Origin: Escherichia phage vB_EcoM_G5211
Sequence record: MK327947.1
DNA length: 64,000 nucleotides
Strand: one strand, 5' to 3'
Shown here: positions 1 through 64,000 of the stretch, one piece after another
How the letters are laid out: every line of letters begins with the position of its first letter
Position numbering within the stretch: the first letter of the stretch is position 1
Program-made: the position numbers and the translations under genes
Notes under the pieces: generated by a model
The model's database searches: none
The model's input: the letters and a program-made list of their open reading frames with translations, nothing else
Told to the model about the DNA's origin: nothing

Positions 1-1233
1 ACTCCGACTAGCCAGATCTTTGCAATCCGTTCTGTATACGGTGGCGATCCGCTGAAATCCGATGCTCGCGAAGCATTCCACCCGATGTTTGCGCCGGATG
101 TATATCATAGCTCTCTTGCCGCTAAAGACGCAACCGCAAGCTCTCCGACTGGTACTGCATTCCAGAAACTGCAAAACAGCCAAGCAATCAACGAAGGTGA
201 TATTGTATATCACGTATTCGAACAGACTGGTATTGCATATCTGCAAAACGTTAAAGGTTCTACCGTAACACCTACTCAGGCGGGAGATACCCTTGATGAA
301 TGCGTAATGAAGCTGATCGAAAAAGGCGAACTGGCTGAAATTGCTGCTGGTATGGCTACTTCCATCGCTGAATTGCAGCAAGGGTTTAATGGTTCTCAGA
401 ATAACCCGTGGAACGAAATGTCAATGCGTATTGACAAACAGGTTGTTGAAGCGAAATCTCGCCAACTGAAAGCCCGTTACTCTATCGAAGTTGCGCAGGA
501 TCTGCGTGCTGTACACGGTATGGATGCTGACGCTGAACTGAATGCTATCCTGGCTAACGAAGTTCTGCTGGAAATCAACCGTGAAATCGTTGACGTCATC
601 AACTTTACCGCTCAGGTTGGTAAGACTGGTATGACTCAGACCGTTGGTTCTAAAGCTGGTGTATTTGACCTGCAAGACCCGATCGATACTCGCGGTGCTC
701 GTTGGGCTGGTGAATCCTTCAAATCTCTGATCTATCAGATCGACAAAGAAGCTGCTGAAATCGCTCGTCAGACTGGTCGCGGTGCTGGTAACTTTATTAT
801 CGCTTCCCGTAACGTTGTAAACATTCTGGCTTCTGCTGATCAGGGTATCAGTCTTGCTATGCAGGGTGCTGCACAGGGTCTGAACACCGACACCACTAAA
901 GCTGTTTTCGCTGGTGTTCTGGCTGGTAAGTATAAAGTATTCATCGACCAGTATGCTCGTCAGGACTACTTCACCGTAGGTTACAAAGGCGACAACGAAA
1001 TGGATGCTGGTATCTACTATGCTCCGTATGTTGCTCTGACTCCGCTGCGTGCAACTGATCCGCAGTCTTTCCACCCGGTTCTGGGCTTCAAGACTCGCTA
1101 CGGCATCGGTATTAACCCGTTTGCAGACAGCAAATCCCAGGCACCGTCCGCTCGCATCACCTCCGGTATGTTGAGCAAAGACAGCGTAGGTAAAAACGCA
1201 TACTTCCGTCGTGTATGGGTTAAAGGTTGCTAA
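1..1233 (+). CDS. 23: major capsid protein gp23, C-terminal ~410 codons (5' end lies upstream of the window)
   Basis: Frame 1 is open from base 1; translation (..GARWAGESFKSLIYQIDKEA..GYKGDNEMDAGIYYAPYVALTPLR..FRRVWVKGC) matches the T4 gp23 C-terminal region as recalled. Confidence 0.95.
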   Translation, partial: TPTSQIFAIRSVYGGDPLKSDAREAFHPMFAPDVYHSSLAAKDATASSPTGTAFQKLQNSQAINEGDIVYHVFEQTGIAYLQNVKGSTVTPTQAGDTLDECVMKLIEKGELAEIAAGMATSIAELQQGFNGSQNNPWNEMSMRIDKQVVEAKSRQLKARYSIEVAQDLRAVHGMDADAELNAILANEVLLEINREIVDVINFTAQVGKTGMTQTVGSKAGVFDLQDPIDTRGARWAGESFKSLIYQIDKEAAEIARQTGRGAGNFIIASRNVVNILASADQGISLAMQGAAQGLNTDTTKAVFAGVLAGKYKVFIDQYARQDYFTVGYKGDNEMDAGIYYAPYVALTPLRATDPQSFHPVLGFKTRYGIGINPFADSKSQAPSARITSGMLSKDSVGKNAYFRRVWVKGC

Positions 1234-1318
1234 TATAAGCCAATTCCTGAAAACTCCGGTCGGGTGCAATACCCGACTTATCATAAACCTTATGACAGTG
1301 TAAAGTGTTAATTCCAAA

Positions 1319-1348
1319 GGGAAGACTCGAAAGGGTCTTCCCTTTTTG
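1319..1348 (+). terminator. intrinsic terminator downstream of gene 23
   Basis: Stem GGGAAGAC/GTCTTCCC followed by TTTTT; a second hairpin GTCGGGT/ACCCGAC lies at ~1259-1277. Confidence 0.6.
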
Positions 1349-1363
1349 CGTATTATATCCCGT

Positions 1364-1371
1364 TATAAATA
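1364..1371 (+). promoter_or_regulatory. T4-type late promoter motif TATAAATA
   Basis: Exact TATAAATA octamer in the 23-24 intergenic region. Confidence 0.35.
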
Positions 1372-1732
1372 AGGTTGCAAGCCTATATTCTATTGGGAGC
1401 GAAAATAGATACACACAACAAAGACAGGAAGATGCAGAACATCGGTGGGTTGCTAGCCTAAATCCGGTGGCTATAATATGTGATTTCTTTTGATGCTGGA
1501 TTTATTAAAACACAACAAACAATTCCACCAATTTTCGTAGTAACTGCATGGCAAAGGGACAAATGAATGAAATGAGCGTTCATGTTGATATTGGGTCGGA
1601 TAGATTTTGTAGATATACAGATCTGGTGTATGCCGACCTTGTTATGACATTCCAGCGTGACGCTAGCGGTAATTTTTGGTTTTGGTACGCTGTTCCCTGA
1701 ATTAACCCAAAATTCTCCATAAGGAGGAATGC

Positions 1733-1885
1733 ATGAGTAAGAAAGAAAACAGCTATGTTATGACTCGTAAGGAATACAACGAATTGATGTTAGCATTAGC
1801 TTATGCAATTATTCGTTCTGATCATGCAATTAATCTGGTAAACAAAGTTAACCGTAGCGTTGATAATGTTTCTAGGAAGAAGTAA
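1733..1885 (+). CDS. small hypothetical protein (50 aa), not in the ORF track
   Basis: ATG preceded by AGGAGG at 1723-1728; translation MSKKENSYVMTRKEYNELMLALAYAIIRSDHAINLVNKVNRSVDNVSRKK. Confidence 0.5.
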   Translation: MSKKENSYVMTRKEYNELMLALAYAIIRSDHAINLVNKVNRSVDNVSRKK

Positions 1886-1894
1886 GTTTATTTT

Positions 1895-1922
1895 GGAATC
1901 CTTCGGATTCCTTTTTCTTTTT
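1895..1922 (+). terminator. hairpin plus T-run terminator
   Basis: GGAATC-cttcg-GATTCC followed by TTTTTCTTTTT. Confidence 0.5.
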
Positions 1923-1923
1923 G

Positions 1924-1931
1924 TATAAATA
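1924..1931 (+). promoter_or_regulatory. late promoter TATAAATA upstream of gene 24
   Basis: Exact TATAAATA about 40 nt upstream of the gene 24 ATG. Confidence 0.6.
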
Positions 1932-1968
1932 TGATATATCCATTAAGGCAAATACAGGATTCATAAAC

Positions 1969-3210
1969 ATGACTCATATTTTTACTGAACTGTTGCGGGA
2001 ATCTACTTCCTCAGTAGCTAACCAGACAGCGCGACCGCAACTATTATCATTAACTCGCGCGGTAAACAACCTGATTTTCTCTGATCTGGTAGCAATCCAG
2101 CCAACGGATCAACCAGTATCTGCATTGTACGGCCTACGTTATCTTAATCGTGATGGTCAGATGACTTTCCGAACTGCTGCGACCTACGGTGGCGCGGCTG
2201 GTGATCGCACAGAGATTGAAGAGTTTTCAAAAGAAAAATCTTATGACGAAGGCGCACTGTTCAAATCAGGCGATGTTGTATACGAAGTTGTGACCGCTGG
2301 TACAGTCGGTGAAGATGCCGAAACTCCAGAATCTGCAATCTTTAAAGGCGTAATGACAAACAAAATTCGTTTCTATAGCGATTGTGCATCGGTAGAATAC
2401 TTTGAAGATAAAAACACCGAAATTGCGTCTACCTCTATGCAGTTTGACAAGTGGCAAGTTAATGTAGGTTCTCGTAAACTGAAAACCTCGTTCACCACTG
2501 AATTAATGCAGGATCTTGAGGCAAGCCAAATCAACTCTGAAAACTCTGTAATTGATCTTCTGGCTACTGTTGCTTCCGAAGAGATCAACAAAGATATTAT
2601 TCAGAAGTTGATCACTGTATCATCTCGCTATAAAATTAAAGGGATCACCCCTGATGGCGTACTTTCTCTCGTTAGCGTTCAGGATGCACCAACACAATCG
2701 CGTGAACTTTACCGCTATGCTTGCGAGATGAGCAATCAAATGTTGCGGACTTCCTCCTTTGCTGGTACATACGTTTTGGCGTCTTCTCGCGTGGTTGGCC
2801 TCCTGCAATCATCCGGTTGGATGGAAGAAACCGACAATGCTCTAAGCGAAGGTCGTCTACGTTGCGGTCTGGAAGTGTACGCAGACACGACAACACCTTT
2901 CGATTATATGCTCGTTGGTTGTAAGCACATGATCGGTGATATGGAGAGTGTCGGTTCTCTGTTCTACTCCCCATATACAGAAGCCGACGGCGCTGGCGCG
3001 TATAAGAGCGTAATTGACCCTAATAGCTTCCAGCATCATGTAGCTATTATGAATCGTTATTCACTCTCTGTCAACCCATACACATCAAAAGTTGATCAGG
3101 AAGAACACCAGGTCATCAAGGGTGACGATTGGGGTAAAATGGCTGGACGTTCAGAAATGTCCTACATTTTAGGAATCGAACTGCCACCACTTGAGATTGA
3201 CAACGCTTAA
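1969..3210 (+). CDS. 24: capsid vertex protein gp24
   Basis: Translation from the internal ATG (MTHIFTELLREST..) parallels T4 gp24 in length and motifs (NPYT, YSPYTE); the track ORF starts at an upstream TTG. Confidence 0.9.
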   Translation: MTHIFTELLRESTSSVANQTARPQLLSLTRAVNNLIFSDLVAIQPTDQPVSALYGLRYLNRDGQMTFRTAATYGGAAGDRTEIEEFSKEKSYDEGALFKSGDVVYEVVTAGTVGEDAETPESAIFKGVMTNKIRFYSDCASVEYFEDKNTEIASTSMQFDKWQVNVGSRKLKTSFTTELMQDLEASQINSENSVIDLLATVASEEINKDIIQKLITVSSRYKIKGITPDGVLSLVSVQDAPTQSRELYRYACEMSNQMLRTSSFAGTYVLASSRVVGLLQSSGWMEETDNALSEGRLRCGLEVYADTTTPFDYMLVGCKHMIGDMESVGSLFYSPYTEADGAGAYKSVIDPNSFQHHVAIMNRYSLSVNPYTSKVDQEEHQVIKGDDWGKMAGRSEMSYILGIELPPLEIDNA

Positions 3211-3798
3211 CTAAATATCTAACCAAGACAAGTCAGATCCGCCAAAGATTTTTTCGACGGCGGATCTATTTTCTTGATGATATAAGTTAAAACATGGTAT
3301 CCCATGTCTACGGGCAACATAAACAGCAATTCTAGTTCCTCCCGAAACGATTCCATTAACTTCTTTCGCCCAAAATATCACACAATCTACAGGGTCATCA
3401 AGTGTCTCACCTAAGACTTGAGCAACATTTCTAGAAAACAGATTTTGCATGTATAACGGTATAGAACGAGGATTATCATAAACGTGTTCTAATTCATCCA
3501 TCGCCAGATTTTTTTGTTCTAAGGTTTGCCATGCAATCACATCATGACCGTTATGCTTGTGGTCATAAAACTTCCAATTTGGAATGAAAATTTTTCTATA
3601 ATCTGGATCGTAATACTTCATGAAAGCATTGTCCATACCGTAAGCCCCTCCAGAATGCGCTACAACGCGATTTTCTGACAATACCCTCCCAATGGTACTA
3701 GCCATTATCAAAATGTCGCTAGGCGCTTTTCTAGAGCCTATTAAAGCACATCTACGAAGTGGTTTTACTCCAAATAGATCTTGTAACTGGTCAAACAT
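3211..3798 (-). CDS. hypothetical protein, SLOG/DprA-like Rossmann motif
   Basis: 195-aa ORF with GGAGGA RBS; motif ALIGSRK..VVAHSGGAYGMD resembles the DprA/LOG-type Rossmann signature. Confidence 0.6.
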   Translation of the reverse strand: MFDQLQDLFGVKPLRRCALIGSRKAPSDILIMASTIGRVLSENRVVAHSGGAYGMDNAFMKYYDPDYRKIFIPNWKFYDHKHNGHDVIAWQTLEQKNLAMDELEHVYDNPRSIPLYMQNLFSRNVAQVLGETLDDPVDCVIFWAKEVNGIVSGGTRIAVYVARRHGIPCFNLYHQENRSAVEKIFGGSDLSWLDI

Positions 3799-3951
3799 AA
3801 TATTTCCTCCATAGAAAGCAATATCATACTACAAGTTAATAACAAATACAAGTATCCGCGTAGCGGAAGCGAGCACAGCGAGCAATAAAAACACTTCCAG
3901 TAATTGATTAATAAATGTTCGAAACAAATTTTTATTATTCTATAAGATAAG

Positions 3952-3977
3952 TCTTCGTTTTGATCATAATTTAATCA
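3952..3977. repeat. 26-bp perfect direct repeat, copy 1
   Basis: tcttcgttttgatcataatttaatca; identical copy ~150 bp downstream with similar flanks. Confidence 0.7.
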
Positions 3978-4100
3978 CACATGTAAAAACTACACAAAAG
4001 GATATCGCTTCGCGAACTCCTACGGAGTATAACATTTGTGTTACAATATGTAGTGATTAATAATTAACCAAAGATACATTTTCTATGTTCTAAAGATCTT

Positions 4101-4126
4101 TCTTCGTTTTGATCATAATTTAATCA
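4101..4126. repeat. 26-bp perfect direct repeat, copy 2
   Basis: Identical to 3952-3977; both lie in a ~400-bp non-coding gap. Confidence 0.7.
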
Positions 4127-4180
4127 AACAGTATTAATATTGTGCACATGTAAACTAAAATTATGTTAATAACATATACA

Positions 4181-4205
4181 AAAAAAGCCGCCCCGAAGGA
4201 CGGCT
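4181..4205 (-). terminator. intrinsic terminator (UUCG tetraloop) on the - strand
   Basis: Minus-strand RNA AGCCGUCC-UUCG-GGGCGGCU followed by U6, just after the stop of 4214..4651. Confidence 0.6.
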
Positions 4206-4213
4206 AATGTTAA

Positions 4214-4651
4214 TTATTTGTTGATAACGATCTGATTTCGGCGAATGGTAACATTACTCTTAGAGATGATCAGATCATCCGGCACTACGTTAGTTTTGTA
4301 TGGTTGGAAGCGAACAAGCATCTGATTGCGTTTAGACCCTTCCTTAATCTTGATTTCCATCTGGATATTGTTGCCTACGTGAGCAACCGCAATTTCACCT
4401 TTATTCTCATAGACCCACTTGCTGGTAACGTCTCCAGCAAAAGCCTTAATAACTTGCAATGCTTCGTCGTATGCGGTAGAGCTGTGAACTTTCAGAAGGC
4501 CAGCCGTAGCAAGACGGGAGCAGGTGATCGCCGGAGATTGCCAAACATCAACATTAATTTGCTCAATCAGAGTAACACCGCCCTGATCAACTGCTTTGAA
4601 TGCTTCGAACATTGCCTTTTTCATTGCTACGTGGTTTTTACGGAATTTCAT
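4214..4651 (-). CDS. hypothetical protein (145 aa)
   Basis: ATG start with GAGGTGA RBS; no motif recognised. Confidence 0.7.
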   Translation of the reverse strand: MKFRKNHVAMKKAMFEAFKAVDQGGVTLIEQINVDVWQSPAITCSRLATAGLLKVHSSTAYDEALQVIKAFAGDVTSKWVYENKGEIAVAHVGNNIQMEIKIKEGSKRNQMLVRFQPYKTNVVPDDLIISKSNVTIRRNQIVINK

Positions 4652-4697
4652 AATTAGTCACCTCTATTGATTAGTTATTCAGAATATTAATTACAAA

Positions 4698-4973
4698 TCA
4701 GGACATTGCCCGTTTGAATGCGTCCATTATAACAGTGTTATTTGGCTTGTCAACACGTTTTTGAACTTTATTTTTAAATTTTTTGTTGATGTGGTGTTTA
4801 CGATAAACAACCTTTTCACGGTTGGCGTAAGCCTCGCGTGCATCTTTTACCATCAACCATGCCTTAGCCGCATCTTGTCCGCTGATCCCGCCAATCTTTT
4901 TAGCAATATCAACAAAATTAAGACCGTGGTCTTCTCGTAGCATGTAAACCATTAACGCTGTTTTCTTGTCCAT
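4698..4973 (-). CDS. hypothetical protein with helix-turn-helix-like segment (92 aa from internal ATG)
   Basis: The internal ATG overlaps the stop of the upstream ORF (TGATG), suggesting translational coupling; the track ORF extends to 5081. Confidence 0.55.
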   Translation of the reverse strand: MDKKTALMVYMLREDHGLNFVDIAKKIGGISGQDAAKAWLMVKDAREAYANREKVVYRKHHINKKFKNKVQKRVDKPNNTVIMDAFKRAMS

Positions 4974-5170
4974 CACTTCGCCCCATTGACGATTAACAGG
5001 ATAGTGATCAGCACCGGAAACTGGATCATGATAGTGCCAATAAACCGGATAAACGCATTTTCTGACTTCCACACATGACATGCGACTAGCTGATATACCA
5101 TTGTTGCCACCAAAGCCAGAAAATACATCTCGATTGGTGTTTCTTTGATCAATCGTACAATCTCATTCAT
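4973..5170 (-). CDS. small hydrophobic membrane protein (65 aa)
   Basis: ATG with GAGGTGA RBS; mostly hydrophobic sequence. Confidence 0.6.
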   Translation of the reverse strand: MNEIVRLIKETPIEMYFLALVATMVYQLVACHVWKSENAFIRFIGTIMIQFPVLITILLIVNGAK

Positions 5171-5297
5171 ACTTCACCTCATACATTCATAAACACAACA
5201 ACGAATAATACAGTAACAGTTATCAACGCCATTTTCAACCCCACATTCATAATATTTTCTTCGCCTCACTATGGACAGTAGCATGTCGATGTGTGCC

Positions 5298-5325
5298 ATT
5301 ATAGGCATCTAAATCGCTCTGTCAA
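5298..5325 (-). promoter_or_regulatory. sigma70-type early promoter, TTGACA-16-TATAAT
   Basis: Perfect -35 and -10 hexamers on the - strand, immediately downstream of the hoc terminator. Confidence 0.5.
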
Positions 5326-5334
5326 GCACAAAAA

Positions 5335-5360
5335 CAAAAAAGCCACCCCGAAGGATGGCT
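5335..5360 (-). terminator. intrinsic terminator (UUCG tetraloop) after hoc
   Basis: Minus-strand RNA AGCCAUCC-UUCG-GGGUGGCU followed by a U-run. Confidence 0.6.
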
Positions 5361-5371
5361 GATATATTTCA

Positions 5372-6586
5372 TTAAGCAGGATGCATTTCACGAATGCGTA
5401 GAACTCGCTCTAACGTCTCTCGGTCCAGTTTATGTAACTCTTTGGAATGATACATGAAACCATTGCGAGATTCCATGCAAGTGCAATCACTATATTTTTC
5501 TTCCGCTGCCGCGATTGTCTCCAGATCTTTGGCGTACTTGCTGGTTGAATAAACTTCTCGATCACGCCACTCTAACCCAGCCTCATTGAATTTAACAATC
5601 TCGTCAAATACCCACCATCCAATGTAGATAAATGAAGTTTTGCGCCACGGGATCGGGTGTACGTAACGAAACATTTTAACAACTTCCATTGAACATTTTC
5701 GGCTTGTACTTGCTGCAACTTCTACTGTTTCATCTTCGATCTGTTGATATAGTTTAGCAACACACCAGAATTTGGCTGTGTCATCGTAAGTAGCACTCTC
5801 TTTGAACAGATGACCGTCTGGCATGATAGAAAATCCTTCCAGTGCTTCGCCGGCCTCACTACCGATTAGAGTCGGTGACGGTTGCCCTTCGCGCTGCAAA
5901 TACCAGTTATATTTGATCGTCAAATTAGGCATACCGCTAGAATCGCCTACAATGTCCTCTGACACAACATAATTAAGTGATATCTCATTACCTAGTGCCA
6001 CGGTCTTTGATTCCACCACATCCTGATCTACGTTCATTGTTGCCAGCATGATTTTAGTCGATGCGCTAGCGGCTGAATCTTCCGACTCACCCCACACTTT
6101 TACAGTATACAAGCCGTTTTTATCTGCTGTAAATTCTCGGATTGTAATATCCTGTTTTGTGTCTATAACGTCTTCGCCCTTACTCCAACTATAATGTAGT
6201 TCATAGTCGTCTGCTGGAGTCTTCCCACCAGAAAATTTTACTGTTGCATGTAATTCTACGTCTTTTTGTGATGATACGTAAAAATGCTGCGGTTCGGTGA
6301 TATTTACGATTAATTCAGCTTCTTCCATGAGGAAAACTTCAGATTCTACTGATTCCGTCGTATCGGTATCTTGTACCGTTACTTTATAGCTACCCGCATT
6401 TTCACTTGTTGCGTCTGCTACAGTTAGCGTAGCTGTGTTATTTTCATGCGGTTGGTCGTCTTTTGTCCATGTATATGTCAAATTGCTGGGTAATGGTTCG
6501 TCACCCGCTACAGTCGCCGTTAAGGTGAAACCATCTCCAGCAAGAAAACATCTTTTGTTAGATTGTATTGATACTGTGAAAGCCAT
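5372..6586 (-). CDS. hoc: Hoc, highly immunogenic outer capsid protein (Ig-like repeats plus capsid-binding C-terminus)
   Basis: 404 aa; repeated Ig-like segments (..YTWTKDD.., ..YSWSKGED..) and C-terminal GWWVFDEI..ESRNG motif as in T4 Hoc. Confidence 0.85.
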   Translation of the reverse strand: MAFTVSIQSNKRCFLAGDGFTLTATVAGDEPLPSNLTYTWTKDDQPHENNTATLTVADATSENAGSYKVTVQDTDTTESVESEVFLMEEAELIVNITEPQHFYVSSQKDVELHATVKFSGGKTPADDYELHYSWSKGEDVIDTKQDITIREFTADKNGLYTVKVWGESEDSAASASTKIMLATMNVDQDVVESKTVALGNEISLNYVVSEDIVGDSSGMPNLTIKYNWYLQREGQPSPTLIGSEAGEALEGFSIMPDGHLFKESATYDDTAKFWCVAKLYQQIEDETVEVAASTSRKCSMEVVKMFRYVHPIPWRKTSFIYIGWWVFDEIVKFNEAGLEWRDREVYSTSKYAKDLETIAAAEEKYSDCTCMESRNGFMYHSKELHKLDRETLERVLRIREMHPA

Positions 6587-6755
6587 ATAAAGCCACTCCC
6601 ATCGAAAATCCGAATTTAATTAATTGAAATAGTTGATTGTCATCAACCAGATAACCATTGCGAGATTCCAATACATGAGTATTAGAATAGTGATGCAACG
6701 AGGCCGAAATAGTATCGATCTCGTCTGGGTATTTGTTCTGTTTGATGTAATACAT
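6558..6755 (-). CDS. 65-aa ORF resembling the extreme C-terminal tail of Hoc; probable gene remnant
   Basis: YPDEID..HVLESRNGYLVDD parallels the T4 Hoc tail YPEVDVQESRNGYIIHK; no RBS before this ATG; starts with YYIK as at the end of 6852..7580. Confidence 0.3.
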   Translation of the reverse strand: MYYIKQNKYPDEIDTISASLHHYSNTHVLESRNGYLVDDNQLFQLIKFGFSMGVALYGFHSINTI

Positions 6756-6851
6756 TGATTTTGTTAGACATGTAGTATCCTCTTTTTAATTGCATAACGG
6801 AACTACAATTAAAATTATAACAAATATTTCACAACTTTTATCACCCAAAAA

Positions 6852-7580
6852 TTACTTGAGTGTGTGGAATTGGCTATGTTTAGTCTCTCGCACCTTGACA
6901 GACCCATCGCGTTTGATATAATAGATCAGTGACTTGAGGGTGTCGTGTACATACGCGTGCGGGAAACGCTCTGGATACTTCTTCCAATCTGGAGTATTAA
7001 CGATCCAGTCGAAAATCCACCACGGGCAGGAGTAGTAACCACGACCGCCACCGATCAAGCAAATGGTTGGACGGAAGCCGGTAAGATCGCAAAATGAATC
7101 AGTGTCATGTGCTGGGGAACGATGTTCTGCTTCGTCAGATAAAATGTTGGCTACCTGAGATTCCACTTTAACTTCCGGTACAACCACAATTTCAACTGGT
7201 ACTGTGTGTGGTTTGGCTTCTTCTACAACTGTAACTGTAACTGTAATTGGTTCTTCTTTTTGTTCTGGTTCTTTCATTGCTTCAACCAGAGACGGATCAA
7301 CTTCGTCGAATACTACTTTATCATCTGCGGTATCTGCTGCCAGAATAAGATCGTTAATACTGGTTCCTTCTGCCGGAGTTTCTTCTTCCATTTCGGATGC
7401 CAGTTTAGTTAATTCTGTTTCTACGAACTCGATCATGTTCTCTAGTGATAGCGTCTTTTTGACCTTGATGTCAAATTGTTTTGCGTAGTCCGCTAATTCT
7501 GTTTTAGCGGCTTTCTGTGCTTCTTTGTCGTCGGACGCCGCAATAGCGCGGAGTTCTTCGAAATATTCTTTATCAAACAT
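6852..7580 (-). CDS. Hoc-family capsid-binding-domain protein with acidic, TV-rich N-terminal region (occupies the inh position)
   Basis: C-terminal SCPWWIFDWI..DWKKYPERFPHAYVHDTLKSL parallels the Hoc module (GWWVFDEI..DW..Y.H..L); AGGAGAA RBS. Confidence 0.7.
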   Translation of the reverse strand: MFDKEYFEELRAIAASDDKEAQKAAKTELADYAKQFDIKVKKTLSLENMIEFVETELTKLASEMEEETPAEGTSINDLILAADTADDKVVFDEVDPSLVEAMKEPEQKEEPITVTVTVVEEAKPHTVPVEIVVVPEVKVESQVANILSDEAEHRSPAHDTDSFCDLTGFRPTICLIGGGRGYYSCPWWIFDWIVNTPDWKKYPERFPHAYVHDTLKSLIYYIKRDGSVKVRETKHSQFHTLK

Positions 7581-7606
7581 GTTATTCTCCTGATTGGGGG
7601 TGTTTG

Positions 7607-7614
7607 TATAAATA
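7607..7614 (+). promoter_or_regulatory. late promoter motif TATAAATA upstream of the segD-like gene and uvsW
   Basis: Exact octamer in the divergent intergenic region. Confidence 0.4.
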
Positions 7615-7652
7615 TTTGTATACTGTATTTATTGCATACGGAGATTTTTACT

Positions 7653-8384
7653 ATGGCTAAAAGATTTCATTATGTTTATGAGATAAAGAATCTTGTAAAC
7701 GGCAAGCTGTATATAGGTAAACATTCTACTAACAATATGCATGATGGATATATGGGGTCTGGTGACCTTCTTCGTGCTGCATTTGAAAAATATGGCATTG
7801 AGAACTTCGAGAAGCGCATATTAAAAATGTTTGATACCGAGCAGGATGCTTACCTATACGAGAAAGAACTTGTCACTGTTGACATTGTAAAAGATCCCAA
7901 TTATTATAATGTAGTTACTGGCGGTCGTTATGACGGAGACCAGGTATACTCAGACTCTGTACGCGCTAAAATGTCTTCTTCTGCCAAAGAGCGCGTAGAA
8001 CGTGATATGAAAACTGGAAAACTAAAAAAAGCAATAGTAGGTATGCGAGAGAGTGTTTCCGGTAGCTCATGGTATAATGACGGTGTTAAATCTATACGAG
8101 TTCGAGATGGAGAAACTCCACCTGACGGATTCGTCAAGGGTAATTTACATGCTGGGTGGGACCATATAGAATGGACGGAGGAACGCAAAGCCGCTAACAG
8201 GGAAATATGTCTAAGACAAGTCCAAAAGGATCGTGAGTCCGGTGCTCTCGCCGAGCGTGTAGCAAGGCTTAACGATTTTCATACTGGCAGTAAGTGGTAT
8301 AACAACGGGGTAGTTAATAAGGTCGTGAAACGCGGTGACACCCCTCCTGATGGTTTTGTTCTTGGAAAACTTGTTAAAAGGTGA
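7653..8384 (+). CDS. segD: GIY-YIG homing endonuclease, Seg-like (segD position)
   Basis: N-terminal HYVYEIKNLVNGKLYIGKHS GIY-YIG motif; GGAG RBS; duplicated GDTPPDGFV segments near the C-terminus. Confidence 0.75.
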   Translation: MAKRFHYVYEIKNLVNGKLYIGKHSTNNMHDGYMGSGDLLRAAFEKYGIENFEKRILKMFDTEQDAYLYEKELVTVDIVKDPNYYNVVTGGRYDGDQVYSDSVRAKMSSSAKERVERDMKTGKLKKAIVGMRESVSGSSWYNDGVKSIRVRDGETPPDGFVKGNLHAGWDHIEWTEERKAANREICLRQVQKDRESGALAERVARLNDFHTGSKWYNNGVVNKVVKRGDTPPDGFVLGKLVKR

Positions 8385-8388
8385 TGTG

Positions 8389-9891
8389 ATGCAAGATATT
8401 CATGTGCATTTTATGAATTATAGTTTTGTTAAAATTGAATGTTCTGATTCAATATCTATGGAATTACGAGACTATTTTTCTTTTGAGATTGAAGGTGCAA
8501 GATTTAATCCTCGTTATCGCTACGGGCAATGGGATGGGCGAATCCGGCTATTTACCTATGAAAACACTCTTCCTATCGGACTGATCAAAACTTTGGGTAT
8601 CTTTGCTAAGAATATGAGCTATTCTGTTTGGATTGATCCCCGTCTTCTGGAAAAGGAGAAAATCACTAAAGAAGATATTGATAGTTGGATCGGTTCGTTG
8701 GCGATATATTCTGGCGCTAATAAGATCACCCCTCATTGGTATCAAAGTGAAGCTGTATTTCAGGGTATACATAATCGTCGTAGAATGTTAGTTTTGCCTA
8801 CTTCTGCTGGTAAAAGTTTGATTGCTTGTTTATTATCTCGATGGTATCTGGAAAACTACGAGGGAAAGGTACTAATCATCGTTCCAACTACTTCTCTTGT
8901 TCTCCAGATGCGTGATGACTTTATTGATTATAGGCTATTCCCTTTTGAGGCTATCCATACAATGATGAGTGGTAGCCAAAAACATCCAGGGGAACGATTG
9001 ATAACTGTTTCAACTTGGCAATCTGCGTGTAAGATGCCTAAAGAGTGGTTCCAGCAATACGGAATGGTTATTGTCGATGAATGTCACAAAGCAACCGCCA
9101 AAAACCTTCAAAATATTGTAAATGATATGACTCATTGCCAATTTAAGATTGGTATGACTGGTTCACCTCGTGACGGTAAGTGTAATGCTTTACAATATGT
9201 TGGATTATTTGGCGATATATCTAGGATCGTAAGTATTGATCGTCTTATGGATGAAGGACAAGTTACAAAACTGAAAATTAACTGTCTATTCCTAAAATAT
9301 ACTGACGATGAATGTACGTCGATTAAGGGGAAAGAATACGCGGAAGAGATCAAATATATAACTTCACACGGTAGACGGAATAAGTTTGTGTGTAATTTGG
9401 CACTAAAACTAGCTAAGAAGGGCGAAAACGTATTCCTGATGTTCCGCAATACTAAGCACGGAAAACTTATGTATGACGCGTTACAGAAGGTACACGACAA
9501 GGTTTATTATATTGACGGTGGAGTTAAGACAGAAGAACGTGATGAATTTAAGAAATTAGCGGAAGGGGAAACAGGGATCATTTGTGTTGCTTCCTATGGT
9601 GTTTTCTCTACTGGTGTTTCAATTAAGAATTTGCACCATGTTATTTTCGGTCATCCCGTGAAGGAATCAACTATCGTTCGTCAGAGTATCGGTCGTGCAT
9701 TGCGTAAACATGGTTCTAAGGATATTGCAACGGTCTGGGATCTTATAGATCATCTGGCGGTGAAGACAAAGAGCAATAATGCTAAGAAACAGTTTAGCCA
9801 CCTTAATTATGCTCTTAAACATGCGCTTGAAAGAATAAAAATTTACAACACCGATCGATTCGAATATGTCACGAAAACAATCGAGATTTAA
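8389..9891 (+). CDS. uvsW: UvsW helicase
   Basis: From the internal ATG (MQDIHVHF..) the sequence parallels T4 UvsW with helicase motifs (LPTSAGKS, DECH); AGGTGA RBS. Confidence 0.9.
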   Translation: MQDIHVHFMNYSFVKIECSDSISMELRDYFSFEIEGARFNPRYRYGQWDGRIRLFTYENTLPIGLIKTLGIFAKNMSYSVWIDPRLLEKEKITKEDIDSWIGSLAIYSGANKITPHWYQSEAVFQGIHNRRRMLVLPTSAGKSLIACLLSRWYLENYEGKVLIIVPTTSLVLQMRDDFIDYRLFPFEAIHTMMSGSQKHPGERLITVSTWQSACKMPKEWFQQYGMVIVDECHKATAKNLQNIVNDMTHCQFKIGMTGSPRDGKCNALQYVGLFGDISRIVSIDRLMDEGQVTKLKINCLFLKYTDDECTSIKGKEYAEEIKYITSHGRRNKFVCNLALKLAKKGENVFLMFRNTKHGKLMYDALQKVHDKVYYIDGGVKTEERDEFKKLAEGETGIICVASYGVFSTGVSIKNLHHVIFGHPVKESTIVRQSIGRALRKHGSKDIATVWDLIDHLAVKTKSNNAKKQFSHLNYALKHALERIKIYNTDRFEYVTKTIEI

Positions 9892-9896
9892 TAAAT

Positions 9897-9920
9897 AGGG
9901 GCTTTAATGCCCCTTTATTC
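9897..9920 (+). terminator. intrinsic terminator after uvsW
   Basis: AGGGGC-tttaat-GCCCCT followed by TTATTCT. Confidence 0.55.
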
Positions 9921-9934
9921 TACGGAGATTAAAA

Positions 9935-10171
9935 ATGATTAGCTTTAAACGTTTTTTGGTTGAGGCCGCTATTGACGGTTTCATGCGTAAGATTTATTCT
10001 TGTAATACTATCGAGGGATTAAATGAACTTGAGGCATATTATGAGAAGCGCAAGAAAGAAACAGAATTGAAACCTGCTGATGATATTTCGATCCGTGATG
10101 CCATCGCTGGACGCCGTAAGCAATTGGAAGCGGACAACGAGCCAGAAGAGGAGCCGGAAGAGGATTTTTAA
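9935..10171 (+). CDS. uvsW.1: UvsW.1-like small acidic protein
   Basis: 78-aa ORF directly after uvsW with GGAG RBS and acidic C-terminus. Confidence 0.7.
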   Translation: MISFKRFLVEAAIDGFMRKIYSCNTIEGLNELEAYYEKRKKETELKPADDISIRDAIAGRRKQLEADNEPEEEPEEDF

Positions 10172-10174
10172 GAT

Positions 10175-10201
10175 ATAAAAAAGCCCCATCAATGATGGGG
10201 C
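10175..10201 (-). terminator. intrinsic terminator on the - strand
   Basis: Hairpin GCCCCATC-aat-GATGGGGC followed by a U-run on the - strand. Confidence 0.55.
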
Positions 10202-10234
10202 AAAATAAACCAATTAAAATCGGTTATCAACAAA

Positions 10235-10411
10235 TTACATTAACAGCATTGTTTGCTCTACGAGTTGTTCTTGTTCTTCGCCGTTCGCATCTTCACTAAT
10301 CGAACGTTCTGTTACTAGCTGTAAGCAGTAGCCAGTGTGAACAACGCCGTTTTCTGTCTGGACGGATAACGCATCCTCGACAGGTTGTTTACAACAAATA
10401 CAGATTTTCAT
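10235..10411 (-). CDS. small Cys-rich protein (58 aa), not in the ORF track
   Basis: ATG preceded by AGGAGG; translation MKICICCKQPVEDALSVQTENGVVHTGYCLQ... Confidence 0.55.
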   Translation of the reverse strand: MKICICCKQPVEDALSVQTENGVVHTGYCLQLVTERSISEDANGEEQEQLVEQTMLLM

Positions 10412-10432
10412 AAAAATTCCTCCTGCATGTAT

Positions 10433-10840
10433 TTAGCGACCAGATTCCAGCATACGCAATTCTATAGCATTCTTGATCGCAAATCCACGAGATTTAACGA
10501 TATCAAGTGCGCGACCAGCGAAATCCATTACCATCTGGTAATATGCAATTTTCGTATCAAGCGGTAAGATCTCGTCGTCTGCTGCCATGACAACTTTCAA
10601 TTCTGATTTCTCATATTCAGCACGACACCAGTCATCACTACGGTTAGTGTAAAAGTCAAGACGATTTTTCATAGCCTTTTTCTTTTTAGCCTCAAGAGCA
10701 ATCGTCTCTCTTTTCGCCTCGCTGTAAATCCTTAACCACTTTGAGTATACTACCGGATTATTCAGCGCCTCCCATTGCAACTTAGTCGCATCGATCTTCA
10801 TGTCAGCTTCTAATTGTTCTTTCAAATCGTTTAGGTCCAT
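10433..10840 (-). CDS. uvsY: UvsY recombination mediator
   Basis: 135 aa; parallels T4 UvsY (..KSRGFAIK.. C-terminal motif). Confidence 0.9.
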   Translation of the reverse strand: MDLNDLKEQLEADMKIDATKLQWEALNNPVVYSKWLRIYSEAKRETIALEAKKKKAMKNRLDFYTNRSDDWCRAEYEKSELKVVMAADDEILPLDTKIAYYQMVMDFAGRALDIVKSRGFAIKNAIELRMLESGR

Positions 10841-10869
10841 AATATCCCCTTATTCACACTAAGACCTAT

Positions 10870-10898
10870 ATCATATCACACACAAAATCACTTTGCAA
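10870..10898 (-). promoter_or_regulatory. putative sigma70-like promoter TTGCAA-17-TATGAT upstream of uvsY
   Basis: Hexamers with 17-bp spacer on the - strand; overlaps the 3' end of gene 25. Confidence 0.3.
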
Positions 10899-11274
10899 GT
10901 CTTATGCGTAGTTGTTCAAGATCATCTGGGTTATCTATTACTGAAAAGTAGATTGATACTATGATTGAGTTATCGTCGTACTGCGGGGTTACTTCTACTG
11001 TCAGGTTTCGGACCCGTGGTTCATAGTTTCGGATCGCCTCATTGATGTTTTTTGATAAGGTATCCACTGTCAGTGGGTTCATGTTCTCAAACAGTGATTT
11101 ATTGAGATCGCATCCAAACAGTGGATCAAATGGACGAGATCCCTTGCGAGTAGTCACGATCAGTAGAATAGAATCCTTAACCGCTTTAATCCCTATGTTC
11201 TTTTTAACGTCGTTATTCCACGATCTGGATATATTGAGATCCAAATCAGTATACATCTGATTAATAGTTGCCAT
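10888..11274 (-). CDS. 25: baseplate wedge subunit gp25
   Basis: From the internal ATG (MATINQMYTD..); TRKGSRPFDP.FGCDL and VIDNPDD motifs as in T4 gp25; the track ORF begins at an upstream TTG. Confidence 0.9.
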   Translation of the reverse strand: MATINQMYTDLDLNISRSWNNDVKKNIGIKAVKDSILLIVTTRKGSRPFDPLFGCDLNKSLFENMNPLTVDTLSKNINEAIRNYEPRVRNLTVEVTPQYDDNSIIVSIYFSVIDNPDDLEQLRIRLAK

Positions 11275-11282
11275 GTTATACC

Positions 11283-11912
11283 TCAAAGAATTTTAAGGAA
11301 ACTGGATAGACCTGATAATGAATATACACCAGATTCCCCGCATTCGCACTTGATCGGTACTGCCAGTGTGATTTGATTTCTTGTTAGCTCGTCGATCACT
11401 TCTTCCACTTTATCCGTGGTAAGCATATCCAGCACGCGGTCAAAGTCCTGTGCGTTCAGGTCGTCTATATTGAATTGCTGATCGCCTATCACGATATATT
11501 CGATACATGCAATTACCATCTGCATAATATCAACATCTTCTGTAAACTTAGGTTGACGAAATTTGATTTTTACTTGCCCTAAGTCCAGAATATACGGTTC
11601 AACTTCTGGTATCTGTGTGCGTGAAACATCAAGAGAGTATACTTTCTCTTTATTGCATACACCACACACCCAAGTAGCATCAATTTTCATCTTATTGAGG
11701 CTGTGACACCATAAGAGAAGAAAAATATATTCTGCTTCGCATTTCTCTAGCTCTAATGCATTGATCCCCGTACATTCATGTATGATCTCTATAACAACCT
11801 CTGACAGCTTGCCAGTCTCTTTTGCTGCTACCAGTTTTTGAAATTCGCCGAAGGTGAAAGCACGGGCGTGTATCAACTTTTCGCCTAATTGGATCTTGAA
11901 AAAGTATTGCAT
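11283..11912 (-). CDS. 26: baseplate hub subunit gp26
   Basis: 209 aa at the T4 gene 26 position, between 25 and 51. Confidence 0.85.
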   Translation of the reverse strand: MQYFFKIQLGEKLIHARAFTFGEFQKLVAAKETGKLSEVVIEIIHECTGINALELEKCEAEYIFLLLWCHSLNKMKIDATWVCGVCNKEKVYSLDVSRTQIPEVEPYILDLGQVKIKFRQPKFTEDVDIMQMVIACIEYIVIGDQQFNIDDLNAQDFDRVLDMLTTDKVEEVIDELTRNQITLAVPIKCECGESGVYSLSGLSSFLKIL

Positions 11913-11954
11913 AATAAAACACCCTTTATAAACACATAGAATTATTTAGTATTT

Positions 11955-11962
11955 TATAAATA
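11955..11962 (+). promoter_or_regulatory. late promoter TATAAATA upstream of gene 51
   Basis: Exact octamer ~20 nt upstream of the gene 51 RBS. Confidence 0.55.
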
Positions 11963-11982
11963 CCCGAAAGGGGGATTATACC

Positions 11983-12753
11983 ATGAATATTATCAGAATA
12001 AAACTACCGGAAGGTGTGCAGAGATTTAAACCATTCACGGTAAAAGATTATAGAGATTTCCTTCTGGTGTCAACTGAAATTAAGATGAATCCAGAAGAAG
12101 AACAAACGATTCTTGATGAGCTATTAGAAGAAATATATCCAGACGTAGATCCGGCATTTCGTGAATATATTTTCCTGAATGTCTTTACTAGTTCAATTGG
12201 TAAAACTAAAATACCTCTTTGTTTTACTTGCCCGACTTGCAACAAAGAAAGAAAAATGTTGCTTAACTTACAGGTTGAAGCACTAAAACCAATCGTTCTA
12301 GAGGCCGCAGGGCTTAAAATAACTTTCCGGTATGTTAAACCATCAACCGACTATGCAAAAACGTTTCTGGATGCGATAGAGCGTGTATCTGATGGTATTA
12401 ATGATTATCTATGGACTGAATTACCGGAAGAAGTTAGAGAACAGGTTATCGATTCAATCTCATTTGCTGAATTTGAAGAAGTTGTTAAGCAGATGCACAC
12501 AATCAAGATCGAACAAAAGATATCTTGTTGTGAAAGTCATGACCTGAAATACATAGGTCTTCTTCCATTATTCAAATTGTTGTTGAATCCAGATGAGTTA
12601 TTCATCTTTTATCGAATAAACCATCTATTGGCAAAATCAAATTATTCTATCAGTGATCTTATGGATATGTTACCGGTCGAGAGAAACATTGCACTGACAC
12701 TGGTCGAGAAAGACGTAAAAGAGGCAAATAATGCAAAGAACGGGGTTTCCTAA
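11983..12753 (+). CDS. 51: baseplate hub assembly catalyst gp51
   Basis: 256 aa, CxxC pairs, at the T4 gene 51 position. Confidence 0.8.
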   Translation: MNIIRIKLPEGVQRFKPFTVKDYRDFLLVSTEIKMNPEEEQTILDELLEEIYPDVDPAFREYIFLNVFTSSIGKTKIPLCFTCPTCNKERKMLLNLQVEALKPIVLEAAGLKITFRYVKPSTDYAKTFLDAIERVSDGINDYLWTELPEEVREQVIDSISFAEFEEVVKQMHTIKIEQKISCCESHDLKYIGLLPLFKLLLNPDELFIFYRINHLLAKSNYSISDLMDMLPVERNIALTLVEKDVKEANNAKNGVS

Positions 12754-13840
12754 TGTCTCAATAAAACTTTATCAGGATTATGAGGCATTTCTAAATCATC
12801 GCTTTATAGAATTGGGTGCTACCTTTGTTACAATGACTCTGCGTGATTCGATTCGTGGGGTGAACGAAGGATTGTTGCAATTCTATGATAATAAGGCGAT
12901 GCATACAAAATTAAACGGGAGAGAGATCATTCAGATTTCGCTATCAACTGCTAATACAGATGAAGTGTTTAACCGAATCTATGGGATCTCTCATAGTAAT
13001 GTAACAATTGACCAAAAATCCGACAACATTTTAACATTCCAGTTAAAGAGCTATCACGAAACACTAAACCTTAAATTTTCCCGCTCATTGACAAATAACG
13101 CTGTTAATAACGTAACTAGCATGATTGATGCCATCTATAAGGAAGTTCCTTTATGGAAACCTACTATAAAGGGTGATAACGTTGTTATTCCTCGTTGTCC
13201 GTGGGTTAGTACCATAAATGACTATATGGATTTTGTGAGGGCATACGGGCAAAGCGTAGAAACAGAGTCTTTCGTGTATTGCTGGGAAGATTTTGATGGT
13301 ATAACGATCGCTGGACACGATACAATATTAAAAAATGAGCCAATACCAGCTATAATCTGTGAGCCTAGACTCATGGGGCAATTTATTGATATGTCGCCTA
13401 ATCTGATGGTTTTTAATTTCGAGTGGAAGACTAAGAGCAATGCTAAAGTTAAAAATTCATTTAGCAATGTGACATACACAACTATTGATTTTGTTACTAA
13501 GCAGTATAATAAAATTATTGTTGGTAATGGGGATAATATTGCACACTTTGCTCATGGTGGCGCTTATGGCGATTTAACTTATAAGAATGCGTTTTTGGAA
13601 GGTTCTAAACTTGCCACAATAGAACAATATGATTCATATGCTACCGCCGTGTGTCACGGTAATTTTTCGTTGCGCCCCGGTATGGTTATTCGATTCTTTG
13701 ATGAGAAGCAACAAGCACGCAATGATTTTATTGTTGACGAAGTGGTGCATGAAATTAGCCGAGAGCAATCATTAACTCACCTGTATATGATCGGTAACAG
13801 CGAAGAATTACAGGAAGTCAAATTTGAAGGTAAGATATAA
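12731..13840 (+). CDS. 27: baseplate hub subunit gp27
   Basis: 369 aa; N-terminus MQRTGFPNVSIKLYQDY.. parallels T4 gp27. Confidence 0.9.
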   Translation: MQRTGFPNVSIKLYQDYEAFLNHRFIELGATFVTMTLRDSIRGVNEGLLQFYDNKAMHTKLNGREIIQISLSTANTDEVFNRIYGISHSNVTIDQKSDNILTFQLKSYHETLNLKFSRSLTNNAVNNVTSMIDAIYKEVPLWKPTIKGDNVVIPRCPWVSTINDYMDFVRAYGQSVETESFVYCWEDFDGITIAGHDTILKNEPIPAIICEPRLMGQFIDMSPNLMVFNFEWKTKSNAKVKNSFSNVTYTTIDFVTKQYNKIIVGNGDNIAHFAHGGAYGDLTYKNAFLEGSKLATIEQYDSYATAVCHGNFSLRPGMVIRFFDEKQQARNDFIVDEVVHEISREQSLTHLYMIGNSEELQEVKFEGKI

Positions 13841-14358
13841 TGACAGAAACTAAACCTATGTTAAAATTTGTTGTTCCTGTAAAAAAATTAGAGATAAACG
13901 GGAAACATATCAAGATCCCAAAAATGGGGATTAAGCAACATCGATTATTAAAAGATGTTCGTAGCTGTGATGAAACATTAAAGATTCTTCTTGATTCAAT
14001 CTGTCCTGGGTTAAACGCTGCCGAGTCTGAATTGGTTATGCTTAACCTTTGTGCGTTTAATGGTAAGTGTCTGGAAGAAAAAGATGGTCTTAAGCTGTCT
14101 GATGTGTATATTTGTACAGAGACTGAATTTACTTTAAATGGTAAAGTCTTTAAATTTAAAAATCCAATGTACACTTCTGACCCCATTATCGATGACGCTG
14201 ATTTCTTGAGTCATCATTATCACGATCCTAGTGTAGACTTCCATGATTTCCCAGCTTTTATTATGGATTGGGCTACAGGATTAAGAAAAACTATTGCGCT
14301 GGATACACCGGAAGGTACTATCTATGGTGGAATTAACATATTGGATCGCCTATCATGA
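13840..14358 (+). CDS. 28: baseplate hub distal subunit gp28
   Basis: 172 aa; start overlaps gp27 stop (TAATG). Confidence 0.8.
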   Translation: MTETKPMLKFVVPVKKLEINGKHIKIPKMGIKQHRLLKDVRSCDETLKILLDSICPGLNAAESELVMLNLCAFNGKCLEEKDGLKLSDVYICTETEFTLNGKVFKFKNPMYTSDPIIDDADFLSHHYHDPSVDFHDFPAFIMDWATGLRKTIALDTPEGTIYGGINILDRLS

Positions 14359-16088
14359 ATGACGCATTAACATCATTTCGCGGGATGCGCAAGGAAGCGG
14401 AAGAAAACCCGATTGATAAACTTAACAAATTAGATAAACTTGATTCTATTGATAATTTGCAAGCCGCTACCGAATTGGTGGCAGAGACAGTAGAACAAAA
14501 ATCTAATGAAGTTGTTGGTGCGGTAGAGGATAACACCGCAGCCAATGAATTGACGGCAGAAAATACACAATCTACCGCTGGCAATACCCAAAAAACTTAT
14601 GAAGAATTGCAAAAACTCAATAATTTCTCTTCTCAGATGAATGAGAAATTACGTGGTTTTGGTGTTATGATGGAACGTAGATTTGGTGTTGTCAGTAAAA
14701 TGGCTAGCGGTATTGGTGCGATTGAAGAAGCACTGAAAAAACCGGAACAACCGCAAACAATGCCATCACCTCAGCCAGTTTTGCCTACTGTACCGGAACA
14801 GCCTAATAATGACAACTATCAAGGTCTTCCAAAGAAAAAACCGGATGTTGAGGAACGGAAGAAAAAGAACGCCGCAGATAAGCGCAATGCAGATTCTATG
14901 GAAAATCTTCTTAAAGTTGTTCGTGGAGGATTTAAAGAAACCATAGGTATCTCTAATAAGGTCTTAGGGATGTTATTTAAGATCACCTTGACCGCTATGG
15001 CAGAAGCCGCAAAATGGGGCGCTATTTTGATGGGTATTGTTTTTGCCATTGATACCCTTATGATTCATTTCAGATATTGGAGTGATTTATTCGAAACAAA
15101 ATTTGATGAATTTATGGATAAAGCCGGAGAATGGGCTGGACCAATTAGTGATATTCTAACAACTATTCGTCAAGTTCGAGATTATTGGTCTAAAGGCGAA
15201 TATGGAGAGTTAATTAAATCTCTTGTTATGGGTATTGGTGATGCATTCTATAAAACCTTTATCCAACTTGATCGAATTATCACTACTGGTATTGCTAAAA
15301 TTCTTCGCATGATCCCTGGTATGGGTGATTATGCCGATAAGTTAGAATATGGTGCTTTAAAATCTGCTGTCGCTCAAGGCTATACGCCAAATGAAAGAGA
15401 ACTCGAATTAATGGATAAGGTCGAGTCTGAACACGAAGAGGACAAATACGGGGAGCGTACTGGTTGGACCGGAAAAGCCCGTGATATTGGTGAGGCTATC
15501 GGTGACTCCATTAAAGATAAAGTTAACGAGGGTCTTGTTAGTCTGGGTTGGAGAGATCAAAAGGATGTTGACGCAGAGAAACGACAAGAAGAATTAAAAC
15601 GCGGGGAATATAAGTCTGTTTCTGCTGAACAACGATCTGCTAGTCGTAAACTTAGAATTAAAAGCGAGGGCGCGATCAATAATATTAATGAAGTTATGGA
15701 GAATTTGAGCGGTGACTATGACAAAGAAAGAATGGAAGAGTTGAAAAAGGATATTGATGTTTACCGTGAGCAAGTTCAAGATCCTACATTAGTTGAAAGT
15801 GATCGTTCTCAGTTAGAGCGTCTTATTGAAAAATTTGATGAGATGTATGCTGATAAAACTAAGGGTGCGGTTCCAACTAATCCTGTTCCTGCAACTGAAA
15901 CGGAAACAGCAAAACAAGCGGAACGTACTGAACAAATGCAGAAACAAGCTGCAATCCAGCAACAAACGACAAATCAGACCTCAAACGTAAATAATACACA
16001 AATTGTAACAAACAATAGAACTATTAAACAGGGTGCACCAACAACTAGAATTGATGCCCCCGGTACAATTAATATGGGGAACTTTTAA
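14355..16088 (+). CDS. 29: baseplate hub / tail length determinator gp29
   Basis: 577 aa; start overlaps gp28 stop (ATGA); position and size as T4 gp29. Confidence 0.85.
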   Translation: MNDALTSFRGMRKEAEENPIDKLNKLDKLDSIDNLQAATELVAETVEQKSNEVVGAVEDNTAANELTAENTQSTAGNTQKTYEELQKLNNFSSQMNEKLRGFGVMMERRFGVVSKMASGIGAIEEALKKPEQPQTMPSPQPVLPTVPEQPNNDNYQGLPKKKPDVEERKKKNAADKRNADSMENLLKVVRGGFKETIGISNKVLGMLFKITLTAMAEAAKWGAILMGIVFAIDTLMIHFRYWSDLFETKFDEFMDKAGEWAGPISDILTTIRQVRDYWSKGEYGELIKSLVMGIGDAFYKTFIQLDRIITTGIAKILRMIPGMGDYADKLEYGALKSAVAQGYTPNERELELMDKVESEHEEDKYGERTGWTGKARDIGEAIGDSIKDKVNEGLVSLGWRDQKDVDAEKRQEELKRGEYKSVSAEQRSASRKLRIKSEGAINNINEVMENLSGDYDKERMEELKKDIDVYREQVQDPTLVESDRSQLERLIEKFDEMYADKTKGAVPTNPVPATETETAKQAERTEQMQKQAAIQQQTTNQTSNVNNTQIVTNNRTIKQGAPTTRIDAPGTINMGNF

Positions 16089-17146
16089 TGAAAATTAGTG
16101 TTATCAATGATGCCGTTGATAGCTTTAAAGCGGGGGTTAAAACCTCCGCTGGTTTTACCTCAAAAAATAAAGGGAAAACATTAACCGCTCAATTCCCCGC
16201 TGAACGTGCTAGCGGTAATGATGCTAGCGGTTATTATATCAACGACTTATATAATAATGGTCTGTTATTCACTGCATACGATTATACATCTCGTACTACC
16301 GGATCGTTGCGTGATTTCAGGAAAAAGAAAAATGTTGCTAGCGGTTTTGGTGGTAGCGTTAATATCGCTGGTTTTGATTTAAATTTGGGTGGGAGAAATG
16401 CTGCATTTGACCGAGAGGCAATTGCTAATATTCTTCTTCCTCGTAGTCAATCTGACGTTGACGCTGCTAGCCATAAGTTTAATGATGTTGGTGAATCTGT
16501 CATTTCTCGCGGCGGTGGTACTTTAGGCGGTGCTCTTTCTAATATGGCATCTACTGCCGTTTTTGGTGGTATCGAAAGTATTACTGGTGGATACCTTGCC
16601 GACCACGGTGAACAGATTTATAATACTGCGCGAAGCATGTATGCGGGTGCTGACGCACGAACTAAAAACTACGTATGGCATTTAACCCCACGTAGTATTG
16701 AAGACCTTCGCAATATTCTGATCATATACGAAACGTTTTTAGAATTGTCTTATGGATCTAGTGGTATTTCCAGCACCGCAAAAGAATTAAAAGCGGAAGT
16801 TGATGCGTGGTATAAAAATACACTATTGAGAAAATCCACCCCAGAGGAAGCGAAGAGAAATGATACTCTGTTTGAAGGGATCACCGATTTTCTATCAAAC
16901 GCAATTACTGTATCTAACCCGACAATATGGATGATCTCTAACTTCGGTAAGCGTACATCGTTTGAAGGGCGTAGCGATGCATTTGGTCCCGCTCAGATCT
17001 CAAGTGTACGTCTGGACAAGTCGCCTGATGGTAAGTTTAATGGTCTTGCTATTTCTCCTAACTTGCCTAGTACATTTGTTCTGGAAGTATCATTTAGAGA
17101 GATCTTGACACTTTCCCGTGGTACTATATTTGGGAGTGCGGCATAA
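16088..17146 (+). CDS. 48: baseplate tail-tube junction protein gp48
   Basis: 352 aa, translationally coupled to gp29. Confidence 0.85.
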   Translation: MKISVINDAVDSFKAGVKTSAGFTSKNKGKTLTAQFPAERASGNDASGYYINDLYNNGLLFTAYDYTSRTTGSLRDFRKKKNVASGFGGSVNIAGFDLNLGGRNAAFDREAIANILLPRSQSDVDAASHKFNDVGESVISRGGGTLGGALSNMASTAVFGGIESITGGYLADHGEQIYNTARSMYAGADARTKNYVWHLTPRSIEDLRNILIIYETFLELSYGSSGISSTAKELKAEVDAWYKNTLLRKSTPEEAKRNDTLFEGITDFLSNAITVSNPTIWMISNFGKRTSFEGRSDAFGPAQISSVRLDKSPDGKFNGLAISPNLPSTFVLEVSFREILTLSRGTIFGSAA

Positions 17147-18078
17147 TGTTTGATTTAAATGACTTTAACGAACAAGCCGCTAACCTTGACTTTCAGCGAT
17201 CTAACTTATTCAGCGTGGCATTTGCCACCACTCCAAGTAATAAGACACAAGCGATCCTAGAAAGTATGGGCGGTGCGGTATATGATATTATACCAAATGC
17301 ATTAAATGACTATTTCGGGATTACTCGTGGTGATTATACTGACGCATTAACAAATCTTGCTGTACAGGGTGTTAGGCGTGCTGTTGATTCATCCGGTGTC
17401 AAAAAGTATCTTTTAGGTGCAATGTCATCCCGCGTAGTTCAATCTCTTCTGGGGCAATTTGATGTTGGTACATATGCGCTTGACTGGTTCAATATGGCAT
17501 ATAAGACAAGCGGTCTTCTGGTGTATGCTGTTAAGGTTCCAGAAAACAGATTGAATTATGAAATGGACCGTAACCACAATGCGCCAAACATTCGAATTAC
17601 CGGACGTGATTTTGATCCGCTTGTATTGAGCTTTAGAATGGACTCTAGCGCATCAAACTATAGAGCAATGCAGGATTGGGTTAACTCAGTAGAAGACCCC
17701 GTGACAGGGCTTCGTGCGCTTCCTGTTGACGTTGAAGCAGATATTCAGGTTAACTTACATAACCGAATGGGAGTTCCTCACACAATCATGATGTTTAATG
17801 GTTGTGTTCCTGTTGGTGTGAGTGCACCGGAATTAACCTATGAAAACAACAACGAAATTACAACATTCGATGTTACTTTTGCGTATAGGACTATGCAAAC
17901 TGGTGCTGTAGGAGAGCAAGCCGCGCGAGAATGGATTGAGGATAAGGCAATAAACGCAATAACAAACACTTTCGGCAATAATTTACTTGATAGTGGGTTA
18001 TCTGCTGCTGGTAATGCTTTATCGCGTCTAAATGGCGTTGGTGGGCGTGTGGTGAATACTGTCACTAACTGGTTCTGA
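17146..18078 (+). CDS. 54: baseplate tail-tube initiator gp54
   Basis: 310 aa, translationally coupled to gp48. Confidence 0.85.
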   Translation: MFDLNDFNEQAANLDFQRSNLFSVAFATTPSNKTQAILESMGGAVYDIIPNALNDYFGITRGDYTDALTNLAVQGVRRAVDSSGVKKYLLGAMSSRVVQSLLGQFDVGTYALDWFNMAYKTSGLLVYAVKVPENRLNYEMDRNHNAPNIRITGRDFDPLVLSFRMDSSASNYRAMQDWVNSVEDPVTGLRALPVDVEADIQVNLHNRMGVPHTIMMFNGCVPVGVSAPELTYENNNEITTFDVTFAYRTMQTGAVGEQAAREWIEDKAINAITNTFGNNLLDSGLSAAGNALSRLNGVGGRVVNTVTNWF

Positions 18079-18087
18079 TAAGCGAAA

Positions 18088-18116
18088 GGCGGGGATTATC
18101 CCCGCCTTTTTATTTT
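18088..18116 (+). terminator. intrinsic terminator after gene 54 (probably bidirectional)
   Basis: GGCGGGG-attat-CCCCGCC followed by TTTTTATTTT. Confidence 0.6.
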
Positions 18117-18595
18117 GCTAAATCATTGCAATATTTTAGTGCCTTAGTTTGAAATTCTGCGCTGTTAAGTTCTTCATAACGGTCATAATCACCGTTTAAT
18201 GCTGCTTTTCTTGCTTCTTGCTCTATCTGCATGTCAGACATGATAATACAGCGATCCCGCGCTTTCATCTTCTCAAGTTGTATAGACTCTTCTTTCTGCT
18301 TGCGCAATTCTTCTTGACGCTTCTTTTCTTCTTGTGCTTTCTCTTCCCGCGCTTCTTTGATTGCATCCTTGAACATCTGCGTTTGTGGTGCTAAACCAAC
18401 TTTAACTCGATCTACGTCTCGACGTTCCATTTTAGAAATAAAGCATGATTCGATCTGATCATCACTTGCATATGCTGCTTTACATTCACGAAGCAAGAAA
18501 ACCGGATCTGATTTAGCATTCATCATAGCTTCCATGTTGGCACAACCAGTAAGCATGAATGCAGCCGCAAGACCAATCAGTTTAATCATTTTCAT
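18110..18595 (-). CDS. predicted lipoprotein (161 aa)
   Basis: N-terminus MKMIKLIGLAAAFMLTGC has a signal peptide and lipobox; start overlaps the upstream stop (ATGA). Confidence 0.65.
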   Translation of the reverse strand: MKMIKLIGLAAAFMLTGCANMEAMMNAKSDPVFLLRECKAAYASDDQIESCFISKMERRDVDRVKVGLAPQTQMFKDAIKEAREEKAQEEKKRQEELRKQKEESIQLEKMKARDRCIIMSDMQIEQEARKAALNGDYDRYEELNSAEFQTKALKYCNDLAK

Positions 18596-19416
18596 TTAGT
18601 CACCTCACCGAAAATTGTAAATTGTCTACGATTCTCATCGCCGAAAGATTCTACTACGTCGTTTACCTTGACGCAAGTCCCGCGCGGTAAAATTACTTCA
18701 CATTCGCAAGGGTTCCATGCAATGGACCCAACAACAAAACCTTTATGATCTTTTACATCAATCACCCATGATACATTACAAGAATGTTGCATCTTTCCGG
18801 TCATGGATTCATATCGATTCTCACAATAAAGGCTAGTGCTGTTTGATAGCCAGCCTCCAAAGATGATCGGTGTCATGCTGGTCGATACAAAGTTTTTAAA
18901 GGTAAACTCCTTATCTTCAATGATACGCTCTATTGTCTGAATGTCAAGATGTTGACCGCGATAAAGAGTACCGTTTAACTTTTCGGTTTTATCCATGACG
19001 CAATCCATCAAATCGACAATCTCTGATATCTCATCGGTCATGTCTTCTTCCCCTAAGAGAGCACCATTTACCCATTCGTATTGCTCAGACACATAATCAC
19101 AGATTGCATTATATTCTGCTGGGGTTATGTTGTTATGTTTGTAATGTTTGAATACATTATCTCCAAAGTCTTCGGAGTGTACTTCATACATCACATTAAT
19201 GATTTTCTTGACAAATCCATAATCTTGTGTCTCACGCTCAAGGAAGCGGATAACCTTCACATAATCATCAAAGTTAATCTGATCGCTGATCATCTCAGTG
19301 ATCATGTAACCATTAATACCCTCAATGTCATATGTTTCGATGTAATTATCCATACGTTCCATCATTGATTCGCGTGATTCTTCTGAAAGACGAAAATCCT
19401 GTAATTTCTTGAACAT
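18592..19416 (-). CDS. ADP-ribosyltransferase, Alt paralog (274 aa)
   Basis: C-terminal FVSTS..IFGGW..ECEVILPRG parallels the Alt catalytic region (YVSTS..IFGGW..ECEILLPRG); GGGAGG RBS. Confidence 0.7.
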   Translation of the reverse strand: MFKKLQDFRLSEESRESMMERMDNYIETYDIEGINGYMITEMISDQINFDDYVKVIRFLERETQDYGFVKKIINVMYEVHSEDFGDNVFKHYKHNNITPAEYNAICDYVSEQYEWVNGALLGEEDMTDEISEIVDLMDCVMDKTEKLNGTLYRGQHLDIQTIERIIEDKEFTFKNFVSTSMTPIIFGGWLSNSTSLYCENRYESMTGKMQHSCNVSWVIDVKDHKGFVVGSIAWNPCECEVILPRGTCVKVNDVVESFGDENRRQFTIFGEVTK

Positions 19417-19430
19417 TTTAAACCTCCCAT

Positions 19431-19468
19431 ATAACAGAAAACGGGGCTAGTATAAAACTAGTCCCCGT
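19431..19468 (-). terminator. hairpin with U-run downstream of alt
   Basis: ACGGGGCTAGT..ACTAGTCCCCGT inverted repeat followed by a U-rich run on the - strand. Confidence 0.5.
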
Positions 19469-19494
19469 TTGAGTCAACCATTATTTCTTAAAAA

Positions 19495-21546
19495 TTACAT
19501 TTTAAATTTATCTGGCATTGCGTCTACAGATACCAGATCAGCGATAAGCTGACGTAGAGTTGCCTTATCTGCTTTCTTACGTTCGGTTTTAGCTTCGCTA
19601 ATGAAGCTGGAGAAAGACAGGTCAGAAGCAGGTTTAATAACACCTTCACGGATGAATGCATCACCGTCCGCGATCATCTCGCCAGATTCTTGTAATGCTG
19701 CCAGTTCATTTTTGTTCATAATATGTGCCTCAATGTAATAAGTTTCTTGTGAATCCGTCGATGCCGTAGCACGAGTTACCGTATCAAAGGATAACACAAC
19801 ACCGCGAGGAAGTAAAATCTCGCATTCTTTGTAAGCAAATGCTTTGTTACCTACTGGCAATACAGGGATGTTTTCCGCGCCAGCAATGGAGAAAGCAACA
19901 TTAGCGCCACCTTCACCGCGAGAGCCAGCCATAGAATCAACACCAGCAACGGCACTAGCCACGTTTGCATTCCAGCCGCCAAAAATGTTAGGTGCAAGGG
20001 AAGTGCTCACATAGTTTTTAAAGTAAAACGCTTTTTGCTTACGTGCAGTTTCCCACATTTGCGACCGGAAGTCCATACCACGATACAGAATAGTACCCGG
20101 ATCAAGTTTAACGCCATAGTTGGAGAAGGCATTATCCAGTGCATCGCACATCTTGACCAATTCTTCTGGATCTGCGATGCCTTCAAACTCTTCCAGCTTA
20201 CGGTCGGTTAGGAAGTTGTTCATATTGATGTATGCTGCATCGGCATATTCGCTCAACACAAAACCTTCCGCGCCCGGCAGATCAAGATCAATATCTGCCA
20301 TCATTTCACCCATGTTGCTAGCAATTGCTTCAAACATACCGGAAGCAACATTACGTAGGGCATCGGTTTTAATCTGGGTGATGTGACTACGCAGCATTTC
20401 AGCTTTTACATCTGCTGGCATAGACTGGTCTACTCGATCCATTGCCAGGGCGGTGATCTTGTTTTCGAATACTTCCTCGCTCATGATTTCTTTTAAGCGT
20501 TTGATTGATGCTGCGATAACTTCCGCAGACAATGGATCATATTGATCCTGAACTTTTACCAGTTCGCTTACTGCGTATTTTGCATCGGCTTCGCTTTCAA
20601 AAATAGTACGCATGAAACCATAGCGAGTGATAATATCACTTGTCCAGTCATTCAGAGAACGGGCGGTTGAACGTTCTAAGGCTTGACGATCAATCAGAGT
20701 ATTAAACTGTTTCTTAGGTTCGGCTTCGGTGATATCTTCTTCCGGTTTAAGATTAATTTTTTCTGGATGATTCACATAGTCGCTGTTATAGGTCGCTTGA
20801 GTTTTCAGCATTTCTTCTTTAGTCAAACGAGATTTAGCCGCTACGCGTTGTTCTGCTTCCGCGTTTCGTTCTTCTTCTGACACAAGACTAGCCGCATATG
20901 CCTCATCTTTAGTCAGAGATTCACCAGTAGCCTTAGATACCCAGCGATCACCTAAATCACTTTCTACTTTAGTGAACAAGGATTCATCAAGTTTAATCCC
21001 TTTAATCTTATCAATCGCCATCCCGCGACGCTTGACAACAACTAAAGCGATCTTTTTGCTGGTCATTACTTCCTGCTGGAATACTTCAAACTTCGGTGTA
21101 CGACGCACCAAACGCTCTATAACGCGCTTAACCAGTTCGGTCTTACCTTTCATGCGGGATACGTTAAAACGGAACATAACAGCGTCTAATTGCGCTTTAC
21201 GGGCTGTTTCCATAACCACATCAAAAGCACTTGACATAACTGCAATCGGGTTATCGCCTAGACCATTTTTAAGCTGTACAATACGACCGCTTTTGTTCAT
21301 TTCGCACAGTACAACATGTGCGGTCTTGTCACCCATACGAATGATTTTAGGTGTTTTGTTGGTGAAGTTACAAAGACGGACAATCACATCTTTATCGCGT
21401 GTCTGTACTGCAAAAAGCTGTTTAGGATTCTGCTTAGGCTTTAAGCACTGTACCGGAGCAATACTGCCAAAGTTTTCTTCCTCTTCCGTCAACAGCCATT
21501 TCTCGAAAGATTCAATCATTAGATCGTCGATTTCTAAGTTAAACAT
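19495..21546 (-). CDS. alt: Alt ADP-ribosyltransferase
   Basis: 683 aa (T4 Alt is ~682 aa); C-terminal ART motifs; AGAGGA RBS. Confidence 0.9.
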   Translation of the reverse strand: MFNLEIDDLMIESFEKWLLTEEEENFGSIAPVQCLKPKQNPKQLFAVQTRDKDVIVRLCNFTNKTPKIIRMGDKTAHVVLCEMNKSGRIVQLKNGLGDNPIAVMSSAFDVVMETARKAQLDAVMFRFNVSRMKGKTELVKRVIERLVRRTPKFEVFQQEVMTSKKIALVVVKRRGMAIDKIKGIKLDESLFTKVESDLGDRWVSKATGESLTKDEAYAASLVSEEERNAEAEQRVAAKSRLTKEEMLKTQATYNSDYVNHPEKINLKPEEDITEAEPKKQFNTLIDRQALERSTARSLNDWTSDIITRYGFMRTIFESEADAKYAVSELVKVQDQYDPLSAEVIAASIKRLKEIMSEEVFENKITALAMDRVDQSMPADVKAEMLRSHITQIKTDALRNVASGMFEAIASNMGEMMADIDLDLPGAEGFVLSEYADAAYINMNNFLTDRKLEEFEGIADPEELVKMCDALDNAFSNYGVKLDPGTILYRGMDFRSQMWETARKQKAFYFKNYVSTSLAPNIFGGWNANVASAVAGVDSMAGSRGEGGANVAFSIAGAENIPVLPVGNKAFAYKECEILLPRGVVLSFDTVTRATASTDSQETYYIEAHIMNKNELAALQESGEMIADGDAFIREGVIKPASDLSFSSFISEAKTERKKADKATLRQLIADLVSVDAMPDKFKM

Positions 21547-21579
21547 TTTATATCCTCTAGTTGATAACCTATAAACCTA

Positions 21580-21607
21580 TATTTATGAAAAGGGGGCTTA
21601 ACGCCCC
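21580..21607 (-). terminator. hairpin GGGGC-guuaa-GCCCC with U-run (- strand)
   Basis: Sits between the stop of 21613..21825 and the alt RBS; same hairpin recurs at 25614. Confidence 0.5.
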
Positions 21608-21612
21608 ATTTA

Positions 21613-21825
21613 TTATAATGCACCATCGAGCAATTGCTCTAAGGTGTATCCTGAATAGTCTTTTTCAATCAGGATATATTTTCCTACTCGTTTAATACAA
21701 CCACGCATTTCAACGTATTCTGCGTAGTTGATGGTACGAGTTGTTCCATCTTCCAGTAATGCAGTACCGATTTCGTTAATGCGGTCATAAGTTACGTCGG
21801 TAATGATGATTTCGATGTTAGCCAT
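21613..21825 (-). CDS. small early hypothetical protein (70 aa)
   Basis: AAGGAG RBS; preceded by a promoter/stem-loop cassette. Confidence 0.6.
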   Translation of the reverse strand: MANIEIIITDVTYDRINEIGTALLEDGTTRTINYAEYVEMRGCIKRVGKYILIEKDYSGYTLEQLLDGAL

Positions 21826-21893
21826 TTGATACTCCTTAGTAGTTCGTTTCGGTATGGGTGTATTATGATATACACCCTCTGTTATGTCAACAA
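21826..21893 (-). promoter_or_regulatory. early promoter plus stem-loop cassette (PeSL-like)
   Basis: On the - strand: A-tract, TTGACA, palindrome GGGTGTAT..ATACACCC over a CATAAT -10, conserved leader CAUACCGAAACGA, then GGAG RBS. Confidence 0.6.
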
Positions 21894-21896
21894 CTT

Positions 21897-22076
21897 TTAG
21901 AACATTTTTGAAATTAATTCTGCTTTGATTTCGCAGAGAACATCTAAAGATTTCTCGTCACCCGCTTTTGCTGCTTCTGCTTGCATTTTTGAAATGGCTT
22001 CAATGTCAGTGCAATTATAAGCCGCTTGAACTTTAGCGATTGCGATGATTGCCGATTCGATGGTTAAGTGTTTCAT
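21897..22076 (-). CDS. small early hypothetical protein (59 aa), not in the ORF track
   Basis: ATG directly follows a cassette leader; translation MKHLTIESAIIAIAKVQAAYNCTDIEAISKMQ... Confidence 0.5.
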   Translation of the reverse strand: MKHLTIESAIIAIAKVQAAYNCTDIEAISKMQAEAAKAGDEKSLDVLCEIKAELISKMF

Positions 22077-22138
22077 GTTTGATTCTCCTTTCGTTTCGGT
22101 ATGTGTGCATTATAGGGGATCTCCGACCCCCCTGTCAA
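22077..22138 (-). promoter_or_regulatory. early promoter plus stem-loop cassette (PeSL-like)
   Basis: TTGACA-18-TATAAT with GGGGATC..GACCCC stem in the spacer. Confidence 0.6.
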
Positions 22139-22145
22139 CAACTTT

Positions 22146-22664
22146 TTAGTTATTTTTTAATTGCTCATCTTGCAATAGGGCAATCACATGCTGGCGATGT
22201 TCTTCCGATTGAGGAACACCGAAAAAGTTTGTTTTGTAGAAATACTCTAATCGGTCTTCTCGTGTGCTCTCTTCCATCATGATCGCGGGTAGTCCGAGAT
22301 TTCGGAAACGTCGCTTTTCTGCTGGCGTAAAATCACTGTAATACAACATAGAATCATCATTACCAGCAATGCTAAACTCATCATTCATGAAGGAGAATAT
22401 TGCGTTTAAACGCTGTTTACCGTCCACGATTTCGATCTCATAGCGAGAGCCATCATCAATCTTAGCCATTGCGATAGCACCAACCGGAAAATCATTAATC
22501 AGGTTTTCGATAAACATACGTTTGTTTTCGGTGTCCCATACCAAAGGACGCTGATAATCTGGGTTCATGTTGATATAGCCATCTTCTAACCATGCATCAT
22601 AAACAGAGATGACAAAGTTTTTAGTATTGGTATAGTAACGGCGTTTAGGCGTTAAACGGTTCAT
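22146..22664 (-). CDS. DUF262 / ParB-like (DGQQR-type) domain protein
   Basis: PDYQRPLVWD ... IVDGKQRLNAI matches the DUF262 N-terminal signature; internal ATG abuts the stop of the upstream ORF. Confidence 0.7.
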   Translation of the reverse strand: MNRLTPKRRYYTNTKNFVISVYDAWLEDGYINMNPDYQRPLVWDTENKRMFIENLINDFPVGAIAMAKIDDGSRYEIEIVDGKQRLNAIFSFMNDEFSIAGNDDSMLYYSDFTPAEKRRFRNLGLPAIMMEESTREDRLEYFYKTNFFGVPQSEEHRQHVIALLQDEQLKNN

Positions 22665-22665
22665 G

Positions 22666-22995
22666 TTATAGTCTCCTGAATGGATCATCACGTAAATCAA
22701 TATCTTTTAAGAACTCATCCCATGAATGGCGGATATTGTTCTTAATTCTCCAGATAAGCGCAGGGATTGAACGCTCTCCCATCTGGAAGTAAGGATCATA
22801 TGATCCGTATGCCCAATATGCTACTACAATTCCACAGTCAGCGCAATAGTATTCTATTTCACTTGCTGGCGACCAAAGTCCATCAATATGATCAGTGATC
22901 TTGCTTTCGATGTTATGACTATGACAATCAGGGCAACGGATGCAATGACCTTGTTTATCGTAATTTGACGTTAGAGAATACTTAAACAATCTCAT
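22666..22995 (-). CDS. zinc-ribbon (CxxC..CxxC) protein
   Basis: CIRCPDC .. CADCG cysteine pairs; start overlaps the stop of the methyltransferase-like gene by 1 nt. Confidence 0.65.
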   Translation of the reverse strand: MRLFKYSLTSNYDKQGHCIRCPDCHSHNIESKITDHIDGLWSPASEIEYYCADCGIVVAYWAYGSYDPYFQMGERSIPALIWRIKNNIRHSWDEFLKDIDLRDDPFRRL

Positions 22996-23711
22996 TATAG
23001 ATCCTTATTGGCTTCAAATACTGCCTTTGCGAATCCTCGCGGGGTAAGTGACCTGATAGTCTTTGTTCTGGTTCCTTTCCCGCCTAGCTTAGAATGCTGT
23101 TTACTGTACCCTTTATTAATCTGCAACGGTTTCTTTTCTGGCATTATAAAGCCTTGTCCGGTCCATAAGCAAGTCTTTTTCGGGTACATATCACGGGCGG
23201 CAATATACTCAGGAAACGTAGGATGCTTATCATCTTCCGGCAAATAACCGCCATATTCCCACGGATGGAACATGTAATCAGGCTTACGCCACATACTAGA
23301 GATAACGCTTACAGGATTCTCTATCATGTAGGGAACTCCTAGCCATTCACCCAAATAAGCGGTTATTTTAGCTGTCCGTACATCATGAACTTGAATCAAT
23401 GGTCCTTGTTCTCGTTTCTTTCGTTCAAAGTGTGCAGCGCCACTAACAGCTAAATTGGTGCACGGTGGGAATGCAAAGATAATATCCGGTTTCCCCCATT
23501 CAAGGTCCATTGCTCTTTCCAGCCAGTTCAAATCAATCCAGGTGTTTACATAAGTAATGTTTGGATGTTCAAATCTGGTATTATACTTTTTGTATGTACC
23601 GTGGTCGGCGTCATCCGCATTAAAGCAGACTACCTTATGACCTGCTTTAGCCCATTCTAGCCCCATTATCCCCGATCCGTCAAAGTTGCAGAATATTAAT
23701 TTTTGTTTCAT
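22995..23711 (-). CDS. SAM-dependent C5-cytosine-methyltransferase-like protein (238 aa)
   Basis: FDGSGIMG (motif I-like), FPPCTNLAVSG (PC motif IV-like), MIENPVS (ENV-like), SLTPRGFAKAV; AGGGTGG RBS. Confidence 0.6.
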   Translation of the reverse strand: MKQKLIFCNFDGSGIMGLEWAKAGHKVVCFNADDADHGTYKKYNTRFEHPNITYVNTWIDLNWLERAMDLEWGKPDIIFAFPPCTNLAVSGAAHFERKKREQGPLIQVHDVRTAKITAYLGEWLGVPYMIENPVSVISSMWRKPDYMFHPWEYGGYLPEDDKHPTFPEYIAARDMYPKKTCLWTGQGFIMPEKKPLQINKGYSKQHSKLGGKGTRTKTIRSLTPRGFAKAVFEANKDL

Positions 23712-23949
23712 ATACCACCCTTTAACCCAGCACAGATTTTAGTCGGTTCTTTACCGTGCCACATTAAGTAAAGTCCGTTAATGCGACCTTGTTTTGTGTG
23801 TGATTCTTTTCTAATCTTCTTATAGTGTCGTGCTTCCTCAACTTATTGTTTAGAATACCAATCATAAAGGAAGAGGCACAAAGGCCAACCATTAGCGGCC
23901 TTAATGCAGTTATTAAGAAATTCCTTATTGCGTTTAATTAATTTTCTTT

Positions 23950-24201
23950 TCACGCTACCCCCATTGGTTTGATAGTAACAGAATCTAAAAGACCTTTGTT
24001 AGCCAGTTCGCGGCAAGTTTTCAGATCCGCAACTTCCCAGCCAGCCGCAATCAGGTTATCAATCAGGCTGTTAGCAACTTCTTCGCTCATGAAAGAGCAC
24101 TGTTTGCCGATGGTGTAGCGCACACGCTGTAATTTCAGTTTACGGAAGCCTTTAACGTTCAGGTCTTTAGCGATTTTCTTTGCGGTTTCGATGTTAGCCA
24201 T
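23950..24201 (-). CDS. small early hypothetical protein (83 aa)
   Basis: AGGAGAA RBS behind a cassette. Confidence 0.6.
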   Translation of the reverse strand: MANIETAKKIAKDLNVKGFRKLKLQRVRYTIGKQCSFMSEEVANSLIDNLIAAGWEVADLKTCRELANKGLLDSVTIKPMGVA

Positions 24202-24270
24202 TGTTTGATTCTCCTAAGTGGTATCTCGTCTTGATGGTTGTATTGTAGGGGAGTTATCCTCCCCTGTCAA
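24202..24270 (-). promoter_or_regulatory. early promoter plus stem-loop cassette (PeSL-like)
   Basis: TTGACA; stem GGGGAG-ttatc-CTCCCC in the spacer. Confidence 0.55.
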
Positions 24271-24284
24271 CACTTTTTATAAAA

Positions 24285-24452
24285 TTATTTGTTAATTTCT
24301 GGTGCGTTGCTAGGATAGTAACCTTCTTTAACTCCGAGGTATTTCGCAACCATCCCTACAATCTTCTGTGCTACTACAATGTCAAATTTCAGATAATCTT
24401 CGCCGTGGGTTTCAATGATATATGCTTCACATGCTGCTTTAGTCTCGAACAT
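24285..24452 (-). CDS. small early protein (55 aa), paralog A of 27551..27718
   Basis: MFETKAACEAYIIETHGEDYLKFDIVVAQKIVGMVAKYLGVKEGYYPSNAPEINK; nearly identical to the 27551 copy. Confidence 0.5.
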   Translation of the reverse strand: MFETKAACEAYIIETHGEDYLKFDIVVAQKIVGMVAKYLGVKEGYYPSNAPEINK

Positions 24453-24514
24453 TTTGATTCTCCTATTTCGTTTCGGTATGTGTGTAGTATAGGGGATCTC
24501 CCGATCCCCGTCAA
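24453..24514 (-). promoter_or_regulatory. early promoter plus stem-loop cassette (PeSL-like)
   Basis: TTGACG-17-TATACT with GGGGATC-tccc-GATCCCC palindrome in the spacer. Confidence 0.6.
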
Positions 24515-24528
24515 CAACTTTTTTAAAA

Positions 24529-24810
24529 TTATTCGTGATTAGTTTCGATATTGTGCATTTTGCACCAGTTCAGCCAATCGCCCAGATCTTTATAGTTGAT
24601 GCTTTTATCTGCTGCCATCGTTTTTGTCTTGATACCCATATGTGCGTTATGAGTAAGCATTTTTACAGTGAACTCAATTTTATCGCCTTTAGCTTTAACA
24701 TCAACCAGTTTGGTCCACTGGCTACCAGCGCCGCGAATGTTCATACCAACGATGTTTCCGATGTATGCTTCTTTGTTTTTCAGGATTTCGGTTGCTTTGA
24801 TGAATTTCAT
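24529..24810 (-). CDS. small early hypothetical protein (93 aa)
   Basis: ATG behind a cassette. Confidence 0.6.
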   Translation of the reverse strand: MKFIKATEILKNKEAYIGNIVGMNIRGAGSQWTKLVDVKAKGDKIEFTVKMLTHNAHMGIKTKTMAADKSINYKDLGDWLNWCKMHNIETNHE

Positions 24811-24872
24811 TTTTGATTCTCCAGTTCGTTTCGGTATGGGTGTATTATGCTATGTTCTTACTTTGGTGTCAA
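24811..24872 (-). promoter_or_regulatory. early promoter cassette (PeSL-like)
   Basis: TTGACA-17-CATAAT plus conserved leader. Confidence 0.55.
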
Positions 24873-24880
24873 CAACTTTT

Positions 24881-25150
24881 TTAGATATTTTCAGAAATAA
24901 ATTTTAAAACTTGACGTAAATGTTTCTCATCTTTGATAGTCGCCGGAAGTTCTTCTTTTACTTCCTGTGCAAGATAGATATTTCCGTTCCAAGTGAAAGA
25001 TCCGTCTTTGTTTACGCGATAGCTGAACATCCACTCGCAATCATTTTCGATTTCATATACACACAGAAGGGTGTAATCGTTAAAGCTATTGATTTCAAGG
25101 TCGAAGCCGTGACGTTTTGCAAAGTTGGTAGTGGTTTTAGTCAGTGCCAT
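24881..25150 (-). CDS. small early hypothetical protein (89 aa)
   Basis: ATG behind a cassette. Confidence 0.6.
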   Translation of the reverse strand: MALTKTTTNFAKRHGFDLEINSFNDYTLLCVYEIENDCEWMFSYRVNKDGSFTWNGNIYLAQEVKEELPATIKDEKHLRQVLKFISENI

Positions 25151-25219
25151 TGTTTGATTCTCCTAAGTGGTATCTCGTTTCGATGGGTGTATTATGCTAT
25201 AGGCTAGATCAGGTGTCAA
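25151..25219 (-). promoter_or_regulatory. early promoter cassette (PeSL-like)
   Basis: TTGACA-17-CATAAT plus conserved leader. Confidence 0.55.
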
Positions 25220-25243
25220 CAACTTTTTTAATTTTTTGGAAAT

Positions 25244-25269
25244 AAAAAAAGCCGACACTAAGGTCGGCT
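25244..25269 (-). terminator. intrinsic terminator (- strand)
   Basis: AGCCGAC-cuuagu-GUCGGCU followed by U7. Confidence 0.55.
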
Positions 25270-25276
25270 AATAAAA

Positions 25277-25585
25277 TCATTTAGACAAATAATCATTCTG
25301 TGCAATCCGGTCGGCGTATGCTGGTGTTATGTCAATCGCCAGCACTTTAACGCGTGCTTTCTTGCGACCTGTGTTTTCTCGTAACCAGTGCTCATGACCG
25401 TGAACATTTTTATACTGCGATGCTTCTTCGAAGGTACGGATCGGACCTGGATAATCTGCGTAAAGGATCTCTAGGTCTTCGGTGATGTAAAAATATACAT
25501 CATAATTACTGTTCTCTAGTTTAAGCAGAGACTTTCGGAACATTGGGAGATTTTCGCGGGTAAATTCAAAGATATTATCTTTCAT
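25277..25585 (-). CDS. small early protein (102 aa), member 1 of an H-x-H-W paralog family
   Basis: ..YFYITEDLEILYADY..HGHEHW..VKVLAIDI.. pattern shared with 26005, 26298 and 27016. Confidence 0.6.
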   Translation of the reverse strand: MKDNIFEFTRENLPMFRKSLLKLENSNYDVYFYITEDLEILYADYPGPIRTFEEASQYKNVHGHEHWLRENTGRKKARVKVLAIDITPAYADRIAQNDYLSK

Positions 25586-25607
25586 AGTATTATCCTCAAT
25601 AGTTGGA

Positions 25608-25630
25608 TGAAAAGGGGGCTTAACGCCCCC
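25608..25630 (-). terminator. hairpin GGGGGC-guuaa-GCCCCC with U-run (- strand)
   Basis: Between 25636..25923 and the RBS of 25277..25585. Confidence 0.5.
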
Positions 25631-25635
25631 ATATA

Positions 25636-25923
25636 TTAAAACAGACCTTCCTGTACACCGTAGTAGAGTTCATCGCTGATAATTTCATTAATGCGACGGT
25701 GTGCATATTCCTGATTTGCGAAGTTGTCAGCAAGTTCTACTTTAGTTTCGCCGTCATGAGTCCATTTAGTGATAACTTTACCATCTGCAAATTTGAAGTT
25801 GAACTCTTTAGCTACCGCATCGCGTACCAGACGTGCAAACTTATTGTTGCGGATTGCATTGTCGGTTTCGTGTGCAGCGTGAGCGAATTTGTTAACTTTC
25901 AGAGTGATAGTAATGTATGCCAT
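25636..25923 (-). CDS. small early hypothetical protein (95 aa)
   Basis: ATG behind a cassette. Confidence 0.6.
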   Translation of the reverse strand: MAYITITLKVNKFAHAAHETDNAIRNNKFARLVRDAVAKEFNFKFADGKVITKWTHDGETKVELADNFANQEYAHRRINEIISDELYYGVQEGLF

Positions 25924-25998
25924 AATTTGATTCTCCTAGTTAGAAAGTGTATCTCGTTTCGATGGGTGTATTATGCTATACACCCAACCTCATGTCAA
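25924..25998 (-). promoter_or_regulatory. early promoter plus stem-loop cassette (PeSL-like)
   Basis: TTGACA-17-CATAAT with GGGTGTAT..ATACACCC palindrome. Confidence 0.6.
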
Positions 25999-26004
25999 CA
26001 CTTT

Positions 26005-26283
26005 TTATAAAATAATTTTTTGATATTTTTCTATGATGTTCGTGTAATTCACATCAACCGCTAGCACCGTTGCTTCGAATCCACCGTTTAGCCAATGGCT
26101 ATGATCGTGATCGTGAAAGAAACCTAGACCAGTACGAAGACCTTCTTTATATTCGGCGCGTACATTTAGATCATCATCGATAAACAGATAAAACCATGAA
26201 TTTTTACTAGGATTGATGATACAACCTTTCAGATTCGGGAGAATATCACGACTAAGAATAAACTTATCACCTACTTTGAACAT
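26005..26283 (-). CDS. small early protein (92 aa), member 2 of the H-x-H-W paralog family
   Basis: ..FYLFIDDDLNVRAEY..HDHDHSHW..VLAVDV.. Confidence 0.6.
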   Translation of the reverse strand: MFKVGDKFILSRDILPNLKGCIINPSKNSWFYLFIDDDLNVRAEYKEGLRTGLGFFHDHDHSHWLNGGFEATVLAVDVNYTNIIEKYQKIIL

Positions 26284-26297
26284 AATATTTTCCTCAC

Positions 26298-26606
26298 TTA
26301 TAAAGTTTGACCGTTGTTTTTCGCATAATGCTTAATGCGTGCTTGATCTGCTTCCGCTGGTGATAGATTCCATGCAACCACTACAACTTCTGACGCATCG
26401 TCATCCGTTTCTGATACCCAATGGTTGTGATTCATACAGTTATTTGCTATCGAGTGAGCAAATGATTTCATCACTGGAGACGTATAATCATAGTAACGGA
26501 TTTTCAGATTTTCATCAACATACAAGTAGATCGTATAAGGTTTATATTCAGTAACCAGTAACAGACAGTTACGCAATTCTGGGAAAATCTTTTTAGTTAA
26601 TTTCAT
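26298..26606 (-). CDS. small early protein (103 aa from internal ATG), member 3 of the H-x-H-W family
   Basis: ..IYLYVDENLKIRYYDY..NHNHW..VVVVAW..; the ATG lies 1 nt from the stop of the upstream ORF. Confidence 0.6.
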   Translation of the reverse strand: MKLTKKIFPELRNCLLLVTEYKPYTIYLYVDENLKIRYYDYTSPVMKSFAHSIANNCMNHNHWVSETDDDASEVVVVAWNLSPAEADQARIKHYAKNNGQTL

Positions 26607-26607
26607 T

Positions 26608-26817
26608 TTATAATCCTCGGTCGCGGCTATAGTACACGGTACGCCATACAATTTCATGTTTCGTGTCGCTCCAGCACACGATCTCATTTACTCTTAAATC
26701 TTTGTTATCAACAAAAGATGAACATTGTGACGCTTCTTTCATCATTTTATCTGCTGTTTTCTCATCAAATACAGCACAGATTTCTTTATACACTCGATAA
26801 TCTTTAAACTTGCTCAT
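26608..26817 (-). CDS. small early protein (~70 aa), MSKFKDY paralog 1
   Basis: MSKFKDYRVYKEICAVFDEKTADKMMKEASQCSSF..; tandem paralog of 26820..27029. Confidence 0.55.
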   Translation of the reverse strand: MSKFKDYRVYKEICAVFDEKTADKMMKEASQCSSFVDNKDLRVNEIVCWSDTKHEIVWRTVYYSRDRGL

Positions 26818-26819
26818 AA

Positions 26820-27029
26820 TTAACACCAATCAAGAGTTTTTGAGAAAACCTCTATCCATTGTTGAGTATATGCGGTTTCTTTCCATGATACAATACCAGT
26901 AGAATAATGGTTTTTGTTTCCAGAAAATGACGGGCATTTTGATGCATCTTCCATCATCTTTTCGGCGAACTCTGGTTCGTATACTCGCAAGATCTGTTGA
27001 TATGCTTTATAATCTTTAAATTTGCTCAT
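26820..27029 (-). CDS. small early protein (~70 aa), MSKFKDY paralog 2
   Basis: MSKFKDYKAYQQILRVYEPEFAEKMMEDASKCPSF.. Confidence 0.55.
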   Translation of the reverse strand: MSKFKDYKAYQQILRVYEPEFAEKMMEDASKCPSFSGNKNHYSTGIVSWKETAYTQQWIEVFSKTLDWC

Positions 27030-27294
27030 AATCATTCACTACCTTATCAGCTTCTTTTGTTGTTTTTACATCAACTGCGATAACCCGTAAAGGTTCGTCA
27101 TGGTTCCACCAATGATCGTGAATATCGGCTTGTGATTTATCACCAAAGGAATCACGAATATCATTTTTACTTTTATAGCTAATGTGACCGTCATAGTCAA
27201 CATAAAGGTAATTATCGAAAATCGGCGTTTTTAAGATCATGCCGAAAAATCTTTCTTTGTGTGTCTTATCCAGCGTTGCAGTAATTCGCATCAT
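27016..27294 (-). CDS. small early protein (92 aa), member 4 of the H-x-H-W paralog family
   Basis: ..YLYVDYDGHISY..HDHWW..VIAVDV.. Confidence 0.6.
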   Translation of the reverse strand: MMRITATLDKTHKERFFGMILKTPIFDNYLYVDYDGHISYKSKNDIRDSFGDKSQADIHDHWWNHDEPLRVIAVDVKTTKEADKVVNDYEQI

Positions 27295-27306
27295 AATATA
27301 TTCCTC

Positions 27307-27486
27307 TTAGAAAGGGATGGTCATTTCTTGAGCTTGTACATTCTCGTTAGGATTAAACTTCATCCAACCAATATTGTCTACCAGCATATGCACATTTTTA
27401 TCATATCCTACGTGAGTAGTCAACACTAAATGTGATTTACCTTCAACGATGATTTCCATGTACTTCTGAACTTCGATAGCTTTCAT
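27307..27486 (-). CDS. small early hypothetical protein (59 aa), not in the ORF track
   Basis: ATG directly after a cassette leader; translation MKAIEVQKYMEIIVEGKSHLVLTTHVGYDKNVHMLVDNIGWMKFNPNENVQAQEMTIPF. Confidence 0.5.
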   Translation of the reverse strand: MKAIEVQKYMEIIVEGKSHLVLTTHVGYDKNVHMLVDNIGWMKFNPNENVQAQEMTIPF

Positions 27487-27547
27487 TTTGATTCTCCGTT
27501 TGTTGTCTTGATGGGAGTATCTTACTACTCCCTTTAATCATTGTCAA
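27487..27547 (-). promoter_or_regulatory. early promoter plus stem-loop cassette (PeSL-like)
   Basis: TTGACA; stem GGGAGTA-tcttac-TACTCCC. Confidence 0.55.
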
Positions 27548-27550
27548 CTA

Positions 27551-27718
27551 TTATTTGTTAATTTCTGGTGCGTTGCTTGGATAGTAACCTTCTTTAACAC
27601 CCAGATATTTTGCAACCATTCCGGTGATCTTCTGTGCTACTACGATATCGAATTTCAGGTAGTCTTCACCGTGTTTTGCTACAATGTATGCTTCGCATTC
27701 TGCTTTAGTCTGGAACAT
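27551..27718 (-). CDS. small early protein (55 aa), paralog B of 24285..24452
   Basis: MFQTKAECEAYIVAKHGEDYLKFDIVVAQKITGMVAKYLGVKEGYYPSNAPEINK. Confidence 0.5.
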   Translation of the reverse strand: MFQTKAECEAYIVAKHGEDYLKFDIVVAQKITGMVAKYLGVKEGYYPSNAPEINK

Positions 27719-27782
27719 TTTTGATTCTCCTATATCTCGTTGGTATGTGTGTATTATAGGGGATCTCCCGATCCCCTGTCAA
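27719..27782 (-). promoter_or_regulatory. early promoter plus stem-loop cassette (PeSL-like)
   Basis: TTGACA-18-TATAAT with GGGGATC-tccc-GATCCCC palindrome. Confidence 0.6.
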
Positions 27783-27795
27783 CAACTTTTTTGAA

Positions 27796-28272
27796 TTATT
27801 TTTCTTGATGCTCGCGCTCGTACTTTTCGAAATAAAATTCTACTGGCTGGTCATGAATTGACAGCAAGCCAAAGCGTTTAGCCGCTCGCAATCCCATATT
27901 GCGCTGAATGTACTTCTGGAAGTTCTCGCGTATACACTTACGCCAGTATTCTAAGCCCATACAGCTTTTATAAAGATTGCATTGTACACACGCCGGATTC
28001 ATGTTATCAAGTATATCATGTTCCGGTTTATGCATTCCTACAACCTTATACTTCCACGACCCATCATCATTACGGGCAATTCGTCCATTTTCATCATAGA
28101 CTACCTTTGAGCGTCGCAATACTGGTTTGATATGGTCTGCGTGCCAGCGATCCCCTAGTTCCTCGCCACAATAGGCACAACGCCCACCGTATTTCATTTT
28201 CAGGATCTGGCGTTGCTCTTTCTTTGACAATTTTTTAGGTTTAGGGGCTTTCGCCCCTTCATTATCACACAT
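27796..28272 (-). CDS. HNH endonuclease (free-standing, abutting the DNA ligase gene)
   Basis: CAYCGEEL..WHADHIKP..NMNPACVQCN matches the HNH Cys/His pattern; start overlaps the 3' end of gene 30. Confidence 0.75.
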   Translation of the reverse strand: MCDNEGAKAPKPKKLSKKEQRQILKMKYGGRCAYCGEELGDRWHADHIKPVLRRSKVVYDENGRIARNDDGSWKYKVVGMHKPEHDILDNMNPACVQCNLYKSCMGLEYWRKCIRENFQKYIQRNMGLRAAKRFGLLSIHDQPVEFYFEKYEREHQEK

Positions 28273-29761
28273 CGAATACCTCTTTTACTGTATTTGCCGT
28301 GGTCTTGTCGTAGCGAATACGTTTGATGATTGGGAGAAATAAAGAGAACTCCGGTTCATCTTCTTTACGTGATTTGCTGCGGATATACCCGTTGCATGTC
28401 ATCTCAATGACTTTTCCAATCAGGTTATGACGGTCAGCCCATAACATTTCTCGGTCGAGTTCATTTCGACGATCGAACGGAATTACACGTTCGATACCAT
28501 CATCACCTTTTTCGGTTGTGGTGTCGGTTAATCCCGATCCGGTGTTAGTCATCATTCGTCCGCACGCACTACGGACAGTAAAACCGCCTACCTTATTGGG
28601 GTCTTTACTATGCGGATATACATCAACAATTTCCGCGTCGAAGTCAATAACTTCTTTAAATTTAACCTGATCTTTACTGCGACGATCTTCAAATACACCA
28701 TGTAAATTTTTAAGGATAATACCTTCTAAGCCCATGTTTACATAGCGATGATATACTTCGCGAGCTTCATCGATATTGTTAACTACAGTGTTTTCGATTA
28801 TCTGAACACGAGGATCGTTAAGTTCTTCAACAATCTGTTTTAGTTCTTCGAATCGATCTTTATATTGCTTCGTTGCTTTCTCGTTTCCGTAATACACATC
28901 ACGGTCGATAACATCCCAGACAGTGTAAACAATACATTGGGCTTCTTCTTTTGGAATAGTTCCTTTCAGTGATTTGTTGAGGATACCATTTCCGGTCTGA
29001 CGATCTGCAACAACGGATTCTTTCACTGCTTCCGCTACTGGCGTTAATGGCATTTCATCTTCTTCAAATATCCATGACAGAGTACCATCATAAACGCTCT
29101 CAACGAAGTTCTGCGCTGGTGTTTGCGAAAGGGTAGGCATATATACCAATTCGCCATCTAGAACAATTCCACGGCCTCGTAGACGCTCTAAAACCACAAA
29201 CAAATCATCAAGCCCTTGATAGGTATTACCTGAACGGGTATAGATTGCTAATGTTTCCCCGTCAATATCAGCCATCCCACGAGCGCCATCGCTTTTAAGT
29301 TGTGCATACGCCGGATATTTGATATTGGCAATGGTCTTATCAGAACATGACGATGCAAGGTGGCACGGCTGCTGAGGAATCAGTTTCTTCCATACCTTGT
29401 TTGCGGTGGTAGCGGAACAACCGCATTCTAGGTCTCGATTCAGGACCATCATTGCAACTTTAGCATCGTCTTCCGACAAGCAAGTCAGAGTATCGGTAAC
29501 TAGCTGTAATGCTGCATTACCAGTTATTTGACGCGTGGCAAGTTTATTTTTAAAGACCTGTAATGCGCCAGATAAAGACAATACAGATGAATAACGCGAC
29601 GGTTTATCGTATTTCTTTACGCCAAACGTAACCTGTTTGCAATATGCCAGATAAAAGCATTCTTTCAGCGTTTCATTGCTTGCAGATTCTTTCAGGATCT
29701 TTTCTTTCAGCGATGTTTTGTCTGTTGCTGCAAGCTGATTAATGATATTAAGAATTGACAT
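28265..29761 (-). CDS. 30: ATP-dependent DNA ligase gp30
   Basis: From the internal ATG (MSILNIINQ..); KSDGAR adenylation motif region and overall parallel to T4 ligase; the track ORF starts at GTG 29767. Confidence 0.9.
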   Translation of the reverse strand: MSILNIINQLAATDKTSLKEKILKESASNETLKECFYLAYCKQVTFGVKKYDKPSRYSSVLSLSGALQVFKNKLATRQITGNAALQLVTDTLTCLSEDDAKVAMMVLNRDLECGCSATTANKVWKKLIPQQPCHLASSCSDKTIANIKYPAYAQLKSDGARGMADIDGETLAIYTRSGNTYQGLDDLFVVLERLRGRGIVLDGELVYMPTLSQTPAQNFVESVYDGTLSWIFEEDEMPLTPVAEAVKESVVADRQTGNGILNKSLKGTIPKEEAQCIVYTVWDVIDRDVYYGNEKATKQYKDRFEELKQIVEELNDPRVQIIENTVVNNIDEAREVYHRYVNMGLEGIILKNLHGVFEDRRSKDQVKFKEVIDFDAEIVDVYPHSKDPNKVGGFTVRSACGRMMTNTGSGLTDTTTEKGDDGIERVIPFDRRNELDREMLWADRHNLIGKVIEMTCNGYIRSKSRKEDEPEFSLFLPIIKRIRYDKTTANTVKEVFDV

Positions 29762-30227
29762 TTTCACCTCGTTTTGTTAAACGTTCACGAATATCATTGA
29801 GGATACTACAAAATTCCGATTCAGTCAATATAGTCTTTAACGGATCAGTTCCACCTATGCTATGACGTAATTTCTTATTTCCGGTAGCGAGTAATGCTTT
29901 ACAAAATTCTGGGTTATTCCGTGCCATCGTAACAAATGCCAGATGTACCAGTCTGTAATAATGCTCACTCATTCGATGAATAGGGCGACCCTGAAAATAT
30001 AACATGTGATTCTCAATCTTTTCAGTTCTTCCGGTTCTTTTTGCTTTGCCACCGTGCATCAAAAAGATTTCTCTTTGTCTCTGAGGGTTCTTAAATCTTA
30101 GCCCCTGTAAAAATCCTTCTGTGCTGTTAATATCGCAACCAAATAGACGGAATGGTCTTTTATTGAAATTGCTCAATTCACCCGATGGATAAGGTCCACC
30201 CGCATAGATATCAATTTCAGAAGTCAT
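29748..30227 (-). CDS. NADAR/YbiA-like (DUF1768) protein
   Basis: PSGELSNFNKRPF..EGFLQGLRF and ALLATGNKKL resemble the NADAR family signature. Confidence 0.6.
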   Translation of the reverse strand: MTSEIDIYAGGPYPSGELSNFNKRPFRLFGCDINSTEGFLQGLRFKNPQRQREIFLMHGGKAKRTGRTEKIENHMLYFQGRPIHRMSEHYYRLVHLAFVTMARNNPEFCKALLATGNKKLRHSIGGTDPLKTILTESEFCSILNDIRERLTKRGENVNS

Positions 30228-30381
30228 TGAAACTAATCTCGCTAATCAGAGAGAACGGATCATAATCGTCATTAGGAATATCGATAGTAATCGAATGAGG
30301 ATTTACCCATACACCAAACTGGCCTTCTTCGGTGAATACTTCGGTATGGATTTCGTGGATGTTTACATTCATAGTTTTCAT
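30217..30381 (-). CDS. small hypothetical protein (55 aa from internal ATG)
   Basis: ATG with AAGGAA RBS; the track ORF starts at an upstream TTG. Confidence 0.45.
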   Translation of the reverse strand: MKTMNVNIHEIHTEVFTEEGQFGVWVNPHSITIDIPNDDYDPFSLISEISFNDF

Positions 30382-30420
30382 AATAAATTCCTTAATAATC
30401 AATAACTTACAAAATCATAT

Positions 30421-30451
30421 AGCCAAAATATAGGCGGGATTATTTCCCGCC
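30421..30451 (-). terminator. hairpin GGCGGGA..TCCCGCC with U-rich tail downstream of gene 31
   Basis: Inverted repeat immediately after the gp31 stop. Confidence 0.4.
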
Positions 30452-30462
30452 GTTTAAAATCA

Positions 30463-30786
30463 TTAACCGTAAACTACCACAATATTCTGTTTGTGTGTTA
30501 CAGTCCATTTCAGGTCGATCTCTTCTTCCTTCTTAACGCCATTAATAACGTCTGGATGAGGAACTTTATTCATCTTGCCATGTGGCAGTAAAACAGTTTT
30601 ACCCAGCAATTCTTTATCTACCGTTTCACCAATATCAATAATCTTACCTACCAGCGGAATCTCACCCATAGTGCGCTTTTGCTCAATAATGATCCCCATA
30701 GAGCTTTTTACTTCGGTCCCTGCGCTTTCTGCTTTAGCTTCGATAATTACATAATCACCAAGTGCTTTAGGAGTTTTAACGGTCAT
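30463..30786 (-). CDS. 31: co-chaperonin gp31 (GroES-like)
   Basis: 107 aa; ..LGDYVIIEA.. and ..KVPHP.. parallel T4 gp31. Confidence 0.75.
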   Translation of the reverse strand: MTVKTPKALGDYVIIEAKAESAGTEVKSSMGIIIEQKRTMGEIPLVGKIIDIGETVDKELLGKTVLLPHGKMNKVPHPDVINGVKKEEEIDLKWTVTHKQNIVVVYG

Positions 30787-30827
30787 AATTTTATTACCTC
30801 TTCAAATCAATACAGTTTAATGATGAA

Positions 30828-31142
30828 TTATTTATAAATTTCGACGATCTGCTCTGTAGTCAGCCCGTCTACATTAATCAGACTATCAAGCCCAAAACTA
30901 CGGAAACCTTCAACTGCAATTTCATATACTGGCAAAGATGTTTCTGATTCTTTACGCGGTTTTTCAACATTCGGAACTAACCACTTTTCGTATGTTTCAA
31001 ACGGCATCAGTGCCGGATCTCGCGTGGCGATCATCTCACAGACAGTACCATCTTTCTTAGTAAACTGCAAAGAGTGAGTACCGACCGAAAACATTTTCTT
31101 TAGTGCTTCACGAAGTGCGATATTATCAACTTGTTCAGTCAT
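30828..31142 (-). CDS. hypothetical protein (31.1/31.2 position)
   Basis: ORF from the internal ATG; the track start is TTG. Confidence 0.55.
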   Translation of the reverse strand: MTEQVDNIALREALKKMFSVGTHSLQFTKKDGTVCEMIATRDPALMPFETYEKWLVPNVEKPRKESETSLPVYEIAVEGFRSFGLDSLINVDGLTTEQIVEIYK

Positions 31143-31641
31143 TATCAATACCCTTCAAATCAGTCAATAATGCTTTTGGAATACGCGTGATCGTAATATC
31201 TGCATTATTCAGAATATCAGCCCAATCACGCCCACCATTTCGATCATATGTGTCGCAATAGTATAGATGTTTAATACCACTGTTTGCAATTGCTTTAGCG
31301 CAATCTGGACACGGTGAAGCAGTACACCACATACTAGCGCCTTCAATCGATACACCGCTACGGGCAGCAAACAAAATAGCATTTAATTCAGCATGGATCT
31401 CGTTTTTCTGTGACCATGCACTATGCTCTGGTCGTTTTTCTGGGATCATTTTGCCGTCATCATCCAGCCAACCGTTTTTATGTGCATGACAGCTACAATT
31501 TACTTGCCCTGCTGGAGTTCCGTTAAATCCAGTAGAAATGATTCGCCCGTCTTTTTCGATCAGTGCGCCTACCTTCCACGAAACACATTTAGAGTTCTTT
31601 GCGATCAGATAGGCGATCTGCATGTAAGTTTGTGACAACAT
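31135..31641 (-). CDS. cd: dCMP deaminase
   Basis: HAELNAI and PCPDCAKAI zinc-binding deaminase motifs. Confidence 0.85.
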   Translation of the reverse strand: MLSQTYMQIAYLIAKNSKCVSWKVGALIEKDGRIISTGFNGTPAGQVNCSCHAHKNGWLDDDGKMIPEKRPEHSAWSQKNEIHAELNAILFAARSGVSIEGASMWCTASPCPDCAKAIANSGIKHLYYCDTYDRNGGRDWADILNNADITITRIPKALLTDLKGIDND

Positions 31642-31662
31642 AATATAATCCTCACATAGTAA

Positions 31663-31866
31663 TTAACCGTATACGCGAAAGTATTCTACTGATCCGTCGC
31701 TATACTGTTTTACATTGAATGTATTCACACCATGATTATTTCTCATGATGACATATACACTGCGACGTTCATCGCTAAACGGCATAACTGGCGCTGGTTC
31801 AATATCAACACTAAAACCACGTTTAGCAAGTGCTTCGCCTAATTGCTTGAGTTTATCGGTAAACAT
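31663..31866 (-). CDS. small hypothetical protein (67 aa)
   Basis: ATG overlaps the pseT stop region. Confidence 0.5.
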   Translation of the reverse strand: MFTDKLKQLGEALAKRGFSVDIEPAPVMPFSDERRSVYVIMRNNHGVNTFNVKQYSDGSVEYFRVYG

Positions 31867-32744
31867 TAAAATTCTCCGTAGTTAACCTGAAAACATTCTA
31901 CACCAATTGAGCGGTACATGTCAACCACTTGATCACGGTCATCTACCGCCAAAACAACATGATAACGCGGTGCAATTTCAGAGAAGAAGATCTCTTTCTT
32001 CACTTCATGATCAGGACGACGATCATTAGTTTCACGTTGAAAGTGATCACTAGGTTCAATACCCTGTTCACGCAACCATTGCAGAGTATCTTCTTCGCAA
32101 ACATCCTCACGCCCTGAGCATGTGATGATACGATAGCCATTATCACGATACAGTTTAAGCATTTCGACCACTTGCGGACGCGGTTTATCTTCTTTGACCT
32201 TTGTCCAGTCAAACGGATGACGACCGCCCTTATCCGCTAATGTCCCATCAATATCAAAGATCACTGCCTTTGGCAGCATGGTATTCGGTTTGTATACTTC
32301 TTGACCCATATATTCCTGCATCAGATAAAATTGGTTGCGCAAATGAGAAAGTGGAATTGCTTTCTCGCCGCGATAGAAATTACGTTTCTTTAGTGTCTCA
32401 AATGATTCATTGAACACTTGTTCAGTATACACCGCGTTAAATTCTTTTGCAAGTTCTTTGTAGAATACACGATGTTTTTCTTTCAGGTTGGTATCGGAGA
32501 TAATGATACTCAATCCGCGTGATAGAGTCTCACGAGCAATCATTCTCTGAATAGACTCTACCAGCTTTTCTTTTTCCTTAGTATACTTGTATTTCAAATG
32601 TGAGTCAACACCAAACAACATAAGACGAAGATCATCACGATTCACATTACGATAATTACTAAACCGTTTACACGTTTCCATAGCCCATGTAGTTTTACCG
32701 GACCCAGAACAACCAACGGTTAAAATCACTTCACATTTCGGCAT
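31866..32744 (-). CDS. pseT: polynucleotide 5'-kinase/3'-phosphatase
   Basis: From the internal ATG with AAGGAGAA RBS; P-loop GCSGSGKTT and HAD motif VIFDIDGTLAD. Confidence 0.85.
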   Translation of the reverse strand: MPKCEVILTVGCSGSGKTTWAMETCKRFSNYRNVNRDDLRLMLFGVDSHLKYKYTKEKEKLVESIQRMIARETLSRGLSIIISDTNLKEKHRVFYKELAKEFNAVYTEQVFNESFETLKKRNFYRGEKAIPLSHLRNQFYLMQEYMGQEVYKPNTMLPKAVIFDIDGTLADKGGRHPFDWTKVKEDKPRPQVVEMLKLYRDNGYRIITCSGREDVCEEDTLQWLREQGIEPSDHFQRETNDRRPDHEVKKEIFFSEIAPRYHVVLAVDDRDQVVDMYRSIGVECFQVNYGEF

Positions 32745-33196
32745 TATTTCTCCTTCGGTTTGCACCGTTCCTCATTAAGTTCTTTTCGATAATAACACAT
32801 GATCAACTTACTTTCAAGTGTATATCTCTTAATATCCGCAAGCCAGACTCTGAATTTTTGGGAGTCCTCCCACGACATAGAAACTCTAGGTTTACCGTCT
32901 ATTGTATCCACTTTCAGGTCAATGTCAACTTTTTCTATTGGTGCTGGTAGTTGAGGATGTAATTTCGGTTCCTGTGAATACTGGTCCATTGTACACGAAG
33001 AAAGAGCAAATACAATAGGTACAGCGAAGACATGGATTATGGCGGTCTGAAAATTCTTATGTGCTTTCTTAAACATCCAGTGTATCACGAAAATTGAAAA
33101 CACCATCAGGATAATAATGCTTGCACCTATCCCCAGATAATCAACCAGATTAAAATTGCTTATCTGCTCTTGCGTAGGCAATATTTCTATGCTCAT
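32744..33196 (-). CDS. membrane protein with internal lipoprotein signal; candidate o-spanin (pseT.2-like)
   Basis: AAGGAGG RBS at 33196; internal MFKKAHKNFQTAIIHVFAVPIVFALSSC has a lipobox; start overlaps the upstream stop (ATGA). Confidence 0.45.
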   Translation of the reverse strand: MSIEILPTQEQISNFNLVDYLGIGASIIILMVFSIFVIHWMFKKAHKNFQTAIIHVFAVPIVFALSSCTMDQYSQEPKLHPQLPAPIEKVDIDLKVDTIDGKPRVSMSWEDSQKFRVWLADIKRYTLESKLIMCYYRKELNEERCKPKEK

Positions 33197-33516
33197 TTAG
33201 TAGCCTCCTTTAATTCTTCGGTAAACTCCTTAAATGAATCATTAAGCTGTTTCTCTACCAACTTGGGTTTTTGTGCTACTACATAGCCTCGTGTAGCGTC
33301 TTTCATTGCTTTGTTTTGTTCTTCTGCAAACTTAGTTCTTATTCCGTACATATCCTTTTGTAGTGAGTCTACGACCTTCATCTTTTCATCTGTCTTTTTC
33401 TTATACTCTGTAAATTCCTGATTCAGTCGGTCTACCTCCTTTTTATTTTCCCACCACATATTACCACCTACCCCTAGCAACACAGAGATGATAACAATGT
33501 ATATCAGCTTTGACAT
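33193..33516 (-). CDS. candidate i-spanin (N-terminal TM plus coiled coil; pseT.3-like)
   Basis: From the internal ATG: MSKLIYIVIISVLLGVGG then a charged helical region; the track ORF starts at an upstream TTG. Confidence 0.45.
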   Translation of the reverse strand: MSKLIYIVIISVLLGVGGNMWWENKKEVDRLNQEFTEYKKKTDEKMKVVDSLQKDMYGIRTKFAEEQNKAMKDATRGYVVAQKPKLVEKQLNDSFKEFTEELKEATK

Positions 33517-33531
33517 ATTACCCCCAACGAC

Positions 33532-33554
33532 AAAAGGCGGGGAACTAGCCCCGC
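33532..33554 (-). terminator. hairpin plus U-run downstream of rnlA
   Basis: GCGGGG-cuaguu-CCCCGC followed by UUUUG on the - strand. Confidence 0.5.
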
Positions 33555-33560
33555 TTATTA

Positions 33561-34730
33561 TTACCAATCAATCTTATCAGCCGGAATAAGTTTCTTATAA
33601 TTCCGTAGATAGTAAGTTTTCATTGAATCCAGAATACGGTCATAATCAAGACCATCAAATGCAATCATCAGACACATGAAAATATATGCTTGTGCATCAC
33701 CATGTTTACTTGATTCGATAGTCGCATTTGATGCATATGTCTTTCTGTCTTCTCCCGCGTGTGCGTTATAAAATTCTGTTGCTGTCGTGAAGGCATTGCG
33801 AAGAATAGACCTGAATGCTTCCTCGAATAGCTCGATTCGTTCCAGTGCTTCCGGTTCGCCTTCATATGCAGCACGCAAATCATCGGTTTCGCTTTCTACG
33901 ACATAGTAGATCAGGTTATTAGGAAACATCGATGTGTTTTTAATGTTATGCACACCAATATACCATTCACTCTTCACTTTGAACATTTGACCGTCTTTAG
34001 TGCGTGCAACAATTCCTTCGATACCTTCTGCGGTCCGAACTTCATCAAGAATATTGCTAAAACGCGCTGAATCAACCTGTAACGCATTTACCAGATGAGG
34101 ACGTAGGATTGCGTCCGCAAATAGCATTTGATGCGGTACGTACTCTCCTGTGACGTTATGACGTACATTCAGAAGTGTTAGCGACGGTTCAGAATATTCT
34201 ACAACAATTCGGTTGCTGGGCGCTGTATATTCAAAGTTGAAAGTATAATCAGACCCAATATCAGCAATCTTAGCGCGTAGATCCGCATACTTCTCTGAAT
34301 ACAGAAGACCGTTTGCTCTCTCTGCCTGGCTTGAGTACAAGGCCGCTTTAGACTTCAACTGAACATAGCCGTTATCAATGTAGGTGCTTACTAGACTACC
34401 GTCCATTTTGTCCATGACCATTTCCACATCTTCCGGCTTAAAGCGAGCGCGATCATTCTCGCCTAAATTAAAAAACTTCTCCATAGGACGAGATGCAATG
34501 CGGACCGGACGACCTTTATCGTCAATTTCAAACATGATCCCGCGACACTCTAACGCATCTGGTTTATTCCACATTTCAGGTTTGCTCAAGTACAGATAAC
34601 TAAAAATGCGCATACGGGTTTGCATCGCCGTAATTTCATCTTTGTAATAGAACGTATCAGATCCGTCACATAGTGCCATCAGATTTTTGAACAATGCTAA
34701 AACTTTTTTGTTGTTTTCTTTTGTTGACAT
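33561..34730 (-). CDS. rnlA: RNA ligase 1
   Basis: KMDGSL nucleotidyltransferase motif; IFSY..DALECRGIMFE..VRIASRPMEKFFNL parallels T4 RnlA. Confidence 0.85.
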   Translation of the reverse strand: MSTKENNKKVLALFKNLMALCDGSDTFYYKDEITAMQTRMRIFSYLYLSKPEMWNKPDALECRGIMFEIDDKGRPVRIASRPMEKFFNLGENDRARFKPEDVEMVMDKMDGSLVSTYIDNGYVQLKSKAALYSSQAERANGLLYSEKYADLRAKIADIGSDYTFNFEYTAPSNRIVVEYSEPSLTLLNVRHNVTGEYVPHQMLFADAILRPHLVNALQVDSARFSNILDEVRTAEGIEGIVARTKDGQMFKVKSEWYIGVHNIKNTSMFPNNLIYYVVESETDDLRAAYEGEPEALERIELFEEAFRSILRNAFTTATEFYNAHAGEDRKTYASNATIESSKHGDAQAYIFMCLMIAFDGLDYDRILDSMKTYYLRNYKKLIPADKIDW

Positions 34731-35127
34731 AATTTGTGTTCCATTCTGGTTTAAATTTGGTGATCAAAACAGGTTCTTCGATATCGGCAGTGCTTATAAT
34801 ATCTTTACCCGTTGGATTCTCAATATATAACTCAAAGCACTGGCGGTAATAGAATGTTACTGTCTTACCTTCCTCTAGCGCCTTATGAATATTCTTACTC
34901 TTGCGAGTATCCGCTGTTGGTGTTTGTCTGTTAATGCTAGTCCGGTAATAATTGATCCGCTTTCTGAGATTGACAGTCTGACCAATGTATACCAGTTCAT
35001 CATCAACAACAATAGCGTAAAGAACATTTAAACGGTTCTTCTGAGGCGGCAGAATCACATCACCATCTTTACACTCTAAACATGAATATTTAACGAATCC
35101 ATAGTTTTCTATTAGCTCATTAATCAT
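34666..35127 (-). CDS. denA: GIY-YIG endonuclease II
   Basis: VLYAIVVDDELVYIGQT..RKRINYY GIY-YIG motif; position between rnlA and nrdB as in T4; 65-nt overlap with rnlA. Confidence 0.75.
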   Translation of the reverse strand: MINELIENYGFVKYSCLECKDGDVILPPQKNRLNVLYAIVVDDELVYIGQTVNLRKRINYYRTSINRQTPTADTRKSKNIHKALEEGKTVTFYYRQCFELYIENPTGKDIISTADIEEPVLITKFKPEWNTNYVNKRKQQKSFSIVQKSDGTM

Positions 35128-35152
35128 TATCCTTTCCTCACGTCACAACAAA

Positions 35153-35170
35153 GGCGGGATTTCTCCCGCC
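35153..35170 (-). terminator. hairpin GGCGGGA-gaaa-UCCCGCC (attenuator-like)
   Basis: Inverted repeat between the stop of 35178..35576 and the denA RBS. Confidence 0.35.
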
Positions 35171-35177
35171 CACCTTA

Positions 35178-35576
35178 TTAACTTTCCAGAATATCGCGAG
35201 CTTCGTTACGCTCCTTGATGATTTTCAGGACAAATTCCAGTTTTTCTTTGTTTAGTGTTCCGTTTTCCATTGCTTCTTTGACGGTAAACACTCCGCCACC
35301 TTGCCCGTATACAGTGACAGTGATTTCACCTAACATCGTGGTGTGAAAACCGCCAATTTTCGGTGATTCGAAAGAAACAATTACCTCGCGGACAGTATTA
35401 CCGTCGTTGATTTCTGAGAGGGTAATGTCGTTTTTGTAGGCGGTTGCTTTAACCATACGGATCAGCATAGTCTGATCTGGGGAGATGGTCATTTTGTCCA
35501 TTGCATGTTGCAATGCAGCGTAACCGAAAACTTTAACGAAGTCCAGAACGTCTTTGCGAGTTTGAAATTTAATCAT
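35178..35576 (-). CDS. early hypothetical protein (132 aa)
   Basis: ATG behind a cassette. Confidence 0.6.
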   Translation of the reverse strand: MIKFQTRKDVLDFVKVFGYAALQHAMDKMTISPDQTMLIRMVKATAYKNDITLSEINDGNTVREVIVSFESPKIGGFHTTMLGEITVTVYGQGGGVFTVKEAMENGTLNKEKLEFVLKIIKERNEARDILES

Positions 35577-35638
35577 CTTGATACTCCTTAGTTGTTTTGG
35601 TATGGGAGTATCTTACTACTCCCGTGATATGCTGTCAA
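35577..35638 (-). promoter_or_regulatory. early promoter plus stem-loop cassette (PeSL-like)
   Basis: TTGACA; stem GGGAGTA-tcttac-TACTCCC. Confidence 0.55.
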
Positions 35639-35646
35639 CTGCTTTT

Positions 35647-35796
35647 TTATGCAACCGCAAACATCAACATTTGAACATTCTTGGCTGTCTGGCTTTCAAA
35701 GTTCTGACATTCTTTGATAATGTCCTCTACTTTCTCGCCGGAGATCTCCGCGTAAGTTTCGATTGCCATTTTCAGTACCGCGTCAAAGTTGTTCAT
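35647..35796 (-). CDS. small early hypothetical protein (49 aa), not in the ORF track
   Basis: ATG after a cassette leader; translation MNNFDAVLKMAIETYAEISGEKVEDIIKECQNFESQTAKNVQMLMFAVA. Confidence 0.45.
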   Translation of the reverse strand: MNNFDAVLKMAIETYAEISGEKVEDIIKECQNFESQTAKNVQMLMFAVA

Positions 35797-35863
35797 TTGA
35801 TTCTCCTTAAAGTGTATTTCGTTTCGATGGGGGTATATTACTACCCCCGTTTCATGCTGTCAA
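35797..35863 (-). promoter_or_regulatory. early promoter plus stem-loop cassette (PeSL-like)
   Basis: TTGACA; stem GGGGGTA-tattac-TACCCCC. Confidence 0.55.
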
Positions 35864-36082
35864 CTACTTTTTAATGACAAGTTCGAATTTTGCTACCTTG
35901 CGTCCTCGTTTATTGAAAGCAACCCACGGACGGTTTTCAATGTAGAACAATTCTTCGCCAATAATGAATACTGGCTGATTGTAAAGGCGACCCATCAGGT
36001 CACGCTGGCGAATGGTAGTAGATTCGTATACTTCGCCTACTACAAAGTGCTTGCTGATAGAGTCGGTGCAAGTAAATTTCAT
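35864..36082 (-). CDS. small early hypothetical protein (72 aa)
   Basis: ATG behind a cassette. Confidence 0.55.
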   Translation of the reverse strand: MKFTCTDSISKHFVVGEVYESTTIRQRDLMGRLYNQPVFIIGEELFYIENRPWVAFNKRGRKVAKFELVIKK

Positions 36083-36146
36083 TTTGATTCTCCTTTGTTT
36101 CGTTTCGATGGGGGTATATTACTACCCCCCCGTTATTCAGTGTCAA
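36083..36146 (-). promoter_or_regulatory. early promoter plus stem-loop cassette (PeSL-like)
   Basis: TTGACA; stem GGGGGTA-tattac-TACCCCC. Confidence 0.55.
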
Positions 36147-36153
36147 CTACTTT

Positions 36154-36372
36154 TTACTTGTTGTATTCATTCCACCATTGGGTTAGCTTATCAATTATTT
36201 TTGTGTTTCTATCCAACTTCTCCCACCGTTTTCTAGGGTTTATCAACCGGAATAGGTAAGGTGTACTTGTTAAGTGAACTCGGTCAATGTAGTGATTGAT
36301 GTACTGCTTTTCGATTCTAAGTTTCATCTTTTTACGATGAAAATATGCAATGACTTGTTCTTCTGTTTCCAT
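36154..36372 (-). CDS. small early hypothetical protein (72 aa)
   Basis: ATG behind a cassette. Confidence 0.55.
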   Translation of the reverse strand: METEEQVIAYFHRKKMKLRIEKQYINHYIDRVHLTSTPYLFRLINPRKRWEKLDRNTKIIDKLTQWWNEYNK

Positions 36373-36425
36373 ATGTTCCTCCGTTTCGATGTGCGTATTA
36401 TGCTATGGCAAGATCAGATTGTCAA
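36373..36425 (-). promoter_or_regulatory. early promoter cassette (PeSL-like)
   Basis: TTGACA-17-CATAAT plus conserved leader. Confidence 0.55.
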
Positions 36426-36435
36426 CACCCAATAA

Positions 36436-36461
36436 CAAAAAAGTCGCCACTATGGGCGACT
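36436..36461 (-). terminator. intrinsic terminator (- strand)
   Basis: GUCGCC-cauagug-GGCGAC followed by U6. Confidence 0.5.
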
Positions 36462-36472
36462 TTGAACAAACA

Positions 36473-36949
36473 TTAATCATGACCGTGATTTGCAATATCC
36501 GCTCGCGTCTTATCTTTGTGATTTCCTACGTCAAAGACACGATAACCATTTTCACGCAAAACTTTAATCACTTCTGGGTTATCCTCAAAGACTCCGACAA
36601 CTTCATCTTTATCAAAGGATTTAATTACCTCTAATTTGATGTGATAGTCTTTACGGGAATCGGTACGGCCTCTCATAAAGATTTTATCAAAACACACCCC
36701 GTTAGAAATTAACCAATCAATTGTTTCCATGTAAGCATGTGAACTTCGTCCGGTGAGGATGTAAATCAAATGCCCGTTGTCGGAAAGAGCATTAATAACA
36801 CGAATTACATCGTAAATGGGGGAATCTCCCCCACATGCCTTGTTATATTCGATCCATGACTCGACTTTATCAAGATTTTCGGTTGGCATCTTTGCTAGTC
36901 GATGCGTTGGATCTGTGATCGTAAAATCTAAATCGACAAAATATATCAT
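36473..36949 (-). CDS. HAD-superfamily phosphatase (nucleotidase-like)
   Basis: FVDLDFTIT (DxDxT), ILTGRS and FEDN motifs; start overlaps the nrdB stop (ATGA). Confidence 0.65.
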   Translation of the reverse strand: MIYFVDLDFTITDPTHRLAKMPTENLDKVESWIEYNKACGGDSPIYDVIRVINALSDNGHLIYILTGRSSHAYMETIDWLISNGVCFDKIFMRGRTDSRKDYHIKLEVIKSFDKDEVVGVFEDNPEVIKVLRENGYRVFDVGNHKDKTRADIANHGHD

Positions 36950-38133
36950 AGATATTTCCCGAATCGGTTGTAGTCTTCGTCTGTTAAATCGGTATTAACC
37001 TGAGATACCAGATACATGATCTCTACTTCTTGCGCCGCGTTTTGAACTTCGTCAGAGTTTAACCACTTACGCATCCACGGTAAAGGATGACGACGAACAC
37101 TAAACGGGCTTTTCAGTCCGGCAGCACGCATACGGGAATCTGCCAGGTATTCTACATAGGTTTTCAGAATTTCCGGTGACAGGTTAGGAATTGCCCCCAT
37201 TGCGAATAGGTGGTCTACCCATTCTTTTTCTTGCTCGACAACATCCAGAAAGATTTTCGTTGCTTCGCCTTCAAGTTCTTCCGCAATCTGTTTCCACTCA
37301 TCACCATCAGCCCCCGTTTGCCATTGACGAATAATGTATTGTGTGCCTTTTAAGTGAAGTTGTTCATCACGCGCAATAAATTTCATGATCTTCGCGTTAC
37401 CTTCCAGTAAACCACGTTCGGCAAAGCTGAAAGTACATGCAAAGGACACATAAAAACGGATTGCTTCCAGTGCATTGACGCAGTGTACACACAGATAAAT
37501 CGAAGCCATCAGATCTCGTTTTGTATCTTCAAAAAATCTTCTTGCATCATCTAATTCTGTCTGATCGTCTCGTTCTTCCCAATAGTGGTGGAGAACTTCT
37601 TCTTCCCAATAGCGGAGATCTTCTTTTGCATTCTCATACTTACGAATCCAATAGAGAACATCATCATAATATTGCCCGATAGATTCCGCTCGCTTCATGA
37701 TAGCAGGGTTATCGATGATCTGGTCAAACTCACTAGCCGGATCAATAAAACAGTTACGCATAATGTGTGTATAGCTTCTGCTATGAATCGTTTCGCTGAA
37801 TGTCCATGTTTGCAACCATGTATCAAGAGTTGGATCAGATACAATTGGACCAAATACACGGGCTGGCGCTCTGCCTTGAATCGAATCTAGCAAAGTTTGA
37901 TAACGTAAGTTCTCGGTGAAGAAACGCTTTTCAACATCGCTCATATTCAGATATTGAATGCGGTCAGTTGCAAGTGAAATCTCTTCTGGACGCCAGAAAA
38001 ATGACAACTGCTTCTCGATCAACTCTTCAAATACTTGATGACGCTGAATATCATAACGGGCAATCCCTAAATCACTACCAAAAAACATCGGTTCGGTCAT
38101 AATATCAACATGTTCACGATTAAATACGCTCAT
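36946..38133 (-). CDS. nrdB: ribonucleotide reductase small subunit
   Basis: From the second codon ATG (MSVFNREH..); di-iron/tyrosyl-radical region ..FSFAERG..; continuous ORF with no intron. Confidence 0.9.
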   Translation of the reverse strand: MSVFNREHVDIMTEPMFFGSDLGIARYDIQRHQVFEELIEKQLSFFWRPEEISLATDRIQYLNMSDVEKRFFTENLRYQTLLDSIQGRAPARVFGPIVSDPTLDTWLQTWTFSETIHSRSYTHIMRNCFIDPASEFDQIIDNPAIMKRAESIGQYYDDVLYWIRKYENAKEDLRYWEEEVLHHYWEERDDQTELDDARRFFEDTKRDLMASIYLCVHCVNALEAIRFYVSFACTFSFAERGLLEGNAKIMKFIARDEQLHLKGTQYIIRQWQTGADGDEWKQIAEELEGEATKIFLDVVEQEKEWVDHLFAMGAIPNLSPEILKTYVEYLADSRMRAAGLKSPFSVRRHPLPWMRKWLNSDEVQNAAQEVEIMYLVSQVNTDLTDEDYNRFGKYL

Positions 38134-38135
38134 CA

Positions 38136-38675
38136 CTATTCTCCATCAATTTTGTTTATATTGTAGCCCATGTTGCCTTTTTCTATTTCTCTCAACGCAA
38201 CTGAATTAAACGCTCTTGCCGCATCTTGTTCGCTATCAAATCTCCCTATATGAACACTCTTTCCTTGTATATTAATATGAACTAGCCATCTATTTGTGTA
38301 CTTACACCAACTTACCCCGTTATATTTTGATGATGCACCTTTAAATTTAGTTCTGTTTCTATTATTGACAGAATAATCAGTACCTCGTAAATTTTCTATA
38401 TGATTGTTCAGCTTGTTTCGGTCGATGTGATCTATAACTTTAGGCTTATGCCCGTGAAACATATGATAAATCACATGATGTATTAACTTCTTTCTATTGT
38501 CTACTGTTAGTTGAAGATATCCCCCATTATGTGGACTTCCAACCTCATCACCAACTTTAACTTTATTGCTTGTTGAAACCTTTCTGAAAAGTTTACCATC
38601 TTCGTATTTAAATAGATAATGATACCTTTCGTAAAGTATTCGGTCCTCTTCCGTATAATGTATTACCTCATACAT
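38136..38675 (-). CDS. HNH homing endonuclease with AP2-like DNA-binding domain (mobE-like position between nrdA and nrdB)
   Basis: HNH motif ..IDHIDRNKLNNHIENLR..; AP2-like SSKYNGVSW..KSVHIGRFDSEQDAARAF. Confidence 0.75.
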   Translation of the reverse strand: MYEVIHYTEEDRILYERYHYLFKYEDGKLFRKVSTSNKVKVGDEVGSPHNGGYLQLTVDNRKKLIHHVIYHMFHGHKPKVIDHIDRNKLNNHIENLRGTDYSVNNRNRTKFKGASSKYNGVSWCKYTNRWLVHINIQGKSVHIGRFDSEQDAARAFNSVALREIEKGNMGYNINKIDGE

Positions 38676-38685
38676 AATATTTTAC

Positions 38686-38853
38686 TCACTTTTTAACACA
38701 AAATAACTTAGTATTTCTGTTTACTTCGCTATCCCGCTGCAATTCCTGCACAGCTTCAAAACAATTTTGATATGATGAAAACTCTACGCTGGTAACAGTT
38801 CCTTTATTATATACGCCTACGCTAACGGAAAGCAATAACCATAATGTAGCCAT
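38686..38853 (-). CDS. small protein with hydrophobic N-terminus (55 aa), tandem paralog 1; not in the ORF track
   Basis: MATLWLLLSVSVGVYNKGTVTSVEFSSYQNCFEAVQELQRDSEVNRNTKLFCVKK; start overlaps the paralog stop (TAATG). Confidence 0.45.
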   Translation of the reverse strand: MATLWLLLSVSVGVYNKGTVTSVEFSSYQNCFEAVQELQRDSEVNRNTKLFCVKK

Positions 38854-39026
38854 TAGTTCACCTTTTGTTTTTCAACGCAATATAGATTCATAAAGCGTTT
38901 ATTGTCTTCGCTGATAATCTCGCGAGCTTTAACGCAATCCTGCTTTGTTGCAAACTCAATGCTTGACATATTTCCGTAATTATACATTGAATTGCTTATT
39001 GCAATCAATAACCATACAGTAGCCAT
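38853..39026 (-). CDS. small protein with hydrophobic N-terminus (57 aa), tandem paralog 2; not in the ORF track
   Basis: MATVWLLIAISNSMYNYGNMSSIEFATKQDCVKAREIISEDNKRFMNLYCVEKQKVN. Confidence 0.45.
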   Translation of the reverse strand: MATVWLLIAISNSMYNYGNMSSIEFATKQDCVKAREIISEDNKRFMNLYCVEKQKVN

Positions 39027-39193
39027 TATCCGACAACCTCAAAACATTTATCATCAGGAAGAATCGCCCATTCTACACCGTATTCATCCTCGACGTAGTA
39101 GCAAGTCCCATCATGTCGAGCATCATATTCATCACCAACAACAAAGCTATCAGCTAGTTCAAAATCTACAGCAACACATTTTAATTTGGTCAT
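39026..39193 (-). CDS. small early hypothetical protein (55 aa from internal ATG)
   Basis: ATG directly after a cassette leader; CxxxxC-rich. Confidence 0.5.
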   Translation of the reverse strand: MTKLKCVAVDFELADSFVVGDEYDARHDGTCYYVEDEYGVEWAILPDDKCFEVVG

Positions 39194-39253
39194 AATAAAA
39201 TCCTCACTTGTTTTTGATGGTTGTATTATAGCGGGGATTTCTCCCCGCGTCAA
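39194..39253 (-). promoter_or_regulatory. early promoter plus stem-loop cassette (PeSL-like)
   Basis: TTGACG-17-TATAAT with GCGGGGA-tttc-TCCCCGC palindrome. Confidence 0.6.
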
Positions 39254-39261
39254 CACTTATT

Positions 39262-41505
39262 TTACAGCTTGCAAGATGAGCACTCGCTAGCGTCTTCCGT
39301 ACCATCTGCACCGTCGCGAACGTTCGCATAATACAGGGTTTTCAGACCGTAATATTGAGCAAACAACATATCATCTAATACATCAGCAATATCGACTTTA
39401 CCAGTCTTATAAGTGCTTGGATCGTAGGATGTGTTGGAACTAATCGCCTGATCTACAAACTTCTGCATGATCGCTGCCAGTGTCAGATAAGGCTTGTTAC
39501 CTTTCTTGATCAGTGTCCAAAGCAGGTCAATAACATCAGCATTATTCTCTACGTTCGGAATAACCTGATTAAATTGCCCTTCTTTCGATCCTTTAACCGA
39601 TACAATACCGCGAGGCGGTTCAATACCGTTTGTGCTGTTAGATACCTGAGAAGACGACTCACAAGGCATCAGCGCCGACAGTGTACTGTTACGAATGCCA
39701 TATTTTTTCAGGTCTTCGCGCAGTTCTTCCCAATCCATCTCATACACCGGATCAACCAGTTCATCTACTGTCTTTTTGTACCAGTCGATAGGAAGTTCAC
39801 CGCGACCATAGCGTGTTTCGTGCATCAGTTCGCAAGCACCCTTCTCTTTAGCCAGTCGCACACTAGCCTTAATCAGAGCATATTGCAAGCGTTCAAACGT
39901 TTTATGCGTAAACTCGTTAGCGTCTTCATATGTGAAGAAATTATCTGCTAGATATGATGCAAAGTTAGTAACACCAACACCCAGAGAGCGACGTTTTTTG
40001 GCTGTCAGAGCTTGTTCTACAGGATAATCCTGATAATCTAACAGGTTGTCAAGTGCACGCACCATAACCATAGCAATGCGTTCTACTTCTTCCATATTTT
40101 CGATATCGAAATTACCTAAAACATATGCTGCCAAAGTACATAGGCTAATTTCTGAATCATCACGCCCCATCGGTTTTGTTGGCAGAGCAATTTCACAACA
40201 CAAGTTAGATTGTTTAATCGGTGCTACATTACGAATAAACGCCCCGTGATTGTTCATGTTGTCTGTGAACGTTGGGTAGATTCGACCAGTGTTAAAACGT
40301 TCAATTGCCACCGCTAAAAACAGGTCTTCGGCTTTAACACGAGTTTTACGAACACTCGGATCTTTTTCCAGTTTTTCGTAAAGCTGGCGGAAACCTTCCT
40401 CATCTCGGAAGTATAGATCCCACAACAAGCCACCCGCAACATCTGGACTAAACAGAGTAATGTAATCCCGTTTAAGGAATCGCTCTACCATCAGGTTATT
40501 AATCTGTACGCCGTAGTCAAGATGGCGAATGCGGTTATCTTCCACGCCCTTATTGTTCTTTAACACAATCAGACTTTCAAACTCTAAATGCCACATTGGG
40601 TAATAGAGAGTCGCCGCCCCGCCACGAATGCCGCCTTGTGAGCATGACTTAACGGCAGTCTGAAAATGTTTCCAGAATGGGATAACGCCAGTATGACGAA
40701 CTTCACCATGCCCGATCTTAGATCCTTCCGCGCGAATCATGCCAGCGTTGATACCGATACCAGCACGCTTGCTAATATACTTGATGATTGCATTTGCTGT
40801 TTCGTTGATGCCCTGCAATGAGTCATCACTTTCAATCACCACACACGAACTAAATTGGCGTGTTGGGGTACGCACACCTGCCATAATCGGAGTAGGCAGA
40901 GAGATTTGCTTATTCGCAACAGCATTATAAAAATCAATCACATGTTCAAGTCGATTTTCTGTCTCTTCTTGATGCAAGCACATACCGATCAGCATATACG
41001 CAAATTGCGGTGTTTCGATGATTTTCTTAGTGCTGCGATCCTGAACAAGATATTTCTCTTTTAACTGCATCGCACCAGCATAGGTCATTTTAAAATCAAG
41101 TTTATGGTCGATGAATTTCTCCAGATATTCCACTTCTTCACGGGAATACTTTTGCAGAATTTCGCGATCATATTTTCCGGTTGCAATATTACGCTCAATA
41201 TGGCTGTAAAAATCAATCGGTTGGAATTGACCGTATACTGATTTGCGAAGCGCGAACATTGCAAGGTTACTTGCTACATATTGATAATCGGGCGTTTCTA
41301 CCGTGATGTTATCTGCGGCGACCTTAATCAATACTTTCTGGATATCATTGGTAGACATACCTTCTGTCAGAAGTGGTTCAACCATATCAAACAATTCATA
41401 TGGATCAACGTTATGACCTTCGGCTGCCGCTTCCAGAATTTTCATTACTTTTTCTTTTTCAAACGGAACAGTCAGACCGGAAGACTTAACAACATTTTTA
41501 ATCAT
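39262..41505 (-). CDS. nrdA: ribonucleotide reductase large subunit
   Basis: 747 aa; ATP-cone N-terminus; catalytic-site motifs (..NLCCEI.., ..CESSSQV..); C-terminal CSSCKL. Confidence 0.9.
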   Translation of the reverse strand: MIKNVVKSSGLTVPFEKEKVMKILEAAAEGHNVDPYELFDMVEPLLTEGMSTNDIQKVLIKVAADNITVETPDYQYVASNLAMFALRKSVYGQFQPIDFYSHIERNIATGKYDREILQKYSREEVEYLEKFIDHKLDFKMTYAGAMQLKEKYLVQDRSTKKIIETPQFAYMLIGMCLHQEETENRLEHVIDFYNAVANKQISLPTPIMAGVRTPTRQFSSCVVIESDDSLQGINETANAIIKYISKRAGIGINAGMIRAEGSKIGHGEVRHTGVIPFWKHFQTAVKSCSQGGIRGGAATLYYPMWHLEFESLIVLKNNKGVEDNRIRHLDYGVQINNLMVERFLKRDYITLFSPDVAGGLLWDLYFRDEEGFRQLYEKLEKDPSVRKTRVKAEDLFLAVAIERFNTGRIYPTFTDNMNNHGAFIRNVAPIKQSNLCCEIALPTKPMGRDDSEISLCTLAAYVLGNFDIENMEEVERIAMVMVRALDNLLDYQDYPVEQALTAKKRRSLGVGVTNFASYLADNFFTYEDANEFTHKTFERLQYALIKASVRLAKEKGACELMHETRYGRGELPIDWYKKTVDELVDPVYEMDWEELREDLKKYGIRNSTLSALMPCESSSQVSNSTNGIEPPRGIVSVKGSKEGQFNQVIPNVENNADVIDLLWTLIKKGNKPYLTLAAIMQKFVDQAISSNTSYDPSTYKTGKVDIADVLDDMLFAQYYGLKTLYYANVRDGADGTEDASECSSCKL

Positions 41506-41552
41506 ATTACCTCACTTCATATTTTAGCAGGAACAAGTTTATCCTCCATATT

Positions 41553-41577
41553 GGGGGCTTTCGCCCCCCTTTTTTTT
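41553..41577 (+). terminator. antisense-oriented intrinsic terminator (GNRA-type hairpin plus T9) between td and nrdA
   Basis: On the + strand GGGGGC-tttc-GCCCCC followed by nine T; local genes are on the - strand. Confidence 0.45.
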
Positions 41578-42796
41578 ATACTGCCATTTGAGCGGTGATC
41601 GCTGGATGGCTTTGATAGTTGTGAATTTTAAAGTCTTTAGGAGTTTTTGTCAATACCTCATCTAAAGATTTAAATTCCGGCAACTCAATTGTTGGTTTAT
41701 CAAACGGAACACGGCTTAACTGTTCCATAACTTGGTCAAAATGGTTTTTGTAAATGTGAGTATCTCCACCAGAGAAAATCAGTTCTCCTACCTCAAGATC
41801 ACACATTTTCGCTATGATGTGAGTTAACAGCGCATAGCTGGCGACGTTAAAGGGCAAGCCCAAAAAGCTGTCTACGCTTCGCTGAAACCACATACAAGAC
41901 AATTTACCTTCATTGACATAGAATTGCACGAAAGGATGACATACACCTAATACAGCATTATGTGTTCCTTGTACGTTCCATGAGTCAATAATGATCCGGC
42001 GATCCGTTGGATTGTTTTTAATTTGTTCAATCACGTTTTGTAACTGGTCTTCCCAAATCTTCGGGCGATAGACATATTCTTCATCGTCTTTAGTGCTTGA
42101 TGTGTCTACGTCCATACTAACAAACATCGTGGTATCCGGTGCTATAATATCCCCACCCAGATAATCACTATCAAGCAGATAACCGAAATAACCATCATCT
42201 ACCCATTCCTGGAATCCCCACAAGCAATATGCATCATTAACAAAATTAGATTGAGTCTTCCAGTGGTCTGCTACCAGAATATAATCAAACTCTTCATAAC
42301 GCATACCACGCCAGATAGCACATAAACGGTCTTCTGTGTCATTGGTTGGCGTAAAGTCTTCTACCCACGGGTGCTTAAATGTATGTGTATATTTGCTCTT
42401 AACGCGCTTAATTTTGATTTCACCATGTGGATGAATCGGTTTGCGTCGCCACGCCATACCATACATATTGCCGACATTATAACCATTGAATCGCAAGGGA
42501 TTCTTTTCTTTCATATCAAGACAGTTGCCGCGCCAAATATCAAAGGCTTCCTCGTCAAACTTGCCTCGTGTAATTTCCTGTAAGCGACGGCGGTCAAGTG
42601 ATCCCTCCATAAACCATAGCAATTCGCCAATTACAGAGGCTGTAGCCATCTTTTTAGTGGTAAGTAAGGGGAAACCCTTGCTTAAGTCAATTCGCATCTC
42701 TGCGCCGAATTTAGATAGCGTACCTACCCCCGTGCGGTCTTCACGAGGCCAGCCATTATCAAGAACATCATGCAACAGTTTCAAATATTCTTTCAT
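41576..42796 (-). CDS. td: thymidylate synthase with ~120-aa in-frame insertion
   Basis: TS hallmarks DRTGVGT, CHPFVQFYV..GKLSC..FQRSVDSFLGLPFNVASYALL; 406 aa versus ~265-286 aa for typical TS; continuous ORF with no intron. Confidence 0.85.
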   Translation of the reverse strand: MKEYLKLLHDVLDNGWPREDRTGVGTLSKFGAEMRIDLSKGFPLLTTKKMATASVIGELLWFMEGSLDRRRLQEITRGKFDEEAFDIWRGNCLDMKEKNPLRFNGYNVGNMYGMAWRRKPIHPHGEIKIKRVKSKYTHTFKHPWVEDFTPTNDTEDRLCAIWRGMRYEEFDYILVADHWKTQSNFVNDAYCLWGFQEWVDDGYFGYLLDSDYLGGDIIAPDTTMFVSMDVDTSSTKDDEEYVYRPKIWEDQLQNVIEQIKNNPTDRRIIIDSWNVQGTHNAVLGVCHPFVQFYVNEGKLSCMWFQRSVDSFLGLPFNVASYALLTHIIAKMCDLEVGELIFSGGDTHIYKNHFDQVMEQLSRVPFDKPTIELPEFKSLDEVLTKTPKDFKIHNYQSHPAITAQMAV

Positions 42797-43037
42797 CCCA
42801 CATCACCTTTTTCTTATTGATTGCTTTCTTACGCAGTTTTGCTACTGTCTCGTCAATATCGATAAAGACAACTCCACGGTCGAATATAGTAGCAGGTCTT
42901 GAGATATCGCTATTTTCCTGTACTGGAAGCCATGATGCGCTCGCTTCATCATAGAGATATTGTAAACCGTAATAATCTACGGCTACTGCGTAGTTTTCAC
43001 TGGTAGCTGACCATAATTGAATAATACCGACTTTCAT
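42768..43037 (-). CDS. hypothetical protein (89 aa from internal ATG) between frd and td
   Basis: The track ORF starts at GTG 43064; the internal ATG overlaps the stop of a 30-aa mini-ORF. Confidence 0.5.
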   Translation of the reverse strand: MKVGIIQLWSATSENYAVAVDYYGLQYLYDEASASWLPVQENSDISRPATIFDRGVVFIDIDETVAKLRKKAINKKKVMWDERIFETVA

Positions 43038-43129
43038 TATTGTTCCCGTCCGCAATGTAAACACCGACTACCAGCAAACATCAAAGATTCACCACAATGT
43101 TTGCACTCATAATCTGTCAGAATTTTCAT
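43037..43129 (-). CDS. 30-aa zinc-ribbon mini-ORF
   Basis: MKILTDYECKHCGESLMFAGSRCLHCGREQ; sits between the frd stop and the next ATG with 1-nt overlaps. Confidence 0.3.
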   Translation of the reverse strand: MKILTDYECKHCGESLMFAGSRCLHCGREQ

Positions 43130-43130
43130 G

Positions 43131-43700
43131 TTACGCCTTCTTACGTTCTAAAATTTGTTCGCTGATCAGGTAATCATCAAGGAAGTAATTATGTTCTTCT
43201 TTTGTTGCAAAGTCAAAATATAATTCCTGAATCATTTCCTTAGAGATGCCAACATCATATTCAAACGGATCATTAATTCCTGATCGTTGAACATACGTTA
43301 ACACAATACGGTCCGCAAAGTCAACTGCTTTTTCAATCAGGGAAGGTCCGCCAATAACGCTTACCAAACCTTGCGTTTTCTCTAGGGCTTTTAACAGATC
43401 CTTCAATTCAATTCCAGTATACACATCAGGTTGGTCGCCGTTTTTAGCTTTCGGTTCTGGCTTGCTGGTATCGGTGCTAATAACCACATTCAAACGTCCC
43501 CAAAGTGCTTTAGGCAGACTTTCAAAGGTATTACGTCCCATTACTACCGCAGCAAAATCAACCTCGCCAATAGTGCGGATTTTAAAGTTTTCCATATCTT
43601 TTTTGATTGGACGCCCCCACGGTAAACCGCCTTTAAAACCAAAAGCCCAATTTTCATCCGACATTTTAGTGTCACCAATCGCAAATACACATTGAATCAT
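43131..43700 (-). CDS. frd: dihydrofolate reductase
   Basis: 189 aa; ..GLPWGRPIKKD.. and ..VIGGPSLIE.. DHFR motifs; TAGGAGA RBS. Confidence 0.85.
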   Translation of the reverse strand: MIQCVFAIGDTKMSDENWAFGFKGGLPWGRPIKKDMENFKIRTIGEVDFAAVVMGRNTFESLPKALWGRLNVVISTDTSKPEPKAKNGDQPDVYTGIELKDLLKALEKTQGLVSVIGGPSLIEKAVDFADRIVLTYVQRSGINDPFEYDVGISKEMIQELYFDFATKEEHNYFLDDYLISEQILERKKA

Positions 43701-43715
43701 AATATAAATCTCCTA

Positions 43716-44045
43716 TCAAATCAGTTTAAAGAAGTTTTCGTTTACATTTTCTTCTGTGATTGCTGTCTTAAATTCTTGACCGTTATCCGGTGTGATGAAA
43801 TAACGGTCAGAATAATCACGAAAACGTTTTAAGTGAGATACCCCAACATTAACACCATTTTCCCAAAAACGAAAGGTAATCATTTTTGGTTCATATCGAT
43901 AGTCGCTGGTTAACACAGTACCATCACCACGACGGGCTTCATAAACCGTAATACATTCACGATTAGCGGCTTTAAGGCATTCTTCAATAGTGCCGCACGA
44001 GATAATACTTACTTTTTCATCTACGATTTGTTCTACAGTCCACAT
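43716..44045 (-). CDS. early hypothetical protein (109 aa; frd.1 position)
   Basis: ATG behind a cassette. Confidence 0.6.
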   Translation of the reverse strand: MWTVEQIVDEKVSIISCGTIEECLKAANRECITVYEARRGDGTVLTSDYRYEPKMITFRFWENGVNVGVSHLKRFRDYSDRYFITPDNGQEFKTAITEENVNENFFKLI

Positions 44046-44104
44046 AATATAATCCTCTCTTTGTTTTGATGTTTGTATTATACACTATTGCGTTACGCTG
44101 TCAA
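44046..44104 (-). promoter_or_regulatory. early promoter cassette (PeSL-like)
   Basis: TTGACA-16-TATAAT on the - strand. Confidence 0.5.
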
Positions 44105-44430
44105 CCTTTTTGTTCCATGAAAAGCGGTGCTGTTTCTTCTTTCAGTTTAATAACTAGCGCGGAAACTTCATCAAGAAAATCTTTTTCCATATGAGCAAGC
44201 ATTGATTTAGAATCTTTGATGACTTTCAAAGAATATTCACTTAGATTTCCTTGTCCTAACAATAATGCAGGATACACACTATGTGGGATCTCGATTTCAT
44301 GATATTCGCTCATATTATAATATTTGTGAATTTTTAAATCTATATTTCTTCGTTGTACGTCCACATCAGCAATGACATACAGAAGTTCGATTTTATCACT
44401 TTTCTGGGAAAGGGTAGCATTCAAAAACAT
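44101..44430 (-). CDS. early hypothetical protein (109 aa)
   Basis: ATG behind a cassette. Confidence 0.6.
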   Translation of the reverse strand: MFLNATLSQKSDKIELLYVIADVDVQRRNIDLKIHKYYNMSEYHEIEIPHSVYPALLLGQGNLSEYSLKVIKDSKSMLAHMEKDFLDEVSALVIKLKEETAPLFMEQKG

Positions 44431-44488
44431 TGTTAATCCTCCGTTGTTTCGATGAGTTCATTATACATTACCTCGCCAACATGTCAAT
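44431..44488 (-). promoter_or_regulatory. early promoter ATTGACA-17-TATAAT
   Basis: Consensus hexamers on the - strand followed by GGAGG RBS. Confidence 0.55.
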
Positions 44489-44513
44489 ACATTTTCATAA
44501 AATTTTAGGCAAT

Positions 44514-44537
44514 AAAAAAGCCTCCCCGAAGGAAGGC
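44514..44537 (-). terminator. intrinsic terminator (UUCG tetraloop) after gene 32
   Basis: GCCUUCC-UUCG-GGGAGGC followed by U6 on the - strand. Confidence 0.6.
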
Positions 44538-44548
44538 TTTAAAATTCA

Positions 44549-45517
44549 TTACATCCCTAACAGAGCGTCAAGATCATCCAGATCAGAAGCGGAGGAAGTA
44601 CCGCCACCCAGATCCAGCGATGCCATCAGGTCATCAGCGGAAGAATCTAACGCCGTGCTAGCTGCGTTAATACCAACTACAGTGCTAGCTGCGTTAATAC
44701 CAGAATCGAATGCATTCATCTGTGCGTCAAAATCGTCAAGCTGGCTGTTAATCGCTGCCGCAGCACTGGAAGCCGCAGCACCAGCTACCATAGAAACGCC
44801 CATAGTTTTCTTAAATTTGGTTTCCAGTTCATCGAACGGTTTAAACTGGCTAGGCGCTACAATCTCACTCAGGTCAACCATGTTTTCCATCAGATATTTC
44901 TGATATGCTTCGTCTTCAATTTTCGGAAGCTGTGATTGCTGCATGAAACGAGAATCATCATAGTTCTGGTGTTTATCAACCTTCTTAGCTTTCAGGAGGA
45001 AGTTAGCACCGGAGAACACACAAGTTACATCTACCGGAACTTCGCCCATGTCGGTATTCACGTTCACCATTGCAACGATCTTATCATAAATTTTCTGACC
45101 GAAGCGGAATTTGAATACCTTACCTTCATTTTCTGGTGATTGAGGATCTTTCAGTACCAGAATATTTGCGTAGTAAGACGCTTTACGCTTAATCAGTTGC
45201 CATTCGGTTTTATCGGTATTGTACAGGTCTTTTTCGTTAATATATTTGCACACAGGGCAAGAATCAAAATCACCGTGGGTGCTGGAGCAGTTTTCCCAAT
45301 ACCATTTGCCATTAACTTTGAAGGAATGGTTTACCAGTTTCACAATCGGCAGACCGTCTTCTGTCTTAGACGGCAGGAAGCGAATCAGGGCTTCACCGTT
45401 ACCTGCTGCATCAGTCTTAATCTTCCACTCTTTTGGATCTTCTTTGGAGAAACCGTTGCCACCTTTCAGTGCGGCCAGTTGAGCTTGCAGTTTGGAAGAA
45501 TCTTGGCGTTTAAACAT
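44549..45517 (-). CDS. 32: single-stranded DNA-binding protein gp32
   Basis: From the internal ATG (MFKRQ..); ..[27 protein letters not shown].. parallels T4 gp32; acidic C-terminus. Confidence 0.9.
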
Positions 45518-45553
45518 ATTCACTATTCCTTCTTTTGATTAATTTACTAGACT

Positions 45554-45581
45554 ATTATACAGATTTAAGTTTACTTGTCAA
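45554..45581 (-). promoter_or_regulatory. sigma70-type promoter TTGACA-16-TATAAT upstream of gene 32
   Basis: Perfect hexamers on the - strand; -35 overlaps the gene 59 stop; AU-rich leader precedes the gp32 start. Confidence 0.55.
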
Positions 45582-46258
45582 CTATTTGTTTCGGATTTTA
45601 ATTGAGATATTTCTTTACACTCTTTAACTACTTTAACAAATAATGCTCTTGCTTTTGCGGCGTCAATAACAAGTAGTTTCTTGTACGCCTTCATTTTAAC
45701 ACTATAAGTTTGCCAAATCAAGTCTTTGGCTACCTTGTCGTGTTCGTCGATTATATTTAGAAAGCTATCTAACAACATAAACGACTCAAACGATATAATC
45801 CGATTTTGCAGTAGTTTAAAGATACCGCTAGTTTCGGTTGCGGGATTGTATGTAATTAGCTCTTTAAGAGTAACCCCGCGTTTCTCGGAGAAGTATACCA
45901 GACTTTTAATGTCATCGTCAAATCTTGTTGCTGCATCGGTTATCTTTCCTATGTATTCCATATAAAAGCCGTATGCGTCAACATCAGTGATTTCACCTAC
46001 CCATGCATCGGTATTAGCTACCAGATTGCTTAGGAATAGGAAGTATAGTTCTCTTAGATTGTACTTTTCCGCTAATTTTGCGAAATAATACTTATCTCTG
46101 CGTTTATTGAATGCGGCATCAGACAACCGCATCCTCCAATTGTATTTTACGCAATCATAACGCCCGTTCATATGAGCTTTCATCATGCAATATAACATAT
46201 ACACAGATTTAGCATTAATTCGCATATCTGGATCTGGAGGAAGACGGTTTCTGATCAT
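45578..46258 (-). CDS. 59: helicase loader gp59
   Basis: 226 aa; ..GKSVYMLYCMMKAHMNGRYD.. parallels the T4 gp59 N-terminus. Confidence 0.85.
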   Translation of the reverse strand: MIRNRLPPDPDMRINAKSVYMLYCMMKAHMNGRYDCVKYNWRMRLSDAAFNKRRDKYYFAKLAEKYNLRELYFLFLSNLVANTDAWVGEITDVDAYGFYMEYIGKITDAATRFDDDIKSLVYFSEKRGVTLKELITYNPATETSGIFKLLQNRIISFESFMLLDSFLNIIDEHDKVAKDLIWQTYSVKMKAYKKLLVIDAAKARALFVKVVKECKEISQLKSETNS

Positions 46259-46267
46259 ACATACCCC

Positions 46268-46537
46268 TTAAATATCGAGAGTGTTGGTCGGTTCGTCGAT
46301 CACTCCCTTCCTGAGCGTTCTATTTACTATACATTCTTGTGTGATCTTGTCAATAATGGACACCGGAATATACTTCTGATAGTGACCATATTCGATAGAG
46401 TTTTCCTCTACAAACTGCGTTGTCGCTTCAAGATAAGTCAATCCCTCTTCAACAACCAGTTTTTCGATTGCAAGACCGTTTGCTGTTTTGTTCGCGGCTT
46501 TTACCGCATGTTCATTAAGCATTGAACACCCGATCAT
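46268..46537 (-). CDS. 33: late transcription co-activator gp33
   Basis: ..GLTYLEATTQFVEENSI.. parallels T4 gp33; the true start may be the ATG at 46522. Confidence 0.7.
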   Translation of the reverse strand: MIGCSMLNEHAVKAANKTANGLAIEKLVVEEGLTYLEATTQFVEENSIEYGHYQKYIPVSIIDKITQECIVNRTLRKGVIDEPTNTLDI

Positions 46538-46790
46538 AGAGTTCTACCGCTTCATCGCGTTCTGCTTCGAAGGTTTCGCGCTGTTGCTGGTGATACAGTT
46601 TAAACAGAATGCCCCACATTTTACCATCTACGCCTAATTCTTCTTTAGCACGCTGTTTGATCTCTTTGATCTTATCGCCATATGCTTCTTGAATGGTTTT
46701 CTGATCGCTGGCTTCTTTAATCAGTTGTGCCAGGGTATTTCCGTGTACATTTTCGTCAAATACTACTTTTTCTTTTTTCTGTTCAGTCAT
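46515..46790 (-). CDS. dsbA: small basic protein at the dsbA position
   Basis: 91 aa between gene 33 and rnh; called by position. Confidence 0.55.
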   Translation of the reverse strand: MTEQKKEKVVFDENVHGNTLAQLIKEASDQKTIQEAYGDKIKEIKQRAKEELGVDGKMWGILFKLYHQQQRETFEAERDEAVELYDRVFNA

Positions 46791-46794
46791 AATA

Positions 46795-47391
46795 TTAACC
46801 CTCTTTCGTCATTAATTGAAAACCACGTTCAGCTTTTGAAATTTCGCTAGGACTTAAATCGTCACCCACATATTCTAGCATCATTTCTCGGATAATGTCA
46901 AGTGCTTTTTCATCACCTGATTTTAACTCGAACTCAAGTTCATAGTGAGCATCTCCCATGACTTTGCCGACTTTGCAATAATAGAAAGTGTCTTTGCACA
47001 TTTCCACTATAGCACCCTCAAGGTCAAGTGTCAATGACTTGCGGTATGTCATTACTTGCAATAAAGGAACGATAAGGTCGGAGTTTACGCCTAGACTATC
47101 AACATAGTGATAGAAATCATCCATTGTTGAAAAAGTAATTTCTTCTCGGTTGAATAGTCCAGATTCACCATCACCTATTTTGACCATGATCAATGATCTA
47201 TTAACGTCAAGTCGAGCATAAATTCCTTTTCGACGCAGTGCATGATCTTCGGTATCATAATAAAATTCGTGTTTTAGAATGTTATCTCGGTCTACGAGAT
47301 TGTACCCGTCATACATTGCTACCCACAAATCACAGATGGTTTCGACGCCAATTTGTGAGTGTGCATAGTATTTTAATTCAAGTTCTTTCAT
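46795..47391 (-). CDS. CYTH-like (triphosphate tunnel metalloenzyme) domain protein
   Basis: N-terminal ELELK (ExExK) and later ELEFELK acidic motifs typical of CYTH/CyaB-ThTPase domains. Confidence 0.5.
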   Translation of the reverse strand: MKELELKYYAHSQIGVETICDLWVAMYDGYNLVDRDNILKHEFYYDTEDHALRRKGIYARLDVNRSLIMVKIGDGESGLFNREEITFSTMDDFYHYVDSLGVNSDLIVPLLQVMTYRKSLTLDLEGAIVEMCKDTFYYCKVGKVMGDAHYELEFELKSGDEKALDIIREMMLEYVGDDLSPSEISKAERGFQLMTKEG

Positions 47392-47401
47392 ATGTCAACC
47401 C

Positions 47402-48349
47402 TTAGAACTCACCAATTTTCTGCAACATTTTAACTAACGCATTTGTTACAAAATAGTTATAAATTTTACCGCGTGGTGCTGGTTTAGATTTTTCCCATGA
47501 CGCCAGAATCTGATTCTGAATATTGTCTGGGATGTAATCGAAATCAATAAGTTCGCGGTTTTCGTCAAAACGTCGTGCTTCTTCCTCTGTCATCAAAGAC
47601 TTTGGATCTTCGGCATCGAAAATTTGCTCTAACCATTTGGTTGCAATTGGTTTAGCTCGTTCCCCTTCCAGTCGAGAGATAATGAAATCACTACGACACT
47701 TGACAGAAGCCACACCGTCTTTTGCGTCACCCTTAACACATTTTACCATAAGGTCTTTGTAAGGGCTACCATATTTGCATTTCTTCCATGCTTTCTGTAC
47801 TGGCGCCCACTGTTTCACATTTTTGTATTTGTGTAACTGTGTGTAGTCACCATCGCCGGAGTTGATTAGCACCTGACGACCTTCTACAGAAAACTTTTTA
47901 GTTAACACAGCGATTATATCATCTGCCTCAACTTTGTCAACCTTAATAACGTGATAAGGCATGTTCTCTTTAAACTCTTCGGTGATCTTATTGATCGCAG
48001 CAAAGATCATCTCCCAATCACGCGGATCTGCGTCTCGTTTTTCCTTACGGTTGCGTTTATAGTAAGGGGCGATATCACGTCGCCAGTAACCTTTGCTTGA
48101 ATCGAATGCAAGTACCGTTATTGGGTATTGCTCTTTGAATTTTGTCATATTATAACGCATGGTGTCAAGAATAAGATGACGGATCATGCCTTCATTAATA
48201 GGATCTTCCGGTTTAAATGTATGAGAGATAGTAGCAATCATAAGCTGTGACATATCAATCAAATGCACACCTTCCGGTAGTTTATCTTCTGGATCATCGA
48301 AGAAATCATTAAGTGTAGCGGTAGTTTTTGTAAACGGGTTATACGTCAT
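47402..48349 (-). CDS. rnh: RNase H / 5'-3' flap exonuclease
   Basis: 315 aa with acidic metal-binding clusters (..VLAFDSS.., ..EADDII.., ..SGDGDY..), as in T4 RNase H. Confidence 0.85.
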   Translation of the reverse strand: MTYNPFTKTTATLNDFFDDPEDKLPEGVHLIDMSQLMIATISHTFKPEDPINEGMIRHLILDTMRYNMTKFKEQYPITVLAFDSSKGYWRRDIAPYYKRNRKEKRDADPRDWEMIFAAINKITEEFKENMPYHVIKVDKVEADDIIAVLTKKFSVEGRQVLINSGDGDYTQLHKYKNVKQWAPVQKAWKKCKYGSPYKDLMVKCVKGDAKDGVASVKCRSDFIISRLEGERAKPIATKWLEQIFDAEDPKSLMTEEEARRFDENRELIDFDYIPDNIQNQILASWEKSKPAPRGKIYNYFVTNALVKMLQKIGEF

Positions 48350-48351
48350 AA

Positions 48352-48537
48352 TTAAGTTCTCTCCACTCTCACAACAACATATTCGCCAAACGAGTTAGAT
48401 ACTTCACGATCATACCCGTATTTCTCCATAACTCGCAGAATTGCATTGTTTAATTCGGCACGGAAATAATTGTAATCCTTATCAGGGATTCTGTCAACTA
48501 CCCATTTTGCACCATCTGACAAATCAAATTTAACCAT
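48352..48537 (-). CDS. small hypothetical protein (61 aa)
   Basis: ATG-initiated ORF directly downstream of rnh. Confidence 0.5.
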   Translation of the reverse strand: MVKFDLSDGAKWVVDRIPDKDYNYFRAELNNAILRVMEKYGYDREVSNSFGEYVVVRVERT

Positions 48538-48575
48538 AATATATCATCCTCTTTTGTTTCTATCAAGCCTTATTT

Positions 48576-48583
48576 TATAAATA
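48576..48583 (+). promoter_or_regulatory. late promoter TATAAATA upstream of gene 34
   Basis: Exact octamer ~30 nt upstream of the gene 34 ATG. Confidence 0.55.
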
Positions 48584-48611
48584 TGAACATACTATAAAAG
48601 GAGACCCAATA

Positions 48612-51600
48612 ATGGCAGATTTTTCTCAACATTTCAAGGCCACATTTGGCTTTGACGCTGGTAATGAAAAGGTCGTCAATGTAGCATTGGCTGATAAGAA
48701 TGTCAACACCGATGCGGTCAACGTTGAATTTTTCAATTACCATAATGGTATTACTCAGTATGACGCAACTCGCGGTTATGATCAATACGGCACTACAATC
48801 TATCAAAACCGTCCGTATTATGCAAAAGAAGATATCACAAAACCAGCAGGTGATTTTGACCCGACTAAATGGCAAGCACTGCGCACGGACCCACGTTGGG
48901 ATTATGTTGCAGCAACTTCCGGCGATACTCCTTTAAAGTCCGGTGATTATATCGCAGCGGACTGTCAGTTTGCAAACTTGACATTCTCAATGCCTACAAA
49001 TCCGGTAGAGGGCGACAATATAACAGTAAAAGATATCGGTGGCAAGTGCGGTGTTAATGAGTTATCGTTCCTTTCGGTTGGTCATGAGTTCTATCATAAT
49101 GGTGTGGTAAACAACCGCAAATGGTACTGTACTACCCCTTATGCAATGAACTACTTCATTTTTGTTCGCAATCGCTGGCACGTTTACCAGACGGGAACGG
49201 AGCCACGCGGGGTATATGCACAACCATCTATCGACCCGATCCAGATGCAAAACGGTGATCAGGTATTCCGCCGTAGTTCTTTGGGTAACATTGTTTTGAT
49301 GCTTCCTAAGTTTGCTAATAACGGTGATATGATCCAGACTACCGATCTTGACGGATTGACTGCAACCAACCATGTTACGGTAAAAGTGCATGAAGGTGCG
49401 CAAGAACAATCGATCGGTACTTTCGGGGTAAAAGAAATTGTTGGTAAGCGTAGCGGTCATGGTGTATTCATATTTGACAAACCGGAAAACTTATGGCGTT
49501 TGTGGGATGGTGATCAGTCTGTTCGCTTGAATCCTATCATTAGTGATACTCGCTTGTCCCCCAATAGCTATGTTGCAGTATTTGGTGATCGTGATGTTAC
49601 CTTGACTTTACCGACCAGCGTCGAGCATGGTGATCGTATCCAAATTTCTATGCAGTATATGCACGGAAACCAGAATTGCCGAATCGTTACCGCAGAAGAG
49701 GATACAAAAATCCTTATGCAGAAAAACATGGTTCAGTTTCCTAAGCGTAGCGAGTACCCGTTCAATGGGACCGATACATGGAAGGAAGTGTCTGAATTGT
49801 CTTTCAACGCTGCAAATGATTATGTACCTTATCTGGAGTTCTCTTATTCAGAAGGTGATGATGGTAAGAAACACTGGTTGGTAGCACATGCTCACCCGAT
49901 CGTAGAACGAGTAGATCCGACTCGTAAAGAGCGTGTTGGTGTTATTGCGCTTGCAACACAGGACGAAACCAACAAAAACCATGAAGATAATCCTAGCGAC
50001 GAAGTTGCAGTAACGCCAAAAATGCTTGCCAATAAGACTGCAAACGAAACGCGTCGAGGTATTGCTAGAATCGCTACTCAAGAAGAAACGCACCAACATA
50101 CAGGGGCAAATTTTCTTGATGATGTGATCGTAACTCCTAAAAAACTAAATGCGTGTGTTGCTTCCGAAGAACATCGAGGCGTGTTGGAGATTGCAACTCA
50201 GGAAGAAACCAACGTAGGTTTAGACGATACACGCGCAATCACCCCTAAGAAATTAGAGGAACGTCGCGCGTCGGAAGACCTTGCTGGTATCGCTGAAATT
50301 GTTCAGATGGGTGGTAGTGCTGCCGCTCGACGTGGCGAAGCTGGTACAGGGGTCTATAACATCAATGACCATGCTAAAATCGTTACACCACAAAACATCA
50401 ACGAAGTTAAGGCGACCGAAACTTCCCGTGGTGTTGGTTATCTGGCAACTGACGCGGAAGTGCAAGGGGCTACAGAAGCAACCCCGCAAGATGCAATGCT
50501 GATCACTACTCGCACGTTAACCAAGCGTACTGCTACCGAATCGCGTACTGGTATCGCTGAAATTGCTACGCAGGAAGAAACTAACTTAGGCCAGAGTGAT
50601 AACCATATCATCACGCCTAAAAAGCTGCATACTCGCCGCGCAACTGAAACTTTACATGGTTTAGCAGAAATTGCAACTCAGCCGGAATTTGACGCAGGTC
50701 GTGACGATGCTCGCATTTCTACTCCATTGAAGATTAAAACCTTCTTTGAGAAAGCACAGCGTTTGAGAGTAGATCCGAATCAGGGGCTTAACCTTACGGG
50801 TGATTTATGGCAAGGTATCACGATCAGCGGTCTTGATGCAACCGAAGATACAAAAGGTGTCGCGAAAGTTGCTACTAGTCAGCTTACCGATGTGGGAGAA
50901 GATGACGCCACGATCATTACTCCTAAAAAGCTGCAAGGCAAAAAGGCCACCGAAGATAAAGAAGGTATTATCAGAGTTGGTACTCAAGCCGAAACCGTCG
51001 CTGGTGCACTGGACAATGTAGCAATTTCTCCGAAGAATTTCAAATATGTTGTCCAGACAGAGGATACATGGAAAGCAACCGAAGCGCGTCGTGGATTCTT
51101 GAAAGTTGCTACTCAGGAAAACTGTTTTGTTGGCGATAATCTGCAAGGTTCTACTCAAGAGCTTGATGAATATCAGCATGATGGGATTGCGGTAACTCCG
51201 AAAGGATTAAACTACGCACTTGCTAATTTCTTACCTAAAATGGCAACCGCTCAGAATAGTTTGAAATTGGGTAACGTAGAGGCCGCTAAATGGGCGCGCA
51301 GAGACATTGACCAGACCATTGAGAGCAATTACACGTTTAATAAAAACGTTAACGTGAAGGGCGATTTAGAGTGCTTAAAATCCGGTTCCTTTGAAACTCT
51401 GTTTGTGACTAAGAACTCGACTGACGATCCGAGTAATGGTCATCTGGTATTGGGTGAGCGTGGAGTTGACGGTCACACCGGAATTACTCTGCATGGCACA
51501 ACCTTGTCAGAAGGTATGGAAAACTCATGGTCTATTATCGTTGGTGGCACTGGAACGGCGCAAGCAGTTAATAGTGATGCTATCGCTTTCTGTAAGATTG

Positions 51601-52352
51601 ACGATTCTGGATCTGTTGAACATTATGCCTTTGCTATGGAACGTGACGGCGATGCGTTAGCATATAGAGACTTCATAGCAGGTCGTAACCTGTATGCGAA
51701 GCAAGGCGGTTTATATATTGTAGACCACTCCAATCCGGCAATGACTCGCTCTCCAGACGGTATGTTGAATATCGGTCACGGTGGAAGTGTTAACATCAAA
51801 GCAGGTTATCAGAATCTGACTACAGAGATCGCTGGGCAGAAATATCAGATCGTACACGCAGGAAACGCTGACGAAGTTCTTAACCGTCAGTTTGTTAAGA
51901 ATGCTGGCGATACAATGGTCGGTAAGCTGATTATGGATAATGCGCCTATTGTTTCTGTTAAGCATGAAGCTAGCGCGGCAACCGCTCCGGCAATCGGTAA
52001 CATCGGTTTCTGGAACATGCGAGTAACTACCCAAAACATCAAAGAAACCTATCCAGAGAAGAAAAACGGCACATTGATGCAATGGGGTACTGATGAAAAC
52101 GGCCTTACCCAAATCTGGTCACCTGATGGTACTCATAAGCATTATATCCGTTCCGGTACAGATGGTCAATGGACCGCATGGGGCGAAATTTACACCAAAC
52201 AGAACAAGCCTACCGCTCAGGAAATCGGGGCAGTGGTTGCCGAAGGTGGTTTGATGAACTCTATGACGGTTCGTGACTGGATCAAGGTTGGTAATGTTAA
52301 AATTATTGCCAATAATCTGACTCGTACCGTAGATTTTATCTGGGAAGACTAA
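48612..52352 (+). CDS. 34: long tail fibre proximal subunit gp34
   Basis: 1246 aa; N-terminus and the repeated ..GIAxIATQEET..ITPKKL.. units parallel T4 gp34. Confidence 0.9.
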   Translation: MADFSQHFKATFGFDAGNEKVVNVALADKNVNTDAVNVEFFNYHNGITQYDATRGYDQYGTTIYQNRPYYAKEDITKPAGDFDPTKWQALRTDPRWDYVAATSGDTPLKSGDYIAADCQFANLTFSMPTNPVEGDNITVKDIGGKCGVNELSFLSVGHEFYHNGVVNNRKWYCTTPYAMNYFIFVRNRWHVYQTGTEPRGVYAQPSIDPIQMQNGDQVFRRSSLGNIVLMLPKFANNGDMIQTTDLDGLTATNHVTVKVHEGAQEQSIGTFGVKEIVGKRSGHGVFIFDKPENLWRLWDGDQSVRLNPIISDTRLSPNSYVAVFGDRDVTLTLPTSVEHGDRIQISMQYMHGNQNCRIVTAEEDTKILMQKNMVQFPKRSEYPFNGTDTWKEVSELSFNAANDYVPYLEFSYSEGDDGKKHWLVAHAHPIVERVDPTRKERVGVIALATQDETNKNHEDNPSDEVAVTPKMLANKTANETRRGIARIATQEETHQHTGANFLDDVIVTPKKLNACVASEEHRGVLEIATQEETNVGLDDTRAITPKKLEERRASEDLAGIAEIVQMGGSAAARRGEAGTGVYNINDHAKIVTPQNINEVKATETSRGVGYLATDAEVQGATEATPQDAMLITTRTLTKRTATESRTGIAEIATQEETNLGQSDNHIITPKKLHTRRATETLHGLAEIATQPEFDAGRDDARISTPLKIKTFFEKAQRLRVDPNQGLNLTGDLWQGITISGLDATEDTKGVAKVATSQLTDVGEDDATIITPKKLQGKKATEDKEGIIRVGTQAETVAGALDNVAISPKNFKYVVQTEDTWKATEARRGFLKVATQENCFVGDNLQGSTQELDEYQHDGIAVTPKGLNYALANFLPKMATAQNSLKLGNVEAAKWARRDIDQTIESNYTFNKNVNVKGDLECLKSGSFETLFVTKNSTDDPSNGHLVLGERGVDGHTGITLHGTTLSEGMENSWSIIVGGTGTAQAVNSDAIAFCKIDDSGSVEHYAFAMERDGDALAYRDFIAGRNLYAKQGGLYIVDHSNPAMTRSPDGMLNIGHGGSVNIKAGYQNLTTEIAGQKYQIVHAGNADEVLNRQFVKNAGDTMVGKLIMDNAPIVSVKHEASAATAPAIGNIGFWNMRVTTQNIKETYPEKKNGTLMQWGTDENGLTQIWSPDGTHKHYIRSGTDGQWTAWGEIYTKQNKPTAQEIGAVVAEGGLMNSMTVRDWIKVGNVKIIANNLTRTVDFIWED

Positions 52353-52359
52353 TTAAAAG

Positions 52360-52377
52360 GGGGGCGAAAGCCCCCTA
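52360..52377 (-). terminator. antisense-oriented hairpin terminator between genes 34 and 35
   Basis: GGGGGC-uuuc-GCCCCCC followed by UUUUAAUU on the - strand; reverse complement of the element at 41553. Confidence 0.4.
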
Positions 52378-52387
52378 TGGGGTTATT

Positions 52388-53527
52388 ATGACACAAGAAA
52401 TAGAATTACGCAATACTGGAATTAAGTTTGCGCATTTCGACGAAGACTCCGCGACATTTACAAGCATTTCAGAAAACAACTCTGTGATGTATAAGCTGGA
52501 AGTGCGCGGATCTAATGCGGATTCTTCCAAACCAGCAAGGATTAGATTTAATGGAGTGGAGATCGTCGGGACTGGCTATGAGACTGGCCTAAACTTTAAA
52601 GTTTTTACTCCAACTGGACAATTGCACGAAGAAAAGGTATTCTATGGTCGTGGTGCTGTATTGGCAATGCGTGATTATCTTTATTTGCTGAAAGGCGACT
52701 ATATCATTGCGATGGCAACGCATGGAGAATTGTTTGCAGATCCGATAAGTGATGATATATTTTCTAAGCTGGGATCTGTATCATTCCCGAATCACATTTT
52801 GTTACAGCAAATGCCTCGTGTGTCATATGCTGCAATTTATTCTACTAAAATGGGTAAAATTGTGTGCGAAGGGATGCAAGCAACGCACGGAGAAGGTCAA
52901 GATTCGTCTATACAAATTGAGAAGGTTTATGATACTATAGATGATCTTGCGGTCACAGGAACACCACAACGATTTTTAGATTATCCGGTTGAGTATGTTA
53001 GCGAAGATGCCGAACATTTCGAGCTAATACAATGGCCTCATGATGAGATCAGCGCACCACTTGAATATTTTAACATAAAGGCAGGTGACAAACTATCAAT
53101 ATCCTTTGAATTGTTCCGTGATAGTGCCGCAGCCGCAGCCAACGTAACAGCGCGTTTCTATCACAACTACTTCACTGATGGACAATATCAAACTGGCGTT
53201 CGTTATAATGCCAGCCAGAAAGATCAATGGGAAAAGTTTGAAGCCGTCTATACCGTACCGGAAGGAGTTGATAGTGTAGTAACTGGTTGTATCAGATATC
53301 CAACCAACTCCAATGAAGGTGTTGTTAAGGTTAGAAACATACTAATAACGCCGATCAGTGGAGTCGTCAAAACTACTGGTCCTACTTCATTTGGTGTTAA
53401 TGGTGTTAGAACAACTCATATTCAGGATAACGGTGATTTTACTAACCCTGTAATGAGTCTTCTTAAACTGCCTAGAGATAATAAACACATCACATCCAAC
53501 AACTTTAAAGAGTTCGATGTTGATTAA
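52388..53527 (+). CDS. 35: long tail fibre hinge connector gp35
   Basis: 379 aa at the T4 gene 35 position. Confidence 0.85.
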   Translation: MTQEIELRNTGIKFAHFDEDSATFTSISENNSVMYKLEVRGSNADSSKPARIRFNGVEIVGTGYETGLNFKVFTPTGQLHEEKVFYGRGAVLAMRDYLYLLKGDYIIAMATHGELFADPISDDIFSKLGSVSFPNHILLQQMPRVSYAAIYSTKMGKIVCEGMQATHGEGQDSSIQIEKVYDTIDDLAVTGTPQRFLDYPVEYVSEDAEHFELIQWPHDEISAPLEYFNIKAGDKLSISFELFRDSAAAAANVTARFYHNYFTDGQYQTGVRYNASQKDQWEKFEAVYTVPEGVDSVVTGCIRYPTNSNEGVVKVRNILITPISGVVKTTGPTSFGVNGVRTTHIQDNGDFTNPVMSLLKLPRDNKHITSNNFKEFDVD

Positions 53528-53538
53528 CATTTTTAACA

Positions 53539-53570
53539 AGCCGATCCATGTGGTCGGCTTTATTTTTATA
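53539..53570 (+). terminator. intrinsic terminator after gene 35
   Basis: AGCCGA-uccaugugg-UCGGCU followed by a U-rich run. Confidence 0.6.
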
Positions 53571-53688
53571 CAGTTGGTTAAAACATAACCAAAACGAAGA
53601 AAGATCTTTAGAATAATAGAAAATTTGTTTCGGCTAAAAAATAGTCAGTGCCTACGGCACGTCGCGAAGCGATATTTTGTTAACATTC

Positions 53689-53696
53689 TATAAATA
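53689..53696 (+). promoter_or_regulatory. late promoter TATAAATA upstream of gene 36
   Basis: Exact octamer ~35 nt upstream of the gene 36 ATG. Confidence 0.55.
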
Positions 53697-53729
53697 CTCG
53701 GAACTATAACTAATTTTTGAGGTTACTTT

Positions 53730-55220
53730 ATGGCAGATTTGAAACATGGATCTACTGTAGGCGGATCTCCCATTTGGACGCAAGGAAACTTGACGATCCA
53801 GCCAGCGGGTGATCAGCTTTTCTACAAAGGTCATAAAATCTATACCGCTTTTGATAAACCTTCGGCTGCCGATTTTGATGCTGTTAGTGCATCCGAAGGG
53901 GGTACATTTCAGAAACTGGTCCATTTTGAGGAAGGTTTAAGCGTAGGTAGCGCATCCGGTGGAGAAACCAAAAAGAACGGGATCTTTAAAGGCAATAGTG
54001 ATGCGGCTAACTTTGACGGTGTAAGTTGGGGTTTGCATTCGTGGAAATCTATTGGTTTTGTTAATGCTCGTGATGATGTTATCATGGCTTATATTGACAC
54101 TACCACAGGTGATTTTAAAACTAAAGGGACCATCGAAGGGACAACCATTAAAGACACAGGTCAACGCGTCTATAGCCCTGTTAATAAACCAACGAATAAT
54201 GATTTAGATTTGGTGTCTCGTCGCGGTGATACCCTCACAGGAACATATAATTTAAACACTGTCACTGTTAAACTATCGGTTGATTCGAAATTAATTGCAA
54301 GGGAACGTGATTTAATTAATTTTGATGCGACTAAGATCTATTATGGTAACGTTCTTGATACGTTGGTCTTCCGAAGTAAAGATGAGCCTACCATTTTTGT
54401 TAATGGCAGAGAAGGTCGTTTTTATCACACCAACAATAAACCAACTAAAGCCGATGTTGGGCTAGGCAATGTCACCAATGATGCACAGGTTAAACGTGCT
54501 GGTGATATTATGGAAGGTAACTTGCAAGCGCCTAGAATGTTGGCGACAAACGATCCGGCTGGTCCTAATGAATTGGTTCGTTTGAGCTACTTTGAGAAAA
54601 AATCAATGGTAGCAAATCCAACCATCATAGGAAACGTTGATTGGAACACTCTTATTAATCGCGGTATCTATCGTGTGGAAAATGCTGGGTCAGGTACTAA
54701 TAAACCGTCTGATAGCTATTATAACGGCGTTTTGATGGTATATCGCCCAGAAGATGCGGTCGGTACTCGTCGAATTGTTCAGGTATACTATCCTGAATCT
54801 ATTGATCATCCGATGTGCTGGCGTTCTTGTTCTAATGAATCATGGACTGCATGGAACTATGTAGATCACCGTAAATTGGCTGATATTCGCTATGTTAACG
54901 TCACTGGCGATACCATGACAGGACCGTTAACTGTTCCGGCGGCAAATGGCGTTCATACCGCAGAAGCTAACTATAATGGTGATAATTGCTACGCTGGACT
55001 TAATAGCTTAAATGGCACAGCAATGATTCATCGTGTTAGTGATATTAAAGCGCACGAGAAACTAGGCATCACACATGATTCTAAAATTATTTTCGTTAAA
55101 TCACGCAACAATACTCAGGACACCGATACATTTGAATTATACCACGAAGGACACAAACCAACTCCTGATGATGTTGGCGCTGTTCCGCTTAATGCGGTAA
55201 TTGATTTTGGTACTTTCTAA
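53730..55220 (+). CDS. 36: long tail fibre subunit gp36 (enlarged, 496 aa)
   Basis: N-terminus MADLKHGSTVGGSPIWTQGN.. parallels T4 gp36, which is only ~221 aa. Confidence 0.8.
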   Translation: MADLKHGSTVGGSPIWTQGNLTIQPAGDQLFYKGHKIYTAFDKPSAADFDAVSASEGGTFQKLVHFEEGLSVGSASGGETKKNGIFKGNSDAANFDGVSWGLHSWKSIGFVNARDDVIMAYIDTTTGDFKTKGTIEGTTIKDTGQRVYSPVNKPTNNDLDLVSRRGDTLTGTYNLNTVTVKLSVDSKLIARERDLINFDATKIYYGNVLDTLVFRSKDEPTIFVNGREGRFYHTNNKPTKADVGLGNVTNDAQVKRAGDIMEGNLQAPRMLATNDPAGPNELVRLSYFEKKSMVANPTIIGNVDWNTLINRGIYRVENAGSGTNKPSDSYYNGVLMVYRPEDAVGTRRIVQVYYPESIDHPMCWRSCSNESWTAWNYVDHRKLADIRYVNVTGDTMTGPLTVPAANGVHTAEANYNGDNCYAGLNSLNGTAMIHRVSDIKAHEKLGITHDSKIIFVKSRNNTQDTDTFELYHEGHKPTPDDVGAVPLNAVIDFGTF

Positions 55221-55224
55221 TTCT

Positions 55225-55250
55225 AGCGGGGATTATCCCCGCTTTTCTAA
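55225..55250 (+). terminator. hairpin plus T-run after gene 36
   Basis: AGCGGGG-auua-UCCCCGCU followed by UUUUC. Confidence 0.5.
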
Positions 55251-55287
55251 ATAATATTATTCTAACAACCGTTAAGGATTTTATAAA

Positions 55288-58068
55288 ATGGCAGATTTAC
55301 AGAGAATCCAATTTAAAAGAACAAGTACGGCAGGTCGCAAGCCGGATGCGAATATTCTAACTCCGGGTGAACTTGCTATTAACCTAGCGGATCGAGAACT
55401 ATATACAAAAGATGACAGCAATAATGTAATTACTTTGGGACACTTTCGCGGTGAGTTGCCATCTGATGCAAATTTAGATAATTATGGACCTACTGGTAAA
55501 TTTACTGGCGTTTGGTCTAAATCAACTTCAACAAATGCGCAGCCAGCAAATAAATTCCCAGAAGAGAATGCTGTAGGTGTATTAGAAGTATTTGTGGCTG
55601 GTCAATTTGCTGGCACTCAGCGTTATACTGTTCGGTCTGGTAACGTTTATATCCGTTCTTTGTCTGCGAAATGGAATGGCGTAGATGGTCCATGGGGTCC
55701 GTGGCGCAATATTCAAACTGGCACACGTCCACTATCAACTACACTAGACTTGAATACTTTAGGTGATGCTTCTCATTTTGGGTTATGGCGAAATAGTTCA
55801 AGTTCCATTGCATCATTTTCTCGAAATTACCCAGAAGAAGGTGGTCTCGCGCAAGGTCTTTTAGAAATTTATGAAGGTGGTAACTATTCTCGCACGCAAC
55901 GTTATACTACCCGAATGGGTGTTGTATATGTTCGTTGTCTTGCTGGTGCATGGGATCCAGAAGCTCCGAATTGGGGACCGTGGCAACAAGTAGGTATGGT
56001 TACTCCCAACACATTCTATGACGGGGATCTTAATAATTTTCGTTCTCCTGGCTTATATAATATTTTAGGCACTGATGCCGTTATTAACCGTCCAGTTGCA
56101 GAAGGTGTTCCGGTTGAGATGACCGGATTGCTTGAGGTTAAACAGCGTGCTTCCGGTGGCGCTATTTTCCAACGTTTCACTACCGCAGGAACGGGATCTA
56201 CTACCCGTGGTCGTGTTTTTGAACGTGCAATGACAAATAATATCTGGGGAAATTGGCATGAAGTATATACATCTTATTCTCTGCCAATTACTTTGGGTAT
56301 GGGTGGTATTAAAACTCAATTAGCGGAGCTAGATTGGCAAACATTTGATTTTGTTCCTGGTAGTATGTTTAGCGTTCCTTTGAACAAAATAAAGAACATG
56401 CCAGCAAATATGGATTGGGGTGCGATTGACGGAAACTTGGTTATGTTTTCTGTCGGTCCTAGCGAACACACTAGCACAGGGCGTACTGTTCAGGTTTGGC
56501 GTGGTACTGTATCCCAGACAAACTACCGTTATTTTGTCGTTCGTGTGTTCGGTAATTCTGGAAATAGAACTTGTACAGTTCGCCGTGTTGTTCTTGAAGA
56601 CGGATCACATACTTGGACTGCTAAACAAGATTTTAATGGTGCTGTCAACTTTGGTGGTTCGACAACTTTTAAGTCCACTACAACTTTTAACACAGAAGTT
56701 AAATTCCGTTCATCCAATGCATTTAAAATGTATGGCGGTAATTTTGGCACAATTTTCCGTAATGATGGTGAAAGTCTTTATATTCTTTCCACCGACGAAA
56801 ATGATCAAGATGGAAACTTTAATACAAATAGACCTTTCCGCTATCAATTAAAAACTGGCGATGTTACTTTGGGTGGCACTAGCGGTGCTAACGCTTTAGT
56901 ATTAAAAGGCGGTTCTCTTGCTGCTACCTTTAGCGGTGATGTTAATTTAAGTAAAGGTACGCTGACGTTTGAAGCGGGTGGTAAGCAATCACGCGATTAT
57001 TTCCGGTTTAATCATTGGGGTGATAGCAATAACGCTCGTGATAACATTATTCAGTTAGAAGATAGTAAAGGCGCTCATTTTTCCACTGAACGTACTTTAG
57101 CGACTGGTGCAATTAAAACTAAATTCTTTGGTGAAGTTGAATCAACTGGTCGATTGACTATTAAACGTCCGGGTGGTGCTATTGTATTATCGACTACAGC
57201 CAGCAACGCTTTGCATATTCGCGGTGACGTAGACGGGAATGGTAACTGGTATATTGGTAAAGGTGGTGCTGATAATTCGCTAGCATTTTATAGCTATGCT
57301 ACTCAGGCGGCAGTACATATAACAAACAATGGTGAGATTGCGTTAAACCCGCAAAATACCTTAATGGTTAACGTTAACCGCGATCGTATGTATATCAATG
57401 GTGCAAGTTGGGTTGCCAGACAACCAGGTGATTGGGGCAACCAATGGCGAGTAGAAGCTCCATTATTCGTTGATCATGGTTATGTTGGTCAAGATAGTTA
57501 TTATCCTATTCTTAAAGCAAGAAGCGTTATAACCAATCAAGGATATAGCACCGCTGTTGACTTTGGTATGCGTCGTATTCCATCACAGTGGGGGCAAGCA
57601 ATCATTCGTGTCGGATCCACGGAGGCTTCTCCTGATGCTGGACACCCACAAGCTGTGTTTGAATTCCATCATGATGGGTTCTTTTATACACCAGGAAATG
57701 GTAGCTTTAGCGATGTGTATATTCGTTCTGACTCCCGTCTTAAGATTAATAAAGAAGAGTTAGAAAACGGAGCACTTGAAAAAGTATGCCGTCTGAAAGT
57801 TTATACTTACGATAAAGTTAAGTCTATTAAAGATCGTAGTGTGATTAAACGTGAAGCTGGTATTATTGCTCAGGATCTTGAAAAAGAATTGCCGGAAGCT
57901 GTATCTAAAGTTGAAGTTGATGGATCTGATGTTCTGACAATTTCTAACTCGGCAGTGAATGCTCTTTTAATTAAGGCTATTCAGGAAATGAGTGAAGAAA
58001 TTAAAGAATTGAAAACTCCTTTCTTTACTAAAATTGCTCGCAAAATTAGTAAATATTTTAAATTCTAA
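55288..58068 (+). CDS. 37: long tail fibre distal subunit gp37 with C-terminal intramolecular-chaperone (S74-like) domain
   Basis: N-terminus MADLQRIQFKRTSTAGRKPD.. parallels T4/T2 gp37; C-terminal SDSRLKINKEELENGALEKV..GIIAQDLEKELPEAV matches the auto-cleaving chaperone signature. Confidence 0.85.
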   Translation: MADLQRIQFKRTSTAGRKPDANILTPGELAINLADRELYTKDDSNNVITLGHFRGELPSDANLDNYGPTGKFTGVWSKSTSTNAQPANKFPEENAVGVLEVFVAGQFAGTQRYTVRSGNVYIRSLSAKWNGVDGPWGPWRNIQTGTRPLSTTLDLNTLGDASHFGLWRNSSSSIASFSRNYPEEGGLAQGLLEIYEGGNYSRTQRYTTRMGVVYVRCLAGAWDPEAPNWGPWQQVGMVTPNTFYDGDLNNFRSPGLYNILGTDAVINRPVAEGVPVEMTGLLEVKQRASGGAIFQRFTTAGTGSTTRGRVFERAMTNNIWGNWHEVYTSYSLPITLGMGGIKTQLAELDWQTFDFVPGSMFSVPLNKIKNMPANMDWGAIDGNLVMFSVGPSEHTSTGRTVQVWRGTVSQTNYRYFVVRVFGNSGNRTCTVRRVVLEDGSHTWTAKQDFNGAVNFGGSTTFKSTTTFNTEVKFRSSNAFKMYGGNFGTIFRNDGESLYILSTDENDQDGNFNTNRPFRYQLKTGDVTLGGTSGANALVLKGGSLAATFSGDVNLSKGTLTFEAGGKQSRDYFRFNHWGDSNNARDNIIQLEDSKGAHFSTERTLATGAIKTKFFGEVESTGRLTIKRPGGAIVLSTTASNALHIRGDVDGNGNWYIGKGGADNSLAFYSYATQAAVHITNNGEIALNPQNTLMVNVNRDRMYINGASWVARQPGDWGNQWRVEAPLFVDHGYVGQDSYYPILKARSVITNQGYSTAVDFGMRRIPSQWGQAIIRVGSTEASPDAGHPQAVFEFHHDGFFYTPGNGSFSDVYIRSDSRLKINKEELENGALEKVCRLKVYTYDKVKSIKDRSVIKREAGIIAQDLEKELPEAVSKVEVDGSDVLTISNSAVNALLIKAIQEMSEEIKELKTPFFTKIARKISKYFKF

Positions 58069-58104
58069 CAACAAGGGGGCGTTGCCCCCTTTGGAGTATA
58101 AATT

Positions 58105-58218
58105 ATGGCAGTAGTTGGTGTTCCTGGTTGGATTGGAAGTTCAGCCGCAAATGAAACAGGACAACGATGGATGAGTCAAGCGGCTGGTCAATTAAGATTG
58201 GTGTTCCTTGCTGGATGA
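58105..58218 (+). pseudogene. 38: gp38 adhesin N-terminal segment (37 codons) in a different frame from the gp38 body
   Basis: GGAG RBS then [32 protein letters not shown] (conserved gp38 N-terminus), running into a TGA at 58216; the body continues in the -1 frame. Confidence 0.6.
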
Positions 58219-58904
58219 GTCAATTTGCAGGTCGCTCGCGAGAAATTATTCATACTGTAGGAGCAAACCACAATTTTAATGGTCAGTGGTTCCGTGATAG
58301 ATGCTTTGAAGCTGGCGGTGCACCTATTGTATTCAATATTGTTGGTGATATCGTTTCTTATTCTAAAGATGTACCGCTTTTCTTTATGTATGGTGACACT
58401 CCTAACGAATACGTTGTCCTTAATATTCATGGTGGTGTCCATATGTGGGGTCGAGGTGGTAATGGTGGATACACTCACTCAGGTGGAGATGGTAACGGTA
58501 CACAAGGCGGTCATGTTATTCAAAATGATATCGGTGGACGGCTTCGTATTTGGAACTACGGTGTTATAGCTGCTGGCGGTGGTGGCGGTGGTGGTATTGC
58601 ATATCGTCCACACTCAGGGGCAAACTGGCAAGATATCGGTGGCGGTGGCGGTCGACCTTTCGGTGGTGCTGGCGGTGGCGGTTATTCCGGTGGTGCTGCT
58701 TCTTATGAAGGTCCGGGTGGTGGTTACAACTATGGTAACGCACACTCCGGCGCGGGTGGTAATGCTGGCGCTGCTGGTCAGAATGCATGGTCTGATGGCG
58801 GTAAAGTTCTTAAAGTTGGTGTTGGTGGTGCTTCTGGTCATGCCGTGTTTGGATCTTCTCCAACTTGGGGCGCTGTAGGGACAATTTATGGACCTTACAT
58901 TTAA
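58167..58904 (+). CDS. 38: gp38 receptor-recognising adhesin, body with glycine-rich motifs (T2-type)
   Basis: ..[41 protein letters not shown].. plus poly-Gly motifs; no RBS before this in-frame ATG. Confidence 0.8.
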
Positions 58905-58963
58905 CCGTTAAAAAAGAATTAAGGAAAAATCCCAGGGAAGGGAACTACTAAGGAGAAACGGCT

Positions 58964-59203
58964 ATGGTCTATAATATCGTCATTGGTGCTTTGTCTAATT
59001 TCGGAATGAAATTATTGTCAAAGTTAATTAGTGAAAAGATGCTCACTAAAATTTTCTTCTATTGCGCTCGTCGTCTTGCGGCTTATACCAATACGCCAAT
59101 TGATGATCGTTTTGTGGAAGAACTTTATAAGGAGTTTAATAAAGATCAGTCAGAAGATAGTAACGAGCAAGATAAACCTAGTGATAGTCAACTACCTAAA
59201 TAA
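58964..59203 (+). CDS. small protein with hydrophobic N-terminus (79 aa) between genes 38 and t
   Basis: AAGGAGAA RBS; N-terminal MVYNIVIGALSNFGMKLLSKLI; acidic C-terminus. Confidence 0.55.
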   Translation: MVYNIVIGALSNFGMKLLSKLISEKMLTKIFFYCARRLAAYTNTPIDDRFVEELYKEFNKDQSEDSNEQDKPSDSQLPK

Positions 59204-59236
59204 GAGTACACTGTCATAGTTATCTTAGGGCATTAT

Positions 59237-59893
59237 ATGCAAGTTTCTGAAAAAGGGAAAGACTTTGCTATCTCAAATGTCCTGCGCGCTATTTTCACAA
59301 CTAAAAGCACGGAGTTGCTCGTACTTCGTGTTTTTGCTGCCGTCGTGTTGTCCATATTAGCATTTGTCGTTTATAGTAAAAACGAGTTATTTGCGCTTTA
59401 TAAAGAGACTCGTTATGAGACTTATGCTCACATTCTCCAGGTAGAGAAAGACCGCAATTTTGATAATGCAGCACAGGAGCAGTTACAGATAGTTCATGTG
59501 TCGGCTGATGCCGATTTTTCTGCTGTTTTTAGTTTTCGTCCGAAAAACCTAAACTATTTTGTTGATTTGGTGGCATATGAAGGAAAGTTACCGCATACAA
59601 TCGATGAAAAAAATTTAGGCGGATTCCCTATCAATAAAACGAGTGAAGAATATCGTAGGCATCTTTTAGGTAAATCATATTTTACCGATAAAGATTTCCA
59701 GTATATTCCATCAAGAGAAAAGAAATTAGAGAATATCGATATAGGGTTTATGTATTCTTGCCCTATATTCAATCTCGATAATGTCTATTCTGGTAGTATC
59801 GCCATTGCATGGAAGAATAAACCGGATATTGACATTGAGAATTTAGATACTCTTTGCAATCAATCTGCCAGAATCCTCGGAAGGATTAGATAA
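59237..59893 (+). CDS. t: holin T
   Basis: 218 aa; ..LEQLQIVHVSADADFSAVFSFRPKNLNYFVDLVAYEGKLP.. parallels T4 holin; N-terminal TM; C-terminal ..ARILGR.. Confidence 0.9.
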   Translation: MQVSEKGKDFAISNVLRAIFTTKSTELLVLRVFAAVVLSILAFVVYSKNELFALYKETRYETYAHILQVEKDRNFDNAAQEQLQIVHVSADADFSAVFSFRPKNLNYFVDLVAYEGKLPHTIDEKNLGGFPINKTSEEYRRHLLGKSYFTDKDFQYIPSREKKLENIDIGFMYSCPIFNLDNVYSGSIAIAWKNKPDIDIENLDTLCNQSARILGRIR

Positions 59894-59898
59894 CTTAA

Positions 59899-59930
59899 AG
59901 GGGAAGCCTTTCGGCCTCCCCTTCTTTTTA
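59899..59930. terminator. bidirectional terminator between convergent genes
   Basis: GGGGAAGCC-tttc-GGCCTCCCC with T-rich runs on both sides. Confidence 0.55.
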
Positions 59931-60176
59931 TTGGCGCATAGAAGCCCCTGAATCACATTTTGACGCTGTATGATGAAAACAGGTAGCGTACCAGTCATCG
60001 GCTTGTTTGTCTTCGTCAGAAAACGCGTAATTGCGTTGTATGCCGTTTTCTACTTTGACCAGTGCAATAGCTGTTTCTGGAAGATCAATCAATCGGACAA
60101 AATCACCATCTTCCCACTCTACACGAGCAATATCATAGCCCATCTCAACGTATACAATCGCTTGTTCTAATTTCAT
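59928..60176 (-). CDS. hypothetical protein (82 aa)
   Basis: ORF convergent with t; no motif recognised. Confidence 0.5.
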   Translation of the reverse strand: MKLEQAIVYVEMGYDIARVEWEDGDFVRLIDLPETAIALVKVENGIQRNYAFSDEDKQADDWYATCFHHTASKCDSGASMRQ

Positions 60177-60496
60177 TCTGGAAACTTCCCGTAAACATTC
60201 TCTGCCAGCTTACGTGCATCTTTTACAATATCTTTCATGTAATGACTATAATTTTTAGCTAGATCAATGATACAATCAACAAAGAAGTAATAGCGTCGCA
60301 GTGCTACCAGCCCAACATCTTCAAGATGACCATTTTCTCCAATCGCTGAAATGTGTTTAAATTCCTTTCGGATCGCGTCCATCGCTACATTAACTTCTTT
60401 TATAATATCTTTAGTATTATATGCACCTCGACTAATCAAAATTTTGGTTAGGTCTTCTGCTTTTTCGTGAAAGTTGTCAATTTCAAACTCGATCAT
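60173..60496 (-). CDS. hypothetical protein (~107 aa), paralog of 60611..60943
   Basis: From the internal ATG with GAGAGGTGA RBS; C-terminus ..ENVYGKFPE resembles ..ENIFGKF of the neighbour. Confidence 0.55.
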   Translation of the reverse strand: MIEFEIDNFHEKAEDLTKILISRGAYNTKDIIKEVNVAMDAIRKEFKHISAIGENGHLEDVGLVALRRYYFFVDCIIDLAKNYSHYMKDIVKDARKLAENVYGKFPE

Positions 60497-60610
60497 AATC
60501 ACCTCTCATAATTTCACGCTGTTGTTTCAACATTTTTTCGTGGTTTGCTAATTCTATACCTTGTAATAGCATAACCAGTGCAATTTTCAATGATTCATCA
60601 TCTTTCATAA

Positions 60611-60943
60611 TCAAAATTTACCGAAAATATTCTCTGTCATAATTCTTGCTTCGTCGATTATTTTCGTCATGTTCATGGTGTAGTTATGATCATTTAGTGC
60701 CTTAATGACAACGAGCAAGGAATCTAAAAACACTCGATACCGTGTATATTCTACGCTATTTGTGAATACCGATGTTTTCTCTACTTTATCGATCAGATAG
60801 CCTAAAACCGATAGCGCCTCGTTGACTTCCCTTGTTACTTTATCGGCGCTAAACAGCACCGGATAAAGACGCGGTGTGATTAACCGCGCTGCCTCTTTCA
60901 ATTCGGTCGCTTTCCATGATTCATATTTGTCATAGTTAAACAT
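60611..60943 (-). CDS. hypothetical protein (110 aa), paralog of 60173..60496
   Basis: Shared length and C-terminal motif. Confidence 0.55.
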   Translation of the reverse strand: MFNYDKYESWKATELKEAARLITPRLYPVLFSADKVTREVNEALSVLGYLIDKVEKTSVFTNSVEYTRYRVFLDSLLVVIKALNDHNYTMNMTKIIDEARIMTENIFGKF

Positions 60944-60955
60944 TGTATAATCTCC

Positions 60956-61288
60956 TTACAGATGAAAACCTGTTACAATAACCGCATCGATCATACCGCT
61001 AGGAATAAACGGTTCGCCCTCTTTTATTTCAACTTTGAATTGATGCCATTTCGCTAATACTTCTTCCGGTACACCCAGCGATTCGGCGTCTGCTTTAGTT
61101 TCATCCATAATCCAACTAGGCTGCATGAGAGCATAGTTTACATAGTCCATTTCTGGGGTCATGTCATCAATGTTAATATATTTGCAGTTGACGCGTTTCA
61201 GAATTTCAAATTCTTTATTATCAACCTGTACCATGTATAATTCAGTAGTTTCTGGAATCAGTTCCCACACAATCAGTACATTTTTCAT
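60956..61288 (-). CDS. hypothetical protein (110 aa)
   Basis: ATG-initiated ORF in a tightly packed - strand array. Confidence 0.55.
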   Translation of the reverse strand: MKNVLIVWELIPETTELYMVQVDNKEFEILKRVNCKYINIDDMTPEMDYVNYALMQPSWIMDETKADAESLGVPEEVLAKWHQFKVEIKEGEPFIPSGMIDAVIVTGFHL

Positions 61289-61296
61289 AGTTCACC

Positions 61297-61665
61297 TCAC
61301 TTAACAAAGATTTTCTTTAATGCTTTCAGGATCGTTGCTTCCGGCGCTTCTTCCGGTGGAGGGAGCAATTCTACCACTTCCTCTTCCAACTCGATATAGT
61401 CTACCAGATATTCTACATAGAATGCAAGTGCTTCCATGAAATTAGATGCTACATCCGATTCACCACACGCGCCTACATGCATTGTATAAACATCACTGCG
61501 ATCAAGTTTGTGGATGCTTCCCAGATAGTTCCGGTTATACCAGACTTCCCACACTTTCAGCTTTCCGGTTTTGGTTGATGTTTTATAATCGGTTTCGTAA
61601 TGATGCAATTGACGTTGCAGATCATTGATAATAACACATTTTTCGTAATTGTTTTGAATTTCCAT
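61297..61665 (-). CDS. hypothetical protein (122 aa)
   Basis: ATG-initiated ORF. Confidence 0.55.
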   Translation of the reverse strand: MEIQNNYEKCVIINDLQRQLHHYETDYKTSTKTGKLKVWEVWYNRNYLGSIHKLDRSDVYTMHVGACGESDVASNFMEALAFYVEYLVDYIELEEEVVELLPPPEEAPEATILKALKKIFVK

Positions 61666-61675
61666 GATGCAATCC

Positions 61676-61867
61676 TCACTTATCGTTCAGAAGTTCTAAA
61701 ACTTTCTGTCGTACTTTGTCAATATTAGTTGATTCAAAAACTGTACGGTATCCCCAGCTTTGACCGTATGAGCGGTTGCAATCTCCATATCCCCATTGTT
61801 CAACCTGATAGTATTCAAGGAATGGATGCTGTCGAACTATGATACCATCGCGATTAAAAATTACCAT
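61676..61867 (-). CDS. small hypothetical protein (63 aa)
   Basis: ATG-initiated ORF. Confidence 0.5.
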   Translation of the reverse strand: MVIFNRDGIIVRQHPFLEYYQVEQWGYGDCNRSYGQSWGYRTVFESTNIDKVRQKVLELLNDK

Positions 61868-61890
61868 AATATAATCCTCACGTCAACAAC

Positions 61891-62178
61891 TTATTTTCGG
61901 TTGTGGTCACGATATGTTTTAAAATATCCCTCGTACCACGGTAAAACATCTGGATTTTTACCACTATACAGACCTTTAACCATCATGTCAATAAGGCCAT
62001 CCGGTGTTTGATAGTTTCCAGCTTTTATAAGCTCTCTGATTAAAATCTCTCTGTATATGTCTTTCGGATCTTCGTAATCAACTTGTATTGTGGTTGTGGT
62101 CTCATTCAATTTGGTTTCTGGAGTATCTCGCATCACATCCCACCAATCTTTTGTGATCTTCATGTTATTGAATTGCAT
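61891..62178 (-). CDS. hypothetical protein (95 aa)
   Basis: ATG-initiated ORF. Confidence 0.55.
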   Translation of the reverse strand: MQFNNMKITKDWWDVMRDTPETKLNETTTTIQVDYEDPKDIYREILIRELIKAGNYQTPDGLIDMMVKGLYSGKNPDVLPWYEGYFKTYRDHNRK

Positions 62179-62189
62179 AATTTAACCTC

Positions 62190-62948
62190 TTACTTGCAAA
62201 CGTATTGATCTACATCAATTGCGCCACCGAATGTAGGATGACGTTTTTCAAATCTAATAGTTCCGTCGTTTGGTTCGAAAACGGAGTATTCATATAGATC
62301 TTTCTTGCCAACATTCTTATAAAACCCGCCTTTAGTCATAACGGTTTCTTGTACGTTTGCTTTGTGTACGTTGTATTCGTCAATGTATACAAAATCAACC
62401 ATCTTCCCATTTTTAATGGTTACTTTAAGATCTCCTGGTTGATTTCCATATTTTGCATACAGTGGCGCTTCTTTAATTTTTGTGGAAATTCCATCTTTCA
62501 TACTCCACTCATAACGAACGGTGCATTGATAGGTAAAAGTTTCGACCTTCGGTTCTTCTACCACTTTTGCTTCCTGTTTCGGTTGTTCTTCTTCAACCTT
62601 CGCAGAAGTCTCTGAATCGCTTTCTGACGCGGTTTCTTCTTTAGGTAATACGTTCATCAAGTTTTGGATTTGAGCGTTGTATACAGCCTCCAGTGGCTGA
62701 ATCTGCCCGATATTGATCATTGTATCACGAACAGTTTTATTCCAGTTTCGTTGCTCTTGTTTCAGAGACGGATCAATCTTAACAGCCTTAACATACACCT
62801 CATGAAGTTTAGAGTCCAGTGCGGAGATAGACTCATTAGCACAAATAAACTTCTCTGATTTGGTAGTAGCTTTAGCGCAATCAAAGGACGCAGCGTTAGC
62901 ACCGAAAGCAGTAGCAGAAAGAACGATAGCAGCGATAATGTTTTTCAT
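62190..62948 (-). CDS. secreted/periplasmic early protein (252 aa) with Sec-type signal peptide
   Basis: N-terminus MKNIIAAIVLSATAFGANAAS; acidic linker; preceded by a cassette. Confidence 0.65.
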   Translation of the reverse strand: MKNIIAAIVLSATAFGANAASFDCAKATTKSEKFICANESISALDSKLHEVYVKAVKIDPSLKQEQRNWNKTVRDTMINIGQIQPLEAVYNAQIQNLMNVLPKEETASESDSETSAKVEEEQPKQEAKVVEEPKVETFTYQCTVRYEWSMKDGISTKIKEAPLYAKYGNQPGDLKVTIKNGKMVDFVYIDEYNVHKANVQETVMTKGGFYKNVGKKDLYEYSVFEPNDGTIRFEKRHPTFGGAIDVDQYVCK

Positions 62949-63011
62949 AATATATTCCTCAGTGTTTTGTCTTGATGGGAGTATCTTACTACTCCCTTAA
63001 TCCGGTGTCAA
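62949..63011 (-). promoter_or_regulatory. early promoter plus stem-loop cassette (PeSL-like)
   Basis: TTGACA; stem GGGAGTA-tcttac-TACTCCC. Confidence 0.55.
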
Positions 63012-63018
63012 CTACTTT

Positions 63019-63174
63019 TTAAATTTCTTCTACAGTAAAGTCTTCAATGTTGTTGTGCTCGGCGAACGTTGCCAGACCAGCATTCCATGCATCATCCTCA
63101 GAGAAGAATACACCGTAACGTTCATATCCTTTAGCGCCTTCAAATTTAACCATTAATTTGTGAGTATGTTTCAT
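63019..63174 (-). CDS. small early hypothetical protein (51 aa from internal ATG)
   Basis: ATG directly after a cassette leader. Confidence 0.45.
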   Translation of the reverse strand: MKHTHKLMVKFEGAKGYERYGVFFSEDDAWNAGLATFAEHNNIEDFTVEEI

Positions 63175-63234
63175 TTTGATTCTCCTTCGTTGTCTTGATG
63201 AGTTTAGTATAGGGGATCGCCGATCCCCTGTCAA
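63175..63234 (-). promoter_or_regulatory. early promoter plus stem-loop cassette (PeSL-like)
   Basis: TTGACA-17-TATACT with GGGGATC-gcc-GATCCCC palindrome. Confidence 0.6.
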
Positions 63235-63244
63235 CAACTATTTT

Positions 63245-63457
63245 TTAATTTTTACCCGCTCGTGCATTAATACGCATTTTCTGCATAGCCATGATCTGGC
63301 TTACTGCTTCTTCTTTACGTTCTTGCGTGATAACGTGACCAGATTCCGCAAACTCTCCCGCAACTTCTTCTACGATCTCGCGAATTTGAGAACGTCCAAA
63401 GATGCGGTTTCCTTCGTAGCCCATAAACTCGGTTACTACTTGCTCGATAGATTTCAT
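63245..63457 (-). CDS. small early hypothetical protein (70 aa from internal ATG)
   Basis: ATG directly after a cassette leader. Confidence 0.5.
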   Translation of the reverse strand: MKSIEQVVTEFMGYEGNRIFGRSQIREIVEEVAGEFAESGHVITQERKEEAVSQIMAMQKMRINARAGKN

Positions 63458-63515
63458 GTGATTCTCCTTTCGTTTGGTATGGGAGTATGTTACTACTCCC
63501 ATTTCTTTACGTCAA
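63458..63515 (-). promoter_or_regulatory. early promoter plus stem-loop cassette (PeSL-like)
   Basis: TTGACG; stem GGGAGTA-tgttac-TACTCCC. Confidence 0.55.
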
Positions 63516-63518
63516 CAA

Positions 63519-63680
63519 CTATTTTAAATTATTTTCGACCTTCATCCATTCCGCGTATTCTTGCGCGGCTACTTTCGGATTTAGTCCATCTTCGTACATT
63601 GCTTCAAGTAATTCTTTGTCGGTGGGCTTATACCCTAGATAAGCCTCCACCTGATTTTTCCAAATTTTATACCAGTTCAT
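63519..63680 (-). CDS. small early hypothetical protein (53 aa from internal ATG)
   Basis: The internal ATG follows the stop of the upstream ORF. Confidence 0.45.
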   Translation of the reverse strand: MNWYKIWKNQVEAYLGYKPTDKELLEAMYEDGLNPKVAAQEYAEWMKVENNLK

Positions 63681-63684
63681 ATTA

Positions 63685-63957
63685 TCACCAATCAAGAGCG
63701 CGTGTCTCTGCGTCTTCCCATGCTTGACCCATAACAGCCTTGAAAACATATTCTAGAGTATCATCTTTAGAGAATCCGAAGACCTTAGACGGGATATCTT
63801 CAATTGCTACTCCCGCAACTTCTGCATTGCGCGCTTGGCAGTAATGCAACTCTAAGTTATCGAGATAGCGACCGCCTAATTTCTCCATATCATCCCAGCA
63901 TTTCCAGTAACCTACTTTATCTGCAATTGCTAACACTTTGCTGTTTTTGTTGCTCAT
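63685..63957 (-). CDS. early hypothetical protein (90 aa)
   Basis: ATG behind a cassette leader. Confidence 0.55.
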   Translation of the reverse strand: MSNKNSKVLAIADKVGYWKCWDDMEKLGGRYLDNLELHYCQARNAEVAGVAIEDIPSKVFGFSKDDTLEYVFKAVMGQAWEDAETRALDW

Positions 63958-64000
63958 CTTTGATTCTCCTTTTGTTTGGTATGTGTGTATTATGCAATGA
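63958..64000 (-). promoter_or_regulatory. partial early promoter cassette (leader and -10; -35 lies beyond the window)
   Basis: Conserved leader GGAG..CAAACAAA..CATACC and CATAAT at the window edge. Confidence 0.4.

Follow-up and report, generated by a model that had tools for sequence, protein, structure and literature searches.

Genomic context of the DprA-like gene

The window analysed here is a 64,000-nucleotide stretch of Escherichia phage vB_EcoM_G5211 (MK327947.1). The source genome is a Krischvirus, i.e. an RB49/Phi1/GEC-3S-like T4-related coliphage, and of the 58 phage records matched by bases 2800-4700, 56 show 99-99.9% identity to this segment. The locus under study comprises the following features:

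1969-3210, plus strand: gene 24, encoding the capsid vertex protein, convergent with the DprA-like gene
3211-3798, minus strand: stand-alone DprA-like coding sequence (SLOG superfamily), 195 aa, ortholog of Phi1 ORF164
3806-3810, minus strand: Shine-Dalgarno sequence GGAGG, 7 nt 5' of the DprA-like ATG, read from the sequence
3799-4213, minus strand: non-coding leader/promoter region of the DprA-like gene, 415 nt
4186-4205, minus strand: strong intrinsic terminator after the 145-aa ORF (scan: 8-bp stem, six G-C pairs, T7 tail)
4214-4651, minus strand: 145-aa ORF corresponding to Phi1 ORF165, at the rnlB position of sister genera, with no Pfam match
4698-4973, minus strand: gene 24.3 (DUF2774), a synteny anchor (Pfam E = 9e-29; Phi1 annotation)
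5372-6586, minus strand: hoc, encoding an Ig/PKD-domain head decoration protein, a synteny anchor (Pfam; Phi1 annotation)

The DprA-like ORF extends from an ATG at 3798-3796 to a TAG at 3213-3211, and its stop codon is directly abutted by that of gene 24. The sequence-only reading of this stretch had placed a protein with the strings GSRK and AHSGGAYGMD in the gene 24-hoc interval, at the position where T4 carries rnlB (RNA ligase 2, Rnl2), and it was borne out on each of these points. Both strings were found in the 195-aa minus-strand ORF (residues 21-24 and 47-56, respectively), this ORF abuts gene 24 with the 145-aa ORF, gene 24.3 and hoc located beyond it, and T4 rnlB is likewise positioned tail to tail with gene 24. 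The same convergent arrangement with gene 24 was observed in phages STML-198, KP179, Pm5461, PS2 and T4, with rnlB as the convergent gene in T4.

The G+C content of the DprA-like gene (~0.39) is similar to that of its neighbours, and in a one-genome-per-species collection, bacterial close relatives of the protein were confined to two metagenome-assembled contigs; recent horizontal acquisition was rejected. The adjacent 145-aa ORF displayed no similarity to Rnl2 when searched with five Rnl2 proteins (tblastn), and no homology emerged to genes that separate rnlB from the DprA-like gene in other phages. Relatives carry ORFs of 142-151 aa at the corresponding position.

Beyond hoc, the next gene on the minus strand is inh; two plus-strand genes come after it, a GIY-YIG seg-like gene and uvsW. 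The seg-like gene (7632-8384, plus strand) encodes a 250-aa GIY-YIG (SegE-like) homing endonuclease and lies between inh and uvsW, which is the T4 segE position. As Phi1 has no gene at this location, the mobile endonuclease represents a presence/absence polymorphism within Krischvirus. The longest uvsW ORF, with a GTG start at 8335, overlaps the end of the seg-like gene, so that the true uvsW start is probably located a few codons downstream. In the gap between genes 23 and 24, where T4 has segD, two 50-aa ORFs (Phi1 ORF161.1 and ORF162; 1548-1885, plus strand) were identified, neither of which gave a family match.

Upstream region and expression

Three elements were recognized in the leader of the DprA-like gene: a 5-bp G+C hairpin at 3855-3867, a 38-nt repeat that occurs twice, and a TTCGCGAA palindrome. 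When this leader was examined, no T4-type late promoter (TATAAATA) was found before the DprA-like gene; the same motif is present at 1924, just before gene 24. Since a terminator lies upstream and a late promoter is absent, the sequence suggests that the DprA-like gene is probably expressed from its own early or middle transcription unit.

Comparison with relatives (L034:5597-6000, L033:5675-6000 and L018:2040-2461), whose DprA-like proteins share 49-86% identity, revealed that the length of the leader (326-415 nt) and, in part, its sequence are retained. The conserved blocks consist of the TTCGCGAA(GCG) palindrome, a twice-repeated TGATTAAAtTATGATCAAA element and GCTCGCTGTGCTCGCTT. The hairpin exhibits compensatory base pairs (TCCGC/GCGGA, CCCGC/GCGGG, TCGGC/GCCGA and ACCGC/GCGGT) and is followed by a T-rich run and a TAGTATGAT -10-like box. 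The two 38-nt direct repeats (3944-3981 and 4093-4130) are 89% identical, lie 149 nt apart and share TTAAATTATGATCAAAACGAAGA, read on the minus strand; duplicated promoter or operator elements are a possible interpretation. The conserved leader as a whole may act as an attenuator/terminator combined with a promoter, or may encode a small RNA. No Rfam family reached threshold in the 415-nt leader, and its folding energy was no better than that of shuffled sequences (z = -0.24).

Family assignment and predicted structure

The DprA-like protein was shown to match PHROG 768 with an E value of 3e-60 (204 bits), residues 15-186 being aligned to profile positions 4-180 of 191. It is a full member of this family, from which it shows no difference. 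PHROG 768 is labelled 'DprA-like DNA recombination-mediator protein', and the same label is given by RefSeq to the orthologs of phages Phi1, GEC-3S, KFS-EC and ECD7. The name is a label by homology, and the function that it implies is a predicted one. The family, the fold class and the ortholog label are thus already present in public databases, and computational surveys of viral SLOG/DprA proteins already exist.

Homologs were detected by tblastn in at least 1,432 phage records, with hosts including Klebsiella, Pseudomonas, Escherichia, Vibrio, Aeromonas, Acinetobacter and many others. A search of the family profile against 1.84 billion cluster representatives returned 4,319 clusters (50% identity) at E <= 1e-3, nearly all of which are stand-alone proteins of ~180 aa. 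Matches of this strength and number lie well outside what chance could produce. The closest cultured relatives of the Krischvirus protein are the Rnl2-linked ones (37-46% identity), while relatives outside the family Straboviridae share at most 34% identity.

Structure prediction using AlphaFold2, based on a 138-sequence alignment, produced a confident model (pLDDT 96.4, pTM 0.91) representing a single domain with one short N-terminal helix. The predicted fold is a three-layer alpha/beta, Rossmann-like arrangement with a five-stranded core sheet, as expected of SLOG proteins, and all nine top Foldseek matches corresponded to HpDprA. DprA (PF02481) was the sole Pfam match, at 22.2 bits against a cut-off of 29.6 and across residues 15-60 only, and the NCBIfam dprA model TIGR00732 scored 14.3 bits against a cut-off of 191. 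The family profile matched DprA chains at E values of 6e-6 to 1.6e-5, compared with 0.22 for LOG. Among the 138 relatives, 97 matched PF02481 at E <= 0.01 (best E 8e-7) and 18 matched 'SLOG cluster 4', while none matched YpsA or YAcAr (PF06908 and PF10686) or LOG (PF03641). Based on the Foldseek, Pfam/NCBIfam and family-profile results, the protein represents a phage family of its own, placed within the SLOG superfamily on the side of DprA but outside the curated DprA models. The proposal of a SLOG/DprA-like Rossmann protein, for which profile search and structure prediction had been suggested as checks, was therefore confirmed by the predicted fold, the HpDprA matches and PHROG 768.

DprA/Smf proteins (PF02481; 3MAJ, 4LJK/4LJR and 3UQZ) represent the best structural and profile match, with a shared Rossmann (SLOG) domain in which both single-stranded DNA (ssDNA)-pocket motifs and the SGGAxGxD and GGT loops are common to the phage protein. 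Sequence identity is nevertheless ~20%, the scores fall below the Pfam/TIGRFAM cut-offs, and the phage protein lacks both the N-terminal SAM and the C-terminal winged-helix/DML1 domain, which are common but not universal in DprA/Smf. Unlike DprA/Smf, it is encoded by lytic phages with their own UvsX/UvsY, and it is not known to load RecA or UvsX.

DprA cores also occur in the antitoxins ShosA and PsyrA (RqlI) of the ShosTA and PsyrTA systems, and the phage protein might conceivably act as an 'orphan antitoxin', a mimic that neutralizes ShosT- or PsyrT-type toxins in the way that the phage NADAR protein (gp30.3/AdfN) acts against DarTG1. This reading is considered improbable. The likeness is limited to the generic DprA core: the PADLOC matches are weak, are confined to residues 15-61, where the generic N-terminal motif lies, and do not surpass the DprA match. 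ShosA and PsyrA are longer, multidomain proteins (ShosA being 308 aa with extra domains) with an adjacent toxin gene, whereas no ShosT (PRTase) or PsyrT (RecQ-like) toxin partner was found among the neighbours of the phage gene, i.e. gene 24 and the 145-aa ORF without a Pfam match. Moreover, a distribution across at least 1,432 phage records and many hosts is far broader than targeting of a single toxin-antitoxin family would lead one to expect, and no experimental link is known.

Conservation of the DprA pocket motifs

Residue conservation was scored across 138 family members, with identities down to 26%, and the following pocket elements were located in the gene:

3730-3738, minus strand: G21-S22-R23 codons, DprA pocket motif 1 (G-S/T/A-R; motif from PMC3950713, conservation from the 138 members)
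3631-3654, minus strand: S49-G-G-A-Y-G-M-D56 codons, glycine-rich loop after strand 2 (DprA 'SGxAxGxD')
3427-3441, minus strand: L120-F-S-R123-N124 codons, DprA pocket motif 2 (F/L/Y-x-x-R-N/D)
3334-3342, minus strand: G153-G154-T155 codons, loop after strand 4

Residues G21, G50, D56, R123, G153, G154 and T155 are invariant in the 138 members. At least 90% conservation was observed for R23, P26, S49, A52, G54 and P73, as well as for N124, Q127, G130, A158, A162 and N171. The polar or glycine-rich loops that follow strands 1, 2 and 4 in SLOG proteins are represented by G21/R23, S49-D56 and G153-T155, respectively.

In the structure of HpDprA with ssDNA, one base enters a small conserved pocket that is gated by Arg52 (Wang et al., PMC3950713), and the combination of G-S/T/A-R and F/L/Y-x-x-R-N/D has been proposed as the signature of ssDNA-binding DprA domains, in contrast to the PGGxGTxxE motif of LOG proteins (PMC3950713). 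Both signatures are present in the phage protein. R23 was aligned with HpDprA Arg52 (G-T-R52) and the S49-D56 loop with HpDprA SGGALGVD, while motif 2 was likened to HpDprA Phe140-Asn144 by motif pattern and fold. The LOG motif is not formed, the corresponding stretch being S-G-G-T-R-I-A158 with an alanine at the position of the catalytic glutamate. The phage protein therefore differs from the LOG cytokinin riboside 5'-monophosphate phosphoribohydrolases (PF03641), to which PGGxGTxxE belongs and to which it has no Pfam match. Of the 'DprA/LOG-like' fold that had been suggested from the sequence, the DprA side is upheld by motifs and Foldseek; the LOG catalytic motif is missing.

What selection has maintained in the phage family is the DprA pocket, and this is our main ground for inferring that a single-stranded nucleic acid or a nucleotide moiety is bound with a base in the pocket.

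Relation to RNA ligase 2

The absence of a ligase KxDG motif had led the sequence-only reading to regard the gene as a replacement for rnlB rather than a diverged copy. Direct reading of the protein sequence revealed no K-x-D/H-G motif, and no ligase family matched the protein even at E <= 10, in agreement with the first observation. When five Rnl2 proteins were searched by tblastn against the 64-kb window and the complete Phi1 genome, no Rnl2 homolog emerged; the top match (E = 0.095) fell within DNA ligase gene 30. Krischvirus is thus truly devoid of rnlB; Phi1 carries rnlA, pseT and 30.3. The clear RNA ligase 2 match that the earlier reading had set against its own proposal was accordingly looked for in the protein, the window and Phi1, and none was found.

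To survey the co-occurrence of the two genes, annotated phage records were combined with a tblastn search using a chimeric Rnl2/DprA-like two-protein query, and viral contigs were scanned with a seven-sequence alignment, yielding six loci. Both halves of the chimeric query were joined at one place in 429 phage records. Among the records listed, those of the T4 type matched the Rnl2 half only and those of Krischvirus the DprA-like half only. The following phages carry rnlB and the DprA-like gene in the same orientation, with rnlB directly upstream:

Salmonella phage STML-198 (Gelderlandvirus)
Klebsiella phage KP179 (Jiaodavirus)
Cronobacter phage Pet-CM3-4 and Enterobacter phage UFV01 (Karamvirus)
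Proteus phage Pm5461 (Bragavirus)
Serratia phage PS2 (Muldoonvirus)

In all six phages, the DprA-like gene abuts gene 24. Overlaps of 1-22 nt between rnlB and the DprA-like gene were observed in four genera examined. The pair of Slopekvirus and Pseudotevenvirus is found between srd (sigma-70 decoy) and the nicotinamide phosphoribosyltransferase gene (NAMPT) instead of beside gene 24, as was seen for Klebsiella phage K41P2 (L012:2953-7313) and Citrobacter phage IME-CF2 (L022:3001-7337). Either both genes relocated together or the pair was gained on two occasions. Two metagenomic relatives, with 56% and 49% identity, display the Krischvirus arrangement without rnlB, in the order inh, hoc, 24.3, an ORF of ~145 aa, a gap of 330-400 nt, the DprA-like gene and gene 24.

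Because rnlB and the DprA-like gene lie side by side elsewhere, comparative genomics points to a gene pair that has undergone differential loss, and not to substitution of one gene by the other: T4 retained only rnlB, and Krischvirus retained only the DprA-like gene. The earlier view that the gene is not a diverged rnlB therefore stands, while that of a replacement does not, given the 429 records with both genes. The synteny with T4 rnlB is genuine as a shared position.

The two points that could speak for a highly diverged RNA ligase 2 are the occupied T4 rnlB position and the label 'putative RNA ligase' in MW748999 (phage Skers). That identity has next to no probability and was excluded by size (195 aa versus 323-339 aa for Rnl2 proteins), by the lack of a nucleotidyltransferase motif and of any ligase family at E <= 10, by a predicted SLOG Rossmann fold, and by the 429 records in which a bona fide rnlB is the neighbour of the DprA-like gene. 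A diverged rnlB or a remnant of it elsewhere was also rejected, as tblastn returned nothing in the ORF, the 415-nt gap, the 145-aa ORF or the rest of Phi1. T4 RNA ligase 2 (rnlB, gp24.1) shares with the DprA-like protein only the genomic position beside gene 24, their folds and sequences being unrelated; in many T4-like genera, however, Rnl2 is its operon partner.

An Rnl2-DprA-like fusion, hinted at by a single HSP in IME-CF2 and by 'RNA ligase' labels in Pet-CM3-4 and UFV01, was rejected, since the records show separate or unannotated ORFs. Several annotation errors were encountered in the course of the survey. The DprA-like ortholog of MW748999 (L002:1912-2499) is mislabelled as 'putative RNA ligase', and the DprA-like ORF is unannotated in the Karamvirus records LT614807 (L023:4002-4544) and ON454249 (L035:2501-3050). 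In PP502408 (Proteus phage PL1, L029:4615-5613), vBPMCPL1_0142, which is named 'DprA-like', is NAD-dependent DNA ligase subunit A, as identified by its Pfam adenylation and OB domains.

Fusions and neighbourhoods in other phages

Ten longer family members were surveyed for additional domains. NADAR was present in four of them, DUF4326 in one and a complete RecJ, an exonuclease acting on ssDNA, in one. Two of the NADAR-containing members, of ~1,480 aa, combine the DprA-like domain with two other SLOG domains. These metagenomic, polyvalent-type proteins, P0017 (1,475 aa) and P0019 (1,488 aa), carry DprA-like, YAcAr and SLOG cluster 4 domains and a C-terminal NADAR domain, with ~900 residues without a family match. 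ADP-ribose is stripped from DNA by NADAR enzymes, T4 gp30.3/AdfN among them; its attachment is the work of DarT toxins, which act on ssDNA (PMC11257639).

Linkage to polynucleotide ligases within replication/repair modules was observed in three unrelated lineages. In the T5-like phages Vibrio phage Chester and Proteus phage PL1, the DprA-like gene is located beside or between the two genes that encode the subunits of the NAD-dependent DNA ligase, with D5 and primase genes nearby, and direct adjacency to NAD-dependent DNA ligase genes was found in ~25 records. In Pseudomonas phage KPP10, the DprA-like gene is flanked by genes for an ATP-dependent DNA ligase and a helicase. In Pakpunavirus, it is preceded by a PRPP-synthetase-like gene, NAMPT and a Macro-domain gene. 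In Pseudomonas phage Zigelbrucke (L031:1-4564), where the Macro-domain gene is annotated as 'phosphatase', this upstream trio looks like a phage cluster for NAD+ reconstitution and ADP-ribose processing. At 16 further loci, no ligase, NADAR, NAMPT, Macro or DUF4326 gene was found within 2.5-8 kb on either side, which shows that linkage of this kind is not universal; a universal conserved neighbour of the DprA-like gene was rejected on the same 16 loci.

The main rival to nucleic-acid binding is a counter-defence role, in which the SLOG domain would bind, sequester or cleave a soluble NAD+/ADP-ribose derivative, such as a cyclic ADPR signal. Viral SLOG domains have been predicted to sense or process soluble ADP-ribose derivatives, thereby blunting host immunity (Iyer et al. 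2022, PMC9503650), and the NADAR, DUF4326 and multi-SLOG fusions and the NAMPT/Macro neighbourhoods are consistent with such a role. The viral SLOGs of the NAD+-ADPr network, the ThsA SLOG sensor, YpsA and YAcAr belong to the same superfamily and display the same kinds of fusion (NADAR, DUF4326). However, the 2022 prediction rests mainly on YpsA-like viral SLOGs (PMC9503650), and the phage family, unlike that branch, groups with the DprA/LD branch and scores consistently as DprA-like and at no point as YpsA or YAcAr. The catalytic motif of LOG enzymes is missing, NADAR acts on ADP-ribosylated DNA, so that the fusions require no soluble ligand, and no NAD-related neighbour is present at the Krischvirus locus. 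We therefore regard this role as unlikely, though deserving of serious consideration.

Proposed function

The reading that we tentatively favour, while judging its chances to be somewhat short of even, is that the protein binds single-stranded nucleic acid by holding a base in its pocket, as an aid to break repair, joining or recombination. It is the best supported of the readings because of the DprA motifs, the RecJ and NADAR fusions, the location in replication/repair modules and the operon with Rnl2. DprA/Smf proteins of jumbo phages have similarly been proposed to be extra ssDNA-binding proteins (Iyer et al. 2021, PMC7824862). In the literature searched, no experiment on a stand-alone phage DprA-like protein is reported.

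According to this proposal, a minimal single-domain Rossmann protein of the DprA type would grip single-stranded nucleic acid, DNA or RNA, as the DprA domain does. Its pocket, formed by G21-S22-R23, the S49-D56 loop, the helix residues L120, R123 and N124, and G153-G154-T155, would accommodate one flipped-out base and the neighbouring phosphates. With neither ligase nor LOG-type hydrolase chemistry of its own, the protein would have an accessory physiological role when phage nucleic-acid breaks are repaired, joined or recombined. It would be co-expressed with RNA ligase 2 in sister T4-like genera, and in Krischvirus would act without RNA ligase 2, from its own non-late transcription unit.

Several findings count against nucleic-acid binding. 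The protein fails to reach the cut-offs of the DprA models in Pfam and NCBIfam, it lacks the SAM and winged-helix domains of canonical DprA, and Krischvirus already possesses UvsX, UvsY and gp32. The calculated pI of the protein, 6.4, may also speak against binding, although the family median of 8.6 makes net charge an ambiguous guide. In addition, small-molecule ligands fit equally well in view of the multi-SLOG and NADAR polyproteins and the NAMPT/Macro neighbours.

A more specific role, to which we assign a distinctly low probability, is that of a dedicated ligase partner, of Rnl2 in T4-like phages and of NAD-dependent LigA in some T5-like phages, sensing a nucleotide moiety at broken or blocked ends. 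Its targets could be bases flipped out at nicks or gaps, abortive ligation intermediates with a 5'-adenylyl group, or ends or bases that carry ADP-ribose; by recognizing them, the protein would channel RNA or DNA damage inflicted by the host into repair. If true, this would represent a new class of accessory factor and provide a pathway for the long-enigmatic phage Rnl2.

Significance

The gene described here belongs to a large family (at least 1,432 phages and ~4,300 clusters) with a confidently predicted fold, a strictly conserved pocket and a function that is putative by homology. What is new is its status as a companion of rnlB, and not its replacement, within a conserved operon that occurs at two genome positions with overlapping genes in four genera; no description of a conserved rnlB/DprA-like operon was found in the literature searched. 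This removes the notion that Krischvirus swapped rnlB for something exotic, and it exposes annotation errors, namely the 'RNA ligase' label and the unannotated ORFs in several Karamvirus records. The rnlB/DprA-like operon offers a handle both on the purpose of phage RNA ligase 2 and on minimal DprA domains outside natural transformation.

What the first reader, a model, noticed from the sequence alone, without database searches (positions are those of the whole stretch)
6558..7580. Second Hoc-family gene with a displaced C-terminal tail
The 242-aa protein next to hoc carries the Hoc capsid-binding signature (SCPWWIFDWI..DWK..YVHDTLKSL) behind a non-Ig, acidic TVTVTV-rich N-terminal region. The 65-aa ORF downstream encodes the matching extreme tail (YPDEID..ESRNGYLVDD). 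Both share the YYIK junction, with near-identical ~13-nt repeats (TATTATATCAAAC / TATTACATCAAAC), which suggests an insertion or partial duplication split an ancestral Hoc-like gene. A second decoration protein with a different displayed domain would be unusual.
Basis: seen in the sequence. Interest (0 to 1): 0.6.

Follow-up and report, generated by a model that had tools for sequence, protein, structure and literature searches.

The report
Intact inh plus dead second-hoc remnant
The 242-aa gene is the ordinary, complete T4-type Inh protein, whose C-terminal domain is a distant structural relative of the Hoc capsid anchor. The 65-aa ORF beside it is not its lost tail but the wreck of a deleted 846-aa second Hoc gene that a few sister phages still carry intact.

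Summary
The window is an RB49-like Krischvirus. The 242-aa ORF (6852-7580, minus strand) is a full-length Inh. It matches the Inh profile end to end and stops at the same residue as Inh from seven other genera, so nothing is missing from it.

Its last ~80 residues are a remote homologue of the Hoc capsid-binding domain:
- hhalign 96% probability, against 1.2% or less for shuffled controls.
- At least 12 Hoc proteins follow the Inh proteins in BFVD.

This holds for the whole Inh family, not just this phage. I found no mention of it in the literature I could read.

The 65-aa ORF (6558-6755) is an accidental reading frame across a pseudogene. Six of 58 Krischvirus records carry an 846-848-aa second Hoc gene (hoc2) between inh and hoc. 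The window keeps its ribosome-binding site, its first 12 codons and, out of frame, its last 36 codons. About 2.4 kb was lost, then a further exact 75 nt that Phi1-type phages still retain.

'MYYIK' is hoc2 codons N-V-L-H-Q-T read out of frame, so the YYIK/13-nt match to inh is coincidence. The split-gene model is refuted; the Hoc-like signature in Inh is confirmed.

The parts
6852..7580 (-). inh: complete 242-aa Inh ('minor head protein, inhibitor of prohead protease')
   Evidence: Matches phrog_1051 over 1-242 vs 1-229/229, E=4e-76. tblastn covers 100% of the query in T4-type Inh. Close homologues carry Pfam Phage_Inh_N + Phage_Inh_C. Lies between uvsW and hoc, as in RB49, Phi1 and RB32.
7326..7580 (-). 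Inh N-terminal helical domain (aa 1-85)
   Evidence: AF2 model: helices at 4-15, 19-34, 46-65 and 75-85, with pLDDT 84-93 for residues 1-60. No Ig or PKD Pfam hit.
7101..7325 (-). Acidic, TVTVTV-containing linker (aa 86-160), predicted disordered and hypervariable
   Evidence: pLDDT below 50 for residues 86-170. Unalignable between genera. Differs between RB49-type and Phi1/JK32-type Inh.
6855..7100 (-). Inh C-terminal domain (aa 161-242), a remote homologue of the Hoc capsid-binding domain with the same fold
   Evidence: hhalign Inh_C vs Hoc_C: 96% probability, E=4e-9, 56 columns; shuffled controls 1.2% or less. Domain model pLDDT 85.5. [quoted passage not shown] In BFVD, at least 12 Hoc proteins at Foldseek probability ~1.0. 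Hits three Hoc PHROGs at E=0.002-0.04.
6772..6851 (-). inh-hoc2 spacer with the native hoc2 Shine-Dalgarno sequence (GAGGA at 6778-6782)
   Evidence: 90-92% identical to the spacer upstream of intact hoc2 in JK32 and UPWr_E1. Coordinates.
6736..6771 (-). hoc2 5' relic: first 12 codons, MSNKINVLHQTE
   Evidence: 12/12 aa identical to UPWr_E1 hoc2 and 9/11 to JK32 hoc2. The CAGAA at 6736-6740 is the junction of the secondary 75-nt deletion.
6627..6734 (-). hoc2 3' relic: last 36 codons (KYPDEID...ESRNGYLVDDNQLF), out of frame with the 5' relic
   Evidence: tblastn with the JK32 hoc2 tail: 80% identity, E=8e-19. DNA 85-86% identical to the JK32 and UPWr_E1 hoc2 3' ends.
6624..6626 (-). Former hoc2 stop codon, now CAA (TAA in all four intact hoc2 genes examined). 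The terminator hairpin that follows hoc2 in JK32 is also lost.
   Evidence: Alignments. G2248 annotates a terminator after hoc2.
6558..6755 (-). 65-aa ORF (RB49 ORF168.2 type), an accidental frame. Residues 1-7 are out-of-frame hoc2 5' codons plus the junction, 8-43 are the authentic hoc2 tail, and 44-65 are read-through into the hoc leader and start.
   Evidence: No Shine-Dalgarno sequence before its ATG (sequence). In the 12 Phi1-type records the same frame has a stop directly upstream and no ATG.
6682..6771 (-). 29-aa frameshift ORF, MSNKINVLHQTEQIPRRDRYYFGLVASLF, starting at the native hoc2 ATG behind the Shine-Dalgarno sequence
   Evidence: Phi1 ORF168.1 (54 aa) is the same ORF with 25 more hoc2 codons.
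5372..6586 (-). hoc: intact 404-aa Hoc (three Ig/PKD-like domains plus the capsid-binding domain)
   Evidence: Residues 1-304 are near-identical to the RB49 Hoc crystal structure 3SHS. [quoted passage not shown] Pfam Ig/PKD hits.
6911..6923 (-). 13-mer TATTATATCAAAC in inh (codes YYIK). Its near-copy TATTACATCAAAC at 6740-6752 is hoc2 5' coding sequence.
   Evidence: 2 matches, 0.31 expected, 5 of 100 shuffles reach 2. Origin shown.

Best explanation
Two unrelated things lie side by side.

**(A) inh (6852-7580) is the complete orthodox Inh gene of T4-type phages.** The protein has three parts: a helical N-terminal domain, a disordered acidic hypervariable linker, and an ~80-residue C-terminal domain. 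That C-terminal domain is an old, diverged copy of the Hoc capsid-binding domain. It has the same beta-alpha-alpha-beta-loop-beta layout, the same WW at the start of helix 1, and the same E-[ST]-R-N-[SG] loop between the last two strands.

*Shown:* completeness, homology and common fold. *Inferred:* Inh uses this domain as Hoc does, to dock on the centre of major-capsid-protein (gp23) hexamers. That would account for its annotation as a 'minor head protein'.

**(B) 6558-6851 is the corpse of hoc2**, a second, giant Hoc gene of about 846 aa (multiple Ig-type domains plus a capsid-binding domain). In six Krischvirus records it sits between inh and hoc.
1. A first deletion of about 2.3-2.4 kb removed everything between roughly codon 37-40 and the last ~40 codons, and shifted the frame. 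Phi1-type phages are in this state.
2. A second, exact 75-nt deletion between CAGAA direct repeats gave the RB49/window state.
3. The stop codon and the terminator hairpin have since decayed.

The 65-aa ORF is a chance-open frame over this wreck and most likely makes no functional protein.

The confidence of 0.85 applies to the sequence-level claims: Inh is complete, Inh_C is homologous to the Hoc anchor, and the ORF is a hoc2 relic. The inferred capsid docking of Inh is less certain, about 0.3-0.5.
For: **Inh is complete**
- phrog_1051 is matched end to end.
- tblastn covers residues 1-242 in T4-type Inh.
- An eight-genus alignment shows an identical C-terminal end.
- Close homologues carry Pfam Phage_Inh_N/C.

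**Homology to the Hoc C-terminal domain**
- hhalign: 96% probability, E=4e-9. Reversed and shuffled controls score 8.6-14.8 against 48.9.
- Inh_C hits Hoc PHROGs 1149, 11091 and 14282 in the correct region.
- A distant Inh, P0237, hits Hoc PHROGs at 5e-13 and 6e-6 and has a Hoc-like GYWVVDEI helix.
- The AF2 domain model (pLDDT 85.5) has 8t1x_X as its rank-1 hit among 350,542 PDB chains, TM 0.59.
- In BFVD it matches four Inh proteins and then at least 12 Hoc proteins at TM 0.55-0.69.
- The WW and ESRNG elements are the capsomer contacts in T4 Hoc (Fokine 2023, PMC10385173).

**The relic**
- Intact hoc2 is present in JK32, Brandy, G2248, UPWr_E1, SSG23 and SFHK24.
- The window aligns to both ends of hoc2 with a ~2390-nt gap.
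- The 12 N-terminal codons are identical to UPWr_E1.
- The 75-nt nested deletion is exact. The 75 nt occur only in the 12 Phi1-type records and in UPWr_E1 hoc2.
- Census: 40 RB49-type, 12 Phi1-type, 6 intact, of 58 records. The RB49-type and intact counts are read from tblastn coverage and were checked by DNA alignment in only a few records.
Against: - An Inh_C profile searched against 1.84 billion representative proteins finds only Inh-architecture proteins and no Hoc. The two families are far apart.
- The Foldseek E-values against PDB are not significant on their own (0.22 and 0.31).
- Several Hoc capsid-contact residues (T4 Y293, H295, R300) have no clear Inh counterpart.
- Krischvirus Inh has K-H where other Inh proteins and Hoc have R-N.
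- Capsid docking by Inh is untested.
- For the relic, substitutions are too few for a dN/dS test.
- The 65-aa frame is open in 40 of 58 records, and its read-through overlaps the hoc start. Translation cannot be excluded from sequence alone.
- The exact breakpoint of the first deletion is ambiguous within about 16 nt.
Confidence: 0.85

Rival explanations
1. An ancestral Hoc-like gene was split by an insertion or partial duplication at a YYIK junction. The 242-aa ORF is then the truncated body and the 65-aa ORF its displaced C-terminal tail.
For: Both ORFs carry Hoc-type motifs. A 12/13-nt match lies at YYIK in both, only ~170 nt apart. The 65-aa ORF resembles the Hoc tail at E=3e-8.
Against: The 242-aa protein is not truncated. 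It is collinear to its last residue with Inh of eight genera and has its own loop and terminal strand. The 65-aa ORF is 80% identical to the hoc2 tail and is preceded by the hoc2 ribosome-binding site and first 12 codons. Its YYIK is an out-of-frame reading of hoc2 codons N-V-L-H-Q-T, which sit in the same place in intact hoc2 genes. T4-type phages have inh directly followed by hoc, with no such ORF.
Confidence: 0.02
2. The 65-aa ORF is a real, retained small gene. It would be a neo-functionalised remnant making a mini-peptide with the ESRNG loop, for instance one that modulates Hoc binding or is translationally coupled to hoc.
For: The frame is open in 40 of 58 Krischvirus records. It forms its own PHROG 32100 and is annotated in RB49 as ORF168.2. 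Loss of the stop codon makes it overlap the hoc start by 29 nt.
Against: There is no Shine-Dalgarno sequence before its ATG, whereas the native hoc2 Shine-Dalgarno sequence and ATG drive a different frame that gives a 29-aa product. In 12 Phi1-type records the frame has no ATG and is closed upstream. Only 36 of about 85-95 domain residues are present: beta-strands 1-2 and the WW helix are missing, so it cannot form the domain. The near-identity among records matches the ~95% genome-wide identity of these phages rather than selection.
Confidence: 0.07
3. The resemblance between Inh_C and the Hoc C-terminal domain is convergence or chance between two small alpha/beta domains, not common descent, and says nothing about capsid binding.
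For: Sequence identity is only 16-22%. The Inh_C HMM does not retrieve Hoc from 1.84 billion proteins. The PDB Foldseek E-values are 0.2-0.3.
Against: Five largely independent tests all point to the same partner, in register from the WW helix to the ESRNG loop: profile-profile comparison with controls, HMM against three Hoc PHROGs, a bridging sequence (P0237), a rank-1 PDB hit, and at least 12 BFVD Hoc hits. The two genes are adjacent in most of the genomes examined. The conserved motifs are the ones that touch the capsomer in Hoc.
Confidence: 0.06
4. The polarity is reversed. RB49-type is ancestral, and JK32-type phages gained hoc2 by inserting a 2.4-kb Ig-repeat cassette into a small ORF.
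For: Only 6 of 58 records carry intact hoc2. Hoc genes are known to be plastic (Arbiol 2010).
Against: The short forms contain hoc2 5' and 3' coding pieces in different frames, a decayed stop codon and a decayed terminator. Phi1-type retains 25 further codons that match the first Ig domain of hoc2, with no function in the short form. An insertion would have to restore one 846-codon frame from two out-of-frame fragments.
Confidence: 0.02

Closest known systems
T4 Inh (gene inh / lip / hoc.1; Pfam Phage_Inh_N PF26097 + Phage_Inh_C PF26098; PHROG 1051)
   Same: Full-length collinear match at 42-46% identity. Same position between uvsW and hoc, same two-domain-plus-linker layout, same C-terminal end.
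   Different: The linker sequence is specific to the RB49 subgroup (TVTVTV variant). The loop reads RETKHS instead of RETRNS. No functional difference is implied.
Hoc C-terminal capsid-binding domain (T4 Hoc residues 281-376, PDB 8T1X; RB49 Hoc)
   Same: Inh_C shares the fold, the WW at the start of helix 1, the DWK motif and the E-S/T-R-N-G/S loop between the last two strands.
   Different: Identity is 16-22%. The YVHPLPHR strand and loop are not recognisable. There are no Ig domains; the displayed part is helical plus disordered. The families are separate by HMM. Binding to gp23 hexamers is not shown for Inh.
Phages with two Hoc-type proteins, or with non-Ig cargo on the Hoc anchor (Serratia phage Muldoon, 1174-aa + 314-aa Hocs; Enterobacter phage PG7, Hoc anchor + GDSL lipase), Fokine et al. 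2023, PMC10385173
   Same: JK32-type Krischviruses carry a long (846-aa) and a short (408-aa) Hoc side by side. Inh would be another case of the anchor carrying a non-Ig module.
   Different: In the window the long Hoc is dead. Inh is not listed among Hoc homologues in that paper: the word Inh does not occur in it.
RB49 ORF168.2 / Phi1 ORF168.1 'ORFans' (Arbiol et al. 2010, PMC2839356; PHROG 32100)
   Same: They are the same DNA as the window's 65-aa ORF and its 29-aa frameshift ORF.
   Different: They were described as an added or unique ORF of unknown function. Here they are shown to be two nested deletion states of one hoc2 pseudogene.

Membership tests
Inh (Phage_Inh_N + Phage_Inh_C; PHROG 1051) | End-to-end match to the family profile | tested here: met
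   phrog_1051, E=4e-76, residues 1-242 vs profile 1-229/229. The local Pfam copy lacks these models, but 87-98% identical homologues carry PF26097 + PF26098.
Inh (Phage_Inh_N + Phage_Inh_C; PHROG 1051) | Conserved position next to uvsW and upstream of hoc, on the hoc strand | tested here: met
   In the window a homing-endonuclease gene is inserted between inh and uvsW.
Inh (Phage_Inh_N + Phage_Inh_C; PHROG 1051) | Inhibits the gp21 prohead protease and is a minor head component | not testable with these tools
   This rests on database annotation and older T4 genetics. No accessible paper describes it.
Hoc family (Hoc-like head decoration protein), applied to the 242-aa protein | Capsid-binding domain of the Hoc fold | tested here: met
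   hhalign 96% with controls. 8t1x_X is rank 1, TM 0.59/0.53. At least 12 BFVD Hoc hits.
Hoc family (Hoc-like head decoration protein), applied to the 242-aa protein | Significant sequence membership in Hoc profiles | tested here: inconclusive
   The domain alone gives E=0.0023, 0.0093 and 0.04 against three Hoc PHROGs, and the whole protein gives 0.12. phmmer against PDB Hoc finds nothing. The Inh_C HMM finds no Hoc in 1.84 billion proteins.
Hoc family (Hoc-like head decoration protein), applied to the 242-aa protein | String of Ig/PKD-like domains displayed from the anchor | tested here: not met
   No Ig or PKD Pfam hit. AF2 shows four helices followed by about 85 disordered residues.
Hoc family (Hoc-like head decoration protein), applied to the 242-aa protein | Conserved capsomer-contact residues of T4 Hoc (Y293, H295, R300, W309, W310, D313, E355-S-R-N-G359) | tested here: inconclusive
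   WW and E are invariant in Inh. The loop is RE[ST]RNS in seven genera but RETKHS here. D313 has an equivalent in the window only. Y293, H295 and R300 have no clear counterpart.
Hoc family (Hoc-like head decoration protein), applied to the 242-aa protein | Binds the centre of expanded gp23* hexamers | not testable with these tools
   Needs binding assays or cryo-EM.
Hoc capsid-binding domain, applied to the 65-aa ORF | Complete domain (beta1-beta2-WW helix-helix-beta3-ESRNG-beta4) | tested here: not met
   Only the last 36 residues (helix 2 to beta4) are present. Residues 1-7 and 44-65 are frame artefacts.
Pseudogene (deletion relic) of Krischvirus hoc2 | Both ends homologous to an intact gene at the same position in sister genomes, with the interior missing and the frame broken | tested here: met
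   The gap is ~2390 nt against JK32. The 5' 12 codons and 3' 36 codons are in different frames. The stop codon TAA has become CAA and the terminator hairpin is lost.

The most novel reading that the evidence does not exclude
Inh, present next to hoc in essentially all T4-type phages, is an unrecognised paralogue of Hoc. It would dock through the same anchor fold on the centre of gp23 hexamers, possibly on the unexpanded prohead, where Hoc itself clashes. The 'prohead protease inhibitor' would then act from the shell and be replaced by, or compete with, Hoc after expansion. T4-type capsids would have a second, overlooked occupant of the Hoc site, and Krischviruses would once have had three proteins (Inh, Hoc, Hoc2) sharing one anchor.
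Probability: 0.3. Interest if true: 0.6.

Novelty: new member of a known kind. Interest (0 to 1): 0.4.

Why it matters
**For annotation.** RB49 ORF168.2 and Phi1 ORF168.1 (PHROG 32100, 'unknown function') should be labelled hoc2 pseudogene remnants, and the 242-aa gene simply inh.

**For biology.**
1. Krischviruses show a decoration-protein gene caught in three states: intact, first deletion, second deletion. This documents how dispensable capsid fibres are shed by short-repeat deletions.
2. The family-wide link between Inh_C and the Hoc anchor gives a testable physical explanation for why Inh is a head protein. It suggests a site on the capsid for a protein whose mechanism has barely been studied since the original genetics. 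It also adds Inh to the set of natural cargoes carried by the Hoc anchor, which is used for T4 display and vaccine engineering.

Tried and rejected
- **Pfam scan of the 242-aa and 65-aa ORFs** gave nothing useful, because the local copy lacks the Phage_Inh models.
- **phmmer of Inh against PDB sequences** found no Hoc hit.
- **The search for homologous proteins with the 109-aa Hoc C-terminal fragment** returned a single candidate; the search was wasted.
- **The exact window Inh sequence** is not on record in the contig index.
- **An Inh_C profile against 1.84 billion representatives** was meant to pull in Hoc. It returned only Inh-type proteins and two repeat artefacts.
- **dN/dS on the relic** was abandoned: there are only 1-4 differences among RB49, Phi1, PTE-Eco09 and the window.
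- **The first deletion breakpoint** could not be fixed. Either a GA(C/T)TTTA microhomology or a junction after ATAGCAGAA fits, depending on a 9-nt indel.
- **Seven literature searches** found no statement on Inh-Hoc similarity. Miller 2003 and Sathaliyawala 2010 are not held, so prior mention cannot be excluded.
- **No paralogue of Inh_N and no further Hoc-anchor copy** is present elsewhere in the window.
- **A late promoter (TATAAATA) in front of the hoc2 relic** was looked for by eye and not found.
Full report
**Context.** The window is a Krischvirus, an RB49-like T4-type phage. Bases 6300-7800 are 94-99% identical to 58 phage records, all RB49 relatives. The local gene order on the minus strand is hoc (5372-6586, 404 aa), the 65-aa ORF (6558-6755) and the 242-aa ORF (6852-7580). 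On the plus strand a GIY-YIG homing-endonuclease gene and uvsW follow. RB49 and Phi1 annotate the 242-aa gene as inh, and the small ORFs as hypothetical ORF168.2 and ORF168.1.

**Observation check.** The two 13-mers exist and differ at one base (6911-6923 and 6740-6752). A match of this quality is expected 0.31 times per window, and 5 of 100 shuffles give two. The 65-aa ORF resembles the tail of the window's own Hoc (BLASTP E=3e-8, 36% over 39 aa). The 242-aa protein shows only an 8-residue WWxFDxIV match pairwise.

**The 242-aa protein is a complete, ordinary Inh.**
- tblastn aligns residues 1-242 to the 226-aa Inh of T4-type phages, and to Inh of Acinetobacter, Serratia, Proteus and Klebsiella phages among others. 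In all, 1422 records match, 1086 of them at 80% coverage or more.
- In RB32 (T4-type) Inh ends ...LIYYINRDGSVLIRETRNSSFVTLK*. The window protein ends ...LIYYIKRDGSVKVRETKHSQFHTLK*.
- An eight-genus alignment is collinear to the last residue.
- PHROG 1051 ('minor head protein inhibitor of protease') is matched from 1-242 against 1-229/229 at E=4e-76.
- Homologues 87-98% identical carry Pfam Phage_Inh_N and Phage_Inh_C.

Nothing is missing from its C terminus.

**The 65-aa ORF is a remnant of a different gene, hoc2.** In Shigella phage JK32, Brandy and G2248, an 846-aa gene lies between inh and hoc; JK32 annotates it as a second head outer capsid protein. It starts MSDKINILHQT... and ends ...EHTKYPDEIETIAASLHHYSNTHVLESRNGYLVDGTQLF*.

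tblastn finds the full-length gene in six records, all Krischvirus: JK32, SSG23, SFHK24, Brandy, UPWr_E1 and G2248. Read on the minus strand, the window DNA aligns to the JK32 inh-hoc2 spacer and the first ~11 codons of hoc2. It then jumps ~2390 nt to the last ~40 codons and the hoc2-hoc spacer. In window coordinates:

| Feature | Coordinates |
|---|---|
| hoc2 Shine-Dalgarno sequence GAGGA | 6778-6782 |
| hoc2 ATG | 6769-6771 |
| 5' relic, MSNKINVLHQTE | 6736-6771 |
| 3' relic, KYPDEID...ESRNGYLVDDNQLF (different frame) | 6627-6734 |

The 12 N-terminal residues are identical to UPWr_E1 hoc2. The 3' relic is 80% identical to the JK32 hoc2 tail (E=8e-19), against 36% to the window's own Hoc.

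The start of the 65-aa ORF, 'MYYIKQ', is the +1 reading of hoc2 codons N-V-L-H-Q-T-E. The same bases are normal coding sequence at the 5' end of every intact hoc2. The YYIK/13-nt similarity to inh is therefore not a junction.

**Two nested deletions.** Phi1-type phages keep 75 more nucleotides. Their ORF168.1 reads MSNKINVLHQTEDPVYGSVGHPLLLKIVVSTADFIAE, which matches the first Ig domain of hoc2, followed by the same frameshifted tail. The window and RB49 differ from Phi1 by an exact 75-nt deletion flanked by CAGAA repeats. Otherwise the region differs at 0-4 positions.

The 75 nt occur only in the 12 Phi1-type records and, at 92% identity, in intact UPWr_E1 hoc2. So the order of events is intact hoc2, then the Phi1 state, then the RB49/window state. 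The census is 6 intact, 12 Phi1-type and 40 RB49-type; the intact and RB49-type counts rest on tblastn coverage.

All relics share the change of the stop codon from TAA to CAA (6624-6626) and loss of the GC-rich hairpin that follows hoc2 in JK32. That hairpin is annotated as a terminator in G2248. The breakpoint of the first deletion cannot be fixed within about 16 nt.

**Is the 65-aa ORF a gene?** Probably not.
- Its ATG has no Shine-Dalgarno sequence. The native hoc2 Shine-Dalgarno sequence and ATG drive another frame that gives a 29-aa product.
- In Phi1-type genomes the ESRNG frame is closed by a stop directly upstream and has no ATG.
- Only 36 of its 65 residues are authentic Hoc sequence. 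They lack beta-strands 1-2 and the WW helix of the domain.
- Arbiol et al. 2010 listed ORF168.1 as an ORFan and ORF168.2 as a newly added ORF, without this explanation.

**Inh does carry a Hoc-type anchor.** Side-by-side C termini from eight genera show a common pattern. Inh reads ...PGYxTLPWWIYxWIxxxPDWK...LxSLIYYIxRDGSVxIRETRNSSFxTLK. Hoc reads ...SAYIWCGWWVMDEIxKMxxxGKDWK...YPEVDVQESRNGYIxH.

- *Profile-profile comparison.* hhalign gives 96% probability, E=4e-9 and 56 columns running from the WW helix to the loop. Reversed or column-shuffled Hoc alignments give 1.2% or less, with scores of 8.6-14.8 against 48.9.
- *HMM against Hoc families.* The isolated Inh_C hits three Hoc PHROGs in the right region (E=0.0023-0.04). 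A distant Inh from the protein library, P0237 (...GYWVVDEIDKLGDDWK...RESRNSQYVTFK), hits the Inh PHROG at 2e-36 and Hoc PHROGs at 5e-13 and 6e-6.
- *Predicted structure.* AlphaFold2 models give a helical N-terminal domain, about 85 disordered residues and a confident C-terminal beta-alpha-alpha-beta-beta domain.
[quoted passage not shown] The domain-only model gives TM 0.59/0.53. E=0.2-0.3, ten times better than rank 2.
- *Fold search, BFVD.* The domain matches four Inh proteins and then at least 12 Hoc proteins (Acj9, Matisse, 44RR2.8t, AM101, PhT2, PspYZU05, Acj61, CGG4-1 and others) at Foldseek probability ~1.0 and TM 0.55-0.69.

In T4 Hoc, W309/W310 and the E355-S-R-N-G359 loop contact the capsomer centre (Fokine et al. 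2023). These are the elements that Inh conserves.

*Limits.* An Inh_C HMM does not reach Hoc in 1.84 billion representatives. The Y293/H295/R300 contacts have no clear counterpart. Krischvirus Inh has K-H for R-N in the loop.

**Mechanism.**
- *Shown:* Inh is complete. Its C-terminal domain is homologous to, and folds like, the Hoc anchor. The neighbouring ORF is a hoc2 pseudogene.
- *Inferred, probability about 0.3-0.5:* Inh docks on gp23 hexamers through this domain, displaying an acidic linker and a helical head. That would explain its 'minor head protein' label. Whether this happens on proheads, and how it relates to gp21 inhibition, is open.

From my own recollection of the T4 literature, the 'inhibitor of gp21' assignment comes from older genetics. 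I could not retrieve a primary source.

**Comparison with what is known.**
- Two-Hoc phages, and Hoc anchors carrying non-Ig cargo, have been described (Muldoon and PG7).
- The JK32 record annotates both of its Hoc genes.
- The Inh-Hoc anchor relationship is absent from Fokine 2023, where 'Inh' occurs zero times. It is also absent from the reviews I could read.
- Pfam keeps Phage_Inh_C as its own family, and no Pfam family is recorded on the Hoc anchor.
- Prior mention in papers I could not reach cannot be excluded.

**Verdict.** The split-gene idea is wrong, and the finding as titled is not a new kind of gene. What remains is an annotation correction (a hoc2 relic in two nested states) and a family-wide remote homology that makes Inh a likely capsid-docking paralogue of Hoc. 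Interest is moderate, 0.4.

Noticed in passing
window 6895-6922 (+): A perfect sigma-70 consensus promoter (TTGACA, 16 nt, TGnTATAAT) lies antisense inside the 3' end of inh, over the YYIKRDGSV codons. It is identical in RB49, Phi1, JK32 and UPWr_E1, and only 7-9/12 in seven other Straboviridae genera. It points towards the homing-endonuclease gene and uvsW.
   Followed up: partly
window 5298-5360 (-): Just downstream of hoc, a terminator-like hairpin (5360-5341) is followed by a second perfect sigma-70 promoter (5325-5298). This resembles the promoter-early stem-loop (PeSL) cassettes that Arbiol et al. 2010 associate with hoc.
   Followed up: no
window 7632-8384 (+), likely true start 7653: A GIY-YIG (SegE-like) homing-endonuclease gene is inserted between inh and uvsW, and its end overlaps the uvsW start region. 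It is present in only a few relatives (PTE-Eco09, AV108, FL20) and absent from RB49, Phi1 and JK32. A late-promoter-like TATAAATA lies at 7607-7614 (+).
   Followed up: partly
window 6873-6890 (-), Inh residues 231-236: Krischvirus Inh has RETKHS where Inh of seven other genera has RE[ST]RNS. The R-N pair corresponds to Hoc R357/N358, which are implicated in capsid binding.
   Followed up: partly
window 7101-7325 (-), Inh residues 86-160: The acidic linker of Inh is hypervariable even among Krischviruses. The window, RB49 and MIZ6 share the TVTVTV variant; Phi1 and JK32 have a different one. AF2 predicts it disordered.
   Followed up: partly
L016 1077-3620 (UPWr_E1), L005 2703-5243 (JK32), L007 1580-4120 (G2248): Intact hoc2 genes differ by up to 40% in protein sequence between Krischviruses (59.6-94% by tblastn) while keeping the same length. 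Their anchor is 50% identical to that of the co-resident short Hoc.
   Followed up: partly
L011 4297-4800 (Escherichia phage Lw1): Lw1 Hoc has the ESRNG capsid-binding domain at its N terminus and the Ig-like part at its C terminus, the reverse of the usual order. Fokine 2023 describes one PG7 Hoc-like protein with an N-terminal anchor.
   Followed up: no
P0241, P0243, P0245, P0247, P0235 (protein library): Short (139-170 aa), lysine-rich proteins from unknown phages match the Inh_C profile weakly (E from 1e-9 to 4e-4). They lack the WW and the RETRNS loop, and may be a further diverged branch of the anchor family.
   Followed up: no

Follow-up and report, generated by a model that had tools for sequence, protein, structure and literature searches.

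Gene organization of the alt region

The window examined here, a stretch of 64,000 nucleotides from Escherichia phage vB_EcoM_G5211 (MK327947.1), belongs to an RB49-like (Krischvirus) T4-type coliphage and is 98.9% identical to RB49. Sequence comparison identifies the locus as the alt region of such a phage. Three genes follow one another on the minus strand: alt (19495–21546), encoding a full-length Alt-like ADP-ribosyltransferase (ART) of 683 aa that corresponds to RB49p184 alt; a gene for a 274-aa Alt paralog, here called ART2 (18592–19416), whose RB49 counterpart is RB49p183; and a gene for a 161-aa predicted lipoprotein (18110–18595). The region containing them is 98.8–99.4% identical to 58 Krischvirus genomes, and the order alt–ART2–lipoprotein–gene 54 is kept in 8/8 further lineages with contigs reaching that far.

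A sequence-only reading of this DNA had described two ARTs in tandem together with a coupled lipoprotein gene; the five features that it named (ORFs, shared motifs, ATGA overlap, lipobox, and hairpin) were all found where it had placed them. The tandem arrangement is not a new observation: RB49p183 carries the RefSeq note 'similar to C-terminal part of T4 Alt protein', and RB49ORF183c, which is ART2, was named as an alt paralog by Nolan et al. (2006). With the tandem alt duplicate already published and the lipoprotein already annotated in related phage records (as 'putative lipoprotein' in that of phage W115), the finding is real and largely ordinary.

ART2 corresponds to the catalytic half of Alt

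Profile searches matched Alt to phrog_802, 'Alt-like RNA polymerase ADP-ribosyltransferase' (E = 1.9e-179), and ART2 to phrog_15144 (E = 2.6e-198). Both proteins matched Pfam PF03496 (gathering score 23.4 bits), ART2 with 59.3 bits and Alt with 37.3 bits over residues 425–610. A BLASTP alignment of ART2 residues 151–257 with Alt residues 487–593 (37% identity, E = 1e-16) contains the motifs YRG, STS, IFGGW, ECE, and LPRG in both proteins, confirming that the C-terminus of the 274-aa protein repeats the Alt catalytic motifs. The R / S-T-S / E-x-E catalytic residues are intact in both members of the tandem, which upholds their designation as two ARTs. In ART2 these residues are Arg-153, Ser-178-Thr-179-Ser-180, and Glu-238-Cys-Glu-240; they are invariant across six lineages and present in two more, down to 30% identity. 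The predicted fold of ART2, modeled with moderate confidence (pLDDT 68), matches the C3, Vis, and Certhrax ARTs with E values of about 1e-9. No BLASTP similarity was found between ART2 and ModA or ModB, whereas matches to Alt proteins had E values of 1e-16 to 1e-24. By sequence, then, ART2 is classified as an Alt-family protein.

The N-terminus of ART2 had been described as unrelated to Alt, a description that the more sensitive comparisons refute. Profile–profile comparison with hhalign equated ART2 residues 50–273 with Alt residues 379–610 (probability 99.9%, E = 1.4e-33), and the PHROG Alt profile spans ART2 residues 8–268. Because of these two results, ART2 is taken to be, in essence, Alt reduced to its C-terminal catalytic half: it is homologous to Alt residues 379–610, has identical R / STS / ExE residues, and lacks the N-terminal region of ~380 residues and a C-terminal tail of ~70 residues. 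Among precomputed Pfam hits, the N-terminal Alt domain PF26846 occurs on Alt only.

ART2 lies directly downstream of alt, a position shared with the T2 and T4 duplicates. In T2, alt is present as two full-length genes; in T4, the duplicate is broken into two small ORFs, alt.-1 and alt.-2, which are what is left of the first part of alt; one metagenomic lineage carries a split second alt copy; and the tandem alt duplicates ORF187c/188c of the T4-like phage 44RR are among the closest known systems. These gene arrangements mark the alt locus as prone to duplication, and homology indicates that an old tandem alt duplication left ART2 as a second, intact gene. The broken T4 equivalent invites the view that ART2 is likewise a functionless, decaying remnant, but ART2 is intact and retains the catalytic part, in contrast to T4 alt.-1/alt.-2, which retain the first part of alt. 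Its ORF is full-length in the 58 genomes and in eight diverged lineages, its catalytic residues are invariant, its dN/dS is 0.03, and it has its own promoter, described below, and a strong Shine-Dalgarno sequence (GGGAGG, 19423–19428, minus strand), read 6 nt upstream of the ATG. Decay of ART2 is, on these grounds, extremely improbable. Alt has a dN/dS of 0.02 (versus L027), and purifying selection is strong on both ART genes.

A promoter-early stem-loop between alt and ART2

Between alt and ART2, on the minus strand, we recognized a promoter-early stem-loop (PeSL; 19432–19477) from its promoter, its fold, and its recurrence in eight lineages. The promoter consists of a -35 box, TTGACT (19477–19472), and a -10 box, TATACT (19454–19449), separated by a 17-nt spacer and with 10/12 consensus matches. 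The hairpin (19441–19468), ACGGGG-A-CUAGU / UUUAU / ACUAG-CCCCGU, is followed by UUUCUGUU with a U-rich tail (19440–19432), and the -10 box falls within its loop and 3' arm. As a local element the hairpin has a folding energy of -20.6 kcal/mol, and in its 106-nt context it reaches z = -2.3 against shuffles. The element had been described as a hairpin attenuator separating alt from the downstream pair; the hairpin is present, but that description is incomplete, as the hairpin lies within a sigma-70-type promoter.

The known counterpart is the composite promoter–terminator PeSL cassette of RB49 and phi1 (Arbiol et al. 2010; Comeau et al. 2014), in which elements of this design have strong, demonstrated promoter and terminator activity (PMC2839356). 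Like these cassettes, the element has an AT-rich stretch and a sigma-70 promoter close to consensus (17-nt spacer), and its -10 box is overlapped by a G(n)-loop-C(n) stem-loop, with a Shine-Dalgarno sequence and ATG following. It differs in its boxes, TTGACT/TATACT rather than TTGACA/TATAAT, and in its position between two conserved genes, whereas known PeSLs lie beside an ORFan. Further classic PeSL copies lie elsewhere in the window (63234, 27782, and 22138).

A promoter with an overlapping hairpin was present at the alt–ART2 junction in 8/8 lineages examined. Across the six alignable lineages, 98.5% of hairpin cells pair, compared with 35–50% in slid controls, and two stem pairs show compensatory change. 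In L024 and L026 another hairpin occupies this position; because the L024 version has no U tract, the terminator function may not be universal across lineages. The promoter boxes are kept while the hairpin sequence itself varies: the -35 box is TTGACT in the window and L017 and TTGACA elsewhere, the -10 box is TATACT in six lineages, TAGAAT in L024, and TATGAT in L026, and the spacer is 17 nt in 8/8 lineages.

An alternative would be a leaky attenuator only, with unused promoter hexamers and with ART2 and the lipoprotein expressed late by read-through from alt. The strength of the hairpin with its U tract would suit this, as would the frequency of promoter-like matches in the AT-rich region, which is no higher than in shuffled sequence (13 observed vs 11.1 expected). 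Against it stand the retention of the -35 box and spacer in every lineage despite the change in hairpin sequence, and the proven promoter and terminator strength of the RB49/phi1 elements. We regard this alternative as unlikely; most likely, to judge from the promoter motifs, ART2 and the lipoprotein have their own early promoter.

The lipoprotein gene and its alleles

The minus strand reads GGTGAGGTGACTAAATGAAAATG at the junction of ART2 and the lipoprotein gene, so that the ART2 TGA (18594–18592) overlaps the lipoprotein ATG (18595–18593), and the reported ATGA overlap (18592–18595) and close coupling of the two genes are thereby confirmed. The lipoprotein gene also has its own Shine-Dalgarno sequence. 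Its product begins with MKMIKLIGLAAAFM-LTGC, bearing out the proposed lipobox with Cys-18 (codon 18544–18542) and with Ala at +2. The lipobox Gly-Cys and Cys-38, Cys-51, Cys-116, and Cys-156 are invariant in 17 lipoprotein sequences, and the AlphaFold model (pLDDT 87.7) of the mature protein is all-helical, with a 62-residue helix and the four invariant Cys residues. A bidirectional terminator hairpin (18084–18110), found by terminator scan with a 12-bp stem GAAAGGCGGGGAT-TAT-CCCCGCCTTTT, is common to the lipoprotein gene (minus strand) and the converging gene 54 (plus strand); a GC hairpin occupies this junction in 5/5 other lineages with contigs reaching there.

The lipoprotein matches phrog_16112, a family of unknown function, and the family has only 10 representatives among 1.84 billion proteins. 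A weak PHROG match to the Cor family (E = 0.0074) covers the signal-peptide region only, and no individual segment of it is significant by itself. The protein resembles T5 Llp and Cor (T1/phi80/N15) in being a small lytic-phage lipoprotein predicted to be early, and differs from these exclusion lipoproteins in its mature domain, for which neither sequence nor fold relatives were found. Our best guess at its role would be an early envelope function, for example superinfection exclusion or receptor masking. Its long helix recalls some lysis proteins and could suggest the outer-membrane spanin of the lysis system. A separate lipoprotein ORF (32744–33076), however, matches an Rz-like spanin family (phrog_812, E = 1e-32), and the 161-aa protein has no match to the spanin families in PHROG, which leaves a spanin role hardly credible.

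Two lipoprotein types, 27–30% identical, occur among the 58 genomes, type A in 50 and type B in eight. In phage Whisky, ART2 is 99.6% identical (tblastn) and the lipoprotein 34% identical (global alignment), and seven more genomes carry the same diverged type. A recombination breakpoint lies at ~18566, in the signal-peptide codons, and dS rises from 0.18–0.33 in alt and ART2 to 0.8–1.0 in the lipoprotein, gp54, and gp48. The lipoprotein dN/dS of 0.10 does not indicate positive selection. This pattern identifies deeply diverged lipoprotein alleles that, as read from the sequences, were swapped by recombination independently of ART2.

These data bear on the suggestion that the two products work together, ART2 as a toxin-like ART and the lipoprotein as its cognate immunity protein, or both as an exclusion module that depends on the ART; translational coupling would then fix their ratio. 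Within each lineage the genes do overlap or lie directly next to each other (an ATGA overlap in the window, L017, and L024; overlaps of 1 nt in L003 and 8 nt in L016; a 1-nt gap in L012 and L026), and the lipoprotein family is found only downstream of ART2 genes. Yet the overlap carries little weight because 11/89 adjacent gene pairs in the first 50 kb of RB49, or 12%, overlap by 4 nt (30/89 overlap to any extent), and conserved gene order is usual in T4-like core regions. ART2 and the lipoprotein do not co-vary, since near-identical ART2 coexists with diverged lipoprotein types, whereas co-variation is what one would expect of a cognate immunity protein; the lipoprotein is thus, on its allele pattern, not the cognate immunity partner of ART2. 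The two proteins also fall in different predicted compartments, because ART2 has a hydrophilic N-terminus without a signal peptide and the lipoprotein is predicted to be exported. A functional pair is therefore very unlikely, and the proposed immunity or exclusion partnership is not borne out.

Proposed expression and lifestyle of the two ARTs

Upstream of alt, the minus strand carries a late-promoter-like box of putative function, CATAAATA (21580–21587), 27 nt from the ATG, which matches the T4-type late consensus TATAAATA at 7/8 positions. It occurs once in the window; TATAAATA boxes precede other start codons at comparable distances. The terminator scan also returned a terminator-like GC hairpin, GGGGCGTTAAGCCCC followed by CTTTTC (21593–21607, minus strand), and a terminator upstream of alt is kept in 5/6 T4-like genomes (Nolan et al. 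2006).

The explanation that we favor, with moderate confidence, combines an alt duplication, an early ART2–lipoprotein operon driven by the PeSL, and a lipoprotein that is not the cognate partner of ART2. Transcripts from alt, whose timing we infer to be late from its 7/8 box, would end at the PeSL hairpin. Host RNA polymerase would start early transcripts ~7 nt downstream of the -10 box, within the 3' arm of the hairpin; because these would lack the complete hairpin, they would continue across ART2 and the lipoprotein gene as far as the bidirectional terminator shared with gene 54. The promoter motifs thus point to an early operon for the two genes, with a sigma-70-type promoter at ART2 in place of the late box of alt. 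The lipoprotein would be exported and lipidated at Cys-18, and the Ala at +2 would direct it to the outer membrane.

T4 Alt is an NAD:arginine ADP-ribosyltransferase that is packaged in the head and then injected. Alt of the window would likewise be made late, packaged, and injected, and ART2 would be a non-packaged, early-made intracellular enzyme. Alternatively, ART2 could be a capsid-packaged protein, as Alt and the internal proteins are, its leader being a capsid-targeting sequence cut by the gp21 prohead protease, and act as a second injected ART. The sequence at the ART2 N-terminus, MFKKLQDFRLSE|E, is similar to the MKTYQEFIAE| leader of T4 IPIII, and its last residues form an L-x-E protease-type site. 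An [LI]xE motif lies within the first 13 residues in 5/6 ART2 lineages, compared with 13% of 70 window ORFs (first 15 residues), but the motif is short and the lineages are related, so that the 5/6 count is not independent. A leader of 10 residues suffices for packaging in T4, where Alt is shortened by only ~7 residues at its N-terminus (PMC9026906); Alt orthologs of the ART2 lineages also begin with MF and an acidic, hydrophobic stretch of ~12 residues. Conversely, leaders of this kind are absent from all other ORFs in about 157 kb of Krischvirus sequence, which leaves no internal-protein family for comparison; ART2 has a sigma-70 promoter, with no late-promoter box found, and lacks the Alt N-terminal domain. 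We therefore consider packaging of ART2 quite unlikely.

As the non-packaged, early enzyme of the favored explanation, ART2 would resemble T4 ModA and ModB in lifestyle, being small, without a packaging domain, and predicted early, while differing from them as a member of the Alt family with no detectable sequence similarity to either. The 4-nt overlap of ART2 with the lipoprotein gene is like that of T4 modB/modA. RB49 has a single mod gene, and Krischviruses have only one, compared with two in T4.

Tandem ADP-ribosyltransferase genes downstream of alt

The two tandem ADP-ribosyltransferase (ART) genes and the lipoprotein gene that the sequence-only reading had described were found as ORFs on the minus strand where it had placed them; alt (19495-21546, 683 aa), ART2 (18592-19416, 274 aa), and the lipoprotein gene (18110-18595, 161 aa) correspond to RB49p184, RB49p183, and RB49p182, respectively. 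Together they converge on the baseplate/tail-tube genes 29, 48, and 54. This 3.7-kb region is 98.8-99.4% identical to that of 58 deposited Krischvirus genomes, including RB49, phi1, JSE, GEC-3S, and W115. In RB49, ART2 is annotated as [quoted passage not shown]. The 161-aa product is listed as hypothetical in RB49, and W115 has it as a "putative lipoprotein". Paralogous alt duplications have been reported as RB49ORF183c, 44RRORF188c, and T4 alt.-1/alt.-2 (Nolan et al. 2006, PMC1524935). The tandem ARTs are therefore real and already annotated and published, and the hairpin between them is of a regulatory-cassette type that was already known. A literature search returned no virion proteome or transcriptome for Krischvirus. 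Our analysis adds a conserved putative early promoter for ART2, strong constraint on ART2, and a gene order alt-ART2-lipoprotein that is kept in each of the eight further lineages with contigs long enough to show it. It also adds a dimorphism of lipoprotein alleles, which speaks against the two products being cognate.

ART2 corresponds to the catalytic half of Alt

Both proteins scored above the gathering cut-off (23.4 bits) of PF03496 (ADPrib_exo_Tox; C3/VIP2/Alt group), ART2 with 59.3 bits and Alt with 37.3 bits. BLASTP aligned ART2 151-257 with Alt 487-593 at 37% identity, and this stretch contains the YRG, STS, IFGGW, ECE, and LPRG motifs, bearing out the proposal that ART2 repeats the catalytic motifs of Alt. 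Residues Arg-153, Ser-178-Thr-179-Ser-180, and Glu-238-x-Glu-240 of ART2 align with Arg-489, Ser-514-Thr-515-Ser-516, and Glu-574-x-Glu-576 of Alt, respectively. They do not vary among six lineages with identities as low as 42%, and also occur in two more, L024 and L026, with BLASTP identities of 31% and 45%. The catalytic glutamate pair, which the sequence-only reading had singled out for careful alignment, is retained among them. A predicted model of ART2 (pLDDT 68) matched C3bot2, Vis, Certhrax, and iota toxin (E ~1e-9, probability 1.00). Family score, catalytic residues, and modelled fold all place ART2 among the R-S-E type ADP-ribosyltransferases, with a predicted ART fold.

The similarity extends well beyond the motifs. 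The PHROG profile of Alt, phrog_802, spans ART2 residues 8-268 (E=3.2e-45), and profile-profile alignment with hhalign paired ART2 50-273 with Alt 379-610 (probability 99.9%, E=1.4e-33), so the N-terminus of ART2 is not unrelated to Alt, as had been suggested. In the precomputed Pfam hits, all Alt genes carried PF26846 (Tevenvirinae_ADPRT, the N-terminal Alt domain), and the ART2 genes had only PF03496. Compared with Alt proper (~660-700 aa), ART2 shares homology to the catalytic region but lacks the N-terminal Alt region. Pairwise dN/dS against L027, a related 170-kb metagenomic phage, was 0.02 for alt and 0.03 for ART2, and ART2 identity does not fall below 97% across the 58 Krischvirus genomes. 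By these comparisons, ART2 is the conserved catalytic half of Alt, a predicted enzyme under strong constraint. Among cultured phages the short form was found only in the 58 Krischvirus records, and it occurs in addition in a handful of diverged metagenomic lineages; a search of IMG/VR for further diverged loci gave just two near-identical Krischvirus contigs.

T4 ARTs are of current interest: ModB links RNA onto host proteins, and Alt modifies host RNA polymerase. We considered that ART2 could be a relocated ModA or ModB, and rejected this for lack of sequence similarity. In the alignment against Alt, ModA, and ModB that had been called for, ART2 aligned with Alt; BLASTP gave no match to T4 ModA or ModB, and against RB49 ModB it covered 23 residues at E=2.2. 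The mod gene of RB49 itself matched ModB at E=2e-9. RB49 has one mod gene, closest to ModB, and T4 has two. ART2 could show whether RB49-like phages substitute an Alt derivative for one Mod enzyme, and, as a catalytic-domain-only form, it would be a convenient small protein for studying target choice in the Alt family.

A promoter-early stem-loop between alt and ART2

The intergenic region between alt and ART2 (19432-19477, minus strand) carries the sigma-70-type sequence TTGACT-17-TATACT, with 10/12 matches and a 17-nt spacer; it is preceded by the AT-rich AATTTTTAAGAAATAATGG and followed by the Shine-Dalgarno sequence GGGAGG and then ATG. Interlaced with it is a hairpin with an 11-bp stem containing one bulge (-20.6 kcal/mol), followed by UUUCUGUU, such that the -10 box straddles the loop and the hairpin 3' arm, taking three bases from the end of the former and three from the start of the latter. 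The hairpin reported earlier as an attenuator thus exists between the two genes; being interlaced with a sigma-70-type promoter, it is better described as part of a promoter-early stem-loop (PeSL). The PeSLs described in RB49 and phi1 combine a strong early promoter with a stem-loop terminator that often overlaps the -10 box (Arbiol et al. 2010, PMC2839356; PMC4122927). The alt-ART2 element shares that design, a near-consensus promoter layout overlapped by a stable G(n)-loop-C(n) stem-loop, and is a predicted member of the class; its activities are predicted from the promoter and terminator activity shown experimentally for other copies (PMC2839356; PMC4122927).

The hairpin could be aligned in six lineages, namely the window and L017, L012, L014, L003, and L016, whose ART2 proteins are 42-83% identical to that of the window. 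Each of them retains a -35 box, which is TTGACT in the window and L017 and TTGACA in the other four, together with a spacer of 17 nt, TATACT, the hairpin, and the U tract. Stem pairing holds in 98.5% of the cells of this alignment, against 35-50% when the partner is slid, and two stem pairs covary, changing on both sides. In two more distant lineages a promoter is retained at this position, although the hairpin sequence differs.

Three PeSLs of the classic RB49 type, TTGACA-GGGG..loop..CCCC-TATAAT, lie elsewhere on the minus strand of the window, with the first base of the -35 box at 63234 (where the -10 box is TATACT), 27782, and 22138. In L026 (1504-1570), the ART2 start chosen by the gene caller (ATGATG) falls in the PeSL hairpin loop. 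The true start is likely Met13 (MFSVDW...), which restores a PeSL with TTGACA-17-TATGAT and an ACGGAG...CTCCGT stem.

Expression of the three genes is likely separated in time. Upstream of alt, at 21580-21607 (minus strand), a GC hairpin is followed by CATAAATA, 27 nt before the alt ATG; this box is unique in the window and is spaced like the TATAAATA boxes ahead of other start codons there. The element looks like a terminator followed by a putative variant late promoter. It carries the sole [TC]ATAAATA in the region, none being present between alt and ART2, and ART2 differs from Alt proper in lacking such a late-promoter box. From its upstream box, alt would be a late gene, consistent with T4 Alt being a packaged head protein (PMC9026906). 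ART2 and the lipoprotein gene would be transcribed early from the PeSL, by transcripts that start inside the hairpin 3' arm, would therefore not be terminated there, and would run on to the bidirectional terminator at 18084-18110.

Packaging of ART2 in the capsid through an N-terminal targeting leader would also bring it into the host. Its N-terminus, MFKKLQDFRLSE, resembles the capsid-targeting sequence of T4 internal proteins (MKTYQEFIAE) and ends in a prohead-protease-type L-x-E site, and five of six ART2 lineages have a site of this type within the first 13 residues, compared with 13% of the window ORFs within the first 15. However, among the ORF N-termini in ~157 kb of Krischvirus sequence a similar leader was seen just in ART2 and, loosely, in ModB, so that this sequence offers no internal-protein family for comparison, and the regulatory signals of ART2 indicate early expression. 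We regard packaging as improbable, and early synthesis of ART2 from the PeSL as the preferred reading.

The 161-aa protein is a predicted lipoprotein

At the junction of ART2 and the lipoprotein gene the minus strand reads GGTGAGGTGACTAAATGAAAATG, with a GAGG box 7 nt upstream of the lipoprotein ATG, and the ART2 TGA shares bases with this ATG, confirming the reported ATGA overlap. Such an overlap says little about a partnership: 4-nt overlaps are seen at 11 of the 89 junctions between neighbouring genes in the first 50 kb of RB49. The N-terminus of the encoded protein, MKMIKLIGLAAAFMLTGC, fits a basic n-region (MKMIK), a hydrophobic h-region (LIGLAAAFM), and a lipobox (LTG-C18) of the form [LVI][ASTVI][GAS]C, as the sequence-only reading had noted for LTGC. 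Signal peptide and lipobox are conserved, and Gly-17-Cys-18 and four further cysteines are invariant in 17 lipoprotein sequences. The protein fits a bacterial-type lipoprotein with predicted lipidation. In E. coli, the +2 sorting rule relates the residue after the cysteine to the membrane in which a lipoprotein resides; here this residue is Ala, Ser, or Val, which predicts an outer-membrane location.

An AlphaFold model of the lipoprotein (pLDDT 87.7) is all-helical with one 62-residue helix, and a structure search gave no informative structural neighbour or fold relative. The family is tiny, with ten representatives in 1.84 billion proteins, and every member whose context was examined lies between the ART2 gene and gene 54. 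Compared with the Cor/Llp exclusion lipoproteins, the mature domain of the 161-aa protein is without sequence or fold similarity. The Cor PHROG matched weakly (E=0.0074), over residues 1-45 in the signal-peptide region only, and no stretch passed; this sole database hint at exclusion was not counted as evidence. A role at the envelope, such as exclusion or receptor masking, is possible for the lipoprotein. An identity as the outer-membrane spanin was considered and rejected, as the spanin-family match belongs to another ORF (32744-33076, minus strand), which encodes a 110-aa spanin lipoprotein that matches Rz-like spanin phrog_812 (E=1e-32) and is rich in proline downstream of the lipobox Cys.

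Allelic dimorphism of the lipoprotein and its relation to ART2

Comparison of the 58 Krischvirus genomes disclosed two lipoprotein types: 50 carry an allele at least 95% identical to that of the window and eight carry one with 27-30% identity, with none between. RB49 is of the former type (A), Whisky and E26 of the latter (B). In phage Whisky, an ART2 99.6% identical to that of the window is followed by a lipoprotein with 34% identity; DNA identity is 96-100% across ART2 and ~40-50% from ~18566 on, within the signal-peptide codons. Against L027, dS rises from 0.18-0.33 in alt/ART2 to 0.8-1.0 in the lipoprotein, gp54, and gp48, and the pairwise dN/dS of the lipoprotein is 0.10 with saturated dS. 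The low dN/dS together with the jump in dS indicates that the lipoprotein divergence stems from recombinational exchange of old alleles, each under purifying selection. Positive selection was considered for the lipoprotein and is not demonstrable at a dN/dS of 0.10 with saturated dS.

Gene 54 (17146-18078, plus strand) and gene 48 (16088-17146) are more diverged than alt/ART2 among otherwise near-identical Krischviruses, gp54 showing 87-94% protein identity and a dS of ~0.8 compared with 0.18-0.33. Their divergence, set against the conserved alt/ART2, therefore places a mosaic boundary at the ART2/lipoprotein junction.

A cognate immunity or partner protein is expected to co-vary with its enzyme. 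The suggestion that the lipoprotein is such a partner of ART2 does not agree with the Whisky pair or with the diverged allele in eight of 58 genomes: the enzyme is constant while the lipoprotein is swapped. The two products are also predicted in different compartments, as ART2 has no signal peptide and the lipoprotein is predicted to be exported. With neither co-variation nor a shared compartment, a toxin-immunity pair is improbable, and the two genes are better taken as a conserved, probably early, bicistronic unit.

A more specific reading, which we consider rather unlikely, is an early "take-over plus envelope" operon, in which ART2 would take the part that ModA has in T4 or act on a new target and the lipoprotein would be an allele-switching outer-membrane factor, for example a superinfection-exclusion or receptor-masking protein previously unrecognised in T4-like phages; competition among related phages would maintain its two deeply diverged types. 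A dimorphic envelope gene like that of the lipoprotein is rare in a phage genus that is nearly clonal otherwise. Many coliphages used in therapy belong to Krischvirus, and if the lipoprotein governs exclusion between related phages, it would be relevant to phage-cocktail design.

Duplications and accessory genes around alt

The alt locus is a duplication hotspot. The annotation of T4 describes alt.-1/alt.-2 as a duplicate, now broken, that covers the first part of alt. With ~1,800 matches to ART2 spread over ~1,200 phage records, genomes with two Alt-like regions are common. T2 (L022, 650-4804) has two tandem full-length alt genes of 697 and 685 aa. In L006 (3086-7248), a related metagenomic lineage, the second copy is in two pieces, an ORF of 273 aa with the N-terminal domain and one of 415 aa with the ART domain, which share 4 nt.

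In T4 (L021, 2243-2533), the slot that separates the alt duplicate from gene 54 is occupied by alt.-3 (DUF5498), which is unrelated to the lipoprotein. C-terminal extension mutants of Alt.-3 allow T4 to escape the CmdTAC defence system (PMC11618068). With alt.-3 in T4 and the lipoprotein gene here, the slot is a site of accessory genes in either phage group. Upstream of alt, among small uncharacterised ORFs, lie genes for a DUF262/GmrSD_N-like protein and a DNA methyltransferase (22146-22700 and 22995-23711, both minus strand); a GmrSD-like domain carried by a phage is unusual.
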